DNA of 60,018 bases from Bacilli bacterium (GCA_047973085.1 JBKEBI010000023.1:1-60018), one strand, 5' to 3'. Numbered from the stretch's first letter, positions 1 to 60,018 are shown. Numbers and translations are program-made. Notes: generated by a model from the letters alone, not told the origin.

Positions 1-120
1 CTTAAAGAAAATGGCACAGAGGGTATAGGAAATATTAGTGAAATATGCATATAAATATAACAAAAGCATTGGAATTCATCCACATAGGATAAATATCAAT
101 GCTTTTTGTCTACAGTCTGA

Positions 121-157
121 AATCTCTAACTCTATTATAAGAGTTAGAGATTTTTTT
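121..157 (+). terminator. Rho-independent terminator-like hairpin directly upstream of the opuA-like gene
   Basis: Perfect 12-bp stem (121-132 pairs with 141-152), 8-nt loop, T-run 151-157. Could end an upstream gene or act as a leader attenuator. Confidence 0.6.
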
Positions 158-179
158 AAAAATTAAAATAGGAGGGTTT

Positions 180-2093
180 ATGAAAAAATTTTTTAAAATT
201 TTAATGGTGGGGTTATTATTACCTACTATGTTTATGTCTTTTGAAGAGGAAGTTTATGCCGAGGAAGTCTATACAATTAAGTTTGTTGATGCAGGGTGGG
301 ATAGTGTTAAGTTACATTCTACAATTGCTGGAATTATTGCAGAATATGGGTATGGATATGATTGGGAATTAATTCCTGTTTCTTCATCTGTAGGAGTAGA
401 GTCTGTAAAAAATAGTGAGATAGATATAAATATGGAAGCTTGGACTCAAAATATGGCTACATATGCATCTGATATAGAACAGAATAATTATCAAGAATTA
501 TCCACTAATTTCAATGATAACAAGCAAGGTCTATATGTTCCTAGATATGTTATTGAAGGTGATAAGGAGAGGGGAATAGAGGCTCTTGCACCAGATTTAA
601 AAACTGTAGAAGATTTAAAAGATTACGCCGATATTTTTGTTAATCCAAATGATAAAAATAGGGGAGCAATTTATAATGCTCCATCAGGGTGGTTAGTTGC
701 TGATGTGATAGATAATAAGTTTAATTATTATAATTTAGGGGATAATTATGATTTAGTTTCTCCAGGATCAGATTCAGCGCTGTCTGGAATTATTTCTTCA
801 GAGTATAATAATGGAGAAGCTTTTGTTGCGTATTATTGGGAGCCAACATGGGTAACTGGTAAATATGATTTAGTACTACTTGAGGATGCAGTATATACTA
901 CAAATGATGATTACTTACTTGGAAAAACAGAGTTTCCACAAATTGATGTAACAATTACTGCAAGTAATGATTTTGTGAATAATCATGAAGAATATGTAAA
1001 GTTTTTAGAAAATTATGAAACTTCTAGTGAATTAACAGAAAGTGCACTAGCATATATTGAAGAAAATTCTGCTACAATTGATGAAGCAGCTATTTGGTTT
1101 TTGAAAAATAATACTGAACTACTTGATGAATGGTTAGACCCAGAAATTTCAAATAAGGTTAAAGTAGCAATAGGTGAAATGGATGAAGGCAGTAGAGATG
1201 ATAAGTATATATATTATGATAAAGATTCGAGTTTTCCATTTAGGTTTGGAACAAAACTATTTGGTGAAAACTTTTCCAAAATAGATTCTATATTTAATAA
1301 TATAGATAAGATTTTTGGAGGAGTGTTTGATACCATTAAAGGGTTTTTAAATGGATTTATTTCGATTGTTTATAAAGTTTTAGAACTTATTCCATGGTGG
1401 CTATTTATTGGACTAATTTTTCTAGCTAGCTACTTTACTAGTAAGAAATGGCTTACTTCTCTTATTTTTTCAATCCTAGTAATGTTTATTGGCTTTGTAG
1501 GTCTTTGGGATTTAATGAATAAAACTTTGTCAATTGTCATTGTAGCAGTTATAATCTGTGTAGTACTCGGGTTTCCAATTGGGATATTAACAGCTTCTAA
1601 TGATCGTGCAAGTACAATTATTAGACCAATTCTTGATACGATGCAAACAATGCCAATTTTTGTATATTTAATCCCAGCAATTATATTCTTTGGAATTGGT
1701 GAAGCACCTGCAGTAATTGCAACAGTAATTTATGCAATCGTACCTATTATAAGACTTACAGAACATGGTATAAGAACAGTAAGTAAAGAAGTAGTAGAGG
1801 CCTCACGTGCTTTTGGAGCAACGTATTTTCAAACACTATTTAAAGTTAGAATTCCTCAGGCATTACCAACAATAATGACAGGAGTAAATCAAACATTAAT
1901 GATGGCGATGGCAATGGTTGTTACATGTTCAATGATAGGTGCAGCAGGTCTTGGTATGGAGGTATTATATAGTGTAAACCGTATTGAAATAGGTAGGGGG
2001 TTAATATCTGGTACAGCAGTTGTTATTCTGGCAATCGTACTAGATAGAATAACTCAAAAAATCTATGTTGGGAGAAGTGGTAATAATGAGTAA
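180..2093 (+). CDS. Glycine betaine/proline-type ABC transporter, fused substrate-binding domain (N-terminal) and permease (C-terminal)
   Basis: Signal peptide, then an OpuAC-like SBP region (YTIKFVDAGWDSVKLHS...). The C-terminal multi-TM region has an ABC permease EAA-like segment (EASRAFGATYFQTLFKVRIPQALP). RBS AGGAGGG lies upstream. Confidence 0.85.
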   Translation: MKKFFKILMVGLLLPTMFMSFEEEVYAEEVYTIKFVDAGWDSVKLHSTIAGIIAEYGYGYDWELIPVSSSVGVESVKNSEIDINMEAWTQNMATYASDIEQNNYQELSTNFNDNKQGLYVPRYVIEGDKERGIEALAPDLKTVEDLKDYADIFVNPNDKNRGAIYNAPSGWLVADVIDNKFNYYNLGDNYDLVSPGSDSALSGIISSEYNNGEAFVAYYWEPTWVTGKYDLVLLEDAVYTTNDDYLLGKTEFPQIDVTITASNDFVNNHEEYVKFLENYETSSELTESALAYIEENSATIDEAAIWFLKNNTELLDEWLDPEISNKVKVAIGEMDEGSRDDKYIYYDKDSSFPFRFGTKLFGENFSKIDSIFNNIDKIFGGVFDTIKGFLNGFISIVYKVLELIPWWLFIGLIFLASYFTSKKWLTSLIFSILVMFIGFVGLWDLMNKTLSIVIVAVIICVVLGFPIGILTASNDRASTIIRPILDTMQTMPIFVYLIPAIIFFGIGEAPAVIATVIYAIVPIIRLTEHGIRTVSKEVVEASRAFGATYFQTLFKVRIPQALPTIMTGVNQTLMMAMAMVVTCSMIGAAGLGMEVLYSVNRIEIGRGLISGTAVVILAIVLDRITQKIYVGRSGNNE

Positions 2094-3258
2094 GGCTATT
2101 ATGAAAGTTGAAAATATTTCAAAATTATATGGTTTAAAGAAAGAAGATGCACTCATACTTTTAAATAAAGGATTTTCTAAAGAGGAAGTACTTGCTAAAA
2201 CAAAGGTTACTGCAGCACTATATAATGTTTCTTTTGAAGTTAACAAGGGGGAAGTTTTTGTAATAATAGGGCTTTCAGGTTCTGGTAAATCTACTCTTGT
2301 AAGATGTTTAAATCGTCTTATTAAACCAACGAGAGGTACAGTTTATTTTAACGGTAATAATGTTAGTAAATATAATAAAAAAGAACTAAGAAAGTTTAGA
2401 ACTAATCATGTTTCAATGGTTTTCCAACACTTTGGAATTATGGACCATCGTGATGTAGTTGGTAACGTTGAATATGGAATGGAAATAAAAAGAATTAGAA
2501 AAGAATAGCGAAGAAATAAAGCAATGGAAATGATTGATATAGTAGGACTTGGTGGATATGAAACATCTTTTATTAATAATTTATCTGGAGGAATGAAGCA
2601 ACGTGTTGGAATTGCTAGAGCACTTGCAACAGATTCAGATATTCTGCTTATGGATGAACCTTTTTCTGCTCTAGATCCACTTGTTAGAAAAGACATGCAC
2701 CAAGAACTTTTAAGTATACAAAAACAATTCAACAAAACAATTATTTTTATTACTCACGATATAAATGAAGCTTTTAAAATAGGAGATAGAGTTGCTATAA
2801 TGAAAGATGGAAAACTTATTCAAGTAGCTACACCTGAGGAAATGATTGAAAATCCTGCTACTGAATATGTTAGCAAGTTTGTTGAAAGTGCTGATAAATC
2901 AAAGGTATTGCAACTGTATCAAATTATGATACAACCTGATTTTTTAATTAGGGGAACGGAAAATATAAATGAAGTTGCTAGTTATATGAAGGTAAATAAA
3001 GTTAAATATACATTTGTTATTGATGGAGATAAGAGACCTCTTGGTGCAATAACATATGCCAATGTTTTAAAGGCAAAAGAAGAGGGGCTGTTGTTAGCAG
3101 ATATTATTGATAAAGAGATACTTTGTGAAAATGAAGAGCTATATGTAAATGATGTATTTGAACTTGCTGGAACTTCAAAATATCCACTTGTAATAATAAA
3201 GGATGGGAAGTTTAGAGGGATTGTAACATATGAAACAATTCTTGCATCATTAGTTTAA
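2086..3258 (+). pseudogene. opuAA: Glycine betaine ABC transporter ATPase (OpuAA-like, with C-terminal tandem CBS domains) interrupted by an in-frame TAG
   Basis: Walker A GLSGSGKST is in ORF 2065-2508. LSGGMKQRV, Walker B LLMDEPFSALD and the CBS-like tail are in ORF 2524-3258. Both are in the same frame, separated only by TAG at 2506-2508. Probable start is ATG 2086. Confidence 0.8.
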
Positions 3259-3264
3259 TAATTT

Positions 3265-3296
3265 AAAACTTTTGGTTTATGGCCAAAGGTTTTTTG
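3265..3296 (+). terminator. Rho-independent terminator after opuAA
   Basis: Stem aaacttttgg/ccaaaggttt with a 7-nt loop, followed by a T-run. Confidence 0.6.
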
Positions 3297-3348
3297 CTAC
3301 AATGATTTTTGTATTAAAATGTGTTATAATATACTATAGGTGATTGGT

Positions 3349-4359
3349 ATGAAGAATAAGAAAAATATTATAATTATTGGAATTGTAGTTACCATTTTAG
3401 GAATGGGTTTTTATTTTAATAGAAAAGAAGAGTATCAAATAACAAAGCTAACATATTTTGAATATTTTGATACAATTATTGAGGTTTCAATCTATGAAGA
3501 AGTAGAAGATAAAGAAGAACTTGATGATCTAGTAAAGAATGAATTAATAGATATTTATGAAATGACAGATGCTTTTAATGATCATAATAATGAAGGACTT
3601 TATACATTGAATAAAGAGGGAAGTGTTGATAATGAAAGACTTGCAGGTCTTATTCAATATGCTATAGATTATTATAATAATTATTCTAATCAGTTTAATA
3701 TTGCACTTGCTCCTGTAATTGATATTTGGAAAGAAGCGTTAGAGGAATGTAATGAAAATAATAATTGTAGTGCTCCTAGTGTAGAAGAGCTTGAAAATGC
3801 TGGAAATATAAATGCAAGTGATGTTATTGTTGATGGTTCAACTGTTACAATTGAAGAGAAAATGAAGATAGATTTAGGAGCAATTGCAAAGGGGTATTGT
3901 AGTGATGAATTAGTAAAATTGTTAAAAGCTAATGGCTATGAATATTTCTTAATTAATGCAGGAGGAAATATCTATGGAACTACCAAACCTGATAAAGTTC
4001 CTTATACTGTAAGTGTGGTAGATCCAGTTGATACACAGTCTAGTTTTGTTATTTTCAATATTGAGAATAAGTCTGTTGTTACTAGTGGAGACTACGAAAG
4101 ATATTTTGAGGTTGATGGTGTGAGATATAGCCATTTAATTAATAATGAAACATTATTTCCTTCAAACTATTTTCACAGTGTAACAATTATTAGTGATAAA
4201 AGCATAGATGGAGATATTTTATCAACATTGCTTTTTAATACTACATATGAAGAAGGACTTGAAATTGTTGAAAAAAGGGATGATATTGAAGCGGTATGGT
4301 ATACAACTTCTGGTGAAATTTTAAAGTCAAGTGGGATTGATTCTTATGAAAAAAAGTGA
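3349..4359 (+). CDS. apbE: FAD:protein FMN transferase (ApbE family) lipoprotein/membrane-anchored
   Basis: ApbE-type motifs (DLGAIAKGY, SGDYERYF, HLIN). N-terminal TM segment. ATG 3349 lies 8 nt after AGGTGA. Confidence 0.85.
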   Translation: MKNKKNIIIIGIVVTILGMGFYFNRKEEYQITKLTYFEYFDTIIEVSIYEEVEDKEELDDLVKNELIDIYEMTDAFNDHNNEGLYTLNKEGSVDNERLAGLIQYAIDYYNNYSNQFNIALAPVIDIWKEALEECNENNNCSAPSVEELENAGNINASDVIVDGSTVTIEEKMKIDLGAIAKGYCSDELVKLLKANGYEYFLINAGGNIYGTTKPDKVPYTVSVVDPVDTQSSFVIFNIENKSVVTSGDYERYFEVDGVRYSHLINNETLFPSNYFHSVTIISDKSIDGDILSTLLFNTTYEEGLEIVEKRDDIEAVWYTTSGEILKSSGIDSYEKK

Positions 4360-4696
4360 TGTTATGTTAGTTGTTATTCTAGTGATTTTAAATACAGTAT
4401 TTTTGTTTAGAGTTATAGATTTTAGTAAATCAACAACTGCAAATGTATATTATGATAATCAGTTGATAATGGAGTTGGATTTAAAAGAAGATGGAGTTTA
4501 TAAGTTAGATGGAGTAAATGGTGAAGTTGAAATAACAGTTAAAGATGGAAAAGTTGCAATTACTAAGGAGACATCACCATTGAATATTTGTTCAAAGCAA
4601 GGTTATGTTGATGTAGGAAATGTGCCTTTAATTTGTTTACCAAATAAGGTAGTTGTAGAAGGTACTTCTTCAGAAGTAGATGGTGTTGCAAAATGA
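4346..4696 (+). CDS. NusG domain II-containing small membrane protein
   Basis: N-terminal TM segment plus a beta-rich domain ending CSKQGYV...LICLPNKV. Overlaps the apbE stop. This gene commonly neighbours ApbE and Gx-transporter genes. Confidence 0.6.
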   Translation: MKKSDVMLVVILVILNTVFLFRVIDFSKSTTANVYYDNQLIMELDLKEDGVYKLDGVNGEVEITVKDGKVAITKETSPLNICSKQGYVDVGNVPLICLPNKVVVEGTSSEVDGVAK

Positions 4697-5202
4697 GAAA
4701 AAATATTACTTTAATTATTTATATATCATTTGCAGTAGTACTTAGTGCAATTGAAACTGTTATTTTACCAACATCGGTGATTCCAGGGGTAAAGTTAGGG
4801 TTTGCTAATCTAGTTATTTTAGTTAGTTTGTATCAGTTTGGAATAAAAGAAGCGTACTTTGTATCGTTTATTCGAGTACTTATTGTAAGTTTTGTTTTAG
4901 GAAGTTTTTTAACTCCAACTTTTATGATTAGTATGGGTGGAATGATATTTTCACTTTTAGGACTTACAATTTTTTTTAAAGCCCAAAAATTTAGTATTGT
5001 TGGAGTTAGTATTATTGCTTCAGTTATGCATATTGTTGGCCAAGTTTTTTCGGTAATGATAATTATGAATTTAGATGCTATCATTAATGTTGCTCCTTTT
5101 CTGATTTATATTGCTATTTTAACAGGTGCAATTATTGGATATATTGCTAAAAGAATTTTAAGAGTAATTTCAATTAAGACGGAGGTAATTTATGAATTTT
5201 AA
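4693..5202 (+). CDS. Gx transporter family / heptaprenyl diphosphate synthase component I-like membrane protein
   Basis: 169-aa polytopic membrane protein. ATGA overlap with the upstream gene. Confidence 0.6.
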   Translation: MRKNITLIIYISFAVVLSAIETVILPTSVIPGVKLGFANLVILVSLYQFGIKEAYFVSFIRVLIVSFVLGSFLTPTFMISMGGMIFSLLGLTIFFKAQKFSIVGVSIIASVMHIVGQVFSVMIIMNLDAIINVAPFLIYIAILTGAIIGYIAKRILRVISIKTEVIYEF

Positions 5203-5713
5203 ACCAACTATGTATATGGAAAGTATATATCATGTAGATTTTAATAAAATATATAGAATGGGATATCGTGTGTTGCTGATAGATTTAGATAATACACTAG
5301 TGCCTCATGATGTTGCGCATCCTACAAATGAGAGTATAAAATTGATAGAAAGCTTAAAGTCAATTGGGTTTGAAGTAGTTATCTTATCAAATAATAATGA
5401 AAAACGAGTATCGTTATTTGCAAAACCACTGAATGTAGAATACATGTACAGTACAAGAAAGCCACTAAAGTTTAAATATTTGAGACTTGTGAAAAAGCAT
5501 AGTTATAACACAAGTGAGATTTTATGCATTGGTGATCAGATTATGACAGATGTATATGGTGCTAACAGACTGGGATATGCTAATATGTTAGTAGAACCAC
5601 TAGCCAAAAAAGATATTTTATGGACTAAAGGCAATCGCTTGCTAGAAAAGCTTGTTTATAATAGTTTAGCTAAGAAGAATGAACTAGTTAGAGGAGAATT
5701 CTATTATGAATAA
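5192..5713 (+). CDS. yqeG: YqeG-family HAD phosphatase
   Basis: HAD motif I (LLIDLDNTL) and GDQIMTDV motif. Conserved position upstream of yqeH. Confidence 0.85.
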   Translation: MNFKPTMYMESIYHVDFNKIYRMGYRVLLIDLDNTLVPHDVAHPTNESIKLIESLKSIGFEVVILSNNNEKRVSLFAKPLNVEYMYSTRKPLKFKYLRLVKKHSYNTSEILCIGDQIMTDVYGANRLGYANMLVEPLAKKDILWTKGNRLLEKLVYNSLAKKNELVRGEFYYE

Positions 5714-6770
5714 ATGTAGTGGTTGTGGTGTAGTTTTACAAGTGAAAGATAAAGAAAAACTTGGATATGTAACTCAGAGTGCTCTAGACAAAGGTAATAG
5801 TCTATGTATGCGCTGTTTTAATATAGTAAATTACACAAAAAATATTAATAAAGACTATACAGATGAACAATTTATTGAGGTGCTAAAAAAAATTTCTACA
5901 GACAATCTAATTGTAATGATTGTAGATGTATTTGATTTAAATTCTACGCTTTTATCAAGTATAATTGAGGTGATAAAAAATCATGATATTTTACTTTTTG
6001 TAAATAAATTGGATATGTTACCAAATACTATAAATATTGATAAGCTTTTAAGTAATATTGTAAGAATGTATCAAAATTTAAATTTAAATATAGTTAATGG
6101 GACTTTAATTAGTGCAAAATATAATTTTAATATTGACTATGCAAAAGAATTAATTGATATGTATGCAGTAAATAAAGATACATATATTGTTGGAGTTAGT
6201 AATGTTGGAAAAAGCCAATTTCTTTCATCACTTTTAAAGGAGTGTGAGATAGAGAATGCCAATATAACAATTAGTCATTTTCCAGCTACAACAATTAATT
6301 CACTGAAATTTAAGTATAATAATAATTTTATTTATGATACACCAGGGGTAATTAATCGTAGTCAAATCATTCATTATATTAAAGAGAGTGATATTAAGTA
6401 TTTGTACCCTAAAAAACTTGCTCAAAAAGTTTTTCAAGTAAAAGATGCTACAACAATTTTTGTATCTGGATATTTAAAGATAGATATAGAGAGTAAAAAG
6501 CGACTTTCACTTACATTGTTTTCAAGTGAGGAACTAAATATTCACCGTAGAAAAACAGTTGGTAGTGAAGACTTTTTTAAAGAGCATAGAAAAGATATTT
6601 TAGTCCATAATTATGTTGAAGATGATTTTAAAACAAAGGAAATAGCTTTGAAAAAAGATCAGGAAATAAGTGTTCATGGGTTATGTTGGTTTAAAGTAAA
6701 TGAAGACTGTAAGATATCGCTGACATTAAATGAAAATGTTGGTATTAGTATTCGTGATAAGTTGATATAG
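5706..6770 (+). CDS. yqeH: Ribosome biogenesis GTPase YqeH
   Basis: N-terminal Zn-finger CSGCG...CMRC. Circularly permuted GTPase motifs (NKLD, GVSNVGKS). Confidence 0.85.
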   Translation: MNKCSGCGVVLQVKDKEKLGYVTQSALDKGNSLCMRCFNIVNYTKNINKDYTDEQFIEVLKKISTDNLIVMIVDVFDLNSTLLSSIIEVIKNHDILLFVNKLDMLPNTINIDKLLSNIVRMYQNLNLNIVNGTLISAKYNFNIDYAKELIDMYAVNKDTYIVGVSNVGKSQFLSSLLKECEIENANITISHFPATTINSLKFKYNNNFIYDTPGVINRSQIIHYIKESDIKYLYPKKLAQKVFQVKDATTIFVSGYLKIDIESKKRLSLTLFSSEELNIHRRKTVGSEDFFKEHRKDILVHNYVEDDFKTKEIALKKDQEISVHGLCWFKVNEDCKISLTLNENVGISIRDKLI

Positions 6771-6780
6771 AGGTGATACT

Positions 6781-7296
6781 ATGAAACTTTTGGAAACAAA
6801 GAGATGTATTCTTAGAAATTTTCATGAAGACGACTTAGAAGATTTTTATGAATATGCAAAAGTAGAAGGGGTTGGTGAAATGGCTGGATGGACATTTCAT
6901 AAATCTATTGATGAGTCAAAGAGAATTTTAGATATGTTTATTAATGAAAAGCATACTTATGCAATAGTTTTAAAGGAAACAGGTAAGGTTATTGGAAGTA
7001 TTTCAAGAAAACAACCACCTAAACATTTAGAGAATTTAAATTGTACAGATATTGGATATACTATTGCTAAAGGGCATTGGGGAAAGGGCATTATGCCAGA
7101 GGTATTTAATGCATTTATTAAACATATATTTGCCAATACAGAAATTGAAATGATTACAGTGGAGCACTTTGTGACTAATAATCAGTCAAGGCGTGTTATA
7201 GAAAAGTGTGGTGGTGTATTCTTTTGTGATGATGAATACTACTCAGAAAGTATGAATAAGAAATTTAAAACAAAAAGGTATATAATAAAAAAATAA
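6781..7296 (+). CDS. GNAT family N-acetyltransferase (RimJ/RimL-like)
   Basis: Typical GNAT layout (WGKGIMPE..., NNQSRRVIEKCG). Confidence 0.75.
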   Translation: MKLLETKRCILRNFHEDDLEDFYEYAKVEGVGEMAGWTFHKSIDESKRILDMFINEKHTYAIVLKETGKVIGSISRKQPPKHLENLNCTDIGYTIAKGHWGKGIMPEVFNAFIKHIFANTEIEMITVEHFVTNNQSRRVIEKCGGVFFCDDEYYSESMNKKFKTKRYIIKK

Positions 7297-7320
7297 AATT
7301 ATAATAAATAGGAGGCAGTT

Positions 7321-7620
7321 ATGCTAAATCGAGAACAAATCAAATATTTGAGAAAATATGCACACAAATTAAAGCCAGTTTTTCAAGTTGGAAAAAGCGG
7401 AGAGAGTTTTGATCAACTTAATTCAATTGAGGAGTATTTAGCTATTCATGAGATTGTTAAAGTTTCAATTTTAAACAATGCTCCAGAAGAGAGAGATTAC
7501 TATGTTGATGTATTAGATGAAGCTGGTTTTGAGATTGTAAATGTGATTGGAAAAACTATTACAATTTATAAGCATAGCGATAATGAAAATAAAAAAAGTA
7601 GGGTAAAGTTACCAAGATGA
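7321..7620 (+). CDS. yhbY: YhbY-family CRM-domain RNA-binding protein
   Basis: LRKYAHKLKPVFQVGKSG motif. 99 aa. Conserved locus position. Confidence 0.85.
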   Translation: MLNREQIKYLRKYAHKLKPVFQVGKSGESFDQLNSIEEYLAIHEIVKVSILNNAPEERDYYVDVLDEAGFEIVNVIGKTITIYKHSDNENKKSRVKLPR

Positions 7621-8621
7621 AAAAGGTAGCGTTATTTGGAGGTAGTTTTGATCCAGTTCATTTAAAGCATTATATGATTGTAGAAGAGCTTCTTGAGAAT
7701 TTTGATGAGGTTTGGATAATTGTTGCTAAATCTTCACCATTTAAAAATAGGCATTTCACAAGCTTTAGTAATCGCTTTAAGATGTGCAAGATAGCTTTTA
7801 GCAATTTAAATGTAAAAGTTCTAGATATTGAAGAAAAATATGGATTTAAATATACTTATGATACAGTAAAGTTTTTAAAAGAAAAGTATGATGCTAGTTT
7901 TTACTTTGCTATTGGTAGTGATAATGAAAAAGATTTGGATAAATGGTATAAATATGAAGAATTAAAAAAACTTGTTGAGTTTGTTGTTTTTAAACGTACA
8001 ACTATTTCTTCTACAATTTCAAGAATTACAAAAGATACAGGGATTGATTTAGTCAACCAGTATATTAAAAGTAATAATTTATATCAAAATGAGCTTGAAA
8101 GTGATTTTTTAAAACTAAGAGAAGTAGTAAGTGAGAATAGATATAATCATACAATATATGTGTATACTTTAATATTAGAATTAGCAACAATTCATAATTT
8201 AGATATAAAAAAATGTGCTCTATCTGCAATTTATCATGATTTTTATAAGGAATTAGCTAATAAAGAATATATTGAAAAATATAAGATAAGCTATCCTAAG
8301 TATAAAAACTTTAATAATAAAGTAATGCATGCAATAATTGCTGGAGAGATGCTTGATTTAGATGAGGAAGTTTTAGATGCTATCAAGTATCATACACTTG
8401 GAAAAGAAAATGCAGGAGTAATTTTAAAAGCTCTATATATAGCCGATTACTGTGAGAGAAGTAGAAAATATTTTGATGAAGTAAAATATATTCTAGACAT
8501 AGCTTATATAAATTTAGATGAAGCATATATAGAAGCATTTACTAGACAAAGAGATGCTGTAATTAAAAAATATGGAAGAAATGAAGATGTAGAAAAGTTT
8601 ATAAGAGGAGAGACTATATGA
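7617..8621 (+). CDS. nadD: Fused nicotinate-nucleotide adenylyltransferase (NadD) and HD-domain YqeK (Ap4A hydrolase family)
   Basis: N-terminal GGSFDPVHLKH and ISSTISR motifs (NadD). C-terminal HD-domain motifs (NHT..., YHDFYK, KYHT, IADYCE). One continuous 334-aa ORF. Confidence 0.8.
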   Translation: MKKVALFGGSFDPVHLKHYMIVEELLENFDEVWIIVAKSSPFKNRHFTSFSNRFKMCKIAFSNLNVKVLDIEEKYGFKYTYDTVKFLKEKYDASFYFAIGSDNEKDLDKWYKYEELKKLVEFVVFKRTTISSTISRITKDTGIDLVNQYIKSNNLYQNELESDFLKLREVVSENRYNHTIYVYTLILELATIHNLDIKKCALSAIYHDFYKELANKEYIEKYKISYPKYKNFNNKVMHAIIAGEMLDLDEEVLDAIKYHTLGKENAGVILKALYIADYCERSRKYFDEVKYILDIAYINLDEAYIEAFTRQRDAVIKKYGRNEDVEKFIRGETI

Positions 8622-8962
8622 AAGAATTAGAACTAATTGTAAAAACGCTAGATGATAAGCTGGCAAAAGATATTGTAGTAATTAATGTTGCTGATGTTAA
8701 TCCACTATGTGAATATTTTGTTATATGTACTGGTAATAATGAAAGGCATTTAACAGGGATAGCAAATGGTCTTAGAGAAGTTGCACTTGAAAAGGATTTA
8801 GATTTAAAGAGAATTGAAGGAAAAACTGGAGGATCTTGGACACTAGTTGATTTAACTGATGTTGTAGTCCATATTTTTAGTGAAGAAGGTAGAGAAAACT
8901 ATAGTTTAGAAAGACTCTGGGGAGACCTTGAGACAGTTGATGTAGAAAAATTGCTGAAATAA
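8618..8962 (+). CDS. rsfS: Ribosome silencing factor RsfS
   Basis: 114 aa with DYFVICTG-like motif (EYFVICTGNNERH) and WTLVDLTDVVVHIF. ATGA overlap with nadD-yqeK. Confidence 0.9.
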   Translation: MKELELIVKTLDDKLAKDIVVINVADVNPLCEYFVICTGNNERHLTGIANGLREVALEKDLDLKRIEGKTGGSWTLVDLTDVVVHIFSEEGRENYSLERLWGDLETVDVEKLLK

Positions 8963-9051
8963 GTGGCATCTGTACGTTTTTTAGTAAAGTTATTATAATA
9001 TTAAAAGGAACCCTCTTGTTTATATAGAAAATATAAGCAGGAGGGATTTTT

Positions 9052-9690
9052 ATGAAGAGGAAATATCTATCAATAGTAATAATCGGTTTGATTTTTGCTA
9101 TGGTTGGAGTAAGTATTTTTAGTAATCAAGCTACTGAGGTAAATGCTGATAGCAAAAGCGAAAAAACCGAAGAAAAAGAGATAGTTACTGATATATATGT
9201 AGAGGTTAAGGGAGCAGTTAATAGTCCAGGAGTGTATAGTTTTAAAACCAATAGTAGAGTATTTGATGCAATAGATATTGCAGGAGGGCTTGCAAATGAT
9301 GCCAATATTGAATACATTAATCAATCAAGAGTTTTGGAAGATCAAATGTTGATTGTAATAATGACAAATACTGAAATTGAAGCAGCAATAGCAAATCAAG
9401 AATTAGTTCAAAGACAATCGAGTGAAGTTGTTACTGCAACAACACAAAAAGAAATAATTGGGTATGATTCGTGTTATGGAGCAGAATCAAACAACTTAAA
9501 TTTAGTTTCAATTAATAATGCAAGTAGGGATGAATTAATGACACTTTCAGGAATAGGTGAAGTAAAAGCTAATGATATTGTAAGTTATCGTGAAGCTAAT
9601 GGAGGTTTTGGATCTTTAGAGGAGTTAATGGAAGTAAATGGAATTGGTGAAGCTACTTTTAATAAAATTAAAGCTGATATTACGCTATAG
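9052..9690 (+). CDS. comEA: Competence protein ComEA (SLBB plus helix-hairpin-helix DNA-binding)
   Basis: N-terminal TM segment, SLBB-like VKGAVNSPGVY, C-terminal tandem HhH (LSGIGEVKANDIV...VNGIGEATFNKIK). Confidence 0.85.
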   Translation: MKRKYLSIVIIGLIFAMVGVSIFSNQATEVNADSKSEKTEEKEIVTDIYVEVKGAVNSPGVYSFKTNSRVFDAIDIAGGLANDANIEYINQSRVLEDQMLIVIMTNTEIEAAIANQELVQRQSSEVVTATTQKEIIGYDSCYGAESNNLNLVSINNASRDELMTLSGIGEVKANDIVSYREANGGFGSLEELMEVNGIGEATFNKIKADITL

Positions 9691-18663: not shown

Positions 18664-20463
18664 ATGAGTCAAAATAATATTAGAAATTTTTCAATTATAG
18701 CACATATAGATCATGGAAAAAGTACATTGGCAGATAGAATTTTAGAATTCACTGGTAATGTTACTTCACGTGAATCAAAAGATCAAATTTTAGATTCAAT
18801 GGATATAGAACGTGAACGTGGTATTACAATAAAGTTGAATGCTGTACAGCTTGAATATAAGGCAAAAGATGGGGAAACATATCTGTTTCATTTAATCGAT
18901 ACTCCAGGTCATGTTGATTTTACTTATGAAGTTAGTAGAAGCTTAGCTGCATGTGAGGGATGTTTACTCGTTGTTGATGCTGCACAAGGCATAGAAGCGC
19001 AAACACTTGCAAATGTTTATTTGGCATATGATAATGATTTAGAAATTGTTCCTGTAATTAATAAAATTGATTTACCTGCAGCGGAGCCAGAGCGTGTACG
19101 TGAGGAAATAGAGAATGTTTTAGCTATTGACGCAGAAGATGCAGTTCTTGCTAGTGCTAAAAGTGGAATTGGAATTGAAGACATTTTAGAACAAGTAGTA
19201 AAGAAGATTCCACCTCCACCAGGAGATGCATCTGCTCCGTTGCAAGCATTGATTTTTGATAACTATTTTGATCCATATCGTGGAGTTATTGCTAGCGTAT
19301 GTATTAAGAATGGGCGTGTTAAAAAAGGTGATAAAATTCGTATGATGGCAACTAATGCTGAGTATGAAGTTGTTAGTGTAGGAGTATATACTCCATTTGA
19401 AAAAGAGAAAGAAGAGTTAGTTTGTGGAGAGGTTGGTTTCATTACTGCTAGTATTAAATCAATTGATTCAACAAGAGTAGGGGATACAATTACGCTTGTG
19501 AATAATCCTGCTACTACTCCACTTGAAGGTTACCGCAAAATGAATCCAATGGTGTTTTCGGGTCTTTATCCAATTGATTCTTCACAATATGTTGATTTAC
19601 GTGAAGCTTTGGAAAAACTAAATTTAAATGATGCTGCTCTTGAATTTGAACCAGAAAGTTCTCAAGCATTAGGGTTTGGTTTTAGATGTGGTTTTTTAGG
19701 ACTTTTACATATGGAAATTATCCAAGAACGTATTGAGAGAGAATTTAATATTCCAATCATTACTACTGCTCCATCTGTTGTGTATCATGTTTATACAACT
19801 GATGGCAATATGATTGAAGTTGCAAATCCTTCAATGATGCCAGAAGTTCAAAAAATAGATCATATTGAGGAGCCGACTGTTAATGCTACCATTATTGTTC
19901 CTAATGAATATGTTGGTAGTGTTATGGAACTTTGTCAAAATAAGCGTGGAGAATTTAAAAATCTTTCCTATATTGATAAGATTCGCGTGGAGATTTCCTA
20001 TATTATGCCACTTGGTGAAATCGTATTTGATTTTTTTGATAAATTAAAATCTAGTACTAGAGGATATGCTTCACTTGACTATTCTTTGAGTAAATATAAA
20101 GAATCTAAGTTAAATAAAATGGATATTTTACTTAATGGTGAAAAAGTAGATGCATTAAGTATTATTGTTCATAAAGATTTTGCATATGGAAGAGGAAAAG
20201 CGATTACAGAAAAGTTAAAAGAAATTATTCCAAGACAGCAATTTGAAGTTCCAATTCAAGCTACGCTAGGTAATAAGGTTGTTGCTAGAAGTACAATTAA
20301 AGCACTTAGAAAAAATGTTATTGCTAAATGTTATGGTGGGGATATTTCTCGTAAGAAAAAGCTTCTTCAGAAACAAAAAGAGGGTAAGAAGCGTATGAAG
20401 GCTGTTGGAAGTGTGGAAGTACCGCAAGAAGCATTTTTAGCTGTGCTTAGTGTTGATGAATAG
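18664..20463 (+). CDS. lepA: Elongation factor 4 (LepA)
   Basis: [23 protein letters not shown] and NKIDL G-motifs plus the LepA C-terminal domain. Confidence 0.95.
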
Positions 20464-21532
20464 TATTTACATTCATATTCCATTTTGTGATAACTTATGT
20501 AATTATTGCGATTTTACCAAAGTTTTAAATTATAAAAACTTCGTAAGAAACTATCTAGATATGTTAGAAAGTGAAATAGTGCAAATATATCAAAATGAAA
20601 GCATTAAAACATTGTACATAGGTGGAGGGACTCCGTCTGCCATGTCTATAACAGAACTAGATAAATTATTTGAAATTATAGATTGTTTTAATCTTTCTAG
20701 TGATTGTGAAATAACTTTTGAAATGAATATTGAAAGTACTACAGAAGAAAAGCTCAACTTACTCTATAAAAATGGAGTCAATAGAGTTTCTTTTGGTGTC
20801 CAAACTTTTAATAACAAGCTTCTTAAAGAACTAAATAGATTTCATAGTGGAGAAAGTGCAGTAGCTATAATTGAATGTGCAAAAAAAATTGGGTTTAAAA
20901 ATATTAATATAGATTTGATGTTTAATCTACCTAATCAAACTATTGAGAATTTAGAGAATGATTTAAAAGTATTTAAAAGTCTAGAGATTAGTCACCTTTC
21001 AATTTATTCACTAATTTTAGAAGAAAAGTCCGTGTTTGGGTTTAGAAATATTGAAGTTAATTATGATAATTTTGATATATGGTATTATAAAATTAAAGAC
21101 TTCTTAGAAGCTAGTAATTATATTCATTATGAAACTAGTAATTTTGCTAAACTTGGATTTGAGTCAAAGCACAATTTAGTATATTGGAACTGTCAAAATT
21201 ATTATGGATTTGGACTGGGAGCAAGTAGCTACATTAGTAATAAGCGATGTGATAATACAACTTCTATTACAAAATATTTAAATGGAGAATTTGTTGCAAA
21301 TTGTCAAATTCTTTCTGAGCTTGAACTAATGCAAGAATATATGTTTTTAGGTTTAAGAAAAATAGAAGGTGTGACATTTACTGAGTTCTATAATATTTTT
21401 GGAAAAAACATATTTGATGTTTTTAATATTGATGAAATAGATAGAGAATTATTTGAAATTAGTGCTGAAACAATTAAATTTTCAAGAAAAGGGTTGATTT
21501 ATGCAAATGAAGTTTTAATTAATTTTATTTGA
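20456..21532 (+). CDS. hemW: Radical SAM heme chaperone HemW (oxygen-independent coproporphyrinogen oxidase-like)
   Basis: [17 protein letters not shown] radical-SAM motif. Overlaps the lepA stop. GTG 20450 is an alternative start. Confidence 0.85.
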
Positions 21533-21542
21533 AAATACAAAG

Positions 21543-21580
21543 TAAATTAATAAAGATTAGTAAAGATTAATAAATAAATT
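21543..21580. repeat. Four tandem 10-bp TAAAGATTA-like units upstream of the two-component operon
   Basis: The sequence reads agTAAAtTAa TAAAGATTAg TAAAGATTAa TAAAtAAaTt, one unit per helical turn. A 7-bp inverted repeat AACTTAA-TCTG-TTAAGTT follows at 21584-21601. Confidence 0.5.
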
Positions 21581-21664
21581 AACAACTTAATCTGTTAAGT
21601 TGATAGGTGATAAAATTAATTGTATAATTAAAGTAAATTATGTGAAATGGGGTGTAATACTATT

Positions 21665-22333
21665 ATGAAAAATGTATTGTTAATTGAAGATAATTTTGAA
21701 GAAAATGAGCATTTTAGTAAAATATTACGTGAAGCTGGATATACAGTTGTATCAACAACTGATGTTGTTAGTGCACTTGCTTTAGTTGAGCAACTAAATT
21801 ATGACTTAATTATTACAGATTTAAATCTTGGAGATAAATCTGGATTTGATATTTTGAATGAACTTAAAAATAAGAATATAGAGGTGAAAGTGCTTGTAGT
21901 TACTGGATCAGAAAACCCTGAGGATGAAATAAAATCTCTTGGGATGGGAGTGGATGAGTTTATTTCAAAGCCAATAAATAAAGATGTATTTTTAATTAGA
22001 ATTAAAAAAATTCTTAAAAATATTCATGTAAATGTAAATATTTTGTATTCAGAATATGAAAACATTAGAATTGAAACTAAAAGAAGAAAAGTATTTAAAA
22101 ATGATAAAGAGATTCTACTTACTAGAACTGAATATGAGTTAATAAAGTTTTTTCTTCAAAATAAATCTCGTGTTGTAACTAGGGAGGAAATTTTATTTGC
22201 AATTTGGGGTGAAAATAAAAAAGAGTTATACGATGATAGAACAATAAATGTACATATTAATAATGTTCGAAAAAAATTAGGTATTACCGCCGTTGTATCT
22301 GTTAGAGGTGTAGGCTATGAATGGATTGAGTAG
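21665..22333 (+). CDS. OmpR/PhoB-family response regulator
   Basis: Receiver domain (LLIEDN..., DLIITDLNLGD) plus a winged-helix Trans_reg_C domain (LTRTEYELIKFF..., RGVGYEW). Confidence 0.9.
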   Translation: MKNVLLIEDNFEENEHFSKILREAGYTVVSTTDVVSALALVEQLNYDLIITDLNLGDKSGFDILNELKNKNIEVKVLVVTGSENPEDEIKSLGMGVDEFISKPINKDVFLIRIKKILKNIHVNVNILYSEYENIRIETKRRKVFKNDKEILLTRTEYELIKFFLQNKSRVVTREEILFAIWGENKKELYDDRTINVHINNVRKKLGITAVVSVRGVGYEWIE

Positions 22334-23647
22334 ATGAAAAGAGATTCATATAATAATAGAAAATTTATAAGTAAATTGATAATTGGATTAATAGTAATAT
22401 TGCTATTAATCATTTTTGTTGTGATATATGGGTTACATATTAGAGATAAACAAGAGGAAATTAATGAAGAAATCATCAGCTTAATTGATGAGGGAATAAA
22501 AGATAATAGAATAGAAGAGGTAGTTGAGGATTTACAAAGTAGTTATGAGTTTGAAATAGTAGTATATTTTAATGATGAAAAATTTTCCACGTTTGACAGT
22601 GATTACGAATACCAAAGAAATAATTTAGATAGAGATATAATAAATTATGAAGCATTGAATAAAGCAGAGAACTATGATTATTGGATTGCAATATACAATA
22701 TATCATTTATTCAAAATCTTGATAGTATGCTATATATTATTGTTATACTAAGTTGTTTTGCTGTACAGATTTTAGTTCTTTCTATGTACGTATTTTTTAG
22801 AAAGACAATTAAACCAATTGAAACTTTATATGATGGAGTTGTGAATATAACTAACGATCCATATAGTGCTGATGAAGAAAAACAGAAACAGTTCAATGTT
22901 GAACTTGAAAGTCTTGCAAAAAATATTAAACTAATAGGCTCTAATGTTGCACAAGAATATAATTATCTAGAAAAAGATATAGAGCTATACAAGCAAACAA
23001 TAGCTAGTAAAAATGATCTTGTATATAGTTTAGTTCATGAACTAAAGACACCTTTAAGTATACTAAGTGCATATGCTAGCGAAGTTGAATCATTAGAATT
23101 GAGAAATAAAATGGAACTTAAGATAAATGATGTTGTTATGCAAGTAAAAAATATTATGCAATTGTATAAAAATCAAGAACTGTTTGAGCAGAATACAGAA
23201 TTTGATATTAATTATGAAATAAGAGAAATAGTAAAGAATTTCAATCCAGTCTTATTAGAGAATGGTATATTTATTAATGTTAATTTAAAAGGTGAAACTC
23301 TGATAAATTCTAATTTAATTGAATTTAAGTTAATTATAAATAATGCAATATCAAATATAAATAGTTATGCTAAAAAAGATAGCGAGGTTTTTATTGAACT
23401 AGAAAAGACAGAAAAGTTTATTAAAATAACGTTTGAAAATGAAGTAGATAATATAAAGAATGTTAAGTTTGATAAGGTATTTGATTTAAATTTTTCTAGT
23501 GGTAATAAAAATTTAAAAGATGGATTTGGTATGTATTCAATAAAAAAATTAGCAAAGGCTAATAATGCAGAAGTTAAGTTTTACAACAAGGATGAATTAG
23601 TGTGTTTAGAGATAACATATATAATAGGTAGTAAAAATGAAGCTTAA
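22334..23647 (+). CDS. Sensor histidine kinase (two TM segments, HisKA plus HATPase_c)
   Basis: H-box LVHELKTPLS, N-box NNAISNINSYA, G-box DGFGMYS. Abuts the response-regulator stop. Confidence 0.85.
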   Translation: MKRDSYNNRKFISKLIIGLIVILLLIIFVVIYGLHIRDKQEEINEEIISLIDEGIKDNRIEEVVEDLQSSYEFEIVVYFNDEKFSTFDSDYEYQRNNLDRDIINYEALNKAENYDYWIAIYNISFIQNLDSMLYIIVILSCFAVQILVLSMYVFFRKTIKPIETLYDGVVNITNDPYSADEEKQKQFNVELESLAKNIKLIGSNVAQEYNYLEKDIELYKQTIASKNDLVYSLVHELKTPLSILSAYASEVESLELRNKMELKINDVVMQVKNIMQLYKNQELFEQNTEFDINYEIREIVKNFNPVLLENGIFINVNLKGETLINSNLIEFKLIINNAISNINSYAKKDSEVFIELEKTEKFIKITFENEVDNIKNVKFDKVFDLNFSSGNKNLKDGFGMYSIKKLAKANNAEVKFYNKDELVCLEITYIIGSKNEA

Positions 23648-24236
23648 GCTAATACTGATTTCATTATTATTATTATTTAATTTTTCAAATAATATAATTA
23701 ACTCTGAAGAAATAGCGAATGATTTTGTATATGGTACAATTATTGATGGAGAAAAGGATTTACCTATATATAATTTTAAGATAGACCTTTTAGATGTTAA
23801 TGGTAATGTGATTGCAGAAGGAGAAACTAATAGAAAAGGAGAATATCTATTGATTGGAGCTTCAAAAAATGAGGTTGTTCAACTACGTTTAACAATAGAT
23901 AATAAAGTAAGTTTTCAAGAGGTTTTATATGAGCTAAAACGTGGTAGAAAAGTTAATATTACAATCTTTAGTGAAAAAGTAGTAATTTTAGATGAAGATG
24001 AAGAAGAAACTACTATACTTATGGAAGAAAAACAAGATAGTTTTAATAAAGATAGCTATTTTTTAGAAAACAATAATAGTAGCTTTTCAGGAGTTTTTGT
24101 TTCAATTATATTTTCTGTAATAATAATTCTATTATTAGTTACTTTTTTGATATTTGTATATACTTTTATATATTATGGAAAAATTAATACAAGGATAAAA
24201 TATATTTTGAATTTTATAAAGAAAAATAAAGAATAA
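23637..24236 (+). CDS. Secreted, C-terminally membrane-anchored protein with a carboxypeptidase-regulatory-like beta-sandwich domain
   Basis: Signal peptide, then YGTIIDGEKDLPIYNFKIDLLDVNGNVIAEGETNRKGEY, an acidic linker and a C-terminal TM segment. Overlaps the kinase 3' end. Confidence 0.6.
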   Translation: MKLKLILISLLLLFNFSNNIINSEEIANDFVYGTIIDGEKDLPIYNFKIDLLDVNGNVIAEGETNRKGEYLLIGASKNEVVQLRLTIDNKVSFQEVLYELKRGRKVNITIFSEKVVILDEDEEETTILMEEKQDSFNKDSYFLENNNSSFSGVFVSIIFSVIIILLLVTFLIFVYTFIYYGKINTRIKYILNFIKKNKE

Positions 24237-24326
24237 TTAAAAGCAAATTAAGAGCTTGAGAATCTCTATAAAATAAGCTATAAATATGTTACGGTATACT
24301 TACAACGTATTTAGGGGGATGAGATA

Positions 24327-26405
24327 ATGAATAAATTTATTAAAACAATTATTTTAAGTTTTTTATTACTTGGAGTAATAAATATTGGACAAAATGATAT
24401 TTTTGGTGCAGAAGTTAATATTCCAGATGATGCTTTTAGAGCTTGTTTGAATAATAAGTTAGGACAAGAGAGTGATGCGCCAATTACAGATACACAACTT
24501 GCAAGTATTTCAGGTTATAGTTCAGTTATTTGCGAAGATAGCGAAATAAGTGATATAACTGGAGCTGAGTACCTTGTAAATACGTATACGATAATAATAA
24601 GATATAACAATAAAGTGAGTGATATTAGTCCACTTACAAATTTGACAAAATTAAAGACATTAAATTTAACTTATAATCAAATAAGTGATATAACTCCATT
24701 ATCAAATCTTAAAGATTTGACAAAGCTTCATATAGGTGGAAACAATATTAGTGACATAAGTGCTTTGAATGGTTTGACAAAATTAACGGATTTAGACATA
24801 TATGATAATCAAATAAGCGATCTTACTCCTTTACAAAGTTTAAGAAGTTTAAAAACATTACGTGCTTATAAAAATCAAATAAGTGATGTAAGTACTTTAA
24901 GCAATACCCCATATTTAACAACATTAGTTTTAAATGATAATAGTATTGATGATATAAGTGTATTTAGTAATTTAACAAGATTAGATTCTCTAAATATTTC
25001 AAATAATTTATTGGATTCGGATGACTTAGGTTCAATTTCAGATTTGACAACATTAACAAATTTATGGATGGATGATAATCAATTTACAGACGTCAGTTTA
25101 ATAGGTAATTTGACAAACCTAGTATATCTACACTTAAGTAATAATCAAATTACAGATGTGACACCTCTAAGTGAATTAGTGTTAAGAGAGTTGCATTTAG
25201 ATGGGAATTATATTAGAGATTTAAGTCCTATTTCTACATCTAATATAAGTTGGAACTGTAATTTTGAATCTCAAACAATTATTTTAGATGATATAGAAAT
25301 AGATCAAAGTATTTATACTTTAGATGACAATTATATTATAGGAATAAATGGAGAAATAATTAGTTTTAATTCTAATCCTACAGTAGAGCTAGCAGGTGAA
25401 GAAACAAAATCTGCTGAGGCAACTTGGGATACTTATTATAGGTATGGAGTTTGGGGAGCAACGTATAGTGGAAATGTTACAAGGAATGTTACTTATAATG
25501 TGAGTGATCCAACAATAGAAGCAAGTCATATAAAAGTAGCAAAAAATAGTACTTTATCAGATGGAGATATTATTACTAAATCAAACGCACTTGCAAAAGA
25601 TGGACTTGATCTTGACTTGTTAGATAGAATTATTGTGTCAGATAGAAGTAGTTTAGATTTATCAACTACAGGTGTATATTTAGTTGAACTTAGTGTTAGT
25701 GACGACTATGGAAATACAGTAACAGCAACAATAGAAGTAGAAGTTTTTGATTTACTAGTGGAAGTAACAGATCCAGATGGTAATGCAGTATCTGGAGTGA
25801 ATGTAGTAGTAGGTGGATATACAACAGAAGAAAAATATATTGGTGAAACAGATGAGAATGGATACTGGGGAGTAAATGTTGAAGCAACAGATTATGCAGT
25901 AGTTGCATCATTAGAAAATAGTGTGTCAGGTGATATTGTAGAGTTAGAAACAGGAAGTAATCATATACAAATAGAACTTCCAATAACAAAAATGGATGGA
26001 GTAGCATTTGTATATGGAACAGCATATGAAAAAGATACACTTAATGTAGTGCCAGATACAAAGGTTAGTATTAATAGTAAAGCAAGAATGTATAGTAACT
26101 TAGAAGATATAGTAAGTAATGAAAAGGGATATTATTTAGCTATAGGAGTAGCAGATGATATGAGTGCAACAATACTTGCAGAAAAAGAAGGGTATTATGA
26201 CTTTGAAACAGAAGCGATAATTTCTACAATTGGTACAAAAGCAGATTTAGCTTTAAGTACTTTGCCTAGTGAAGGTTCTGATGAGGAAGATTCTTCAGAT
26301 TCAGGAGATGGTGTGTTAGCAAGTACAGGAAAGTCTTTATCTAATATTGGAATATTAAGTTTTAGTATATTAATACTGCTTGCTATTAGAAAATTTAATA
26401 AATAG
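24327..26405 (+). CDS. Internalin-like leucine-rich-repeat surface protein with a C-terminal cell-wall sorting signal (LASTG)
   Basis: Signal peptide and about ten 22-residue LRRs (L..L.L..NQISDI.PLSNL). Ig-like/CarboxypepD_reg-like middle regions. C-terminus is LASTG plus a hydrophobic stretch plus RKFNK. Confidence 0.85.
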   Translation: MNKFIKTIILSFLLLGVINIGQNDIFGAEVNIPDDAFRACLNNKLGQESDAPITDTQLASISGYSSVICEDSEISDITGAEYLVNTYTIIIRYNNKVSDISPLTNLTKLKTLNLTYNQISDITPLSNLKDLTKLHIGGNNISDISALNGLTKLTDLDIYDNQISDLTPLQSLRSLKTLRAYKNQISDVSTLSNTPYLTTLVLNDNSIDDISVFSNLTRLDSLNISNNLLDSDDLGSISDLTTLTNLWMDDNQFTDVSLIGNLTNLVYLHLSNNQITDVTPLSELVLRELHLDGNYIRDLSPISTSNISWNCNFESQTIILDDIEIDQSIYTLDDNYIIGINGEIISFNSNPTVELAGEETKSAEATWDTYYRYGVWGATYSGNVTRNVTYNVSDPTIEASHIKVAKNSTLSDGDIITKSNALAKDGLDLDLLDRIIVSDRSSLDLSTTGVYLVELSVSDDYGNTVTATIEVEVFDLLVEVTDPDGNAVSGVNVVVGGYTTEEKYIGETDENGYWGVNVEATDYAVVASLENSVSGDIVELETGSNHIQIELPITKMDGVAFVYGTAYEKDTLNVVPDTKVSINSKARMYSNLEDIVSNEKGYYLAIGVADDMSATILAEKEGYYDFETEAIISTIGTKADLALSTLPSEGSDEEDSSDSGDGVLASTGKSLSNIGILSFSILILLAIRKFNK

Positions 26406-26409
26406 TTAT

Positions 26410-26438
26410 AAAACAAGTTCGATTTGAACTTGTTTTTT
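26410..26438 (+). terminator. Rho-independent terminator
   Basis: Perfect stem aaaacaagttc/gaacttgtttt, 5-nt loop, T-run. Confidence 0.8.
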
Positions 26439-26506
26439 ATAAATGGTATTTTTTTATGAAATATTTATTATTTAATGTTATAATATTAAACATGGAAGGT
26501 GTAAGT

Positions 26507-26989
26507 ATGAATAAAAATAGTGCAAGAAAACTTTGTTTTGAAAAACTAAATAATATTTCTAATAAAATGAATCGAGATAAAATTGTTAGTGATAAATTAT
26601 CAAAGCTATTAAAAAGCTATAAAAGTGTCGGAATATACATGCCGATAAGAAATGAGTGTGTTTTAAATTTAGAAGGAAATTTTAAGTTATGCTATCCAAG
26701 GGTTTTTGGAAAAACAATGAAATTTTATGATGATAGTGAGGGCTTTAAAAAGAGTGGTTTTGGTATTTTAGAACCAATTAGTACTATAGAGATAATTCCT
26801 GATATTATTATTGCTCCATGTGTAGGTTACTTTAATAACTATCGTTTAGGCTATGGTGGAGGATATTATGATCGTTATTTAGAAATTCATAATATTGATA
26901 CTATTGGAATTGCATATTACGAAACAGAACTTAATAATCTTGAAGTAAATAAGTATGATATTGCTTTAAATAAGATTATTTTAATATAG
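26507..26989 (+). CDS. 5-formyltetrahydrofolate cyclo-ligase
   Basis: C-terminal GYGGGYYDRYL motif. ATG 26507 follows GGAAGGTG. Confidence 0.8.
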   Translation: MNKNSARKLCFEKLNNISNKMNRDKIVSDKLSKLLKSYKSVGIYMPIRNECVLNLEGNFKLCYPRVFGKTMKFYDDSEGFKKSGFGILEPISTIEIIPDIIIAPCVGYFNNYRLGYGGGYYDRYLEIHNIDTIGIAYYETELNNLEVNKYDIALNKIILI

Positions 26990-26997
26990 GTGATGAT

Positions 26998-27459
26998 ATG
27001 AATGAATTTGTTAATGAATATTATGTTATAAGTTGCGCTTTTTTTGGGCTTTTTTCTGCTCAAATACTAAAACCATTTTTTGGATTACTTAGAACTAAAA
27101 AGTTTGATTTGTTACTTATAAATGCAAGTGGTGGATTTCCAAGTTCACATACTTCATTTGTTGTAGCTACTACACTTGCTATTGGTTTGAGAGAAGGATT
27201 TAGCAGTTCAGTATTTGCTATTGGAATAGTTTTTAGTTTGATTGTTATGTACGATGCAATGAATGTTAGATATTATGCTGGTAAAAACATTGAGTTAACA
27301 CAACAAATAATTAGAGATTTAAAAGCACATGAGTTTAAACTTGATAATCCATTATATATTAATAACTTAAAAGAAATTCTAGGACATGAAAGACTAGAAG
27401 TGCTTGGAGGGCTTATTTTAGGAATAGCAACACCATTTATTATCAATACATTATTTTAG
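26998..27459 (+). CDS. Divergent PAP2 (acid phosphatase/vanadium-haloperoxidase-related, YuiD-like) membrane protein
   Basis: GGFPSSHTS motif. 153-aa membrane protein. Confidence 0.8.
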   Translation: MNEFVNEYYVISCAFFGLFSAQILKPFFGLLRTKKFDLLLINASGGFPSSHTSFVVATTLAIGLREGFSSSVFAIGIVFSLIVMYDAMNVRYYAGKNIELTQQIIRDLKAHEFKLDNPLYINNLKEILGHERLEVLGGLILGIATPFIINTLF

Positions 27460-27466
27460 GGGCAGT

Positions 27467-28342
27467 ATGAAAAATTTTTGGTTACTAGTTCTAGTTAGTG
27501 CAATTTGGGGATCTTCGTTTATTTTTATGAGAGTATTGTCTCCTATATATGGAGGATATTTTGTAGCATTTTCTCGTATGTTCATTGGAGGGATTTTTAC
27601 TCTTATATATGCAAAAATAGTTGGAGTAAAGTTTGATTTTAAAAATAATTTTAAACATTACCTTTTTATAGCATTTTTTAATGGAGCCTTACCACTTACA
27701 TGCTTTTCACTTGCAGCTGTTTATATAGATGCTTCACTGTCAGCAATTTTGAATAGTACATCATCAATTTTAGCTAGTATTTATGGAATATATTTTTTAA
27801 AAGAAAAGTTGAGTATAAAGCAAATTTTTGGGTTGATGTTAGCATTTTTTAGTTTACTGTATATTACAATTTTAAAAGATGCAAGCCAAGATGTTAAAGT
27901 TATTGGAATTATATTAGCGCTCATTGCAACGAATGGTTATGCAATAAGTAGTATTTATATTTCATTAAAAGCAAAAAATGTTGATTCAAGAGCATTTGCC
28001 TCAGTGTCTACTTTTATGGGAAGTATGTTACTTTTACCTCTTGCATTTTCAACAGTACAAATAATTGACTCAAATTATGTTTTCCATTTTTTATTTTTAG
28101 GAATTATGTGCACTGGTGTTGCTTATCTAATATATTTTTATTTAATTAAAAAGATAGGCGTTAAAGCACTATCTACAACATTTTTACAGCCAATATTTGG
28201 AAGCATATGGGCAGTACTTTTCCTAGGTGAAATATTTACGCTAAGAATGGCAGCTACAACACTATTAATTGTACTGGGAGTATATGTTTTCTTAAGTGAT
28301 AAAATAAAAGGGGAAAGAGATTATGGCAAGATTAAAAATTAG
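27467..28342 (+). CDS. EamA/DMT-family transporter
   Basis: About ten TM segments with duplicated EamA-type organisation. Confidence 0.8.
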   Translation: MKNFWLLVLVSAIWGSSFIFMRVLSPIYGGYFVAFSRMFIGGIFTLIYAKIVGVKFDFKNNFKHYLFIAFFNGALPLTCFSLAAVYIDASLSAILNSTSSILASIYGIYFLKEKLSIKQIFGLMLAFFSLLYITILKDASQDVKVIGIILALIATNGYAISSIYISLKAKNVDSRAFASVSTFMGSMLLLPLAFSTVQIIDSNYVFHFLFLGIMCTGVAYLIYFYLIKKIGVKALSTTFLQPIFGSIWAVLFLGEIFTLRMAATTLLIVLGVYVFLSDKIKGERDYGKIKN

Positions 28343-28859
28343 ACAAAATTGTGAATTAGATAAAGGAACAGTAAAAGTGCTAGAAAACTATGAAAGATCA
28401 AGTGGAATTAATCATACTGTTTATAGAGTTATTGCTGCAAAACCAGAATTACTAAAATCTTTTATGAACTATACTGCTTCTATAAGAACTAATTCTACAC
28501 TAGATGCTGGACTAGAAGAACTTTTAATGTATTTTGTTTCAAATATAAATAGGTGTGATTACTGAGCTACAGCTCGTATCGTTTCGGGGAAGCGTAAAGG
28601 CATTTTAATCGAAAAGTTTGAGAATATTTATGACTATAAAGATAGAAGTGATTTGTTTAGTAAAAAAGAACAAGCAGTATTAAATTTTGTTTCAAAAGCT
28701 ACTTTAAATTCTCTATCTGTAATTGATGAGGATGTAAAACAGTTAAAAATTTATTTTAGTGAAGCACAAGTGATTGAAATTTTGTTTTTTGTAAGCTATA
28801 TGTTAACTACAAATACAATTATTAATACTCTAGATATAGAATTGCCAGAAGGATTGTAA
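28323..28859 (+). CDS. Carboxymuconolactone decarboxylase/AhpD-family protein with an in-frame TGA at 28563-28565 (candidate selenoprotein, otherwise a pseudogene)
   Basis: ORFs 28323-28565 and 28653-28859 share one frame with no other stop between them. Read-through gives ...FVSNINRCDY[TGA]ATARIV..., which places the TGA at the second Cys of the family CxxC motif. Confidence 0.6.
28572..28601 (+). promoter_or_regulatory. Candidate bacterial SECIS-like hairpin
   Basis: Starts 7 nt after the TGA. Upper stem CGUUUC/GAAGCG with a GGG apical loop about 21-23 nt from the UGA, and a bulged U below it. Lower pairs UA/UA and GCU/GGC. Confidence 0.4.
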
Positions 28860-28861
28860 AG

Positions 28862-28888
28862 CATTGAAGTATAAACTTCAATGTTTTT
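28862..28888 (+). terminator. Rho-independent terminator after the AhpD-family gene
   Basis: Stem cattgaagt/acttcaatg, 4-nt loop, TTTTT. Confidence 0.75.
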
Positions 28889-28894
28889 AAAATT

Positions 28895-28924
28895 AAAAGA
28901 CTGTTGCTAATTTGTCAACAGTCT
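28895..28924 (-). terminator. Terminator for the convergent minus-strand operon
   Basis: 9-bp stem agactgttg/caacagtct with a T-run on the minus strand. Confidence 0.65.
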
Positions 28925-28933
28925 AATATAAAT

Positions 28934-29545
28934 TTACTTGATGATTCTACCATCAATACCAATTATAATCTCTTTAATAGGAATTGATAAATTGCTTAGT
29001 TCTAACGCTTGATTAATAATATACTTTAATCCACTACAACATGGAACTTCCATAATAGCTAGTGTGATTGTTTTAATATTATTGCTACTAAATATTTGTG
29101 CTAGCTTACTAACATATTCATTATCTTGATCTAATTTTGGACATGCAATAACAATTGACTTATCAATAACTAGATTATTATACACTTGCGGATTTGTAAA
29201 AGAAGTACAATCAGCTGCGATTAAAATATTGCTGTCTCTAAAAAACTCTGCTGTAGGTCTGACTAATTTTAATTGAATAGGCCATTGTTTTAAAGGTGTT
29301 GTTTCATTAATATTTTTAAGTTTTATATTTTGTCTTGTTTTATTAAAGTCACTATTTTGAACATCTGTTATTTTAATTGCATCTACTGGGCATTGTGGTA
29401 AGCACATACCAAGTCCATCACAATAGCTATCATCAACTAATTTAGCTTTGCCATCTATTAGTTGCAAAGCATCTTGATTACATGCATTTACACATAAGCT
29501 ACATCCAATACATTTTTCTTCATTTATTTCAATAATTTTCCTCAT
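28934..29545 (-). CDS. 4Fe-4S dicluster domain-containing iron-sulfur protein
   Basis: CIGCSLCVNAC and CDGLGMCLPQCP ferredoxin motifs plus a Cys-containing C-terminal domain. Confidence 0.75.
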   Translation of the reverse strand: MRKIIEINEEKCIGCSLCVNACNQDALQLIDGKAKLVDDSYCDGLGMCLPQCPVDAIKITDVQNSDFNKTRQNIKLKNINETTPLKQWPIQLKLVRPTAEFFRDSNILIAADCTSFTNPQVYNNLVIDKSIVIACPKLDQDNEYVSKLAQIFSSNNIKTITLAIMEVPCCSGLKYIINQALELSNLSIPIKEIIIGIDGRIIK

Positions 29546-29611
29546 TTTTCCACCTCATCTAATATTATAATGTATTACAAGTAAATTTTCATCAAATATG
29601 ATATAAATTTT

Positions 29612-30115
29612 CTAATCATCTGCTAAACAATTTACTAAATCTGTAATTTTATTTGTTAGTTCATCTATATCTTGATTGAATCCAGAAAGTGCCCAATTTC
29701 TTATTGAAAATCCTATTCCTCCAGAAATAAATTGAATTGTTGTTTGATCTAAATTAGTGAAAGATGTTAATAAAGTGGCATCTTTTTTTATATTAAATAA
29801 TATTTTTCTTAGTTGAATTGAATTTACTAAATATGAATTTATATTAGATTTTTTTAATGAGTTTAGCCTTTATCTAAGCAATTCATTAAAAGGTATATTT
29901 TCTGAAGAACTAGAAAAGTCAAAAATATTTTTTATAAACTCTGATGCAATTTCATCTTTATTTTCAAAATGTCTGTATATGGTAGTTCTAGATATTTTGG
30001 ATAATTTAGAAATTTCTCCTATTGTAATATCATCATAGCTCTTTTTTTCAAGTAGTAGAGCTAAGGTATTTAAAATTTTTTGTTTAGTTTGTATTATTTG
30101 TATTGATTTTCCCAT
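29612..30115 (-). pseudogene. TetR/AcrR-family regulator interrupted by an in-frame TAA
   Basis: N-terminal HTH (ITIGEISKLSKISRTTIYRHFENK) ends at TAA (29870-29872). The same frame continues RLNSLKKSNINSYL...GIGFSIRNWALSGF... to TAG at 29612-29614. Confidence 0.75.
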
Positions 30116-31278
30116 TAATTTCTCCTATTTTTTTGTAAATGTATAAATCTAAGTAGTAATAATAATGCGATGGTGTAAATAATTGCATTGAAGTAAAATG
30201 TGTTACTATTAATGTTATTAAATAGAAAGGTTACAATTAGTGGTCCCGTAACAAGCCCAATAGATTTGAATGATTCGCGAACACCAATTATCGATCCATA
30301 ATGACTAGTAATATTTTTTGATATATAAGTTTGTTCTATTGATAAGTACATTACTGTAAGGCATGCATATATTAAATACGATATATACAATACAGTATTG
30401 TTTTTTACTGTGAATGTAATTAAAAGTGATATGATTATAAAAATCAAGATAACTTTAAGCATAGTAAGTAGCTTTAATCTTTTAGCGAGTATAGGTACAA
30501 AGATTAAAGTTGCAATTCCACCTGCGATTCCTGTAATCATAATAAATGTTCCAATTCCTTCGCTAGTAAAACCATTGTTATTTAAAAAAACGTCAAAGAA
30601 TTTTGCAACGTTATTTCTGGCAAATGTCCAAAATAATACTACAAACATAAAGTATAGAATATTATCATCTATTGTTTTTATTAAAGATAAATTTTTTATA
30701 AAACTTTTTCGCTCAGTTTGTATTGTTGCAGTTTTGGGATAGAAAAATAAAATAATTATTGCTACAAAAATAGAAAAATAGCCTTGAATTATCAATGTAT
30801 TTGATGGAGAAAATACCATTCCTAGTTTTCCACCTATAAAATATCCTATTGATCCTGCTAACATGCCAACTGATGTAATGATTGAAATATTTCGTGCCCT
30901 AGTTTTATTAGTTGATATTTCTGAAAATGAGGCTATAATATTACTAAATATTGCCGCAGCAAATACACCAGAAATCATTCTACCAATTAAGATTATTTGG
31001 ATTGTACTTCCATATCCAAAAAATAGTTGTCCAACTCCATAGCCTGCAATTCCAATTGCAACGATATATTTTCTACCATAATTATCACCCTTATTTCCCC
31101 AAAATGGTGAAAATAGCGCAAGTGAAAACGCCATCGTTGAAAATAATATTCCAAAGTAGCGTTCGTTGATATTTACATCTTCTAAAAATGCAGGAGTAAC
31201 AGGGTGTCCAAAGTTTAATGCTGCATATGTTAAAATACCAATTATTGTAAGAATTACTACATCTTTTTTTCTATCCAT
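30115..31278 (-). CDS. MFS transporter
   Basis: 12-TM profile with GNKGDNYGRK-type loop motif. Its stop overlaps the tetR start (TAATG). Confidence 0.85.
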   Translation of the reverse strand: MDRKKDVVILTIIGILTYAALNFGHPVTPAFLEDVNINERYFGILFSTMAFSLALFSPFWGNKGDNYGRKYIVAIGIAGYGVGQLFFGYGSTIQIILIGRMISGVFAAAIFSNIIASFSEISTNKTRARNISIITSVGMLAGSIGYFIGGKLGMVFSPSNTLIIQGYFSIFVAIIILFFYPKTATIQTERKSFIKNLSLIKTIDDNILYFMFVVLFWTFARNNVAKFFDVFLNNNGFTSEGIGTFIMITGIAGGIATLIFVPILAKRLKLLTMLKVILIFIIISLLITFTVKNNTVLYISYLIYACLTVMYLSIEQTYISKNITSHYGSIIGVRESFKSIGLVTGPLIVTFLFNNINSNTFYFNAIIYTIALLLLLRFIHLQKNRRN

Positions 31279-31347
31279 AATTACCTCACTATCACTATAA
31301 TTATAACATAAATAGCAAATATTTTCTAATGAGATTATATGTTGAAT

Positions 31348-32010
31348 TTAAATCAAACTTTCAAAATAATCAATATTTAAAATTATAAATTTATTTTTTT
31401 TATAATCTATAATTTTTTGGTTTTTTAATTCAATTAATTCTTTTGATAATGAGGTTCTATTTACTCCTAAATATTCTGACATTTGTTGCCTGTTTAGTTT
31501 TACTTCAAAAAATGTTTTATTTTGATAATTATAATTCTTTAAGTACGAAAATAGTTTTTTTCTTAAAGTTTTTAGAGCTAGTGTTGATAAATGCTCAGTT
31601 GTATTGTAGGTTGTATTTGCAAGTGCAAATATCAAGTTATCTTTAAATTTTCTTACAGTATTGTTTTCATTTTTTAAAATTTTGTCAACATCAAAATATA
31701 ATACTCTAGAGTCAACAACTGCAGTAACCGTACAATTTGATTCTTTTTTTGTAATTGCAAATATATATGCAAAGAAACTCCCTTCTAAAAGTTTGCTTTT
31801 TAAAAATACATTTCCATCAATGTCACTTTGATAAATTGTAGCCTCACCATCTAACAATACATGGAAATAATTAGTTTTATCTCCCTCATTAATAATAATT
31901 TCTTGTTTTTTAAATTTTTTTTCAAAACTATTTCCAAGTGAAAGTAGTGAAGAGATTTCTTCTTCACTAAGGTTTTTGAATATCAAACTTTTTTTAAAAA
32001 TATTTTTCAT
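31348..32010 (-). CDS. Crp/Fnr-family transcriptional regulator
   Basis: N-terminal cNMP-binding-like domain and C-terminal HTH (RQQMSEYLGVNRTSLSKEL). Confidence 0.8.
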   Translation of the reverse strand: MKNIFKKSLIFKNLSEEEISSLLSLGNSFEKKFKKQEIIINEGDKTNYFHVLLDGEATIYQSDIDGNVFLKSKLLEGSFFAYIFAITKKESNCTVTAVVDSRVLYFDVDKILKNENNTVRKFKDNLIFALANTTYNTTEHLSTLALKTLRKKLFSYLKNYNYQNKTFFEVKLNRQQMSEYLGVNRTSLSKELIELKNQKIIDYKKNKFIILNIDYFESLI

Positions 32011-32201
32011 AAATTCATATTAACACATGTGCAGAATACCGTCAAATTAAGTGATTTTTATTAGTTGTAATAATACATGTATAAATGGTACTAATTGAAA
32101 ATGCAAAAAAGATAAAAATAGTTGTTTTTTTGTTGAATAACAATAAATAGTGTAGTATTATGAAGATGTTGAATAATCGTAAATAAGATAGGAGAGAGTT
32201 T

Positions 32202-33392
32202 ATGGAACCAGTATATATAATTGATGCAAAAAGAACAGCAACAGGATCATTTTTTGGAAGTTTAGCTAATATGCATCCTGCAGAGTTTGGAAGTGTAGTT
32301 GTAAAAAACCTTATTGAGGTTAATAATATAAATAGAGATGATATTGATGAAGTTATTTGTGGAAATGTTTTAGGAGCTGGACTTGGGCAAGGAATTGGTC
32401 GTCAGATTCTAATTAATGCAGGTATTCCTCAGGAAAAGGTTGGGTATAGTGTAAATATGATTTGTGGTTCAGGTATTAAATCAATAATGCTTGGATATAG
32501 TCAAATAACAAGTGGGTTAGCAAACTTAATAGTTGCAGGTGGTAGTGAGTCGATGACAAATGCACCGTTTCTTAATGCTAGCCAGAGAAAAGGGAATAAA
32601 CTTGGAGATGTAAAGATTTACGATCATATTTTAAAAGACGCACTAACTGATGCATTTACAGGAATTCATATGGGAGTTACAGCAGAAAATATTGCTGAGA
32701 AGTATAACATATCTAGAAAAGAGCAAGATGACTTTGCTTTTAGTTCTCAAGTTAATGCTAGAGCTGCAATTAATGAAGGAAAATTCACTGATGAAATAGT
32801 GCCAGTTGAAATAGTTGGAAGAAAAGAGACTGTTATTTTTGATACAGATGAATATGTTAATTTTAATACAAATATAGAAAAATTAGGAAAACTTCGTCCA
32901 GCTTTTATTAAAGAGGGAACAGTTACAGCAGGGAATGCTAGTGGAATAAATGATGGTGCAAGTTTTGTATTGCTTGCTTCAAAAGAATATGTTGAAAAGC
33001 ATAATATAAAGCCTATTGCCAAAATTATTGCTATAGGTCAAGGTGGAGTAGATCCACAAATTATGGGAATGGGCCCAGTAGCAGCTATAGAAGATTTGCT
33101 GTCTAAAACAGATGTGAAACTTGATGAAGTCGAGCTGTTTGAACTAAATGAGGCTTTTGCTGCACAAAGCTTAGGAGTTTTAAAAGAACTAAAAAGTAAG
33201 TATGGTTTAGATATTAGTGATAAAACAAATATAAATGGTGGTGCTATTGCAATTGGACATCCTGTTGGGGCAAGTGGTGCTAGAATTACAACTACATTAG
33301 TGCATGAAATGAAAAGAAATGGATTTAAATACGGAATTGCTTCGCTTTGCATTGGTGGAGGAATGGGAGTTGCGCTATTAATTGAAAAATAG
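32202..33392 (+). CDS. Acetyl-CoA C-acetyltransferase (thiolase)
   Basis: Thiolase motifs: VNMICGSG (active-site Cys), NGGAIAIGHPVGASG, ASLCIGGGMG. Confidence 0.95.
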   Translation: MEPVYIIDAKRTATGSFFGSLANMHPAEFGSVVVKNLIEVNNINRDDIDEVICGNVLGAGLGQGIGRQILINAGIPQEKVGYSVNMICGSGIKSIMLGYSQITSGLANLIVAGGSESMTNAPFLNASQRKGNKLGDVKIYDHILKDALTDAFTGIHMGVTAENIAEKYNISRKEQDDFAFSSQVNARAAINEGKFTDEIVPVEIVGRKETVIFDTDEYVNFNTNIEKLGKLRPAFIKEGTVTAGNASGINDGASFVLLASKEYVEKHNIKPIAKIIAIGQGGVDPQIMGMGPVAAIEDLLSKTDVKLDEVELFELNEAFAAQSLGVLKELKSKYGLDISDKTNINGGAIAIGHPVGASGARITTTLVHEMKRNGFKYGIASLCIGGGMGVALLIEK

Positions 33393-33414
33393 TAGGTTTT
33401 TCTACTATTTTTTT
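33386..33414 (+). terminator. Rho-independent terminator after the thiolase gene
   Basis: Stem aatagtag/ctactatt, 6-nt loop, long T-run. Confidence 0.75.
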
Positions 33415-33423
33415 TATAAAAGT

Positions 33424-33441
33424 TTGTTAGATTTTTAACAT
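33424..33441. promoter_or_regulatory. Candidate Rex operator overlapping the hydrogenase promoter
   Basis: TTGTTAGATTTTTAACAT compared with the clostridial Rex consensus TTGTTAANNNNTTAACAA: 12 of 14 specified positions match. Confidence 0.4.
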
Positions 33442-33493
33442 AGTATGTTATACTATAAATATAAAAAAGAAAGGGTAAGGGAGGTAGTAAGAA

Positions 33494-33988
33494 GTGTGTG
33501 GTAAGGATTGTAAAGCTGAAGTATCAATAGATTATAGTGAACTTGATATGTTTATTTCTAATCTTGAAGAAAAAGATCAGTCTTCATTAATTAAGACATT
33601 ACATTATGCTCAAAGTGTTTATGGATATTTATCAGTGGAAACTCAAACTCGTATTGCAAAAGCTTTAAATGTAGCTACATCACATGTATATGGTGTTGTT
33701 TCATTTTATAGCTACTTTACAGATAAGCCAAGAGGAGAGCACATTATAAAAGTGTGTATAGGAACAGCTTGTTATGTAAAAGGATCAGGAGACATTTTAA
33801 AAGTAATTAGCGAAATGATTGGTGTTAAACCAGGAGAAACATCAGATGATTTACAATTTAGTTTAGAAGGTACAAGATGTATCGGTGCTTGTGGTCTTGC
33901 TCCAGTATTTACTATTGGTGAAGAAGTCTATGGTAATACTAATGTTGAGGAAACAAGAGAAATAATTAACGGATATCTAAATAAATAA
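33494..33988 (+). CDS. NuoE-like [2Fe-2S] subunit of NAD(P)-linked [FeFe]-hydrogenase (HydC/HndA)
   Basis: NuoE/thioredoxin-like [2Fe-2S] Cys pattern (VCIGTAC...CIGACGLAP). GTG start after AGGGAGG. Confidence 0.85.
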   Translation: MCGKDCKAEVSIDYSELDMFISNLEEKDQSSLIKTLHYAQSVYGYLSVETQTRIAKALNVATSHVYGVVSFYSYFTDKPRGEHIIKVCIGTACYVKGSGDILKVISEMIGVKPGETSDDLQFSLEGTRCIGACGLAPVFTIGEEVYGNTNVEETREIINGYLNK

Positions 33989-33998
33989 GGAGGCTACA

Positions 33999-34361
33999 AT
34001 GAAAAGTATTGAGGAATTAAAAAAAATTCGTGAATCTGCTAAGCGAAATATTGATATGAGAAGCTCTAAAAACGGTTATCGTATTTTAGTTGGAATGGCA
34101 ACATGTGGTATTGCCTCAGGAGCTAAGCCAGTAATGGCAAAGTTTGTTGAAGAAGTGGCTAGAAAAAATCTTGAAAATGTTGTTGTTACTCAGGTAGGAT
34201 GTATTGGGAAATGTGCATATGAGCCGATTGTCGAAATAGTTGACTCTGAGGGTAGAAAGACAATCTATGCAAATGTTACTGAAGAGAAAGTTGTAGAAAT
34301 AGTTAATAGTCATATTGAAAACAATACGGTTGTTGATGAATACAAACTTTCAAATAACTAA
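33999..34361 (+). CDS. Thioredoxin-like [2Fe-2S] ferredoxin subunit (HndB-like)
   Basis: 120 aa with MATCGIASGA...VGCIGKCAYEP. Confidence 0.75.
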   Translation: MKSIEELKKIRESAKRNIDMRSSKNGYRILVGMATCGIASGAKPVMAKFVEEVARKNLENVVVTQVGCIGKCAYEPIVEIVDSEGRKTIYANVTEEKVVEIVNSHIENNTVVDEYKLSNN

Positions 34362-34373
34362 GAAAGGGGAACC

Positions 34374-36164
34374 ATGATGTTAGAGAGAACTCAAGTATTA
34401 ATATGTGGTGGGACTGGCTGTTTAAGTTCTAAAGCATTAGAAATAAAAAATGAATTTGAGAAAAATCTAAAAGAATTAGGAATAAAAGATGAAGTTGGTG
34501 TAGTACTTACTGGTTGTTTTGGACTATGTGAGAAAGGACCAATTGTAATTGTTTATCCAGACGAAACATTTTATTCTAAAGTAAAAGTAGACGATGTTGC
34601 TAGAATTTGTGAAGAACATTTATATAAAGGTAGAATTGTAAAAGATCTAGTGTTTGAAGAAGTTTTAGAAGATGATATTGTAAAGGCATTTAATGATATT
34701 GGATTTTATCGTACTCAAAAACGTATTGCCCTTAGAAATTGTGGGGTAATTAATCCATTTGAAATAGAGGAATATATTGCTAATGATGGTTATTTTGCAC
34801 TTGCAAGTATTTTAGAAGAAAATACTCCTGAAGATGTAATTGATATTATGAAAAAATCTGGTCTTAGGGGACGTGGAGGCGGAGGATTCCCAACAGGAAT
34901 GAAGTGGGAATTTGCTGCAAAGGAAGAGTCTGAGCAAAAATATGTTTTGTGTAATGCAGATGAGGGAGATCCTGGAGCATTTATGGATCGTGCTATTCTA
35001 GAAGGTGATCCTCATAGTGTAATAGAAGCGATGGCGATTTGTGGATATGCAATCGGGGCTAGTCAAGGTTATTTTTATATTCGTGCGGAGTATCCAATTG
35101 CGGTAGAGCGTGTTGAGCATGCTCTAAAACAAGCATATGAGTATGGGTTGCTAGGTAAAAATATTTTTGACAGTGGTTTTTCGTTTGATTTGGAAGTAAG
35201 ACTTGGTGCTGGCGCATTTGTATGTGGTGAAGAAACAGCTCTAATTGCTTCAATTGAAGGTGAACGTGGGATGCCAAGAAACAAGCCACCATTTCCAGCT
35301 GTAAAAGGACTTTTCCAAGAACCAACTATTATTAACAATGTTGAAACTTTAGCTAATATACCTATAATTATTAATAAAGGTGCAGATTGGTACAGTTCAA
35401 TTGGTACAGAAGAGTCACCAGGAACAAAGGTATTTGCTTTAGGTGGAAAAATTGCGAATACTGGATTAGTAGAAGTCCCAATGGGAACAAAACTTCGTGA
35501 TATTATATATAATATTGGTGGAGGAATTCCAGAAGGGAAGGAATTTAAAGCAGTACAAACAGGTGGACCTAGTGGAGGGGTAATTCCAAAGGAACATTTA
35601 GATGTAGCTATTGAATATCAAACTCTTAAAGATATTGGAACAATGATGGGTTCAGGAGGAATGATCGTCCTTGATGAAACTGATTGTATTGTAGATATTG
35701 CGAAATTTTATTTGGAATTTACTTGTGAAGAATCGTGCGGTAAATGTACACCGTGTCGTGTAGGAACAACTCGTTTATTAGAAATTTTAGAAAAAATTAC
35801 TGAAGGTAATGGTACGGAAGAAGACCTTGTTACTTTAAAAAATCTTTCTGAAACAATTGTTGATACATCATTATGTGGACTTGGTAAAAGTGCACCTAAT
35901 CCAATTTTATCAACGCTAAATTATTTTTATGATGAGTATTTAGCGCATGTAAGAGATAAAAAATGTCCTGCGGGAGTTTGTCAAAATTTACTAGAAATTT
36001 TTATTACTGATAGTTGTATTGGTTGTACAAAATGTAGTAGAGTTTGTCCAGTTGACTGTATAGATGGAAAAGTTAAAGAGTTGCATGTAATTGATCAAGA
36101 TACGTGTATTAAATGTAGCGCTTGTATTGATGCATGTCCTGTAGATGCAATAATTAAAAGGTAG
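34374..36164 (+). CDS. NuoF-like flavoprotein subunit (HydB/HndC) with NAD(P)H/FMN site and C-terminal 4Fe-4S ferredoxin domains
   Basis: GRGGGGFPTG and CGKCTPCR motifs. Two CxxCxxCxxxCP motifs at the C-terminus. Confidence 0.9.
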   Translation: MMLERTQVLICGGTGCLSSKALEIKNEFEKNLKELGIKDEVGVVLTGCFGLCEKGPIVIVYPDETFYSKVKVDDVARICEEHLYKGRIVKDLVFEEVLEDDIVKAFNDIGFYRTQKRIALRNCGVINPFEIEEYIANDGYFALASILEENTPEDVIDIMKKSGLRGRGGGGFPTGMKWEFAAKEESEQKYVLCNADEGDPGAFMDRAILEGDPHSVIEAMAICGYAIGASQGYFYIRAEYPIAVERVEHALKQAYEYGLLGKNIFDSGFSFDLEVRLGAGAFVCGEETALIASIEGERGMPRNKPPFPAVKGLFQEPTIINNVETLANIPIIINKGADWYSSIGTEESPGTKVFALGGKIANTGLVEVPMGTKLRDIIYNIGGGIPEGKEFKAVQTGGPSGGVIPKEHLDVAIEYQTLKDIGTMMGSGGMIVLDETDCIVDIAKFYLEFTCEESCGKCTPCRVGTTRLLEILEKITEGNGTEEDLVTLKNLSETIVDTSLCGLGKSAPNPILSTLNYFYDEYLAHVRDKKCPAGVCQNLLEIFITDSCIGCTKCSRVCPVDCIDGKVKELHVIDQDTCIKCSACIDACPVDAIIKR

Positions 36165-36171
36165 GTGCAAA

Positions 36172-37905
36172 ATGAAAATATTTATTAACGGAATAGAATT
36201 TGAGGCTACAAAAGGTGAAACAATTTTAGACGTAGCAAAAAGAAATGGCTTTCACATTCCTACTTTATGTCATTTAAAGCTTGAGGATATGTGTTATGAA
36301 AATAAACCTGTTTCTTGTAGAGTTTGTATGGTTGATGCAGGAACTAATGAAAATATGAACTTGGTACCAGCATGTGGAACAGAAGTATATGAAGGAATGG
36401 CTGTTGATACAGATACAGCAAAGGCAATTAATGCAAGAAGAACTAATGTAGAACTTTTACTTTCAAATCATCCAAATGATTGTTTATTTTGTGATCGTTC
36501 TACAAATTGTGATTTACAGAAGATGGCTTATGACTTAAATGTGAGAAATGTTAGATATAAAGGAAAAAAATCAGATTATGGAATTGATGCAAGCTCACCG
36601 TCAATCGTTAAAAATCTTGACAAGTGTGTACTTTGTAGAAGGTGTGAAAGTATTTGTCGTGAAGTACAGGCAGTTAGTGTTTATTCGGATATTAATCGTG
36701 GGTTTGAAACGGTTATTGCTCCAGCATTTAACAAACCATTACATGAAACAAATTGTACATTTTGTGGACAATGTGTGAGTGTTTGTCCAACAGCTGCGCT
36801 TACTGAGGTAAATAATGTTGGCAAAGTTTGGGATGTTATCAATGATTCAGATAAAATTGTAGTAGTACAAACAGCACCAGCAGTTCGTGTGGCGATTGCT
36901 GAAGAGTTTGGAGCAGAACCAGGAACAATTACAACTGGAAAAATGGTTGCTGCACAGAGAAGACTTGGCTTTGACTATGTTTTTGATACAAACTGGGGTG
37001 CAGATTTAACAATTGTTGAAGAAGCAAATGAAGTAATGCAAAGGCTTCAAGGGAAAGGTAGACTTCCGATTTTGACTTCTTGTTGTCCTGCTTGGGTAAA
37101 GTTTATTGAGCACCAGTTTCCTTCTTTAATTGATGTTCCTTCGTCATGTAAATCACCTCATGAAATGTTTGGAGCAATTACAAAGACATATTTTGCTGAA
37201 AAACTAGGGGTTAATCCAAAAGATCTTATTGTAGTTTCAGTTATGCCATGTGTTGCAAAAAAATATGAGGCAGCAAGATCAGAACTTGAAGCAGACGGGA
37301 ATCAAGATGTAGATTTAGTTATTACTTCTCGTGAATTTGCACGAATGGTTAAAGAGTCAGGAATTTCGTATATGGATTTACCTGATGAAGAATTTGATAA
37401 TCCTCTTGGAGAATCAACTGGAGCTGCGCAAATATTTGGTACGACAGGTGGAGTGCTAGAAGCAGCGCTTAGAACAGTTTCAAGTTGGTTAGGTGATGAT
37501 AGTGAAAAATCATTGAACTTTGAAAGTGTTCGTGGTTTAGATGGAATCAAAGAAGCATCTATTATGGCAGGAGATCGTGAAGTAAAAGTTGCGGCTGCTC
37601 ATGGGCTAGGAAATGCTAAGAAGCTTTTAAAAGATATTGAAAGTGGAAATAATAAATATGATGTTATAGAGATTATGGCATGCCCAGGTGGTTGTATTGC
37701 TGGTGGTGGTCAACCTTATCACCATGGTAATAGAGAAATTATAAAAAAACGTATGAACTCAATGTATGAAATTGATAATAAAAAACAAGTTAGAAGAAGT
37801 CATGAAAATGAAGACATTAAAAGAGTTTATGAAGAGTTTTTAGGTGAAATTGGCGGAGAGAAAGCTCACAAACTACTTCATACACATTATGTAAAAAGAG
37901 ATTAA
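36172..37905 (+). CDS. hydA: [FeFe]-hydrogenase catalytic subunit (HydA/HndD)
   Basis: H-cluster signatures TSCCPAW, MPCVAKKYE and EIMACPGGCIAGGGQP. N-terminal 2Fe-2S and 4Fe-4S domains. Confidence 0.95.
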   Translation: MKIFINGIEFEATKGETILDVAKRNGFHIPTLCHLKLEDMCYENKPVSCRVCMVDAGTNENMNLVPACGTEVYEGMAVDTDTAKAINARRTNVELLLSNHPNDCLFCDRSTNCDLQKMAYDLNVRNVRYKGKKSDYGIDASSPSIVKNLDKCVLCRRCESICREVQAVSVYSDINRGFETVIAPAFNKPLHETNCTFCGQCVSVCPTAALTEVNNVGKVWDVINDSDKIVVVQTAPAVRVAIAEEFGAEPGTITTGKMVAAQRRLGFDYVFDTNWGADLTIVEEANEVMQRLQGKGRLPILTSCCPAWVKFIEHQFPSLIDVPSSCKSPHEMFGAITKTYFAEKLGVNPKDLIVVSVMPCVAKKYEAARSELEADGNQDVDLVITSREFARMVKESGISYMDLPDEEFDNPLGESTGAAQIFGTTGGVLEAALRTVSSWLGDDSEKSLNFESVRGLDGIKEASIMAGDREVKVAAAHGLGNAKKLLKDIESGNNKYDVIEIMACPGGCIAGGGQPYHHGNREIIKKRMNSMYEIDNKKQVRRSHENEDIKRVYEEFLGEIGGEKAHKLLHTHYVKRD

Positions 37906-37911
37906 TTTATT

Positions 37912-37938
37912 GCTAGGAGTAAAATCCTAGCTTTTTTT
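37912..37938 (+). terminator. Rho-independent terminator after hydA
   Basis: Stem gctagga/tcctagc, 6-nt loop, T7 run. Confidence 0.8.
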
Positions 37939-38150
37939 ATTCTAAAAAGTTAAAATTCTGGGTTATTTTATAACTAAACATAGATTTTAATTGACATTTA
38001 TCTAAGTTTATGTGTAGAATGGTATAAACATAGAATATTATATTGGGGCTATAATATTCTAAATATTTTAGTATATAAGCATACTAAAATATAATAAAAA
38101 AGCATAATTATTAATAAAAAATGATTATGGAAATATAAGGAGGATATAAA

Positions 38151-39911
38151 ATGAAAAACCTATTAAAGGTAATGTTAAGCTTAGTAGTCGCAGTAACACT
38201 TGTTGCTTGTGGTGGAGAGAAGAGTTCAGATTCAATTACTATTTTGTCTGGAGATATGAATATGGACATCTATCCTTACATAACAAACAATGCGTATGAT
38301 AATAATGTACGTAAAGCTGTATTGGGTAGTGATGGTAATGCTGCTGTCATGTATTTAGGTGAAGATGGAGAATTCTATTTGAATGAAACAATTACTAAAA
38401 GTGTTGAAACTGTTGAGAATGAAGATGGAAGTAAGACATTTAAAGTAGAAATAAATCCAGGTATTAAATTTTCTGATGGGGAAGAAGCAAAAGCAATTGA
38501 CTTTATTTCTTATTACTACTTCGTTGGTTCACAAGAAGGTAAGGAAGCTGGATTTAGTACTTCAATATTTTCACTTCTTGAAGGTGGTAGTGAGTATTTA
38601 AGTGGAGATGCGGATACTATTTCTGGTTTAGTAGCTACGGGTGATTATACATTTGAAGCAACATATTCAGCACATAACTTTCCATATTATTGGGAAAGTA
38701 GTTTACTTGCTGTATACTTTCCAATGAAAACAACTGATTTATTTGAAGATGGAGATATTACAAAAGCTCCGCTTGTTTCTGAGGTTGTAGATAATATTTC
38801 AATGCCAGTCGGTGCAGGACCTTATGTTGTTACAGAATATAAGAATGATCAATATATGGTTTTAGAAGCAAATGAACATTATATAGGGGATTATAATGGA
38901 GTTAAGCCTTCTATTGAAAAAATTAATATAAAAATTGCTCCAATGGATACAGATATGGAACAATTACTATCTGGAGATGGAGATTATTTAGGTGGAGTTG
39001 TTGAGACTGATAAGATCAATGCAGGTCTTGATGCAGACGGTATTGCATACAGTACATATTTACGTAATGGTTATGGTGCATTGATGTTTCATTCTGACAT
39101 GCCAATTATAGAAGATGTAAGAGTTAGACAAGCAATGGCTTACTTGCTAGATAGAGAAGAGTTTTTAGAAGCATTTACAGGTGGATATGCTGAACTTGTT
39201 CATGGTCCATATGGTCTTTCAATGACAGAAGTTGAAGAAAGTAGTGTAGTTCCTGAAGAGTTAAACTCATATGATTATGATGAGGCGAAAGTTGAAGAGT
39301 TATTAACAGCTGCTGGTTGGGGATATGACAAAAATGGAAATGAATGGAAAGCTGATGGGTCTGATTCTAATTTCCGTTATAATGAAGCAGGAGAAGAATT
39401 AAAGTTATATTGGAATGCAAGTGAAAGTGAATATACAGATAAATTAATGGCTGTAGTTGCTAATACATTCCCACAAGCGGGTATTAATTTAGTGGTAGAT
39501 GTGACAGATTTTGCTCCATTACTTGAAAATTACTACAATGATGCACAGTTAACTATTTCTGAAAGAAAGTATAGCATGTTTAATATGGCAAATACATTTG
39601 CATCACCAAATAATCCATATGCTGCTTCGTATCATTCTGATTATTATGGTACAAGCACTAATTCACTTCATATTAACGATCCTAAATTAGATGAGTTAAT
39701 TGATAATGTTAGATTTACGGATCCTGATGATAGAGAAGGATATATTGCTGCTTGGGATGAGATGCAAGCATATATGAATGAGCAAGTATATATGATTCCA
39801 CTATATTCAAATAACTATCATGACTTTTATAATGATAAGATAGAAAATGTTGTTGGTACTCCATTTTGGACGTGGGGAAATCAAATTCATACTTGGACTA
39901 TAGAAGAATAG
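38151..39911 (+). CDS. Peptide/nickel ABC transporter substrate-binding lipoprotein (family 5 SBP, OppA-like)
   Basis: Lipobox LVACGG. 586-aa family-5 SBP-like protein. First gene of an opp/dpp-type operon. Confidence 0.85.
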   Translation: MKNLLKVMLSLVVAVTLVACGGEKSSDSITILSGDMNMDIYPYITNNAYDNNVRKAVLGSDGNAAVMYLGEDGEFYLNETITKSVETVENEDGSKTFKVEINPGIKFSDGEEAKAIDFISYYYFVGSQEGKEAGFSTSIFSLLEGGSEYLSGDADTISGLVATGDYTFEATYSAHNFPYYWESSLLAVYFPMKTTDLFEDGDITKAPLVSEVVDNISMPVGAGPYVVTEYKNDQYMVLEANEHYIGDYNGVKPSIEKINIKIAPMDTDMEQLLSGDGDYLGGVVETDKINAGLDADGIAYSTYLRNGYGALMFHSDMPIIEDVRVRQAMAYLLDREEFLEAFTGGYAELVHGPYGLSMTEVEESSVVPEELNSYDYDEAKVEELLTAAGWGYDKNGNEWKADGSDSNFRYNEAGEELKLYWNASESEYTDKLMAVVANTFPQAGINLVVDVTDFAPLLENYYNDAQLTISERKYSMFNMANTFASPNNPYAASYHSDYYGTSTNSLHINDPKLDELIDNVRFTDPDDREGYIAAWDEMQAYMNEQVYMIPLYSNNYHDFYNDKIENVVGTPFWTWGNQIHTWTIEE

Positions 39912-39988
39912 AGTCTTTAAATTAAATTTAGGTGAGTTTATTCAACTCGCCTTTTTTGAAAATATATTTAATTAAAATAGGAGGAAAA

Positions 39989-40981
39989 ATGGTTATATAT
40001 ATATTAAAAAGACTTATTCAGGCAGTTATTACTTTATTTATCATTAGTGTGCTTACATTTGGTATTAGTAGAGCGCTGCCAGGTGATCCATTAGCTAGTT
40101 ATTTTGATACATCAGTTACTAGAGGAATGAGTCCAGATGAAGTAAAAGAATATAGAGAAGAATTAAGAGAAATGCACGGATTAGATGATTCATATGTTGA
40201 TCAGTACATTTCGTGGCTTGATACAACATTTATAGAGAGAGACTTGGGATATTCGCTTAGTAAAAAAAGACCGAGTAGCCAAGTTATTGGAGAAGCGTTG
40301 AAAAATACAATTTATTTAGGAGGGGCTACATTTATATTTACTTTTATTGTTTCAGTTCCTCTTGGAATAATTGCTGCAGTAAAAAAAGGTACGATTATTG
40401 ATGACTTTATTAAAATATTTACAATACTTGGGATTTCACTACCTTCATTTGTTATAGGGATACTTTTAATTTATATTTTTGCAGGAATTTTAGGAATCTT
40501 ACCATTTAGTGGAATGACAGAAGTTGGTTTAAATCCTGAAGATGGTCTTGAATTTTATATGAGTTTGGGTAAACATATGATTCTTCCAATGTTAACTCTT
40601 GGAATTCCATCAATTGCATATCAAGTTAGGTATGTAAGGAATGCTATGCTTGATTGTTTAAGTCAAGACTATATTAGAACCGCAAGGTCAAAAGGGGTGT
40701 CGGGATCAAAAATTGTTATGAGTCATGCTTTTAGAAATGCTTTAGGAACAGTTGCTACTTTAGTAGTTTTATCACTTCCTACGGTGTTTAACTCTGGGAT
40801 AATTACAGAGTCGATTTTTGGATGGCCTGGTCTTGGCTCAGAACTTTTATCAGCAGTTACTAGTAGAGATAATGCTATTATGCTTAATATTGTAATGTTC
40901 TATGCATTTATTGCTGTAATGGCTACAATTTTAGCTGATATTGTACTTGCTATTGTAGATCCACGTGTAAAGTTGAGGTAA
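39989..40981 (+). CDS. Oligopeptide ABC transporter permease (OppB/DppB-like)
   Basis: ATG 39989 after AGGAGG. EAA-loop region DYIRTARSKGVSGSKIVMSHAFRNAL. Confidence 0.9.
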   Translation: MVIYILKRLIQAVITLFIISVLTFGISRALPGDPLASYFDTSVTRGMSPDEVKEYREELREMHGLDDSYVDQYISWLDTTFIERDLGYSLSKKRPSSQVIGEALKNTIYLGGATFIFTFIVSVPLGIIAAVKKGTIIDDFIKIFTILGISLPSFVIGILLIYIFAGILGILPFSGMTEVGLNPEDGLEFYMSLGKHMILPMLTLGIPSIAYQVRYVRNAMLDCLSQDYIRTARSKGVSGSKIVMSHAFRNALGTVATLVVLSLPTVFNSGIITESIFGWPGLGSELLSAVTSRDNAIMLNIVMFYAFIAVMATILADIVLAIVDPRVKLR

Positions 40982-40985
40982 TGGT

Positions 40986-41891
40986 ATGATGAGAAAAAGT
41001 AAAAAAAATATTGATAAATCACAAAGTCCTAAAAGAATAGTTTTTGATAACTTTATGGCTAAAAAAACAGCTGTAGTGGGAGTTATTATCTTTGCTTTGA
41101 TATTAGTTATTGTCTTGATTTTTCCAATATTTATAAAAACGGATATAAATAATATAGATCCTAGTAAAATATTTAACCCTCCAAGCAGTGAGCATTGGTT
41201 TGGAACAGATGAACTTGGTAGAGACTATTTTGCTAGAATTCTTATTGGTGGACGTGTAACGTTATTGTCATCATTTGTTTTAACTCTAGTTACGATGATA
41301 CTAGCTGTTGTTCTTGGTATTGTTGCTGGGTATTTTGGCGGAGTAATTGATATGTTAATTATGCGTAGTTCAGAAATCATTAGTTCGATCCCATTCTTAG
41401 CAATTGCGATTATGATAAGCGTAATCCTTAGAGAAGCAGAAATGGCTACGAACTTACGTATTGTGTATATTATGATTGTAATAGGTTTTATAAGTTGGGG
41501 TGGTTATGCTCGACTGATAAGAGCAAATGTCATGTCTCTTAGAGAAAGTGAATTTATGCTAGCAGCAAAATCATTGGGTATTAAACGCTTTAATCAAATG
41601 TTTAGACATTTACTACCTAATGTAATTGGAGTAGTTATTATAGGTACTGCGCTACGATTTGCGAGTGCAATTTTAGTTGAATCAGGTTTATCATTTTTAG
41701 GTCTTGGAACGCAAGAACCTGATGCTTCATGGGGAGCACTTATAAACAATGCAAGAAGTTTTACTACAATTAGTCAACGTTGGTGGATATGGGTTATTCC
41801 TTCTGCATTTATTGTCTTGACTGTGTTTTCTGTAAATTTAATTGGTGATGGATTAACAGACGCAATAAATCCAAAAGAGAATGAAAGGTAA
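40986..41891 (+). CDS. Oligopeptide ABC transporter permease (OppC/DppC-like)
   Basis: HWFGTDELGRDYFARIL motif and EAA loop EFMLAAKSLGIKRFNQMFRHLLPN. Confidence 0.9.
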   Translation: MMRKSKKNIDKSQSPKRIVFDNFMAKKTAVVGVIIFALILVIVLIFPIFIKTDINNIDPSKIFNPPSSEHWFGTDELGRDYFARILIGGRVTLLSSFVLTLVTMILAVVLGIVAGYFGGVIDMLIMRSSEIISSIPFLAIAIMISVILREAEMATNLRIVYIMIVIGFISWGGYARLIRANVMSLRESEFMLAAKSLGIKRFNQMFRHLLPNVIGVVIIGTALRFASAILVESGLSFLGLGTQEPDASWGALINNARSFTTISQRWWIWVIPSAFIVLTVFSVNLIGDGLTDAINPKENER

Positions 41892-41900
41892 GGTGATAAT

Positions 41901-42893
41901 ATGGCATTATTAGAAGTGAAAAACCTGCATACTCATTTTCAAACAAGGGTAGGAACAATTAAATCTGTTAATGGAGTTGATTTTAATTTGGAGCAAGGGG
42001 TAACCCTTGGAATAGTAGGAGAGAGTGGAAGTGGTAAGAGCGTAACTTGTATGAGTATTCTTCAACTGCTTGATACTAATGGTGATATTGTTGAAGGAGA
42101 AGTTATTTTAGAAGGTAAAAATCTTACAAGATTATCTGAAAATGAACTTAGAGAAATTCGTGGTGATGATATCTCAATGATTTTTCAAGAACCAATGACT
42201 TCACTTAATCCGCTTCATAAAGTTTATAAACAAATTTCAGAAGTTATTATGTTGCATCAAAAGAAAACGAAAAAAGAAGCAGCTAGAATGTCTGTACAGT
42301 TATTAAAAGATGTAGGTATTCCAAATCCTGAGCAAGTTGCAAAGCAGTATCCATTTCAATTGTCTGGAGGAATGCGCCAACGTGTTATGATAGCAATAGC
42401 ACTTGCTTGTGAGCCAAAAATTCTTATTGCAGATGAACCAACGACTGCATTAGATGTTACAATTCAAGCGCAAATTTTACAATTGATAAATAATTTAAAA
42501 AAGCAAAATAATACATCTATTATTTTTATAACTCATGATTTAGCTGTTATAAGTGAGATGGCTGATGAAGTTATGGTAATGTACTGTGGGCGCGTTGTGG
42601 AAAAAGCTCCAGCAGATATTCTATTTTCTGATATGAATAACTCACACCCTTATCGTGAAGGATTGCTAGAGTCATTGCCGGCAACTGAGTATCATGAAGA
42701 TGAAGAGTATTTAAATGTAATCGAGGGAAGTGTTCCTGCTCCTTCTGAAATCCCAAAAGGGTGCGCATTTTGTACTCGCTGTAAATATGCAACAAAGAAA
42801 TGTGAAGAAGAAATGCCTGATTTACAGGAAGTAAATCCAAATCATTTTATTCGTTGCTTCTATCCTAGTAATAGAGGAGGACATAATGGCTAA
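41901..42893 (+). CDS. Oligopeptide ABC transporter ATPase (OppD-like)
   Basis: Walker [18 protein letters not shown], Walker [13 protein letters not shown], and a C-terminal oligopeptide-type Cys-containing domain. Confidence 0.9.
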
Positions 42894-43881
42894 TATATTG
42901 GAAATAAATGAATTAAAGCAGCACTTTGTTGTTGGGAAAACAAAGCCTATTATAGGGTCTAAGATTAAAGTTTTAGCTAATGATGGAATTTCTGTTTCTA
43001 TTGCTGAAGGAGAAACTCTAGGTTTAGTTGGAGAAAGTGGTTGTGGAAAGTCAACTTTTGGTAGAACAATAACAAAGTTGTATAAACCTACAGCAGGAAC
43101 AATTTTATTTGATGGACAAAACATTACTGAAATGAAAGGTGAAAAATTGAGAAAGCTCCGTAAGGATTTTCAAATTATATTTCAAGATCCATACTCTTCT
43201 CTAGATCCTAAAATGACAGTTGGGGCAATTATTGGTGAAGCACTTGTAGAACATAAAATGTTTAAGTCAAATTCTGCAGAGCTTGAAAATTATATTATAG
43301 AAATAATGGAAAAATGTGGATTGGCAGGCTATATGATTAATAGGTACCCTCATCAATTTAGTGGTGGTCAAAGACAAAGGATAGGAATTGCTAGAGCAAT
43401 TGCTCTTAAGCCAAAGTTTATTGTTTGTGATGAAGCTGTAAGTGCACTTGATGTTTCTATTCAGTCACAAATAATTAATCTTTTAGTTGATTTACGTAAA
43501 GAATTCAATTTTACATATTTATTTATTTCACATGATTTAAATGTGGTTAGACATATAAGTGATCGTGTTGGTGTTATGTATCTTGGAAAAATTGTCGAAC
43601 TTGCTGATTCAAAGGATATTTATAATAATACGCTTCACCCATATTCAAAAATGTTGCTTGAAGCTGTTCCTAAAATTGATGGTGGTAAGGCAGATGACCA
43701 CGAGGTTATTCTTGGTGATATACCTTCAAATAGTAGTGTTAATCCAATTAAGGGGTGCAAGTTTCATACAAGATGTCCTATAGCAGAGAAGAAATGTAGT
43801 TTGGAAGTTCCTTTGCTTGAAGAAAAAGAAAAAAATCATTTTGTTGCATGTCACTTAGTGTGTAAAAATGAAGAGCTTTAA
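42886..43881 (+). CDS. Oligopeptide ABC transporter ATPase (OppF-like)
   Basis: Walker A GESGCGKST, FSGGQRQRI, Walker B FIVCDEAVSALD. Confidence 0.9.
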   Translation: MANILEINELKQHFVVGKTKPIIGSKIKVLANDGISVSIAEGETLGLVGESGCGKSTFGRTITKLYKPTAGTILFDGQNITEMKGEKLRKLRKDFQIIFQDPYSSLDPKMTVGAIIGEALVEHKMFKSNSAELENYIIEIMEKCGLAGYMINRYPHQFSGGQRQRIGIARAIALKPKFIVCDEAVSALDVSIQSQIINLLVDLRKEFNFTYLFISHDLNVVRHISDRVGVMYLGKIVELADSKDIYNNTLHPYSKMLLEAVPKIDGGKADDHEVILGDIPSNSSVNPIKGCKFHTRCPIAEKKCSLEVPLLEEKEKNHFVACHLVCKNEEL

Positions 43882-44050
43882 ACAACGAAGAGAAGAGGCT
43901 TTAAAAGAGGAAGAAAAATATATAAAATTTAGAAATGAACATGAATTTACTAAAGAAGAAGTTAACTTTATTATTAAAAGTGGAGTTATGTTTTTTCTGA
44001 TAATACTATTTATATGTGTATGCTTATTTGTTGTGGCATGGATGATTTAA
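43868..44050 (+). CDS. Hypothetical small membrane protein (60 aa)
   Basis: Charged N-terminus plus one C-terminal TM segment. Overlaps the oppF end, no clear RBS. A terminator hairpin follows at about 44063-44095. Confidence 0.35.
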   Translation: MKSFKQRREEALKEEEKYIKFRNEHEFTKEEVNFIIKSGVMFFLIILFICVCLFVVAWMI

Positions 44051-44115
44051 TAAAATTTGAGAAACTTTGGGGTAAGTTATTTCCAAAGTTTTTCTATAAC
44101 TAATATGGAGGTAAA

Positions 44116-45858
44116 ATGGCAAATTGGGATTTAACAGATATATTCAAAACAAAAAAACTTTATTATGAAGCAATTGAAACATGTTTGGAAAATGTTGATA
44201 AATTATGTAGTTATCAAACAATAGTTGTTACTAATATAAATGAGTTTTTAGAACTTTATGAAATAGTTATGAATGATTTAAGCGATATTGTTTGTTATGG
44301 AACTATGAATTATCATTTAGATATGAGCGCAAATGATACAATTAAAGATTATTTAAAGTCACAAAATATTGAAAGTGAAATTAAAGAAAAATTATCATGG
44401 TTTATACCAGAGATAGTTTGTGCGAATAAAAGTGAAGTGCTTAATGGTATAAGTGATGAAAACAGAGAAAAATATACACATTTTATTGAAAAGATATTTG
44501 ATAACCAAGAACATGTTTTAAGTCCAGTAGAGGAAAAAATTATTGTTAGCTTAGAAAAAATAAGAGAAGATATTGTTAATACATATGATGCGCTTATGGT
44601 AAGTGATAGAAAGGGAGTAGATATTAAAATAGGTAATAAGCTTGTTCAGGTAAACTCGAGTAACTATAATAAACTACTTTCAGAACTAGAAGAGCAAGCA
44701 GATCGAGAAAAGGTTTTTACTACTTATTATCAATATTTTGAAGATCATTCTAATACGGTTGCAAATATGTATAATACAATATTATCTATAAATAGTCGCA
44801 TTGCTAAATTTCATGGATATAAATCAAGTTTAGATGCTAAATTGAATTCAGAAAAAATTCCGGTTGAAGTTTATAAAAGCTTAATTAGAAATGTGAAAAA
44901 AAATTGTATTGAGTTACAGAGTTTTTTGAAATATCGAGAAAAAGAACTTGGGTTAGAACAGATACATACCTATGATCGTTTAAGAAAGGTTTACTCAACA
45001 GATAAGCAATATACATATGAAAGTGGGTTGAAACTGTGTTTTGAGGCTGCTAAGGGTGCAAATGATGATTATTTTAATTTAATTAAAACTGTATTACAAG
45101 ATGGTTGGGTTGATGTCTATCCTAAAAATAATAAACGTGGTGGAGCTTATTCATGGAGAACGAACAACTCTCATCCATATATATTACACAATTATGATGA
45201 AACATTGAATAGTGTGTACACGCTAATGCATGAGGCAGGCCATTCGGTACATTCATACTTATCTGACAAATATCAATCACCAATAAATTCTAACTATAGT
45301 ATTTATGTTGCTGAAGTTGCTTCAACTTTTGCTGAATGCCTTTTAACAGATTATTTACTAGCTAATGAAGAAGATGAGAATCTAAAGAAAACTTTAGTAG
45401 AAGAAAATATATTAAGAATTATTTCTACATTATATCGCCAAACTTTATTTGCTGAATTTGAATATATAGTTCATGAGTTAGTTGATAATGGGCAAGTTTT
45501 AACAAAAGATACATTAAATCAAGTTATGCAAGAGTTGTATTTTGATTATTATGGGATTAATTTAGAAACAGAAGCTTTGAAAAAGTATGTCTGGATGTAT
45601 ATAGGGCATTTATATTTTGCTCCGTTTTATGTGTATCAATATGCAACATGTATTACAGCGAGTTTTCAAATATATGACAAATATTGCAGGTCAAAAGAAG
45701 AGGGACTTGCAATGTTGTATGGTATTTTAAAGCAGGGAGGAAGCGATTATCCAAATAATATTTTATTAGATGTTGGTATTGATTTAACAAAAGATGAAAC
45801 ATACTCTGGAGTATTTAATTATCTAAAAAAGCAGGTTGAAATTCTTGTTAATATTTAA
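44116..45858 (+). CDS. pepF: M3B-family oligoendopeptidase F
   Basis: HEAGHSVH zinc motif. 580 aa. RBS GGAGG. Confidence 0.85.
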   Translation: MANWDLTDIFKTKKLYYEAIETCLENVDKLCSYQTIVVTNINEFLELYEIVMNDLSDIVCYGTMNYHLDMSANDTIKDYLKSQNIESEIKEKLSWFIPEIVCANKSEVLNGISDENREKYTHFIEKIFDNQEHVLSPVEEKIIVSLEKIREDIVNTYDALMVSDRKGVDIKIGNKLVQVNSSNYNKLLSELEEQADREKVFTTYYQYFEDHSNTVANMYNTILSINSRIAKFHGYKSSLDAKLNSEKIPVEVYKSLIRNVKKNCIELQSFLKYREKELGLEQIHTYDRLRKVYSTDKQYTYESGLKLCFEAAKGANDDYFNLIKTVLQDGWVDVYPKNNKRGGAYSWRTNNSHPYILHNYDETLNSVYTLMHEAGHSVHSYLSDKYQSPINSNYSIYVAEVASTFAECLLTDYLLANEEDENLKKTLVEENILRIISTLYRQTLFAEFEYIVHELVDNGQVLTKDTLNQVMQELYFDYYGINLETEALKKYVWMYIGHLYFAPFYVYQYATCITASFQIYDKYCRSKEEGLAMLYGILKQGGSDYPNNILLDVGIDLTKDETYSGVFNYLKKQVEILVNI

Positions 45859-45993
45859 AGTTATATAGAAGTTTGGTTGAAAAATCAAACTTTTATGACT
45901 TTATATGCATTATTATATTTTATATCAATATAAAAGGTAGTTTTAAGTGTAAAAAACCTTAATATAAGTTATAATGTAAATAGGTGATTAAAT

Positions 45994-47091
45994 ATGATAA
46001 TGAAAAATTTAACAAAAGAATTAAAAAATGAAAAAGTTAAAAATTTACTTAAAAAATTAAGGAATCAAAATGAACTTACTAGAGAAGAATATTTATATAT
46101 TTTAGAAAATATTGATGTAAGTGCTTTTGAATACTTAAAACAGCTTTCTAGAAAGGTAACTGATGAAGTTTATGGAAAAGCTGTGTATTTACGTGGTCTA
46201 ATAGAAATATCTAATTATTGTAATAGAAGTTGTAATTACTGTGGAATCAGAAAAGAAAATACCGATGTAAATAGATATAGACTTAGTAAGGAAGAAATTT
46301 TAAATAGCTGTGAAATAGGTTATAAACTAGGCTATAAAACATTTGTAATGCAAGGTGGAGAAGATAGTTATTATACCAAAGAGGTATTAAGTGATATAAT
46401 TAGTGAAATTAGAAAGAAGTTTCCAGATGTAGCTATCACTTTATCAATTGGTGAGAGAAGTTATGAAGATTATCTTTCGTTTTTTAATGCTGGAGCGAAC
46501 AGATTTTTACTTCGTCATGAAGCATATTCAAAAAATCTGTATAATCATTTACATCCTTCTTCAATGAGTTATGAAGATAGAATTGAATGTTTAAATAATT
46601 TAAAAGAAATAGGATATCAGACTGGACTTGGGATGATGATAGGGAGTCCAACTCAAACTAATAAAGATTTAGTGGAAGATTTAATATTTATTCAGGAATT
46701 TAAGCCTGCAATGTGTGGTATAGGTCCATATATTAATCACAAAAATACACCTTTTAAAAATGAGGAAACAGGTAATGTTGATCATACATTAGTAATGGTA
46801 GCTCTTGCACGATTAATCGTTCCAAGTTGTTTGATTCCAGCAACTACAGCACTTGCAACAATTGATAAAAATAAGAGGCTTGATGCTCTAAAGCTAGGTG
46901 CGAATGTAGTTATGCCAAACCTTAGTCCTCACTCAGCAAGGAAGTCATATGAAATCTATCAAGGTAAGAAGTTTCTAGGTTGTGAAGCAGCAGAAGAAAA
47001 GGATGCAATCATAAAAGAAATTGAAGATATTGGTCTTGAAGTAGTTCTTGTTAGAGGAGATACAAAAATGGAGGGATATGAATGTTTATAG
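45994..47091 (+). CDS. hydE: [FeFe]-hydrogenase maturase HydE (radical SAM)
   Basis: CNRSCNYCG radical-SAM motif, BioB-like fold, placed directly upstream of hydG-hydF. Confidence 0.85.
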   Translation: MIMKNLTKELKNEKVKNLLKKLRNQNELTREEYLYILENIDVSAFEYLKQLSRKVTDEVYGKAVYLRGLIEISNYCNRSCNYCGIRKENTDVNRYRLSKEEILNSCEIGYKLGYKTFVMQGGEDSYYTKEVLSDIISEIRKKFPDVAITLSIGERSYEDYLSFFNAGANRFLLRHEAYSKNLYNHLHPSSMSYEDRIECLNNLKEIGYQTGLGMMIGSPTQTNKDLVEDLIFIQEFKPAMCGIGPYINHKNTPFKNEETGNVDHTLVMVALARLIVPSCLIPATTALATIDKNKRLDALKLGANVVMPNLSPHSARKSYEIYQGKKFLGCEAAEEKDAIIKEIEDIGLEVVLVRGDTKMEGYECL

Positions 47092-48440
47092 ATAATCAAT
47101 ATATAAAAGAAATATTAAAAGTTAACCCCACATATGAGGATGTATTGAGTGTTATACATAGGAGTAGGGAAGGTGAAAGTTTATCACACAAAGATATTGC
47201 AGTACTTTTAAATGCTGAAGATGAAAAAAGTATAGCTCTTGTTTTTGATGAAGCTTCAAGAATAAAAAGTAAATATTATGGAAATCGAGTAGTACTTTTT
47301 GCACCTCTTTATGTAAGTGATTACTGCACAAATAACTGTACTTACTGTGGATATAAACGTAGTAACGATTTTACTCGTAGAAAACTTAGCTATGATGAAA
47401 TTAAAGAAGAAGTAAAATTTTTAGAGGAATTAGGACACAAGCGCCTTGCTCTTGAAGTTGGTGAAGATGAGGTTAATTTTGATTTTGAAACAATTTTATC
47501 TTCAATAGATGCTATTTATGAAAATAGTAGTATTAGAAGAATTAATGTAAACATTGCTCCAGTAAGTGTAGAGAAATTTTCAAGACTTAAAGCTAAAAAT
47601 ATCGGTACATATATTTTGTTTCAAGAAACGTATGATAAAAAGATGTATGAAAAGTATCATTCTAAAAGCTTAAAGGGAGACTTTGATAGACAACTGTATG
47701 CTCATCACAATGCAATGAAGGGTGGAATTGATGATGTAGGTGGAGGAGTTTTATTTGGGCTTAGCGATTATAAATTTGAAGTTTTATGTTTGATGCTTCA
47801 CAATGAAGAATTAGAAAAAGAATTTAATGTAGGATTTCATACAGTTAGTGTACCTAGAATTAGAAAAGCTATTGGTATGGAAATAAATGAATTTAATCAT
47901 TTGGTTAGTGATGAGGAGTTTAAGAAACTTGTTGCAATTATTAGAATTGCAATACCATTTACCGGAATAATCTTATCAACCCGTGAGTCAGAAGTAATGC
48001 GTCAAGAATTGATTGATTTAGGAATAACACAAATTAGTGCAGGAAGTCAAACTGGCGTTGGTGGGTATAAAGACAGTCAGTCAGGTAAGGCAAGTTTGCA
48101 ATTTGCTACAAACGATGAGCGAAGCCCAATAGAGGTAATTAAGGATTTAATAAGAAGAGGGTACCTTCCTTCATATTGTACTGCTTGTTACCGAGTGGGA
48201 AGAGTTGGGCAAGATTTTATGGATATTGTAAAAGCTAATAAAATTCATTTGCTATGTCATCCTAATTCACTGATTACTTTTACTGAATATATTGAAGATT
48301 ATGGAGATGAAGAACTCAAAACTTTGGGTTATAAGTTGATTGAAAATGAACTTGCTAAAATAGAGAATATAGAATTTAGAAAAAAGGTTAGTGAGAAGGT
48401 TGATTTAATTAGAAAGGGAGAGCGTGATTTGTATGTCTAA
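47082..48440 (+). CDS. hydG: [FeFe]-hydrogenase maturase HydG (radical SAM tyrosine lyase)
   Basis: CTNNCTYCG motif plus C-terminal CTACYR cluster motif. Confidence 0.9.
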   Translation: MFIDNQYIKEILKVNPTYEDVLSVIHRSREGESLSHKDIAVLLNAEDEKSIALVFDEASRIKSKYYGNRVVLFAPLYVSDYCTNNCTYCGYKRSNDFTRRKLSYDEIKEEVKFLEELGHKRLALEVGEDEVNFDFETILSSIDAIYENSSIRRINVNIAPVSVEKFSRLKAKNIGTYILFQETYDKKMYEKYHSKSLKGDFDRQLYAHHNAMKGGIDDVGGGVLFGLSDYKFEVLCLMLHNEELEKEFNVGFHTVSVPRIRKAIGMEINEFNHLVSDEEFKKLVAIIRIAIPFTGIILSTRESEVMRQELIDLGITQISAGSQTGVGGYKDSQSGKASLQFATNDERSPIEVIKDLIRRGYLPSYCTACYRVGRVGQDFMDIVKANKIHLLCHPNSLITFTEYIEDYGDEELKTLGYKLIENELAKIENIEFRKKVSEKVDLIRKGERDLYV

Positions 48441-49617
48441 TACTCCTGTTGCAAACATTTGTCATATTACTATTTTTGGGGATAGAAATTCTGGTAAAAG
48501 TAGCTTGTTTAATGCTATAATTAATCAAGATATTGCAATAATTGATGAAACTCTTGGTACCACTACTGATCCTATTCATAAGCGAATAGAATTACTTCCT
48601 TTTGGTCCGGTTCTTTTAACTGATACTGCTGGAATGGATGATGAAGGAGATTTAGGTAAAAAGCGGATTGAAAAATCAAAAAAAATGTATGCAAGAACAA
48701 ATTTTGGAATAGTATTATTTGATGCAACAAAAAATAATTTTGATCATAGTTGTGAAAGCGAGTTAGCAAAATTTGATATTAGTTATGTGAAAGTTTTTAA
48801 TAAGATAGATTTAATTTCAAATGAGAAATTAGAACAACTAAAAAAAGATTTTCCCAATGCTTTGTTTGTTGCAACAAATGATTTTAAAAGTGTTTTAGAT
48901 TTTAAAGAGAGTTTAATGCATAAACTTAGCATACAAGAAAATAGATCTATTATAGGCAAATATTTAAATCCCAAAGATAATGTAGTATTAGTTATACCAA
49001 TAGATAGTGAAGCACCTAAGGGAAGACTTATTCTCCCTCAGGTTCAAGTAATACGTGATTTACTGGATTACAATATTAATGCAATTATAACTAATGAAAA
49101 TAATTTAGTAGAAACTTTAAAAAATATAGATAATGTTATGATGGTAATAACAGATTCTCAGGTTTTTCATAAAATAAAAGATATTGTACCAGATTCAATA
49201 TATTTAACATCTTTTTCTATTTTGTTTGCTCACTATAAATCCAATTTAAATAATTTCAGTTTAACTCTTCCAACAAAAGTAAGTAATGTATTAATATGCG
49301 AAAGTTGTACACATAATGTTGGTCATGAAGATATAGGTATGGTGAAAATTCCGAGACTTTTGAAAAAAAGGTATGGAGATATTGAAATCAAACATGTAAT
49401 GGGAAATGATTTTGTTAGTAGTTTGGATAATTTTGATTTAATTATTCATTGTGGTAGTTGTATGTTAAATGATAGTGTTATGAAGTATCGTATTAATTTA
49501 GCCAAAGAATCAAATGTGTTATTTACTAACTATGGGCTGTATTTAGCTTATGAAAGTGATATTTTAGATCGTAGTATCCAATTTTTTAAAGATAAAAATA
49601 TTATAAAAGTTAATTAA
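48424..49617 (+). CDS. hydF: [FeFe]-hydrogenase maturase GTPase HydF
   Basis: GDRNSGKSSL P-loop, DTAG, NKID, and C-terminal CxH...HCGSC cluster motif. ATG 48433 is an alternative start. Confidence 0.9.
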   Translation: MICMSNTPVANICHITIFGDRNSGKSSLFNAIINQDIAIIDETLGTTTDPIHKRIELLPFGPVLLTDTAGMDDEGDLGKKRIEKSKKMYARTNFGIVLFDATKNNFDHSCESELAKFDISYVKVFNKIDLISNEKLEQLKKDFPNALFVATNDFKSVLDFKESLMHKLSIQENRSIIGKYLNPKDNVVLVIPIDSEAPKGRLILPQVQVIRDLLDYNINAIITNENNLVETLKNIDNVMMVITDSQVFHKIKDIVPDSIYLTSFSILFAHYKSNLNNFSLTLPTKVSNVLICESCTHNVGHEDIGMVKIPRLLKKRYGDIEIKHVMGNDFVSSLDNFDLIIHCGSCMLNDSVMKYRINLAKESNVLFTNYGLYLAYESDILDRSIQFFKDKNIIKVN

Positions 49618-49618
49618 G

Positions 49619-49694
49619 ATGTATAAAAATACACATTATTTATATTGATGTATATTTTTATGCATTTTTCATATTAATGCATATTGAAATACAT
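49619..49694. repeat. Three 18-bp inverted-repeat units (ATGYAT-N6-ATRCAY) spaced exactly 29 bp apart, upstream of an extended -10 element
   Basis: Units: ATGTATAAAAATACACAT (49619), ATGTATATTTTTATGCAT (49648), ATGCATATTGAAATACAT (49677). TGATATAAT follows at about 49702-49710. Confidence 0.6.
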
Positions 49695-49729
49695 TAATAG
49701 ATTTGATATAATACATATAAGGAAGTGAT

Positions 49730-50395
49730 ATGATGGATAAGTATGTTGCTATTATTGGTGATATAGTAAATTCTAAAAATATTGATAATAGAAGTGAAGT
49801 TCAGTATCAACTAAAAAATATTGTTGAATGTTTAAACTTAAAATATCAAAATGATATAATGTTTGATTTGAGGATAAGCTTAGGGGATGAAGTGCAGGGG
49901 GTATTTAGGCTTGGAGGTAATATTATAAGTGTTATTGAAGATCTCGAAATGATGATGTATCCTGTAAGAATGCGCTTTGGGATTGGTGTAGGAGAAGTTG
50001 ATGAAGATTATGTTAGTGATAATACATTAGAAATGGATGGTTCTGCTTATCATTATGCGAGAGCTATGATTTCTGCAATTAAAAATCAAGAGTTAAAAAA
50101 TTCTGATAGTTTTACTTTTGTGAGATTTTATTCTGATTCAAATGTAGATAATATTATTAATAGCATTTTTATTTTAGCCTCAACTTTAAAAATTAAATGG
50201 ACTAGTAGACAACGTGAAGTTATAACTACATATATTATGAGTGATGAAAATCAATATCAAACTGCAGAAAAATTAGAGATTGATCAGTCAACTGTTAATA
50301 GAAGTTTAAAGGCTTCTAATTACTATAATTATCGTGATGCAATAACTAAACTAAAGTTATTTTTAGAAGATTTGGAGGTTGAAAAACATGGTTAA
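49730..50395 (+). CDS. SatD-family protein: nucleotidyl-cyclase-like N-terminal domain plus C-terminal HTH
   Basis: VAIIGDIVNSK, ISLGDEVQGVF, MRFGIGVGEV and DGSAYHYARAM resemble class III cyclase/GGDEF-fold motifs. C-terminal HTH: QYQTAEKLEIDQSTVNRSLK. Confidence 0.6.
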   Translation: MMDKYVAIIGDIVNSKNIDNRSEVQYQLKNIVECLNLKYQNDIMFDLRISLGDEVQGVFRLGGNIISVIEDLEMMMYPVRMRFGIGVGEVDEDYVSDNTLEMDGSAYHYARAMISAIKNQELKNSDSFTFVRFYSDSNVDNIINSIFILASTLKIKWTSRQREVITTYIMSDENQYQTAEKLEIDQSTVNRSLKASNYYNYRDAITKLKLFLEDLEVEKHG

Positions 50396-51056
50396 AACTG
50401 TATTGTTTATGTTACTAAGTGCTCATTTTTTAGCTGATTTTTATTTTCAAAGTAGTAAGTTATCAGATAGTAAAAGAAGTAATAGTATTAGTTTACTTAT
50501 ACATTGTGGAATTCACTTTATTGCGATGCTTATTTTAACTATACCAGTTATAAATTTAAAAGTTTCACTTGTTATTGTTGCAATTACAGTTTCTCACTAT
50601 ATAATTGATTTATTTAAAAGTAGGTTTGAAGAAACACCAAAAGTTTATATAATAGATCAAATATTACATATTGGAATAATATTTGTCAGTGCTTTAATTT
50701 TAAGTAATGATGTATATAGTTACTTTACAATTTCATATTTATCATGGATTTTAGCTTTGATTGTTATTATTAATCCAGTGAGAATTACTTTACAAAAAAC
50801 TTTAATAAATTTTAAGCCTGAAGATGATCAAGGATATGCTAATGCAGGGGCATTGATTGGAATACTAGAAAGAGTAATAATTTTAATGCTACTTTCACAG
50901 GGTCAATACATCGCAATAAGTTTTGTTATAACTGCCAAATCAATTGTTAGATATGATAAAATTAGTAAAGATATAAGGTTTTCAGAATACTATTTACTTG
51001 GGACATTAACTAGTTTATTGTCTGTTATTGTAGTATATATTTTTGTTATAGCTTAG
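50388..51056 (+). CDS. DUF3307-family polytopic membrane protein
   Basis: ATG 50388 after GGAGG, overlapping the satD-like stop. About 6 TM segments. Repeated H-x3-D motifs (AHFLADF, SHYIIDL). Confidence 0.6.
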   Translation: MVKTVLFMLLSAHFLADFYFQSSKLSDSKRSNSISLLIHCGIHFIAMLILTIPVINLKVSLVIVAITVSHYIIDLFKSRFEETPKVYIIDQILHIGIIFVSALILSNDVYSYFTISYLSWILALIVIINPVRITLQKTLINFKPEDDQGYANAGALIGILERVIILMLLSQGQYIAISFVITAKSIVRYDKISKDIRFSEYYLLGTLTSLLSVIVVYIFVIA

Positions 51057-51121
51057 GTTAATTGACTTTCATTTCTTCATGTGTTAATATTGACCTTAGG
51101 TGAAGGTGATTGGAGAAAAAT

Positions 51122-51337
51122 ATGGAATTGAATAAGGGTAAATTGAATCAATCATATACTGTAGTAGAAATTAAAACAAATGATGAAAGCATGAAGGAAT
51201 TCCTTTTTTCATTGGGGTGCTTTCCTGGAGAAAACTTGACTATTATTTCAAAATTAGCTGCTAATTTTGTTATAAGTGTCAAGGATGCGAGATATTCTAT
51301 TGATGAAAATCTTGCTAAATGCATTATTGTAGAATAG
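51122..51337 (+). CDS. feoA: Ferrous iron transport protein FeoA
   Basis: About 72-aa SH3-like FeoA (LGCFPGENLTII). TTG 51110 is an alternative start. Confidence 0.8.
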   Translation: MELNKGKLNQSYTVVEIKTNDESMKEFLFSLGCFPGENLTIISKLAANFVISVKDARYSIDENLAKCIIVE

Positions 51338-51344
51338 TGAAATT

Positions 51345-51370
51345 AAACTGTAAGTATTTACAGTTTTTTT
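51345..51370 (+). terminator. Terminator-like hairpin between feoA and feoB
   Basis: Stem aaactgtaa/ttacagttt, 4-nt loop, T7 run. Confidence 0.65.
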
Positions 51371-51454
51371 ATGCACTTATCTATTGCGTAATGGTTACGC
51401 TTATGGTAAAATATAAGGGAAGTTAAATACATGTACTAATATAGGAGGAATTTT

Positions 51455-53437
51455 ATGAAAATAGCATTAACAGGTAATCCAAATAGTGGGAAAACAACTC
51501 TTTTTAATGCAATTACTGGTAGAATTGAACACGTTGGAAATTGGGCTGGTGTTACAGTTGAAAAAAAAGAGGGAAAAATAAAAGATATTTTAAATAAAAG
51601 TGATTTAGATTTAGTAGCTGTAGATTTACCTGGTGCTTATTCAATGAGTCCATATACTGGTGAGGAAAGTGTTACTAGTGAGTTTATTAAAAATGAGAAT
51701 CCAGATGTTATTATTAATATTGTTGATTCAACAAATCTTAGTAGAAGTTTGTTTTTTACAACTCAGCTTTTAGAATTGAAAATTCCAGTTGTTATTGCTT
51801 TAAATAAAAGTGATATAACTGCTAAGAAAGGAAATAAGATTAATACTGGATTACTTAGTCAATATTTAAACTGCCCTGTTGTTGAAACAACTTGTACAAA
51901 GTCAACTGATAATGGATTAGAGTTACTGATTTCAGAGTGTGTGCGTCATATTAAAAGTCCTCATGAACAAATACCACCTAGGATTGATGGGTTGAAGAAA
52001 GCTGCAAGTGAGAAGCAGTATTTAAGTGCAGATAAAAAACGGTTTGCATTTGTGAATGAAATTGTAGAAGAAGTAGAGCGCAAAAAAATTAGTGCTTCTG
52101 TACAAACAAAGCAAGATAAAATTGATAGAATTGTAGCGCATAAATGGTTGGGAATTCCAATTTTTGTTGCTGTAATATATTTTATATTTTCAGTTTCACA
52201 AGCATGGATTGGCCCACTTATAGCAGATACTTTAGTGGGATGGCTTGAAAGTTTTCAAAGCTACATTGCAAGTTTATTTGATGGTGCTAATCCTCTAGTA
52301 GAAGCCTTACTTGTTGATGGTATCATAGGGGGAATAATAGCAGTAATTGGATTCTTACCTCTAATTATGGTAATGTTCTTTTTAATGGCATTATTTGAAG
52401 ATTGTGGTTATATGGCTCGTGTTGCTGTAGTAATGGATCGCTTCTTTAAAAAAATTGGACTTTCTGGAAAAAGTATCATTCCAATGGTAATTGGAACAGC
52501 ATGTGGAATTCCTGGAGTAATGGCTTCTCGAACTATTAGAAACGAGCGTCAAAGAAGAACGACTGCAATGCTTACACCTTTTATGCCATGTGGTGCAAAA
52601 CTTCCAATCATTGCATTATTTGCTGGTGTATTCTTTGCAGGTAATGCATGGGTTGGTACTGCAATGTATTTCTTGGCAATTGTCATTATTATTGTAAGTG
52701 CTTTAATAATTAGAAAAATTACAGGAGATACATCACAGACATATTTTATTTTAGAACTTCCAGAATATCGTGTTCCAAGCATAAAAAGAGCAGTAGTTTC
52801 TATGATGTCACGTGCAAAGGCATTCATTATAAAAGCAACAACAATTATTCTTATTTGTAATGCTATCATACATATTATGCAGACTTTTACTTGGTCATTT
52901 ACAGTTGCAGAAAATGCATCTGATAGTATTCTTGCTTCTGTTGCTTCTCCATTTGCAATACTATTTATTCCACTTGGATTTGGTGTTTGGCAGTTTGCAG
53001 CAGCAGCAATAACAGGTTTTATCGCCAAGGAAAATGTTGTTGGTACCCTTGCTGTTGTATTTGGAGTTTCAAATTTTATTGATGCAGAAGCATTTGAACT
53101 TGCTGATACAGCTGGAGCTGTAAATAGTGTAGAAGCAGCATTTGCAATTACTTCTGTCGCAGCTTTATCATATTTAATATTTAATTTATTTACACCACCT
53201 TGTTTTGCCTGTATTGGAGCAGTAAGAGCAGAAGTTAACTCTACTAAGTGGACACTTGGGGCAATAGGCTTTCAATTTGCAGTTGGTTATGTCCTTGCTT
53301 TTGCAACGTATCAAATAGGAACAGTGGTTACATTAGGAGAAGTGGGGAGTGGCTTTGTCCCTGGATTGATAGCTGTAATAGTAGTGTGTGGATATATTGG
53401 TTATTTGATGAAAAAAGGATCAAGTGTTGAAAGTTAG
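51455..53437 (+). CDS. feoB: Ferrous iron transporter FeoB
   Basis: N-terminal G-domain (GNPNSGKTT, DLPG, NKSD) and a polytopic C-terminal permease with gate motifs. Confidence 0.95.
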   Translation: MKIALTGNPNSGKTTLFNAITGRIEHVGNWAGVTVEKKEGKIKDILNKSDLDLVAVDLPGAYSMSPYTGEESVTSEFIKNENPDVIINIVDSTNLSRSLFFTTQLLELKIPVVIALNKSDITAKKGNKINTGLLSQYLNCPVVETTCTKSTDNGLELLISECVRHIKSPHEQIPPRIDGLKKAASEKQYLSADKKRFAFVNEIVEEVERKKISASVQTKQDKIDRIVAHKWLGIPIFVAVIYFIFSVSQAWIGPLIADTLVGWLESFQSYIASLFDGANPLVEALLVDGIIGGIIAVIGFLPLIMVMFFLMALFEDCGYMARVAVVMDRFFKKIGLSGKSIIPMVIGTACGIPGVMASRTIRNERQRRTTAMLTPFMPCGAKLPIIALFAGVFFAGNAWVGTAMYFLAIVIIIVSALIIRKITGDTSQTYFILELPEYRVPSIKRAVVSMMSRAKAFIIKATTIILICNAIIHIMQTFTWSFTVAENASDSILASVASPFAILFIPLGFGVWQFAAAAITGFIAKENVVGTLAVVFGVSNFIDAEAFELADTAGAVNSVEAAFAITSVAALSYLIFNLFTPPCFACIGAVRAEVNSTKWTLGAIGFQFAVGYVLAFATYQIGTVVTLGEVGSGFVPGLIAVIVVCGYIGYLMKKGSSVES

Positions 53438-53445
53438 GAGTTTTT

Positions 53446-53592
53446 ATGGAGACAATAATAGCAGTATTGATAATAATTGTAATACTATTTTTAGCTATTT
53501 TAAAAATTTATACTGAAAAGAAAAAGGGAGCTAAATGTATAGGGTGTCCTGCTTATAAAGATGACAACGGATGTTGTTCAATGAAGAAGTGA
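53446..53592 (+). CDS. FeoB-associated Cys-rich small membrane protein (48 aa; not in the supplied ORF track)
   Basis: Sequence METIIAVLIIIVILFLAILKIYTEKKKGAKCIGCPAYKDDNGCCSMKK: one TM segment plus a C..C....CC tail. Starts 9 nt after the feoB stop, with GGAG upstream. Confidence 0.65.
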   Translation: METIIAVLIIIVILFLAILKIYTEKKKGAKCIGCPAYKDDNGCCSMKK

Positions 53593-53598
53593 ATATTT

Positions 53599-53622
53599 GC
53601 GAAGTCATTTGGCTTCGTTTTT
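53599..53622 (+). terminator. Rho-independent terminator after the feo genes
   Basis: Stem gcgaagtc/ggcttcgt, 4-nt loop, T-run. Confidence 0.65.
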
Positions 53623-53657
53623 ATATAAAAGTTTATTTTAAATAAAATATTTTTTAG

Positions 53658-53687
53658 TTGACATAGCATATTCAAGTATGCTAAAAT
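53658..53687 (+). promoter_or_regulatory. Sigma-A-type promoter with an embedded 7-6-7 inverted repeat
   Basis: TTGACA (53658-63), 18-nt spacer, TAAAAT (53682-87). TAGCATA-TTCAAG-TATGCTA (53664-53683) fills the spacer. Confidence 0.5.
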
Positions 53688-53722
53688 ATAAAACGTAGTC
53701 ATTACGCTTAGGAGGAAATGTT

Positions 53723-54607
53723 ATGAAAAAAATTATAGTAATCATATTTGCTGCATTTGTACTTGTAGGGTGTAGTAGTAGTGAAAAAAGTGAAAGTGGA
53801 ACTAAAACTATTGAAATAGCTGGAGAAAATATAGAAATTCCAAGTAATCCACAAAGAATTGTTGCCGATTATTACGTTGGAGAATTAATTATGTTAGATG
53901 CTAATTTAATAGGAGCAGATTTTACTTATTCTTCAACTTTGTGGGGAGATATAAGTGATATTGAAAATGTTGGACAGTCAATGGAAGCTGTAGCTGGACT
54001 TGAACCTGACTTAATAATTACAATTAATGAAGAATATGTTGATCAATATAAAGAAATTGCAACAACTGTTGTTATTCCATATGGAACTTATAATCCAGAA
54101 GAGTTGGTTTTAAAACTTTCAGAAATCACAAATACTGAAGAAAAAGCGGATGAGTGGGTAGATAATTTTAATAGCAATATTGAAGAGTTAAAAGAAATAG
54201 TTGATGAGGAAGAGACTTGGACAATTCTTGAACTTAATGGTGAAGGAGCTTATTTTTATGGAGAGCATTACGGTAGAAGTGGTTATATCCTATATGATAA
54301 ATTAGGACTTAAATCAACACAAGAGGCAGAAGAGCAGTATGTACGAAAAGCAGATTCTTATTTAAATGCAACAGTTGAATCGATGCCAGATCTTGTTGGT
54401 GACAATTTAATATTAGTATACCCACCAGATGTTGATTATACTAAGCACCACTTTTTAACAAATGATGTTTGGAATAGCTTAAATGCAGTTAAACAAGGCA
54501 ATGTATATTATGTACAGGCAGATGATTTTTGGTATCTTGATCCATTTTCATTAGATAAACAAGTTGAAGTTTTGAAGGAAATTTTCAATGAAAAAAACCC
54601 AAAATAA
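53723..54607 (+). CDS. Iron-siderophore/cobalamin-type ABC transporter substrate-binding lipoprotein
   Basis: Lipobox LVGCSS. Cluster-A/class III SBP-like sequence. First gene of a FecCD-type operon. Confidence 0.8.
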   Translation: MKKIIVIIFAAFVLVGCSSSEKSESGTKTIEIAGENIEIPSNPQRIVADYYVGELIMLDANLIGADFTYSSTLWGDISDIENVGQSMEAVAGLEPDLIITINEEYVDQYKEIATTVVIPYGTYNPEELVLKLSEITNTEEKADEWVDNFNSNIEELKEIVDEEETWTILELNGEGAYFYGEHYGRSGYILYDKLGLKSTQEAEEQYVRKADSYLNATVESMPDLVGDNLILVYPPDVDYTKHHFLTNDVWNSLNAVKQGNVYYVQADDFWYLDPFSLDKQVEVLKEIFNEKNPK

Positions 54608-55568
54608 TCTTATAATAATAGTGCTAATTTTAATATTGATCTTAGTAGTGATGTTGTCAATTTCTCAGGGAGAAATTGATATTTCATTTTCAGAATCTCT
54701 AAAAGCTTTATTAAATAAATCTACCTCATTTAATAATAATGTAGTAAATAAAATTAGACTTCCAAGAGTAGTAGTTGGAATTTGTGTAGGTGTTGCACTT
54801 AGCTTAAGTGGGTTAATAACAAGCATAGCCCTTAAAAATCCGTTGGCGGATAGTGGAATTTTAGGAATTCAATCAGGAGCAACAATAGGAGCACTTATTG
54901 CAATTTTGGTACTTCCTTCAATGATAATTTACTTACCTATATTTTCATTTATTGGAGGAATAGTAGTATTTTTATTACTACTTTTAATTACAGTAGGGAA
55001 AAATGGATATTCTTCTAAAAATATTGTACTAAGCGGTGTAGCAATGAATGCTTTTGCAACATCTATTACTGGTACTATTGCTATAGTATATGCTGATAGA
55101 TTTAAAAATGCATTAGGTTGGTTGAATGGATCACTTTCTACAATAAGTGTTACTGATATGAAGGTTATCTTAATATATACAACTATACTAGTAATAATAA
55201 TTCTATTTTTTATCCCAGTAATAAAAATTTTAATGCTAGATGACAACGCAATACTAAACATAGGACATAATCCCAATGTCTTAAGATTTATTTTAACACT
55301 ACTTGCAGTACTATTAGCATGTATTAGTGTAGCATTTGTTGGGGTAATTGCATTTATTGGAATAATTGCTCCACAAATAAGTAGAAAATTAGTCGGTGTA
55401 AATATAGGGTATTTAATTGTTTCTTCAGTTTTGATTGGAGCTATCTTAGTGGTTGGAACAGATCTTTTACAAAGGATTATATTTTCCCCAATGGAAGTTC
55501 CAGTTGGAATTTTAATTGGAGTAATTGGTGCACCGATGTTTATTATTTTGGCTAGGAGGAAATCATAG
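54588..55568 (+). CDS. FecCD-family iron-chelate ABC permease
   Basis: 326-aa polytopic protein with typical FecCD motifs (RLPRVVVGICVG, GAPMFIIL). Confidence 0.9.
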   Translation: MKKTQNNLIIIVLILILILVVMLSISQGEIDISFSESLKALLNKSTSFNNNVVNKIRLPRVVVGICVGVALSLSGLITSIALKNPLADSGILGIQSGATIGALIAILVLPSMIIYLPIFSFIGGIVVFLLLLLITVGKNGYSSKNIVLSGVAMNAFATSITGTIAIVYADRFKNALGWLNGSLSTISVTDMKVILIYTTILVIIILFFIPVIKILMLDDNAILNIGHNPNVLRFILTLLAVLLACISVAFVGVIAFIGIIAPQISRKLVGVNIGYLIVSSVLIGAILVVGTDLLQRIIFSPMEVPVGILIGVIGAPMFIILARRKS

Positions 55569-56332
55569 TGTTAAATGTAGAAAATTTAAAGTTAACAATT
55601 GAAGATAATTTAATATTGAATGATATCTCTCTAACTGTAAATAAAGGTGAATTCATTTCAATAATTGGAGCAAATGGTAGTGGAAAGAGTACATTTGTAA
55701 AAGCAATAACTAAAAGAATAAAAGACTTTAAAGGCGTTGTAAAAATTGATGGAAAAAATTTGTTGAATTTGAAGCATAAAAACCTTGCTAAGTTTGTTTC
55801 TACATTTGCACAGCATCATGAAAGCATAGAGGAACTAACAGTATATGATATTGCTTCTTTTGGAAGGGTTCCACATAAGAAAACTTTGGCACTTCTTTCA
55901 AAAAAAGATTATGAAATTATAGATGATGTTTTAAAGCATTTAGATATCTATGATTTAAAAGATAGAATTATTTCTACGCTCAGTGGTGGTGAATTGCAGA
56001 GAGTGTACCTTGCTGCATGTTTGATTCAAGAACCAGAATTTTTAATTTTGGATGAACCGACAAATCATCTAGATATTAAGCATCAATATAATATTCTTTC
56101 TCTAATTAAAAAATATTCAACAAAGAATAATCTTACAGTTTTATGTATTTTACATGACCTAAATCAAGCTATGAAGTATGGTGATAAGATAGCAATTTTA
56201 AAAGATGGAAAAATTTATTCTTATGGGAAACCAATAGATGTTATTAATGAAAAAGTTGTTGAAGAGGTTTTTGAGGTATCGTCAAAGTTATATAATGATG
56301 AAAATGAAATCCATATTGATTTTTTAATATAA
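55568..56332 (+). CDS. Iron-chelate ABC transporter ATPase
   Basis: Walker A GANGSGKST, LSGGELQRV, Walker B LILDEPTNHLD. GTG start after AGGAGG. Confidence 0.9.
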   Translation: MLNVENLKLTIEDNLILNDISLTVNKGEFISIIGANGSGKSTFVKAITKRIKDFKGVVKIDGKNLLNLKHKNLAKFVSTFAQHHESIEELTVYDIASFGRVPHKKTLALLSKKDYEIIDDVLKHLDIYDLKDRIISTLSGGELQRVYLAACLIQEPEFLILDEPTNHLDIKHQYNILSLIKKYSTKNNLTVLCILHDLNQAMKYGDKIAILKDGKIYSYGKPIDVINEKVVEEVFEVSSKLYNDENEIHIDFLI

Positions 56333-56424
56333 AATTTACAGTAAACTAGGTATTGATTTTTATCTAGTTTTATTTTATAATAATATTAGCAATCAAATGT
56401 ATAGATTGCTAATAGGAGGTAATT

Positions 56425-60018: not shown

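Follow-up and report, generated by a model that had tools for sequence, protein, structure and literature searches.

Locus architecture and host lineage

In the window, that is, the whole 60,018-nt stretch of DNA analyzed here, two ORFs (28323–28565, 80 aa, and 28653–28859, 68 aa) share a common frame according to the ORF list and the translation. Translating 28323–28859 revealed a sole stop between them, the TGA at 28563–28565, in the context ...MYFVSNINRCDY-(TGA)-ATARIVSGKRKG.... This arrangement had already been pointed out in an earlier reading made from the DNA sequence alone (the sequence-only reading), which proposed that the two ORFs form a candidate AhpD-type selenoprotein gene. The locus comprises the following features:

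28307–28319, + strand: purine-rich, Shine-Dalgarno-like stretch AAAGGGGAAAGAG, ending 3 nt ahead of the ATG; read from the sequence, with a presumed function
28323–28859, + strand: predicted full-length AhpD-like (COG2128/YciW-type) selenoprotein gene of 178 codons including UGA-81, plus a TAA stop; based on the single internal TGA, matches to Pfam CMD, TIGR01926 and NF053654, PDB relatives, and same-length orthologues with the same TGA
28554–28565, + strand: predicted redox motif C78-D-Y-U81 (TGT GAT TAC TGA), U81 being the TGA at 28563–28565; based on the alignment of 128 homologues and on TGA at the same codon in relatives
28579–28595, + strand: putative SECIS-type minihelix with 5′ arm 28579–28584 (UCGUUU), loop 28585–28589 (CGGGG) and 3′ arm 28590–28595 (AAGCGU); based on RNAalifold, covariation and the register common to the family
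28858–28892, + strand: terminator-like hairpin of 13 bp with a 4-nt loop and a U-run, right after the final TAA; based on folding

The start of the gene overlaps the 3′ end of an EamA transporter gene (27467–28342), which is missing at this place in the orthologous locus L004. The terminator-like hairpin (ΔG −13.6 kcal/mol, z −4.8, with 0 of 200 shuffles equally stable) is placed after the second ORF and not after the TGA.

The contig is from an anaerobic Firmicute. Its gene order runs yqeG-yqeH-nadD/yqeK-comEA-comEC-holA...lepA-hemW, and it also carries a HydABC-type [FeFe] hydrogenase with the maturases HydE, HydG and HydF, a thiolase, and peptide and iron transporters. LepA yielded matches of 61–75% identity scattered over Bacilli and other phyla, including 70–75% to various Bacillales and 69–71% to Izemoplasmatales and Xianfuyuplasma, and none of the genome representatives retrieved exceeds 75% identity to it. 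Such scattered matches allow no placement below class level, and sequence comparison assigns the host to an uncultured, poorly represented low-GC branch of the class Bacilli. Searches for selA, selB, selD and tRNA-Sec (the last with ARAGORN and Rfam) returned none in the 60-kb contig. A second gene of the window, opuAA, also contains an in-frame stop (TAG, 2506–2508), which shows that this genome does contain stops of the decay type.

The TGA occupies the second cysteine column of the CxxC motif

Family searches were performed with the 178-residue read-through product, in which Cys was substituted at the stop (position 81). It passed the Pfam CMD gathering score (24.9 versus 23 bits). Its best NCBIfam model was TIGR01926 ("peroxidase-related enzyme"), matched over the full length (E 1.3e-16, residues 3–172 of 178), and it also matched NF053654 ("YciW-related (seleno)protein") with an E value of 1.6e-14. 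Because the TIGR01926 score of 60.9 bits lies below the curated cutoff of 81.8 bits, we treat the window protein as a probable divergent sister branch, outside TIGR01926 as NCBI defines membership. Among structures, the AhpD entry PDB 6k40 was matched by sequence with an E value of 8e-7, and its segment NRCVYCAVSH lies opposite NRCDY[U]ATAR of the window protein. On the strength of these matches, the read-through product of 28323–28859 is an AhpD/CMD-fold protein, the family to which the sequence-only reading had assigned it.

To place the TGA in the family alignment, we collected 334 relatives in a HMMER search with homologue P0002 and used MAFFT to align 127 single-domain ones with the window protein (128 sequences in total). 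The column of the TGA, column 81, holds Cys in 95 of the 128 sequences, Glu in 17 and Trp in five, and column 78, the first Cys of the CxxC motif, holds Cys in 107. This places the TGA at the second Cys of CxxC, with PDB 6k40 in register, exactly where the sequence-only reading had it. Upstream of the motif, E66 provides the Glu expected of a canonical AhpD; it is present in the window protein, and 94 of the 128 homologues have Glu in this column. Four residues past the second Cys, column 85 is occupied by His in 91 of the 128 sequences and by Arg in eight, and the window protein and its orthologues have Arg85 where a canonical AhpD has His.

The five Trp entries in the TGA column come from public gene calls (P0001, P0002, P0004, P0011 and P0080). 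We examined three of them in the DNA (P0001, P0002 and P0011), and in each case the codon is TGA, a stop under table 11. These three Trp calls are code-4 gene-calling artefacts on short contigs.

Relatives carry TGA at the same codon

TGA is found at the same codon in the window, in the loci L001 to L005, in L086 and L088, and in 79 metagenome loci. Two NCBI assemblies, both very fragmented, supplied L001, L002 and L003, which read NECEY-TGA-G(M/K)ARVASGK and whose proteins are 54–62% identical to the window protein. L004 and L005 belong to GCA_047975285.1, a MAG deposited at NCBI under the label "Bacilli bacterium", whose annotation splits the AhpD-like gene into two hypothetical proteins (ACK5NF_00605 and ACK5NF_00610). 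The window and L004 show synteny over nadD-HD, comEA, comEC, holA, lepA, hemW, the 5-FTHF cyclo-ligase gene and DUF212, followed by the split gene; LepA is 91% identical between the two, and the AhpD-like protein 68%. A profile search of genome and metagenome contig collections with an alignment of four orthologues retrieved no relatives, and the clade is therefore rare in those collections.

A conserved hairpin downstream of the UGA

With nucleotides numbered from the U of the UGA (nt 1), nt 17–22 pair with nt 28–33 around a 5-nt loop. The resulting 17-nt element, with a stem of 5–6 bp, begins 13 nt from the UGA, and its loop G residues lie 21–24 nt past it. The sequence-only reading had drawn a hairpin here with an upper stem CGUUUC/GAAGCG and a GGG loop 21–23 nt past the UGA, extended by a bulged U and lower pairs. 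The upper part stands, being the MFE fold of a 48-nt segment and conserved; the lower stem and the bulged U were rejected as parts of the element, as they occur in the window only and are missing in orthologues. A GAGC/GCUC hairpin over the UGA (28563–28576), proposed by a terminator scan, was likewise window-only, missing in orthologues, and rejected. The corresponding sequences, with the loop in brackets, are:

Window: UCGUUU[CGGGG]AAGCGU
L004: UUGUUU[CGGGU]AAACAA
L001, L002 and L003: UUGCUU[CGGGA]AAGCAA
L086 (Anaerosolibacter sp.): UCGCUU[GGGUG]AAGCGA
L088: CCGCUU[GGGUC]AAGCGA

Compensatory changes are seen at pair 18–32 (C-G to U-A) and at pair 20–30, which occurs as U·G, C-G and U-A. RNAalifold, applied to seven sequences (the window and its orthologues together with L086 and L088), returned exactly the helix of nt 17–22 with nt 28–33. 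Across these seven sequences, 94% of the cells are paired, versus 44–58% when the partner is slid by 1–3 columns, and the covariation score of the hairpin, computed on six distinct sequences, was reached by 12 of 500 shuffles. L086 and L088 keep the register of the hairpin even though the encoded residues differ (AWVK versus VSGK).

The most telling comparison was a scan of metagenomes with the marine and sediment AhpD-like subfamily as query, in which 79 of the 80 loci obtained showed TGA at the column. Every one of these 79 TGA genes carries CUGCUU[CGGCG]AAGCAG, or a one-base variant of it, at nt 17–33; this hairpin is near-invariant, and adjacent synonymous positions vary. The window, L086/L088 and the 79 metagenome genes have in common the GCUU/AAGC core, the register and a G-rich loop (CGGNG or GGGUN), and this family-wide hairpin is, on comparative grounds, evidently the SECIS element of the family. 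Four distinct Cys forms were found: three have a degraded stem (3, 4 and 4 of the 6 pairs), and one, probably a recent Sec-to-Cys change, has an intact hairpin, which implies that the nucleotide conservation could partly follow from conserved residues.

A covariance model built from the other subfamilies only ranked the window site first, in register and over its full length, in a search of 93.7 kb on both strands, with a score at this site of only 13.4 bits (E ~0.1). Single-sequence folding did not set the hairpin apart from shuffles, with z values between −0.55 (window) and about 0 (L004) except for −2.1 in L002, the stem being short, AU-rich and thermodynamically weak; the structural evidence for the hairpin is comparative, not thermodynamic. 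Rfam, searched with both gathering and E-value thresholds, gave no SECIS match, and it seems to hold no model of such a short element. In the genes of the window, five inner pairs with a GG loop occur in this register at 0.15% of codon positions, a frequency that rises to 3.8% when any register of 16–37 nt is allowed. The hairpin spans a Ser codon, TCG, in all orthologues; TCG accounts for 3.5% of Ser codons.

Decoding of the UGA

The window has a G+C content of 29% and is densely coding under table 11. Its 44 long genes contain no in-frame TGA among 16,408 codons, compared with 86 TGG codons, and they end in TAA (25), TAG (15) and TGA (4). Three of the TGA-ended genes have lengths of 360, 652 and 334 aa in the window versus 360, 649 and 332 aa in the related MAG. 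A six-frame read-through scan of the window identified 28563–28565 as the only coding-strand site. Codes 4 and 25 are excluded, and the sequence-only reading was right to regard TGA as an ordinary stop elsewhere in the window and code 4 as no explanation.

Within this lineage the AhpD-like genes look like a subfamily with obligate Sec, since no Cys homologue closer than 33–35% identity to the window protein was retrieved and the catalytic His is replaced by Arg. If the lineage were to sit with the wall-less Mollicutes-type Bacilli, reported as devoid of SelD in a survey from 2006 (PMC1794560), Sec decoding would be extended into that group. We consider it unlikely that the lineage is Mollicutes-related and extends Sec decoding there, or that its UGA is decoded by non-canonical machinery.

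Non-Sec decoding taken by itself, whether by a reassigned code (4 or 25), by a dedicated tRNA that suppresses the stop or inserts Cys, or by near-cognate read-through, would produce CxxW, CxxG or CxxC. The Trp residues in the gene calls of P0001, P0002, P0004, P0011 and P0080 could be taken to favor it, as could the inclusion of the code-4 Mollicutes in the class Bacilli of GTDB and the 69–71% identity of the window LepA to Izemoplasmatales and Xianfuyuplasma. The Trp calls, however, come from short contigs and are stops under table 11 where examined, and the codon counts of the window, with its four TGA-ended genes, three of them of orthologue or near-orthologue length, speak against a reassigned UGA. 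Moreover, Trp or Gly in place of the redox Cys would ruin the motif, and a hairpin kept at the SECIS position has no part in general suppression. We therefore judge non-Sec decoding to be improbable.

Continuity of the gene across the TGA

Downstream of the TGA the orthologues are at least as conserved as upstream of it, with an amino-acid identity of 61–67% versus 54–68%. On the 3′ side, synonymous sites are saturated (pS 0.68–0.75) with pN at 0.22–0.25 (pN/pS ~0.33). The orthologues contain no stop besides the TGA and no frameshift; the two alternative frames downstream hold 7–17 stops, and only the frame of the gene is open in every orthologue. Right after the TGA, the pattern A-R-x-x-S-G-K...K-F..I.D-Y-K is kept at the protein level.

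A true split gene would consist of an 80-residue N-terminal peptide and a C-terminal part made by re-initiation, the two halves assembling with each other. Gene calling does yield two ORFs in the window, as it does for the related MAG (ACK5NF_00605 and ACK5NF_00610), and downstream start codons exist, namely TTG at 28653 in the window and ATG in L004 and L001–L003. These possible restart codons lie 29, 13 or 2 codons past the TGA depending on the orthologue, so no restart site is common to them. In the window, the conserved residues immediately 3′ of the TGA would go untranslated, and the second redox residue would be lost, which is functionally senseless; a split gene is thus highly improbable.

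Decay of the gene through a nonsense change of the second Cys codon (TGT or TGC) to TGA, with the downstream ORF as a remnant, would need one base change, on a contig that bears the TAG-broken opuAA as well as IS and RHS elements, but is scarcely credible, because the downstream half, in spite of saturated synonymous sites, is conserved to the same degree as the upstream one and is free of other stops and frameshifts while the two other frames hold many, and because at least four orthologues of 54–68% identity have the same TGA, their 32–46% amino-acid divergence from the window protein excluding recent copies of one dead allele. The search for further disruptions in relatives turned up none, and strong purifying selection is seen on either side of the TGA.

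With the TGA conserved and lying on the CxxC column, code 4 excluded and the hairpin found throughout the family, we conclude that UGA-81 very probably encodes selenocysteine and that 28323–28859 would be an AhpD-like CxxU selenoprotein gene, as the sequence-only reading had proposed.

Relationship to known AhpD-like selenoproteins

AhpD-like CxxU proteins have been an established Sec-containing family since 2005, in agreement with what the sequence-only reading had stated. The COG2128/YciW CxxU family was first described from the Sargasso Sea metagenome with 27 sequences (PMC1088965), and a member was reported in Alkaliphilus metalliredigenes (PMC1794560). In the GOS data, AhpD-like proteins were among the most abundant selenoprotein families, with 299 AhpD-like 1 genes (PMC2398784), and reviews list AhpD-like selenoproteins with TIGR01926 as their domain (PMC13188914, PMC9312934). 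The criteria used for the Sargasso Sea set were a Cys/TGA pair with a majority of Cys, at least two sequences with a conserved TGA, and a SECIS-like stem-loop whose small apical loop contains a G (PMC1088965). The window gene shows all three, the hairpin statistics being modest; it enlarges a selenoprotein family that is already known and does not represent a new type of system.

The window protein shares with the AhpD-like CxxU family its branch of the superfamily, the position of Sec at the second Cys, and the hairpin at nt 17–33 with its GCUU/AAGC core and CGGNG-type loop. It is only 22–30% identical to the marine and sediment members, from which it also differs in having Arg for the post-Sec His, a weaker, AU-rich stem and a low-GC Bacilli host. 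The loci of the Anaerosolibacter sp./P0011 type (L086 and L088) resemble it in their Firmicute origin, in a CxxU motif followed by ...R, in a length of about 170 residues and in an identical hairpin register. Their identity to the window protein is about 22–25%, their hairpin encodes IAWVKR where that of the window encodes IVSGKR, and they lie in a different context, adjoining spore germination genes.

The Cys-type AhpD-like structures 6k40, 2oyo and 2prr (the latter two "uncharacterized peroxidase-related protein") align with residues 13–170, with CxxC in register and the Glu conserved. Both of their motif positions are Cys and the motif is followed by His; the corresponding residues of the window protein are the predicted Sec and Arg.

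In Escherichia coli fdhF, the SECIS minihelix is a stem-loop in the coding region about 11 nt past the UGA, with an upper part of about 17 nt, and G residues in its apical loop are needed for SelB binding. The window element has a comparable layout, starting 13 nt past its UGA, and differs in its loop (CGGGN versus GGUC-type) and in having no conserved bulged U.

Proposed mechanism and implications

According to the model that we favor, in which the UGA is read as selenocysteine, 28323–28859 would be a single gene for a 178-residue thiol/selenol oxidoreductase of the AhpD/CMD fold with the active site Cys78-x-x-Sec81, the UGA at 28563–28565 being recoded. The 17-nt hairpin of the mRNA, starting 13 nt past the UGA, would bring SelB-GTP-Sec-tRNA(Sec) to a ribosome that has paused on this codon, by analogy with bacterial SECIS elements. 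The most likely activity of the protein is the reduction of peroxides or disulfides; Sec81 may attack or resolve and may form a selenenylsulfide with Cys78. We infer Sec as the residue inserted, a role for SelB and the enzymatic activity of the protein.

The finding leaves knowledge of Sec decoding itself unchanged. It would add to the AhpD-like selenoprotein family a divergent Firmicute branch in which CxxU is followed by Arg. It also predicts that an uncultured anaerobic lineage of Bacilli uses selenium and should carry selABCD. For annotation, it would correct a gene that is split into two "hypothetical proteins" here and in the related MAG and that elsewhere is given a Trp at the Sec codon. 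Finally, a single 17-nt SECIS-type minihelix in a fixed register recurs across subfamilies that are only 22–25% identical in protein sequence, and is usable as a search signature.

Family variants and annotation in public collections

The AhpD-like selenoprotein family is systematically mis-annotated in public protein collections. In many entries, among them P0001, P0002 (the homologue used as search query), P0011, P0080 and P0158-P0171, either the Sec codon is translated as Trp or the protein is split into fragments of ~80 and ~85 aa; the Trp-at-Sec entries derive from code-4 models picked for short contigs. P0004, a 182-aa homologue from a Logan contig with 39% identity to P0002, carries the motif KTPYW, with Thr at the first-Cys position and Trp called at the Sec column, and may represent a putative TxxU variant of CxxU.

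A Cys form was encoded in JGI metagenome contigs (L170-L173, protein P0180), in which the codon is TGC. The SECIS-type hairpin, UUGCUU[CGGCG]AAGCAA, is fully paired in these loci, and the Sec forms L168 and L169 are near to them in sequence. The Cys form looks like a recent Sec-to-Cys conversion that has so far left the hairpin intact.

A small hairpin over the UGA

The terminator scan revealed a small GAGC/GCUC hairpin at window positions 28563-28576; the UGA forms part of it, and the sequence after it is T-rich. This hairpin was not found in any orthologue and, for that reason, is probably fortuitous, though it could act as a modulator of ribosome pausing at the UGA in the window strain.

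Genomic neighborhood

Further features of the window are listed below.

2065-3258, + strand: glycine-betaine/proline ABC transporter ATPase (ABC_tran and CBS domains), with an in-frame TAG at 2506-2508
12560-18664: holA-lepA interval with extra genes
13040-15916: RHS-repeat protein, between holA and lepA
16886-17344 and 17395-18192: IS3-type transposase in two ORFs, between holA and lepA
22334-24236, + strand: a pair of ORFs, of 437 and 199 aa, immediately following an OmpR-type response regulator
27467-28342: EamA-family transporter, between DUF212 and the AhpD-like gene
33494-37905 and 45994-49617: three-subunit HydABC-type [FeFe] hydrogenase with maturases

The 3' end of the EamA-family gene and the start of the selenoprotein gene share 20 nt, and the syntenic MAG has no EamA-family gene at the corresponding place (L004, 9532-10001). 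In the related MAG (loci L004 and L005), rpsT stands alone between holA and lepA; the interval in the window looks like mobile or toxin-type DNA inserted into a conserved gene order.

The TAG splits the ATPase gene (...IKRIRKE*RRNKAMEM...), leaving both halves in one frame and with no Pyl context; a nonsense pseudogene, or else an error in sequencing, is the probable explanation. The two ORFs after the response regulator, where a sensor kinase gene would be expected, gave no Pfam match at E 1e-5.

The hydrogenase genes encode two 2Fe-2S thioredoxin-like subunits, a Nuo51-like subunit and the HydA large subunit, with the maturases HydE, HydG and HydF located 8 kb downstream. Together, hydrogenase and maturases indicate a fermentative, strictly anaerobic lifestyle for the window organism.
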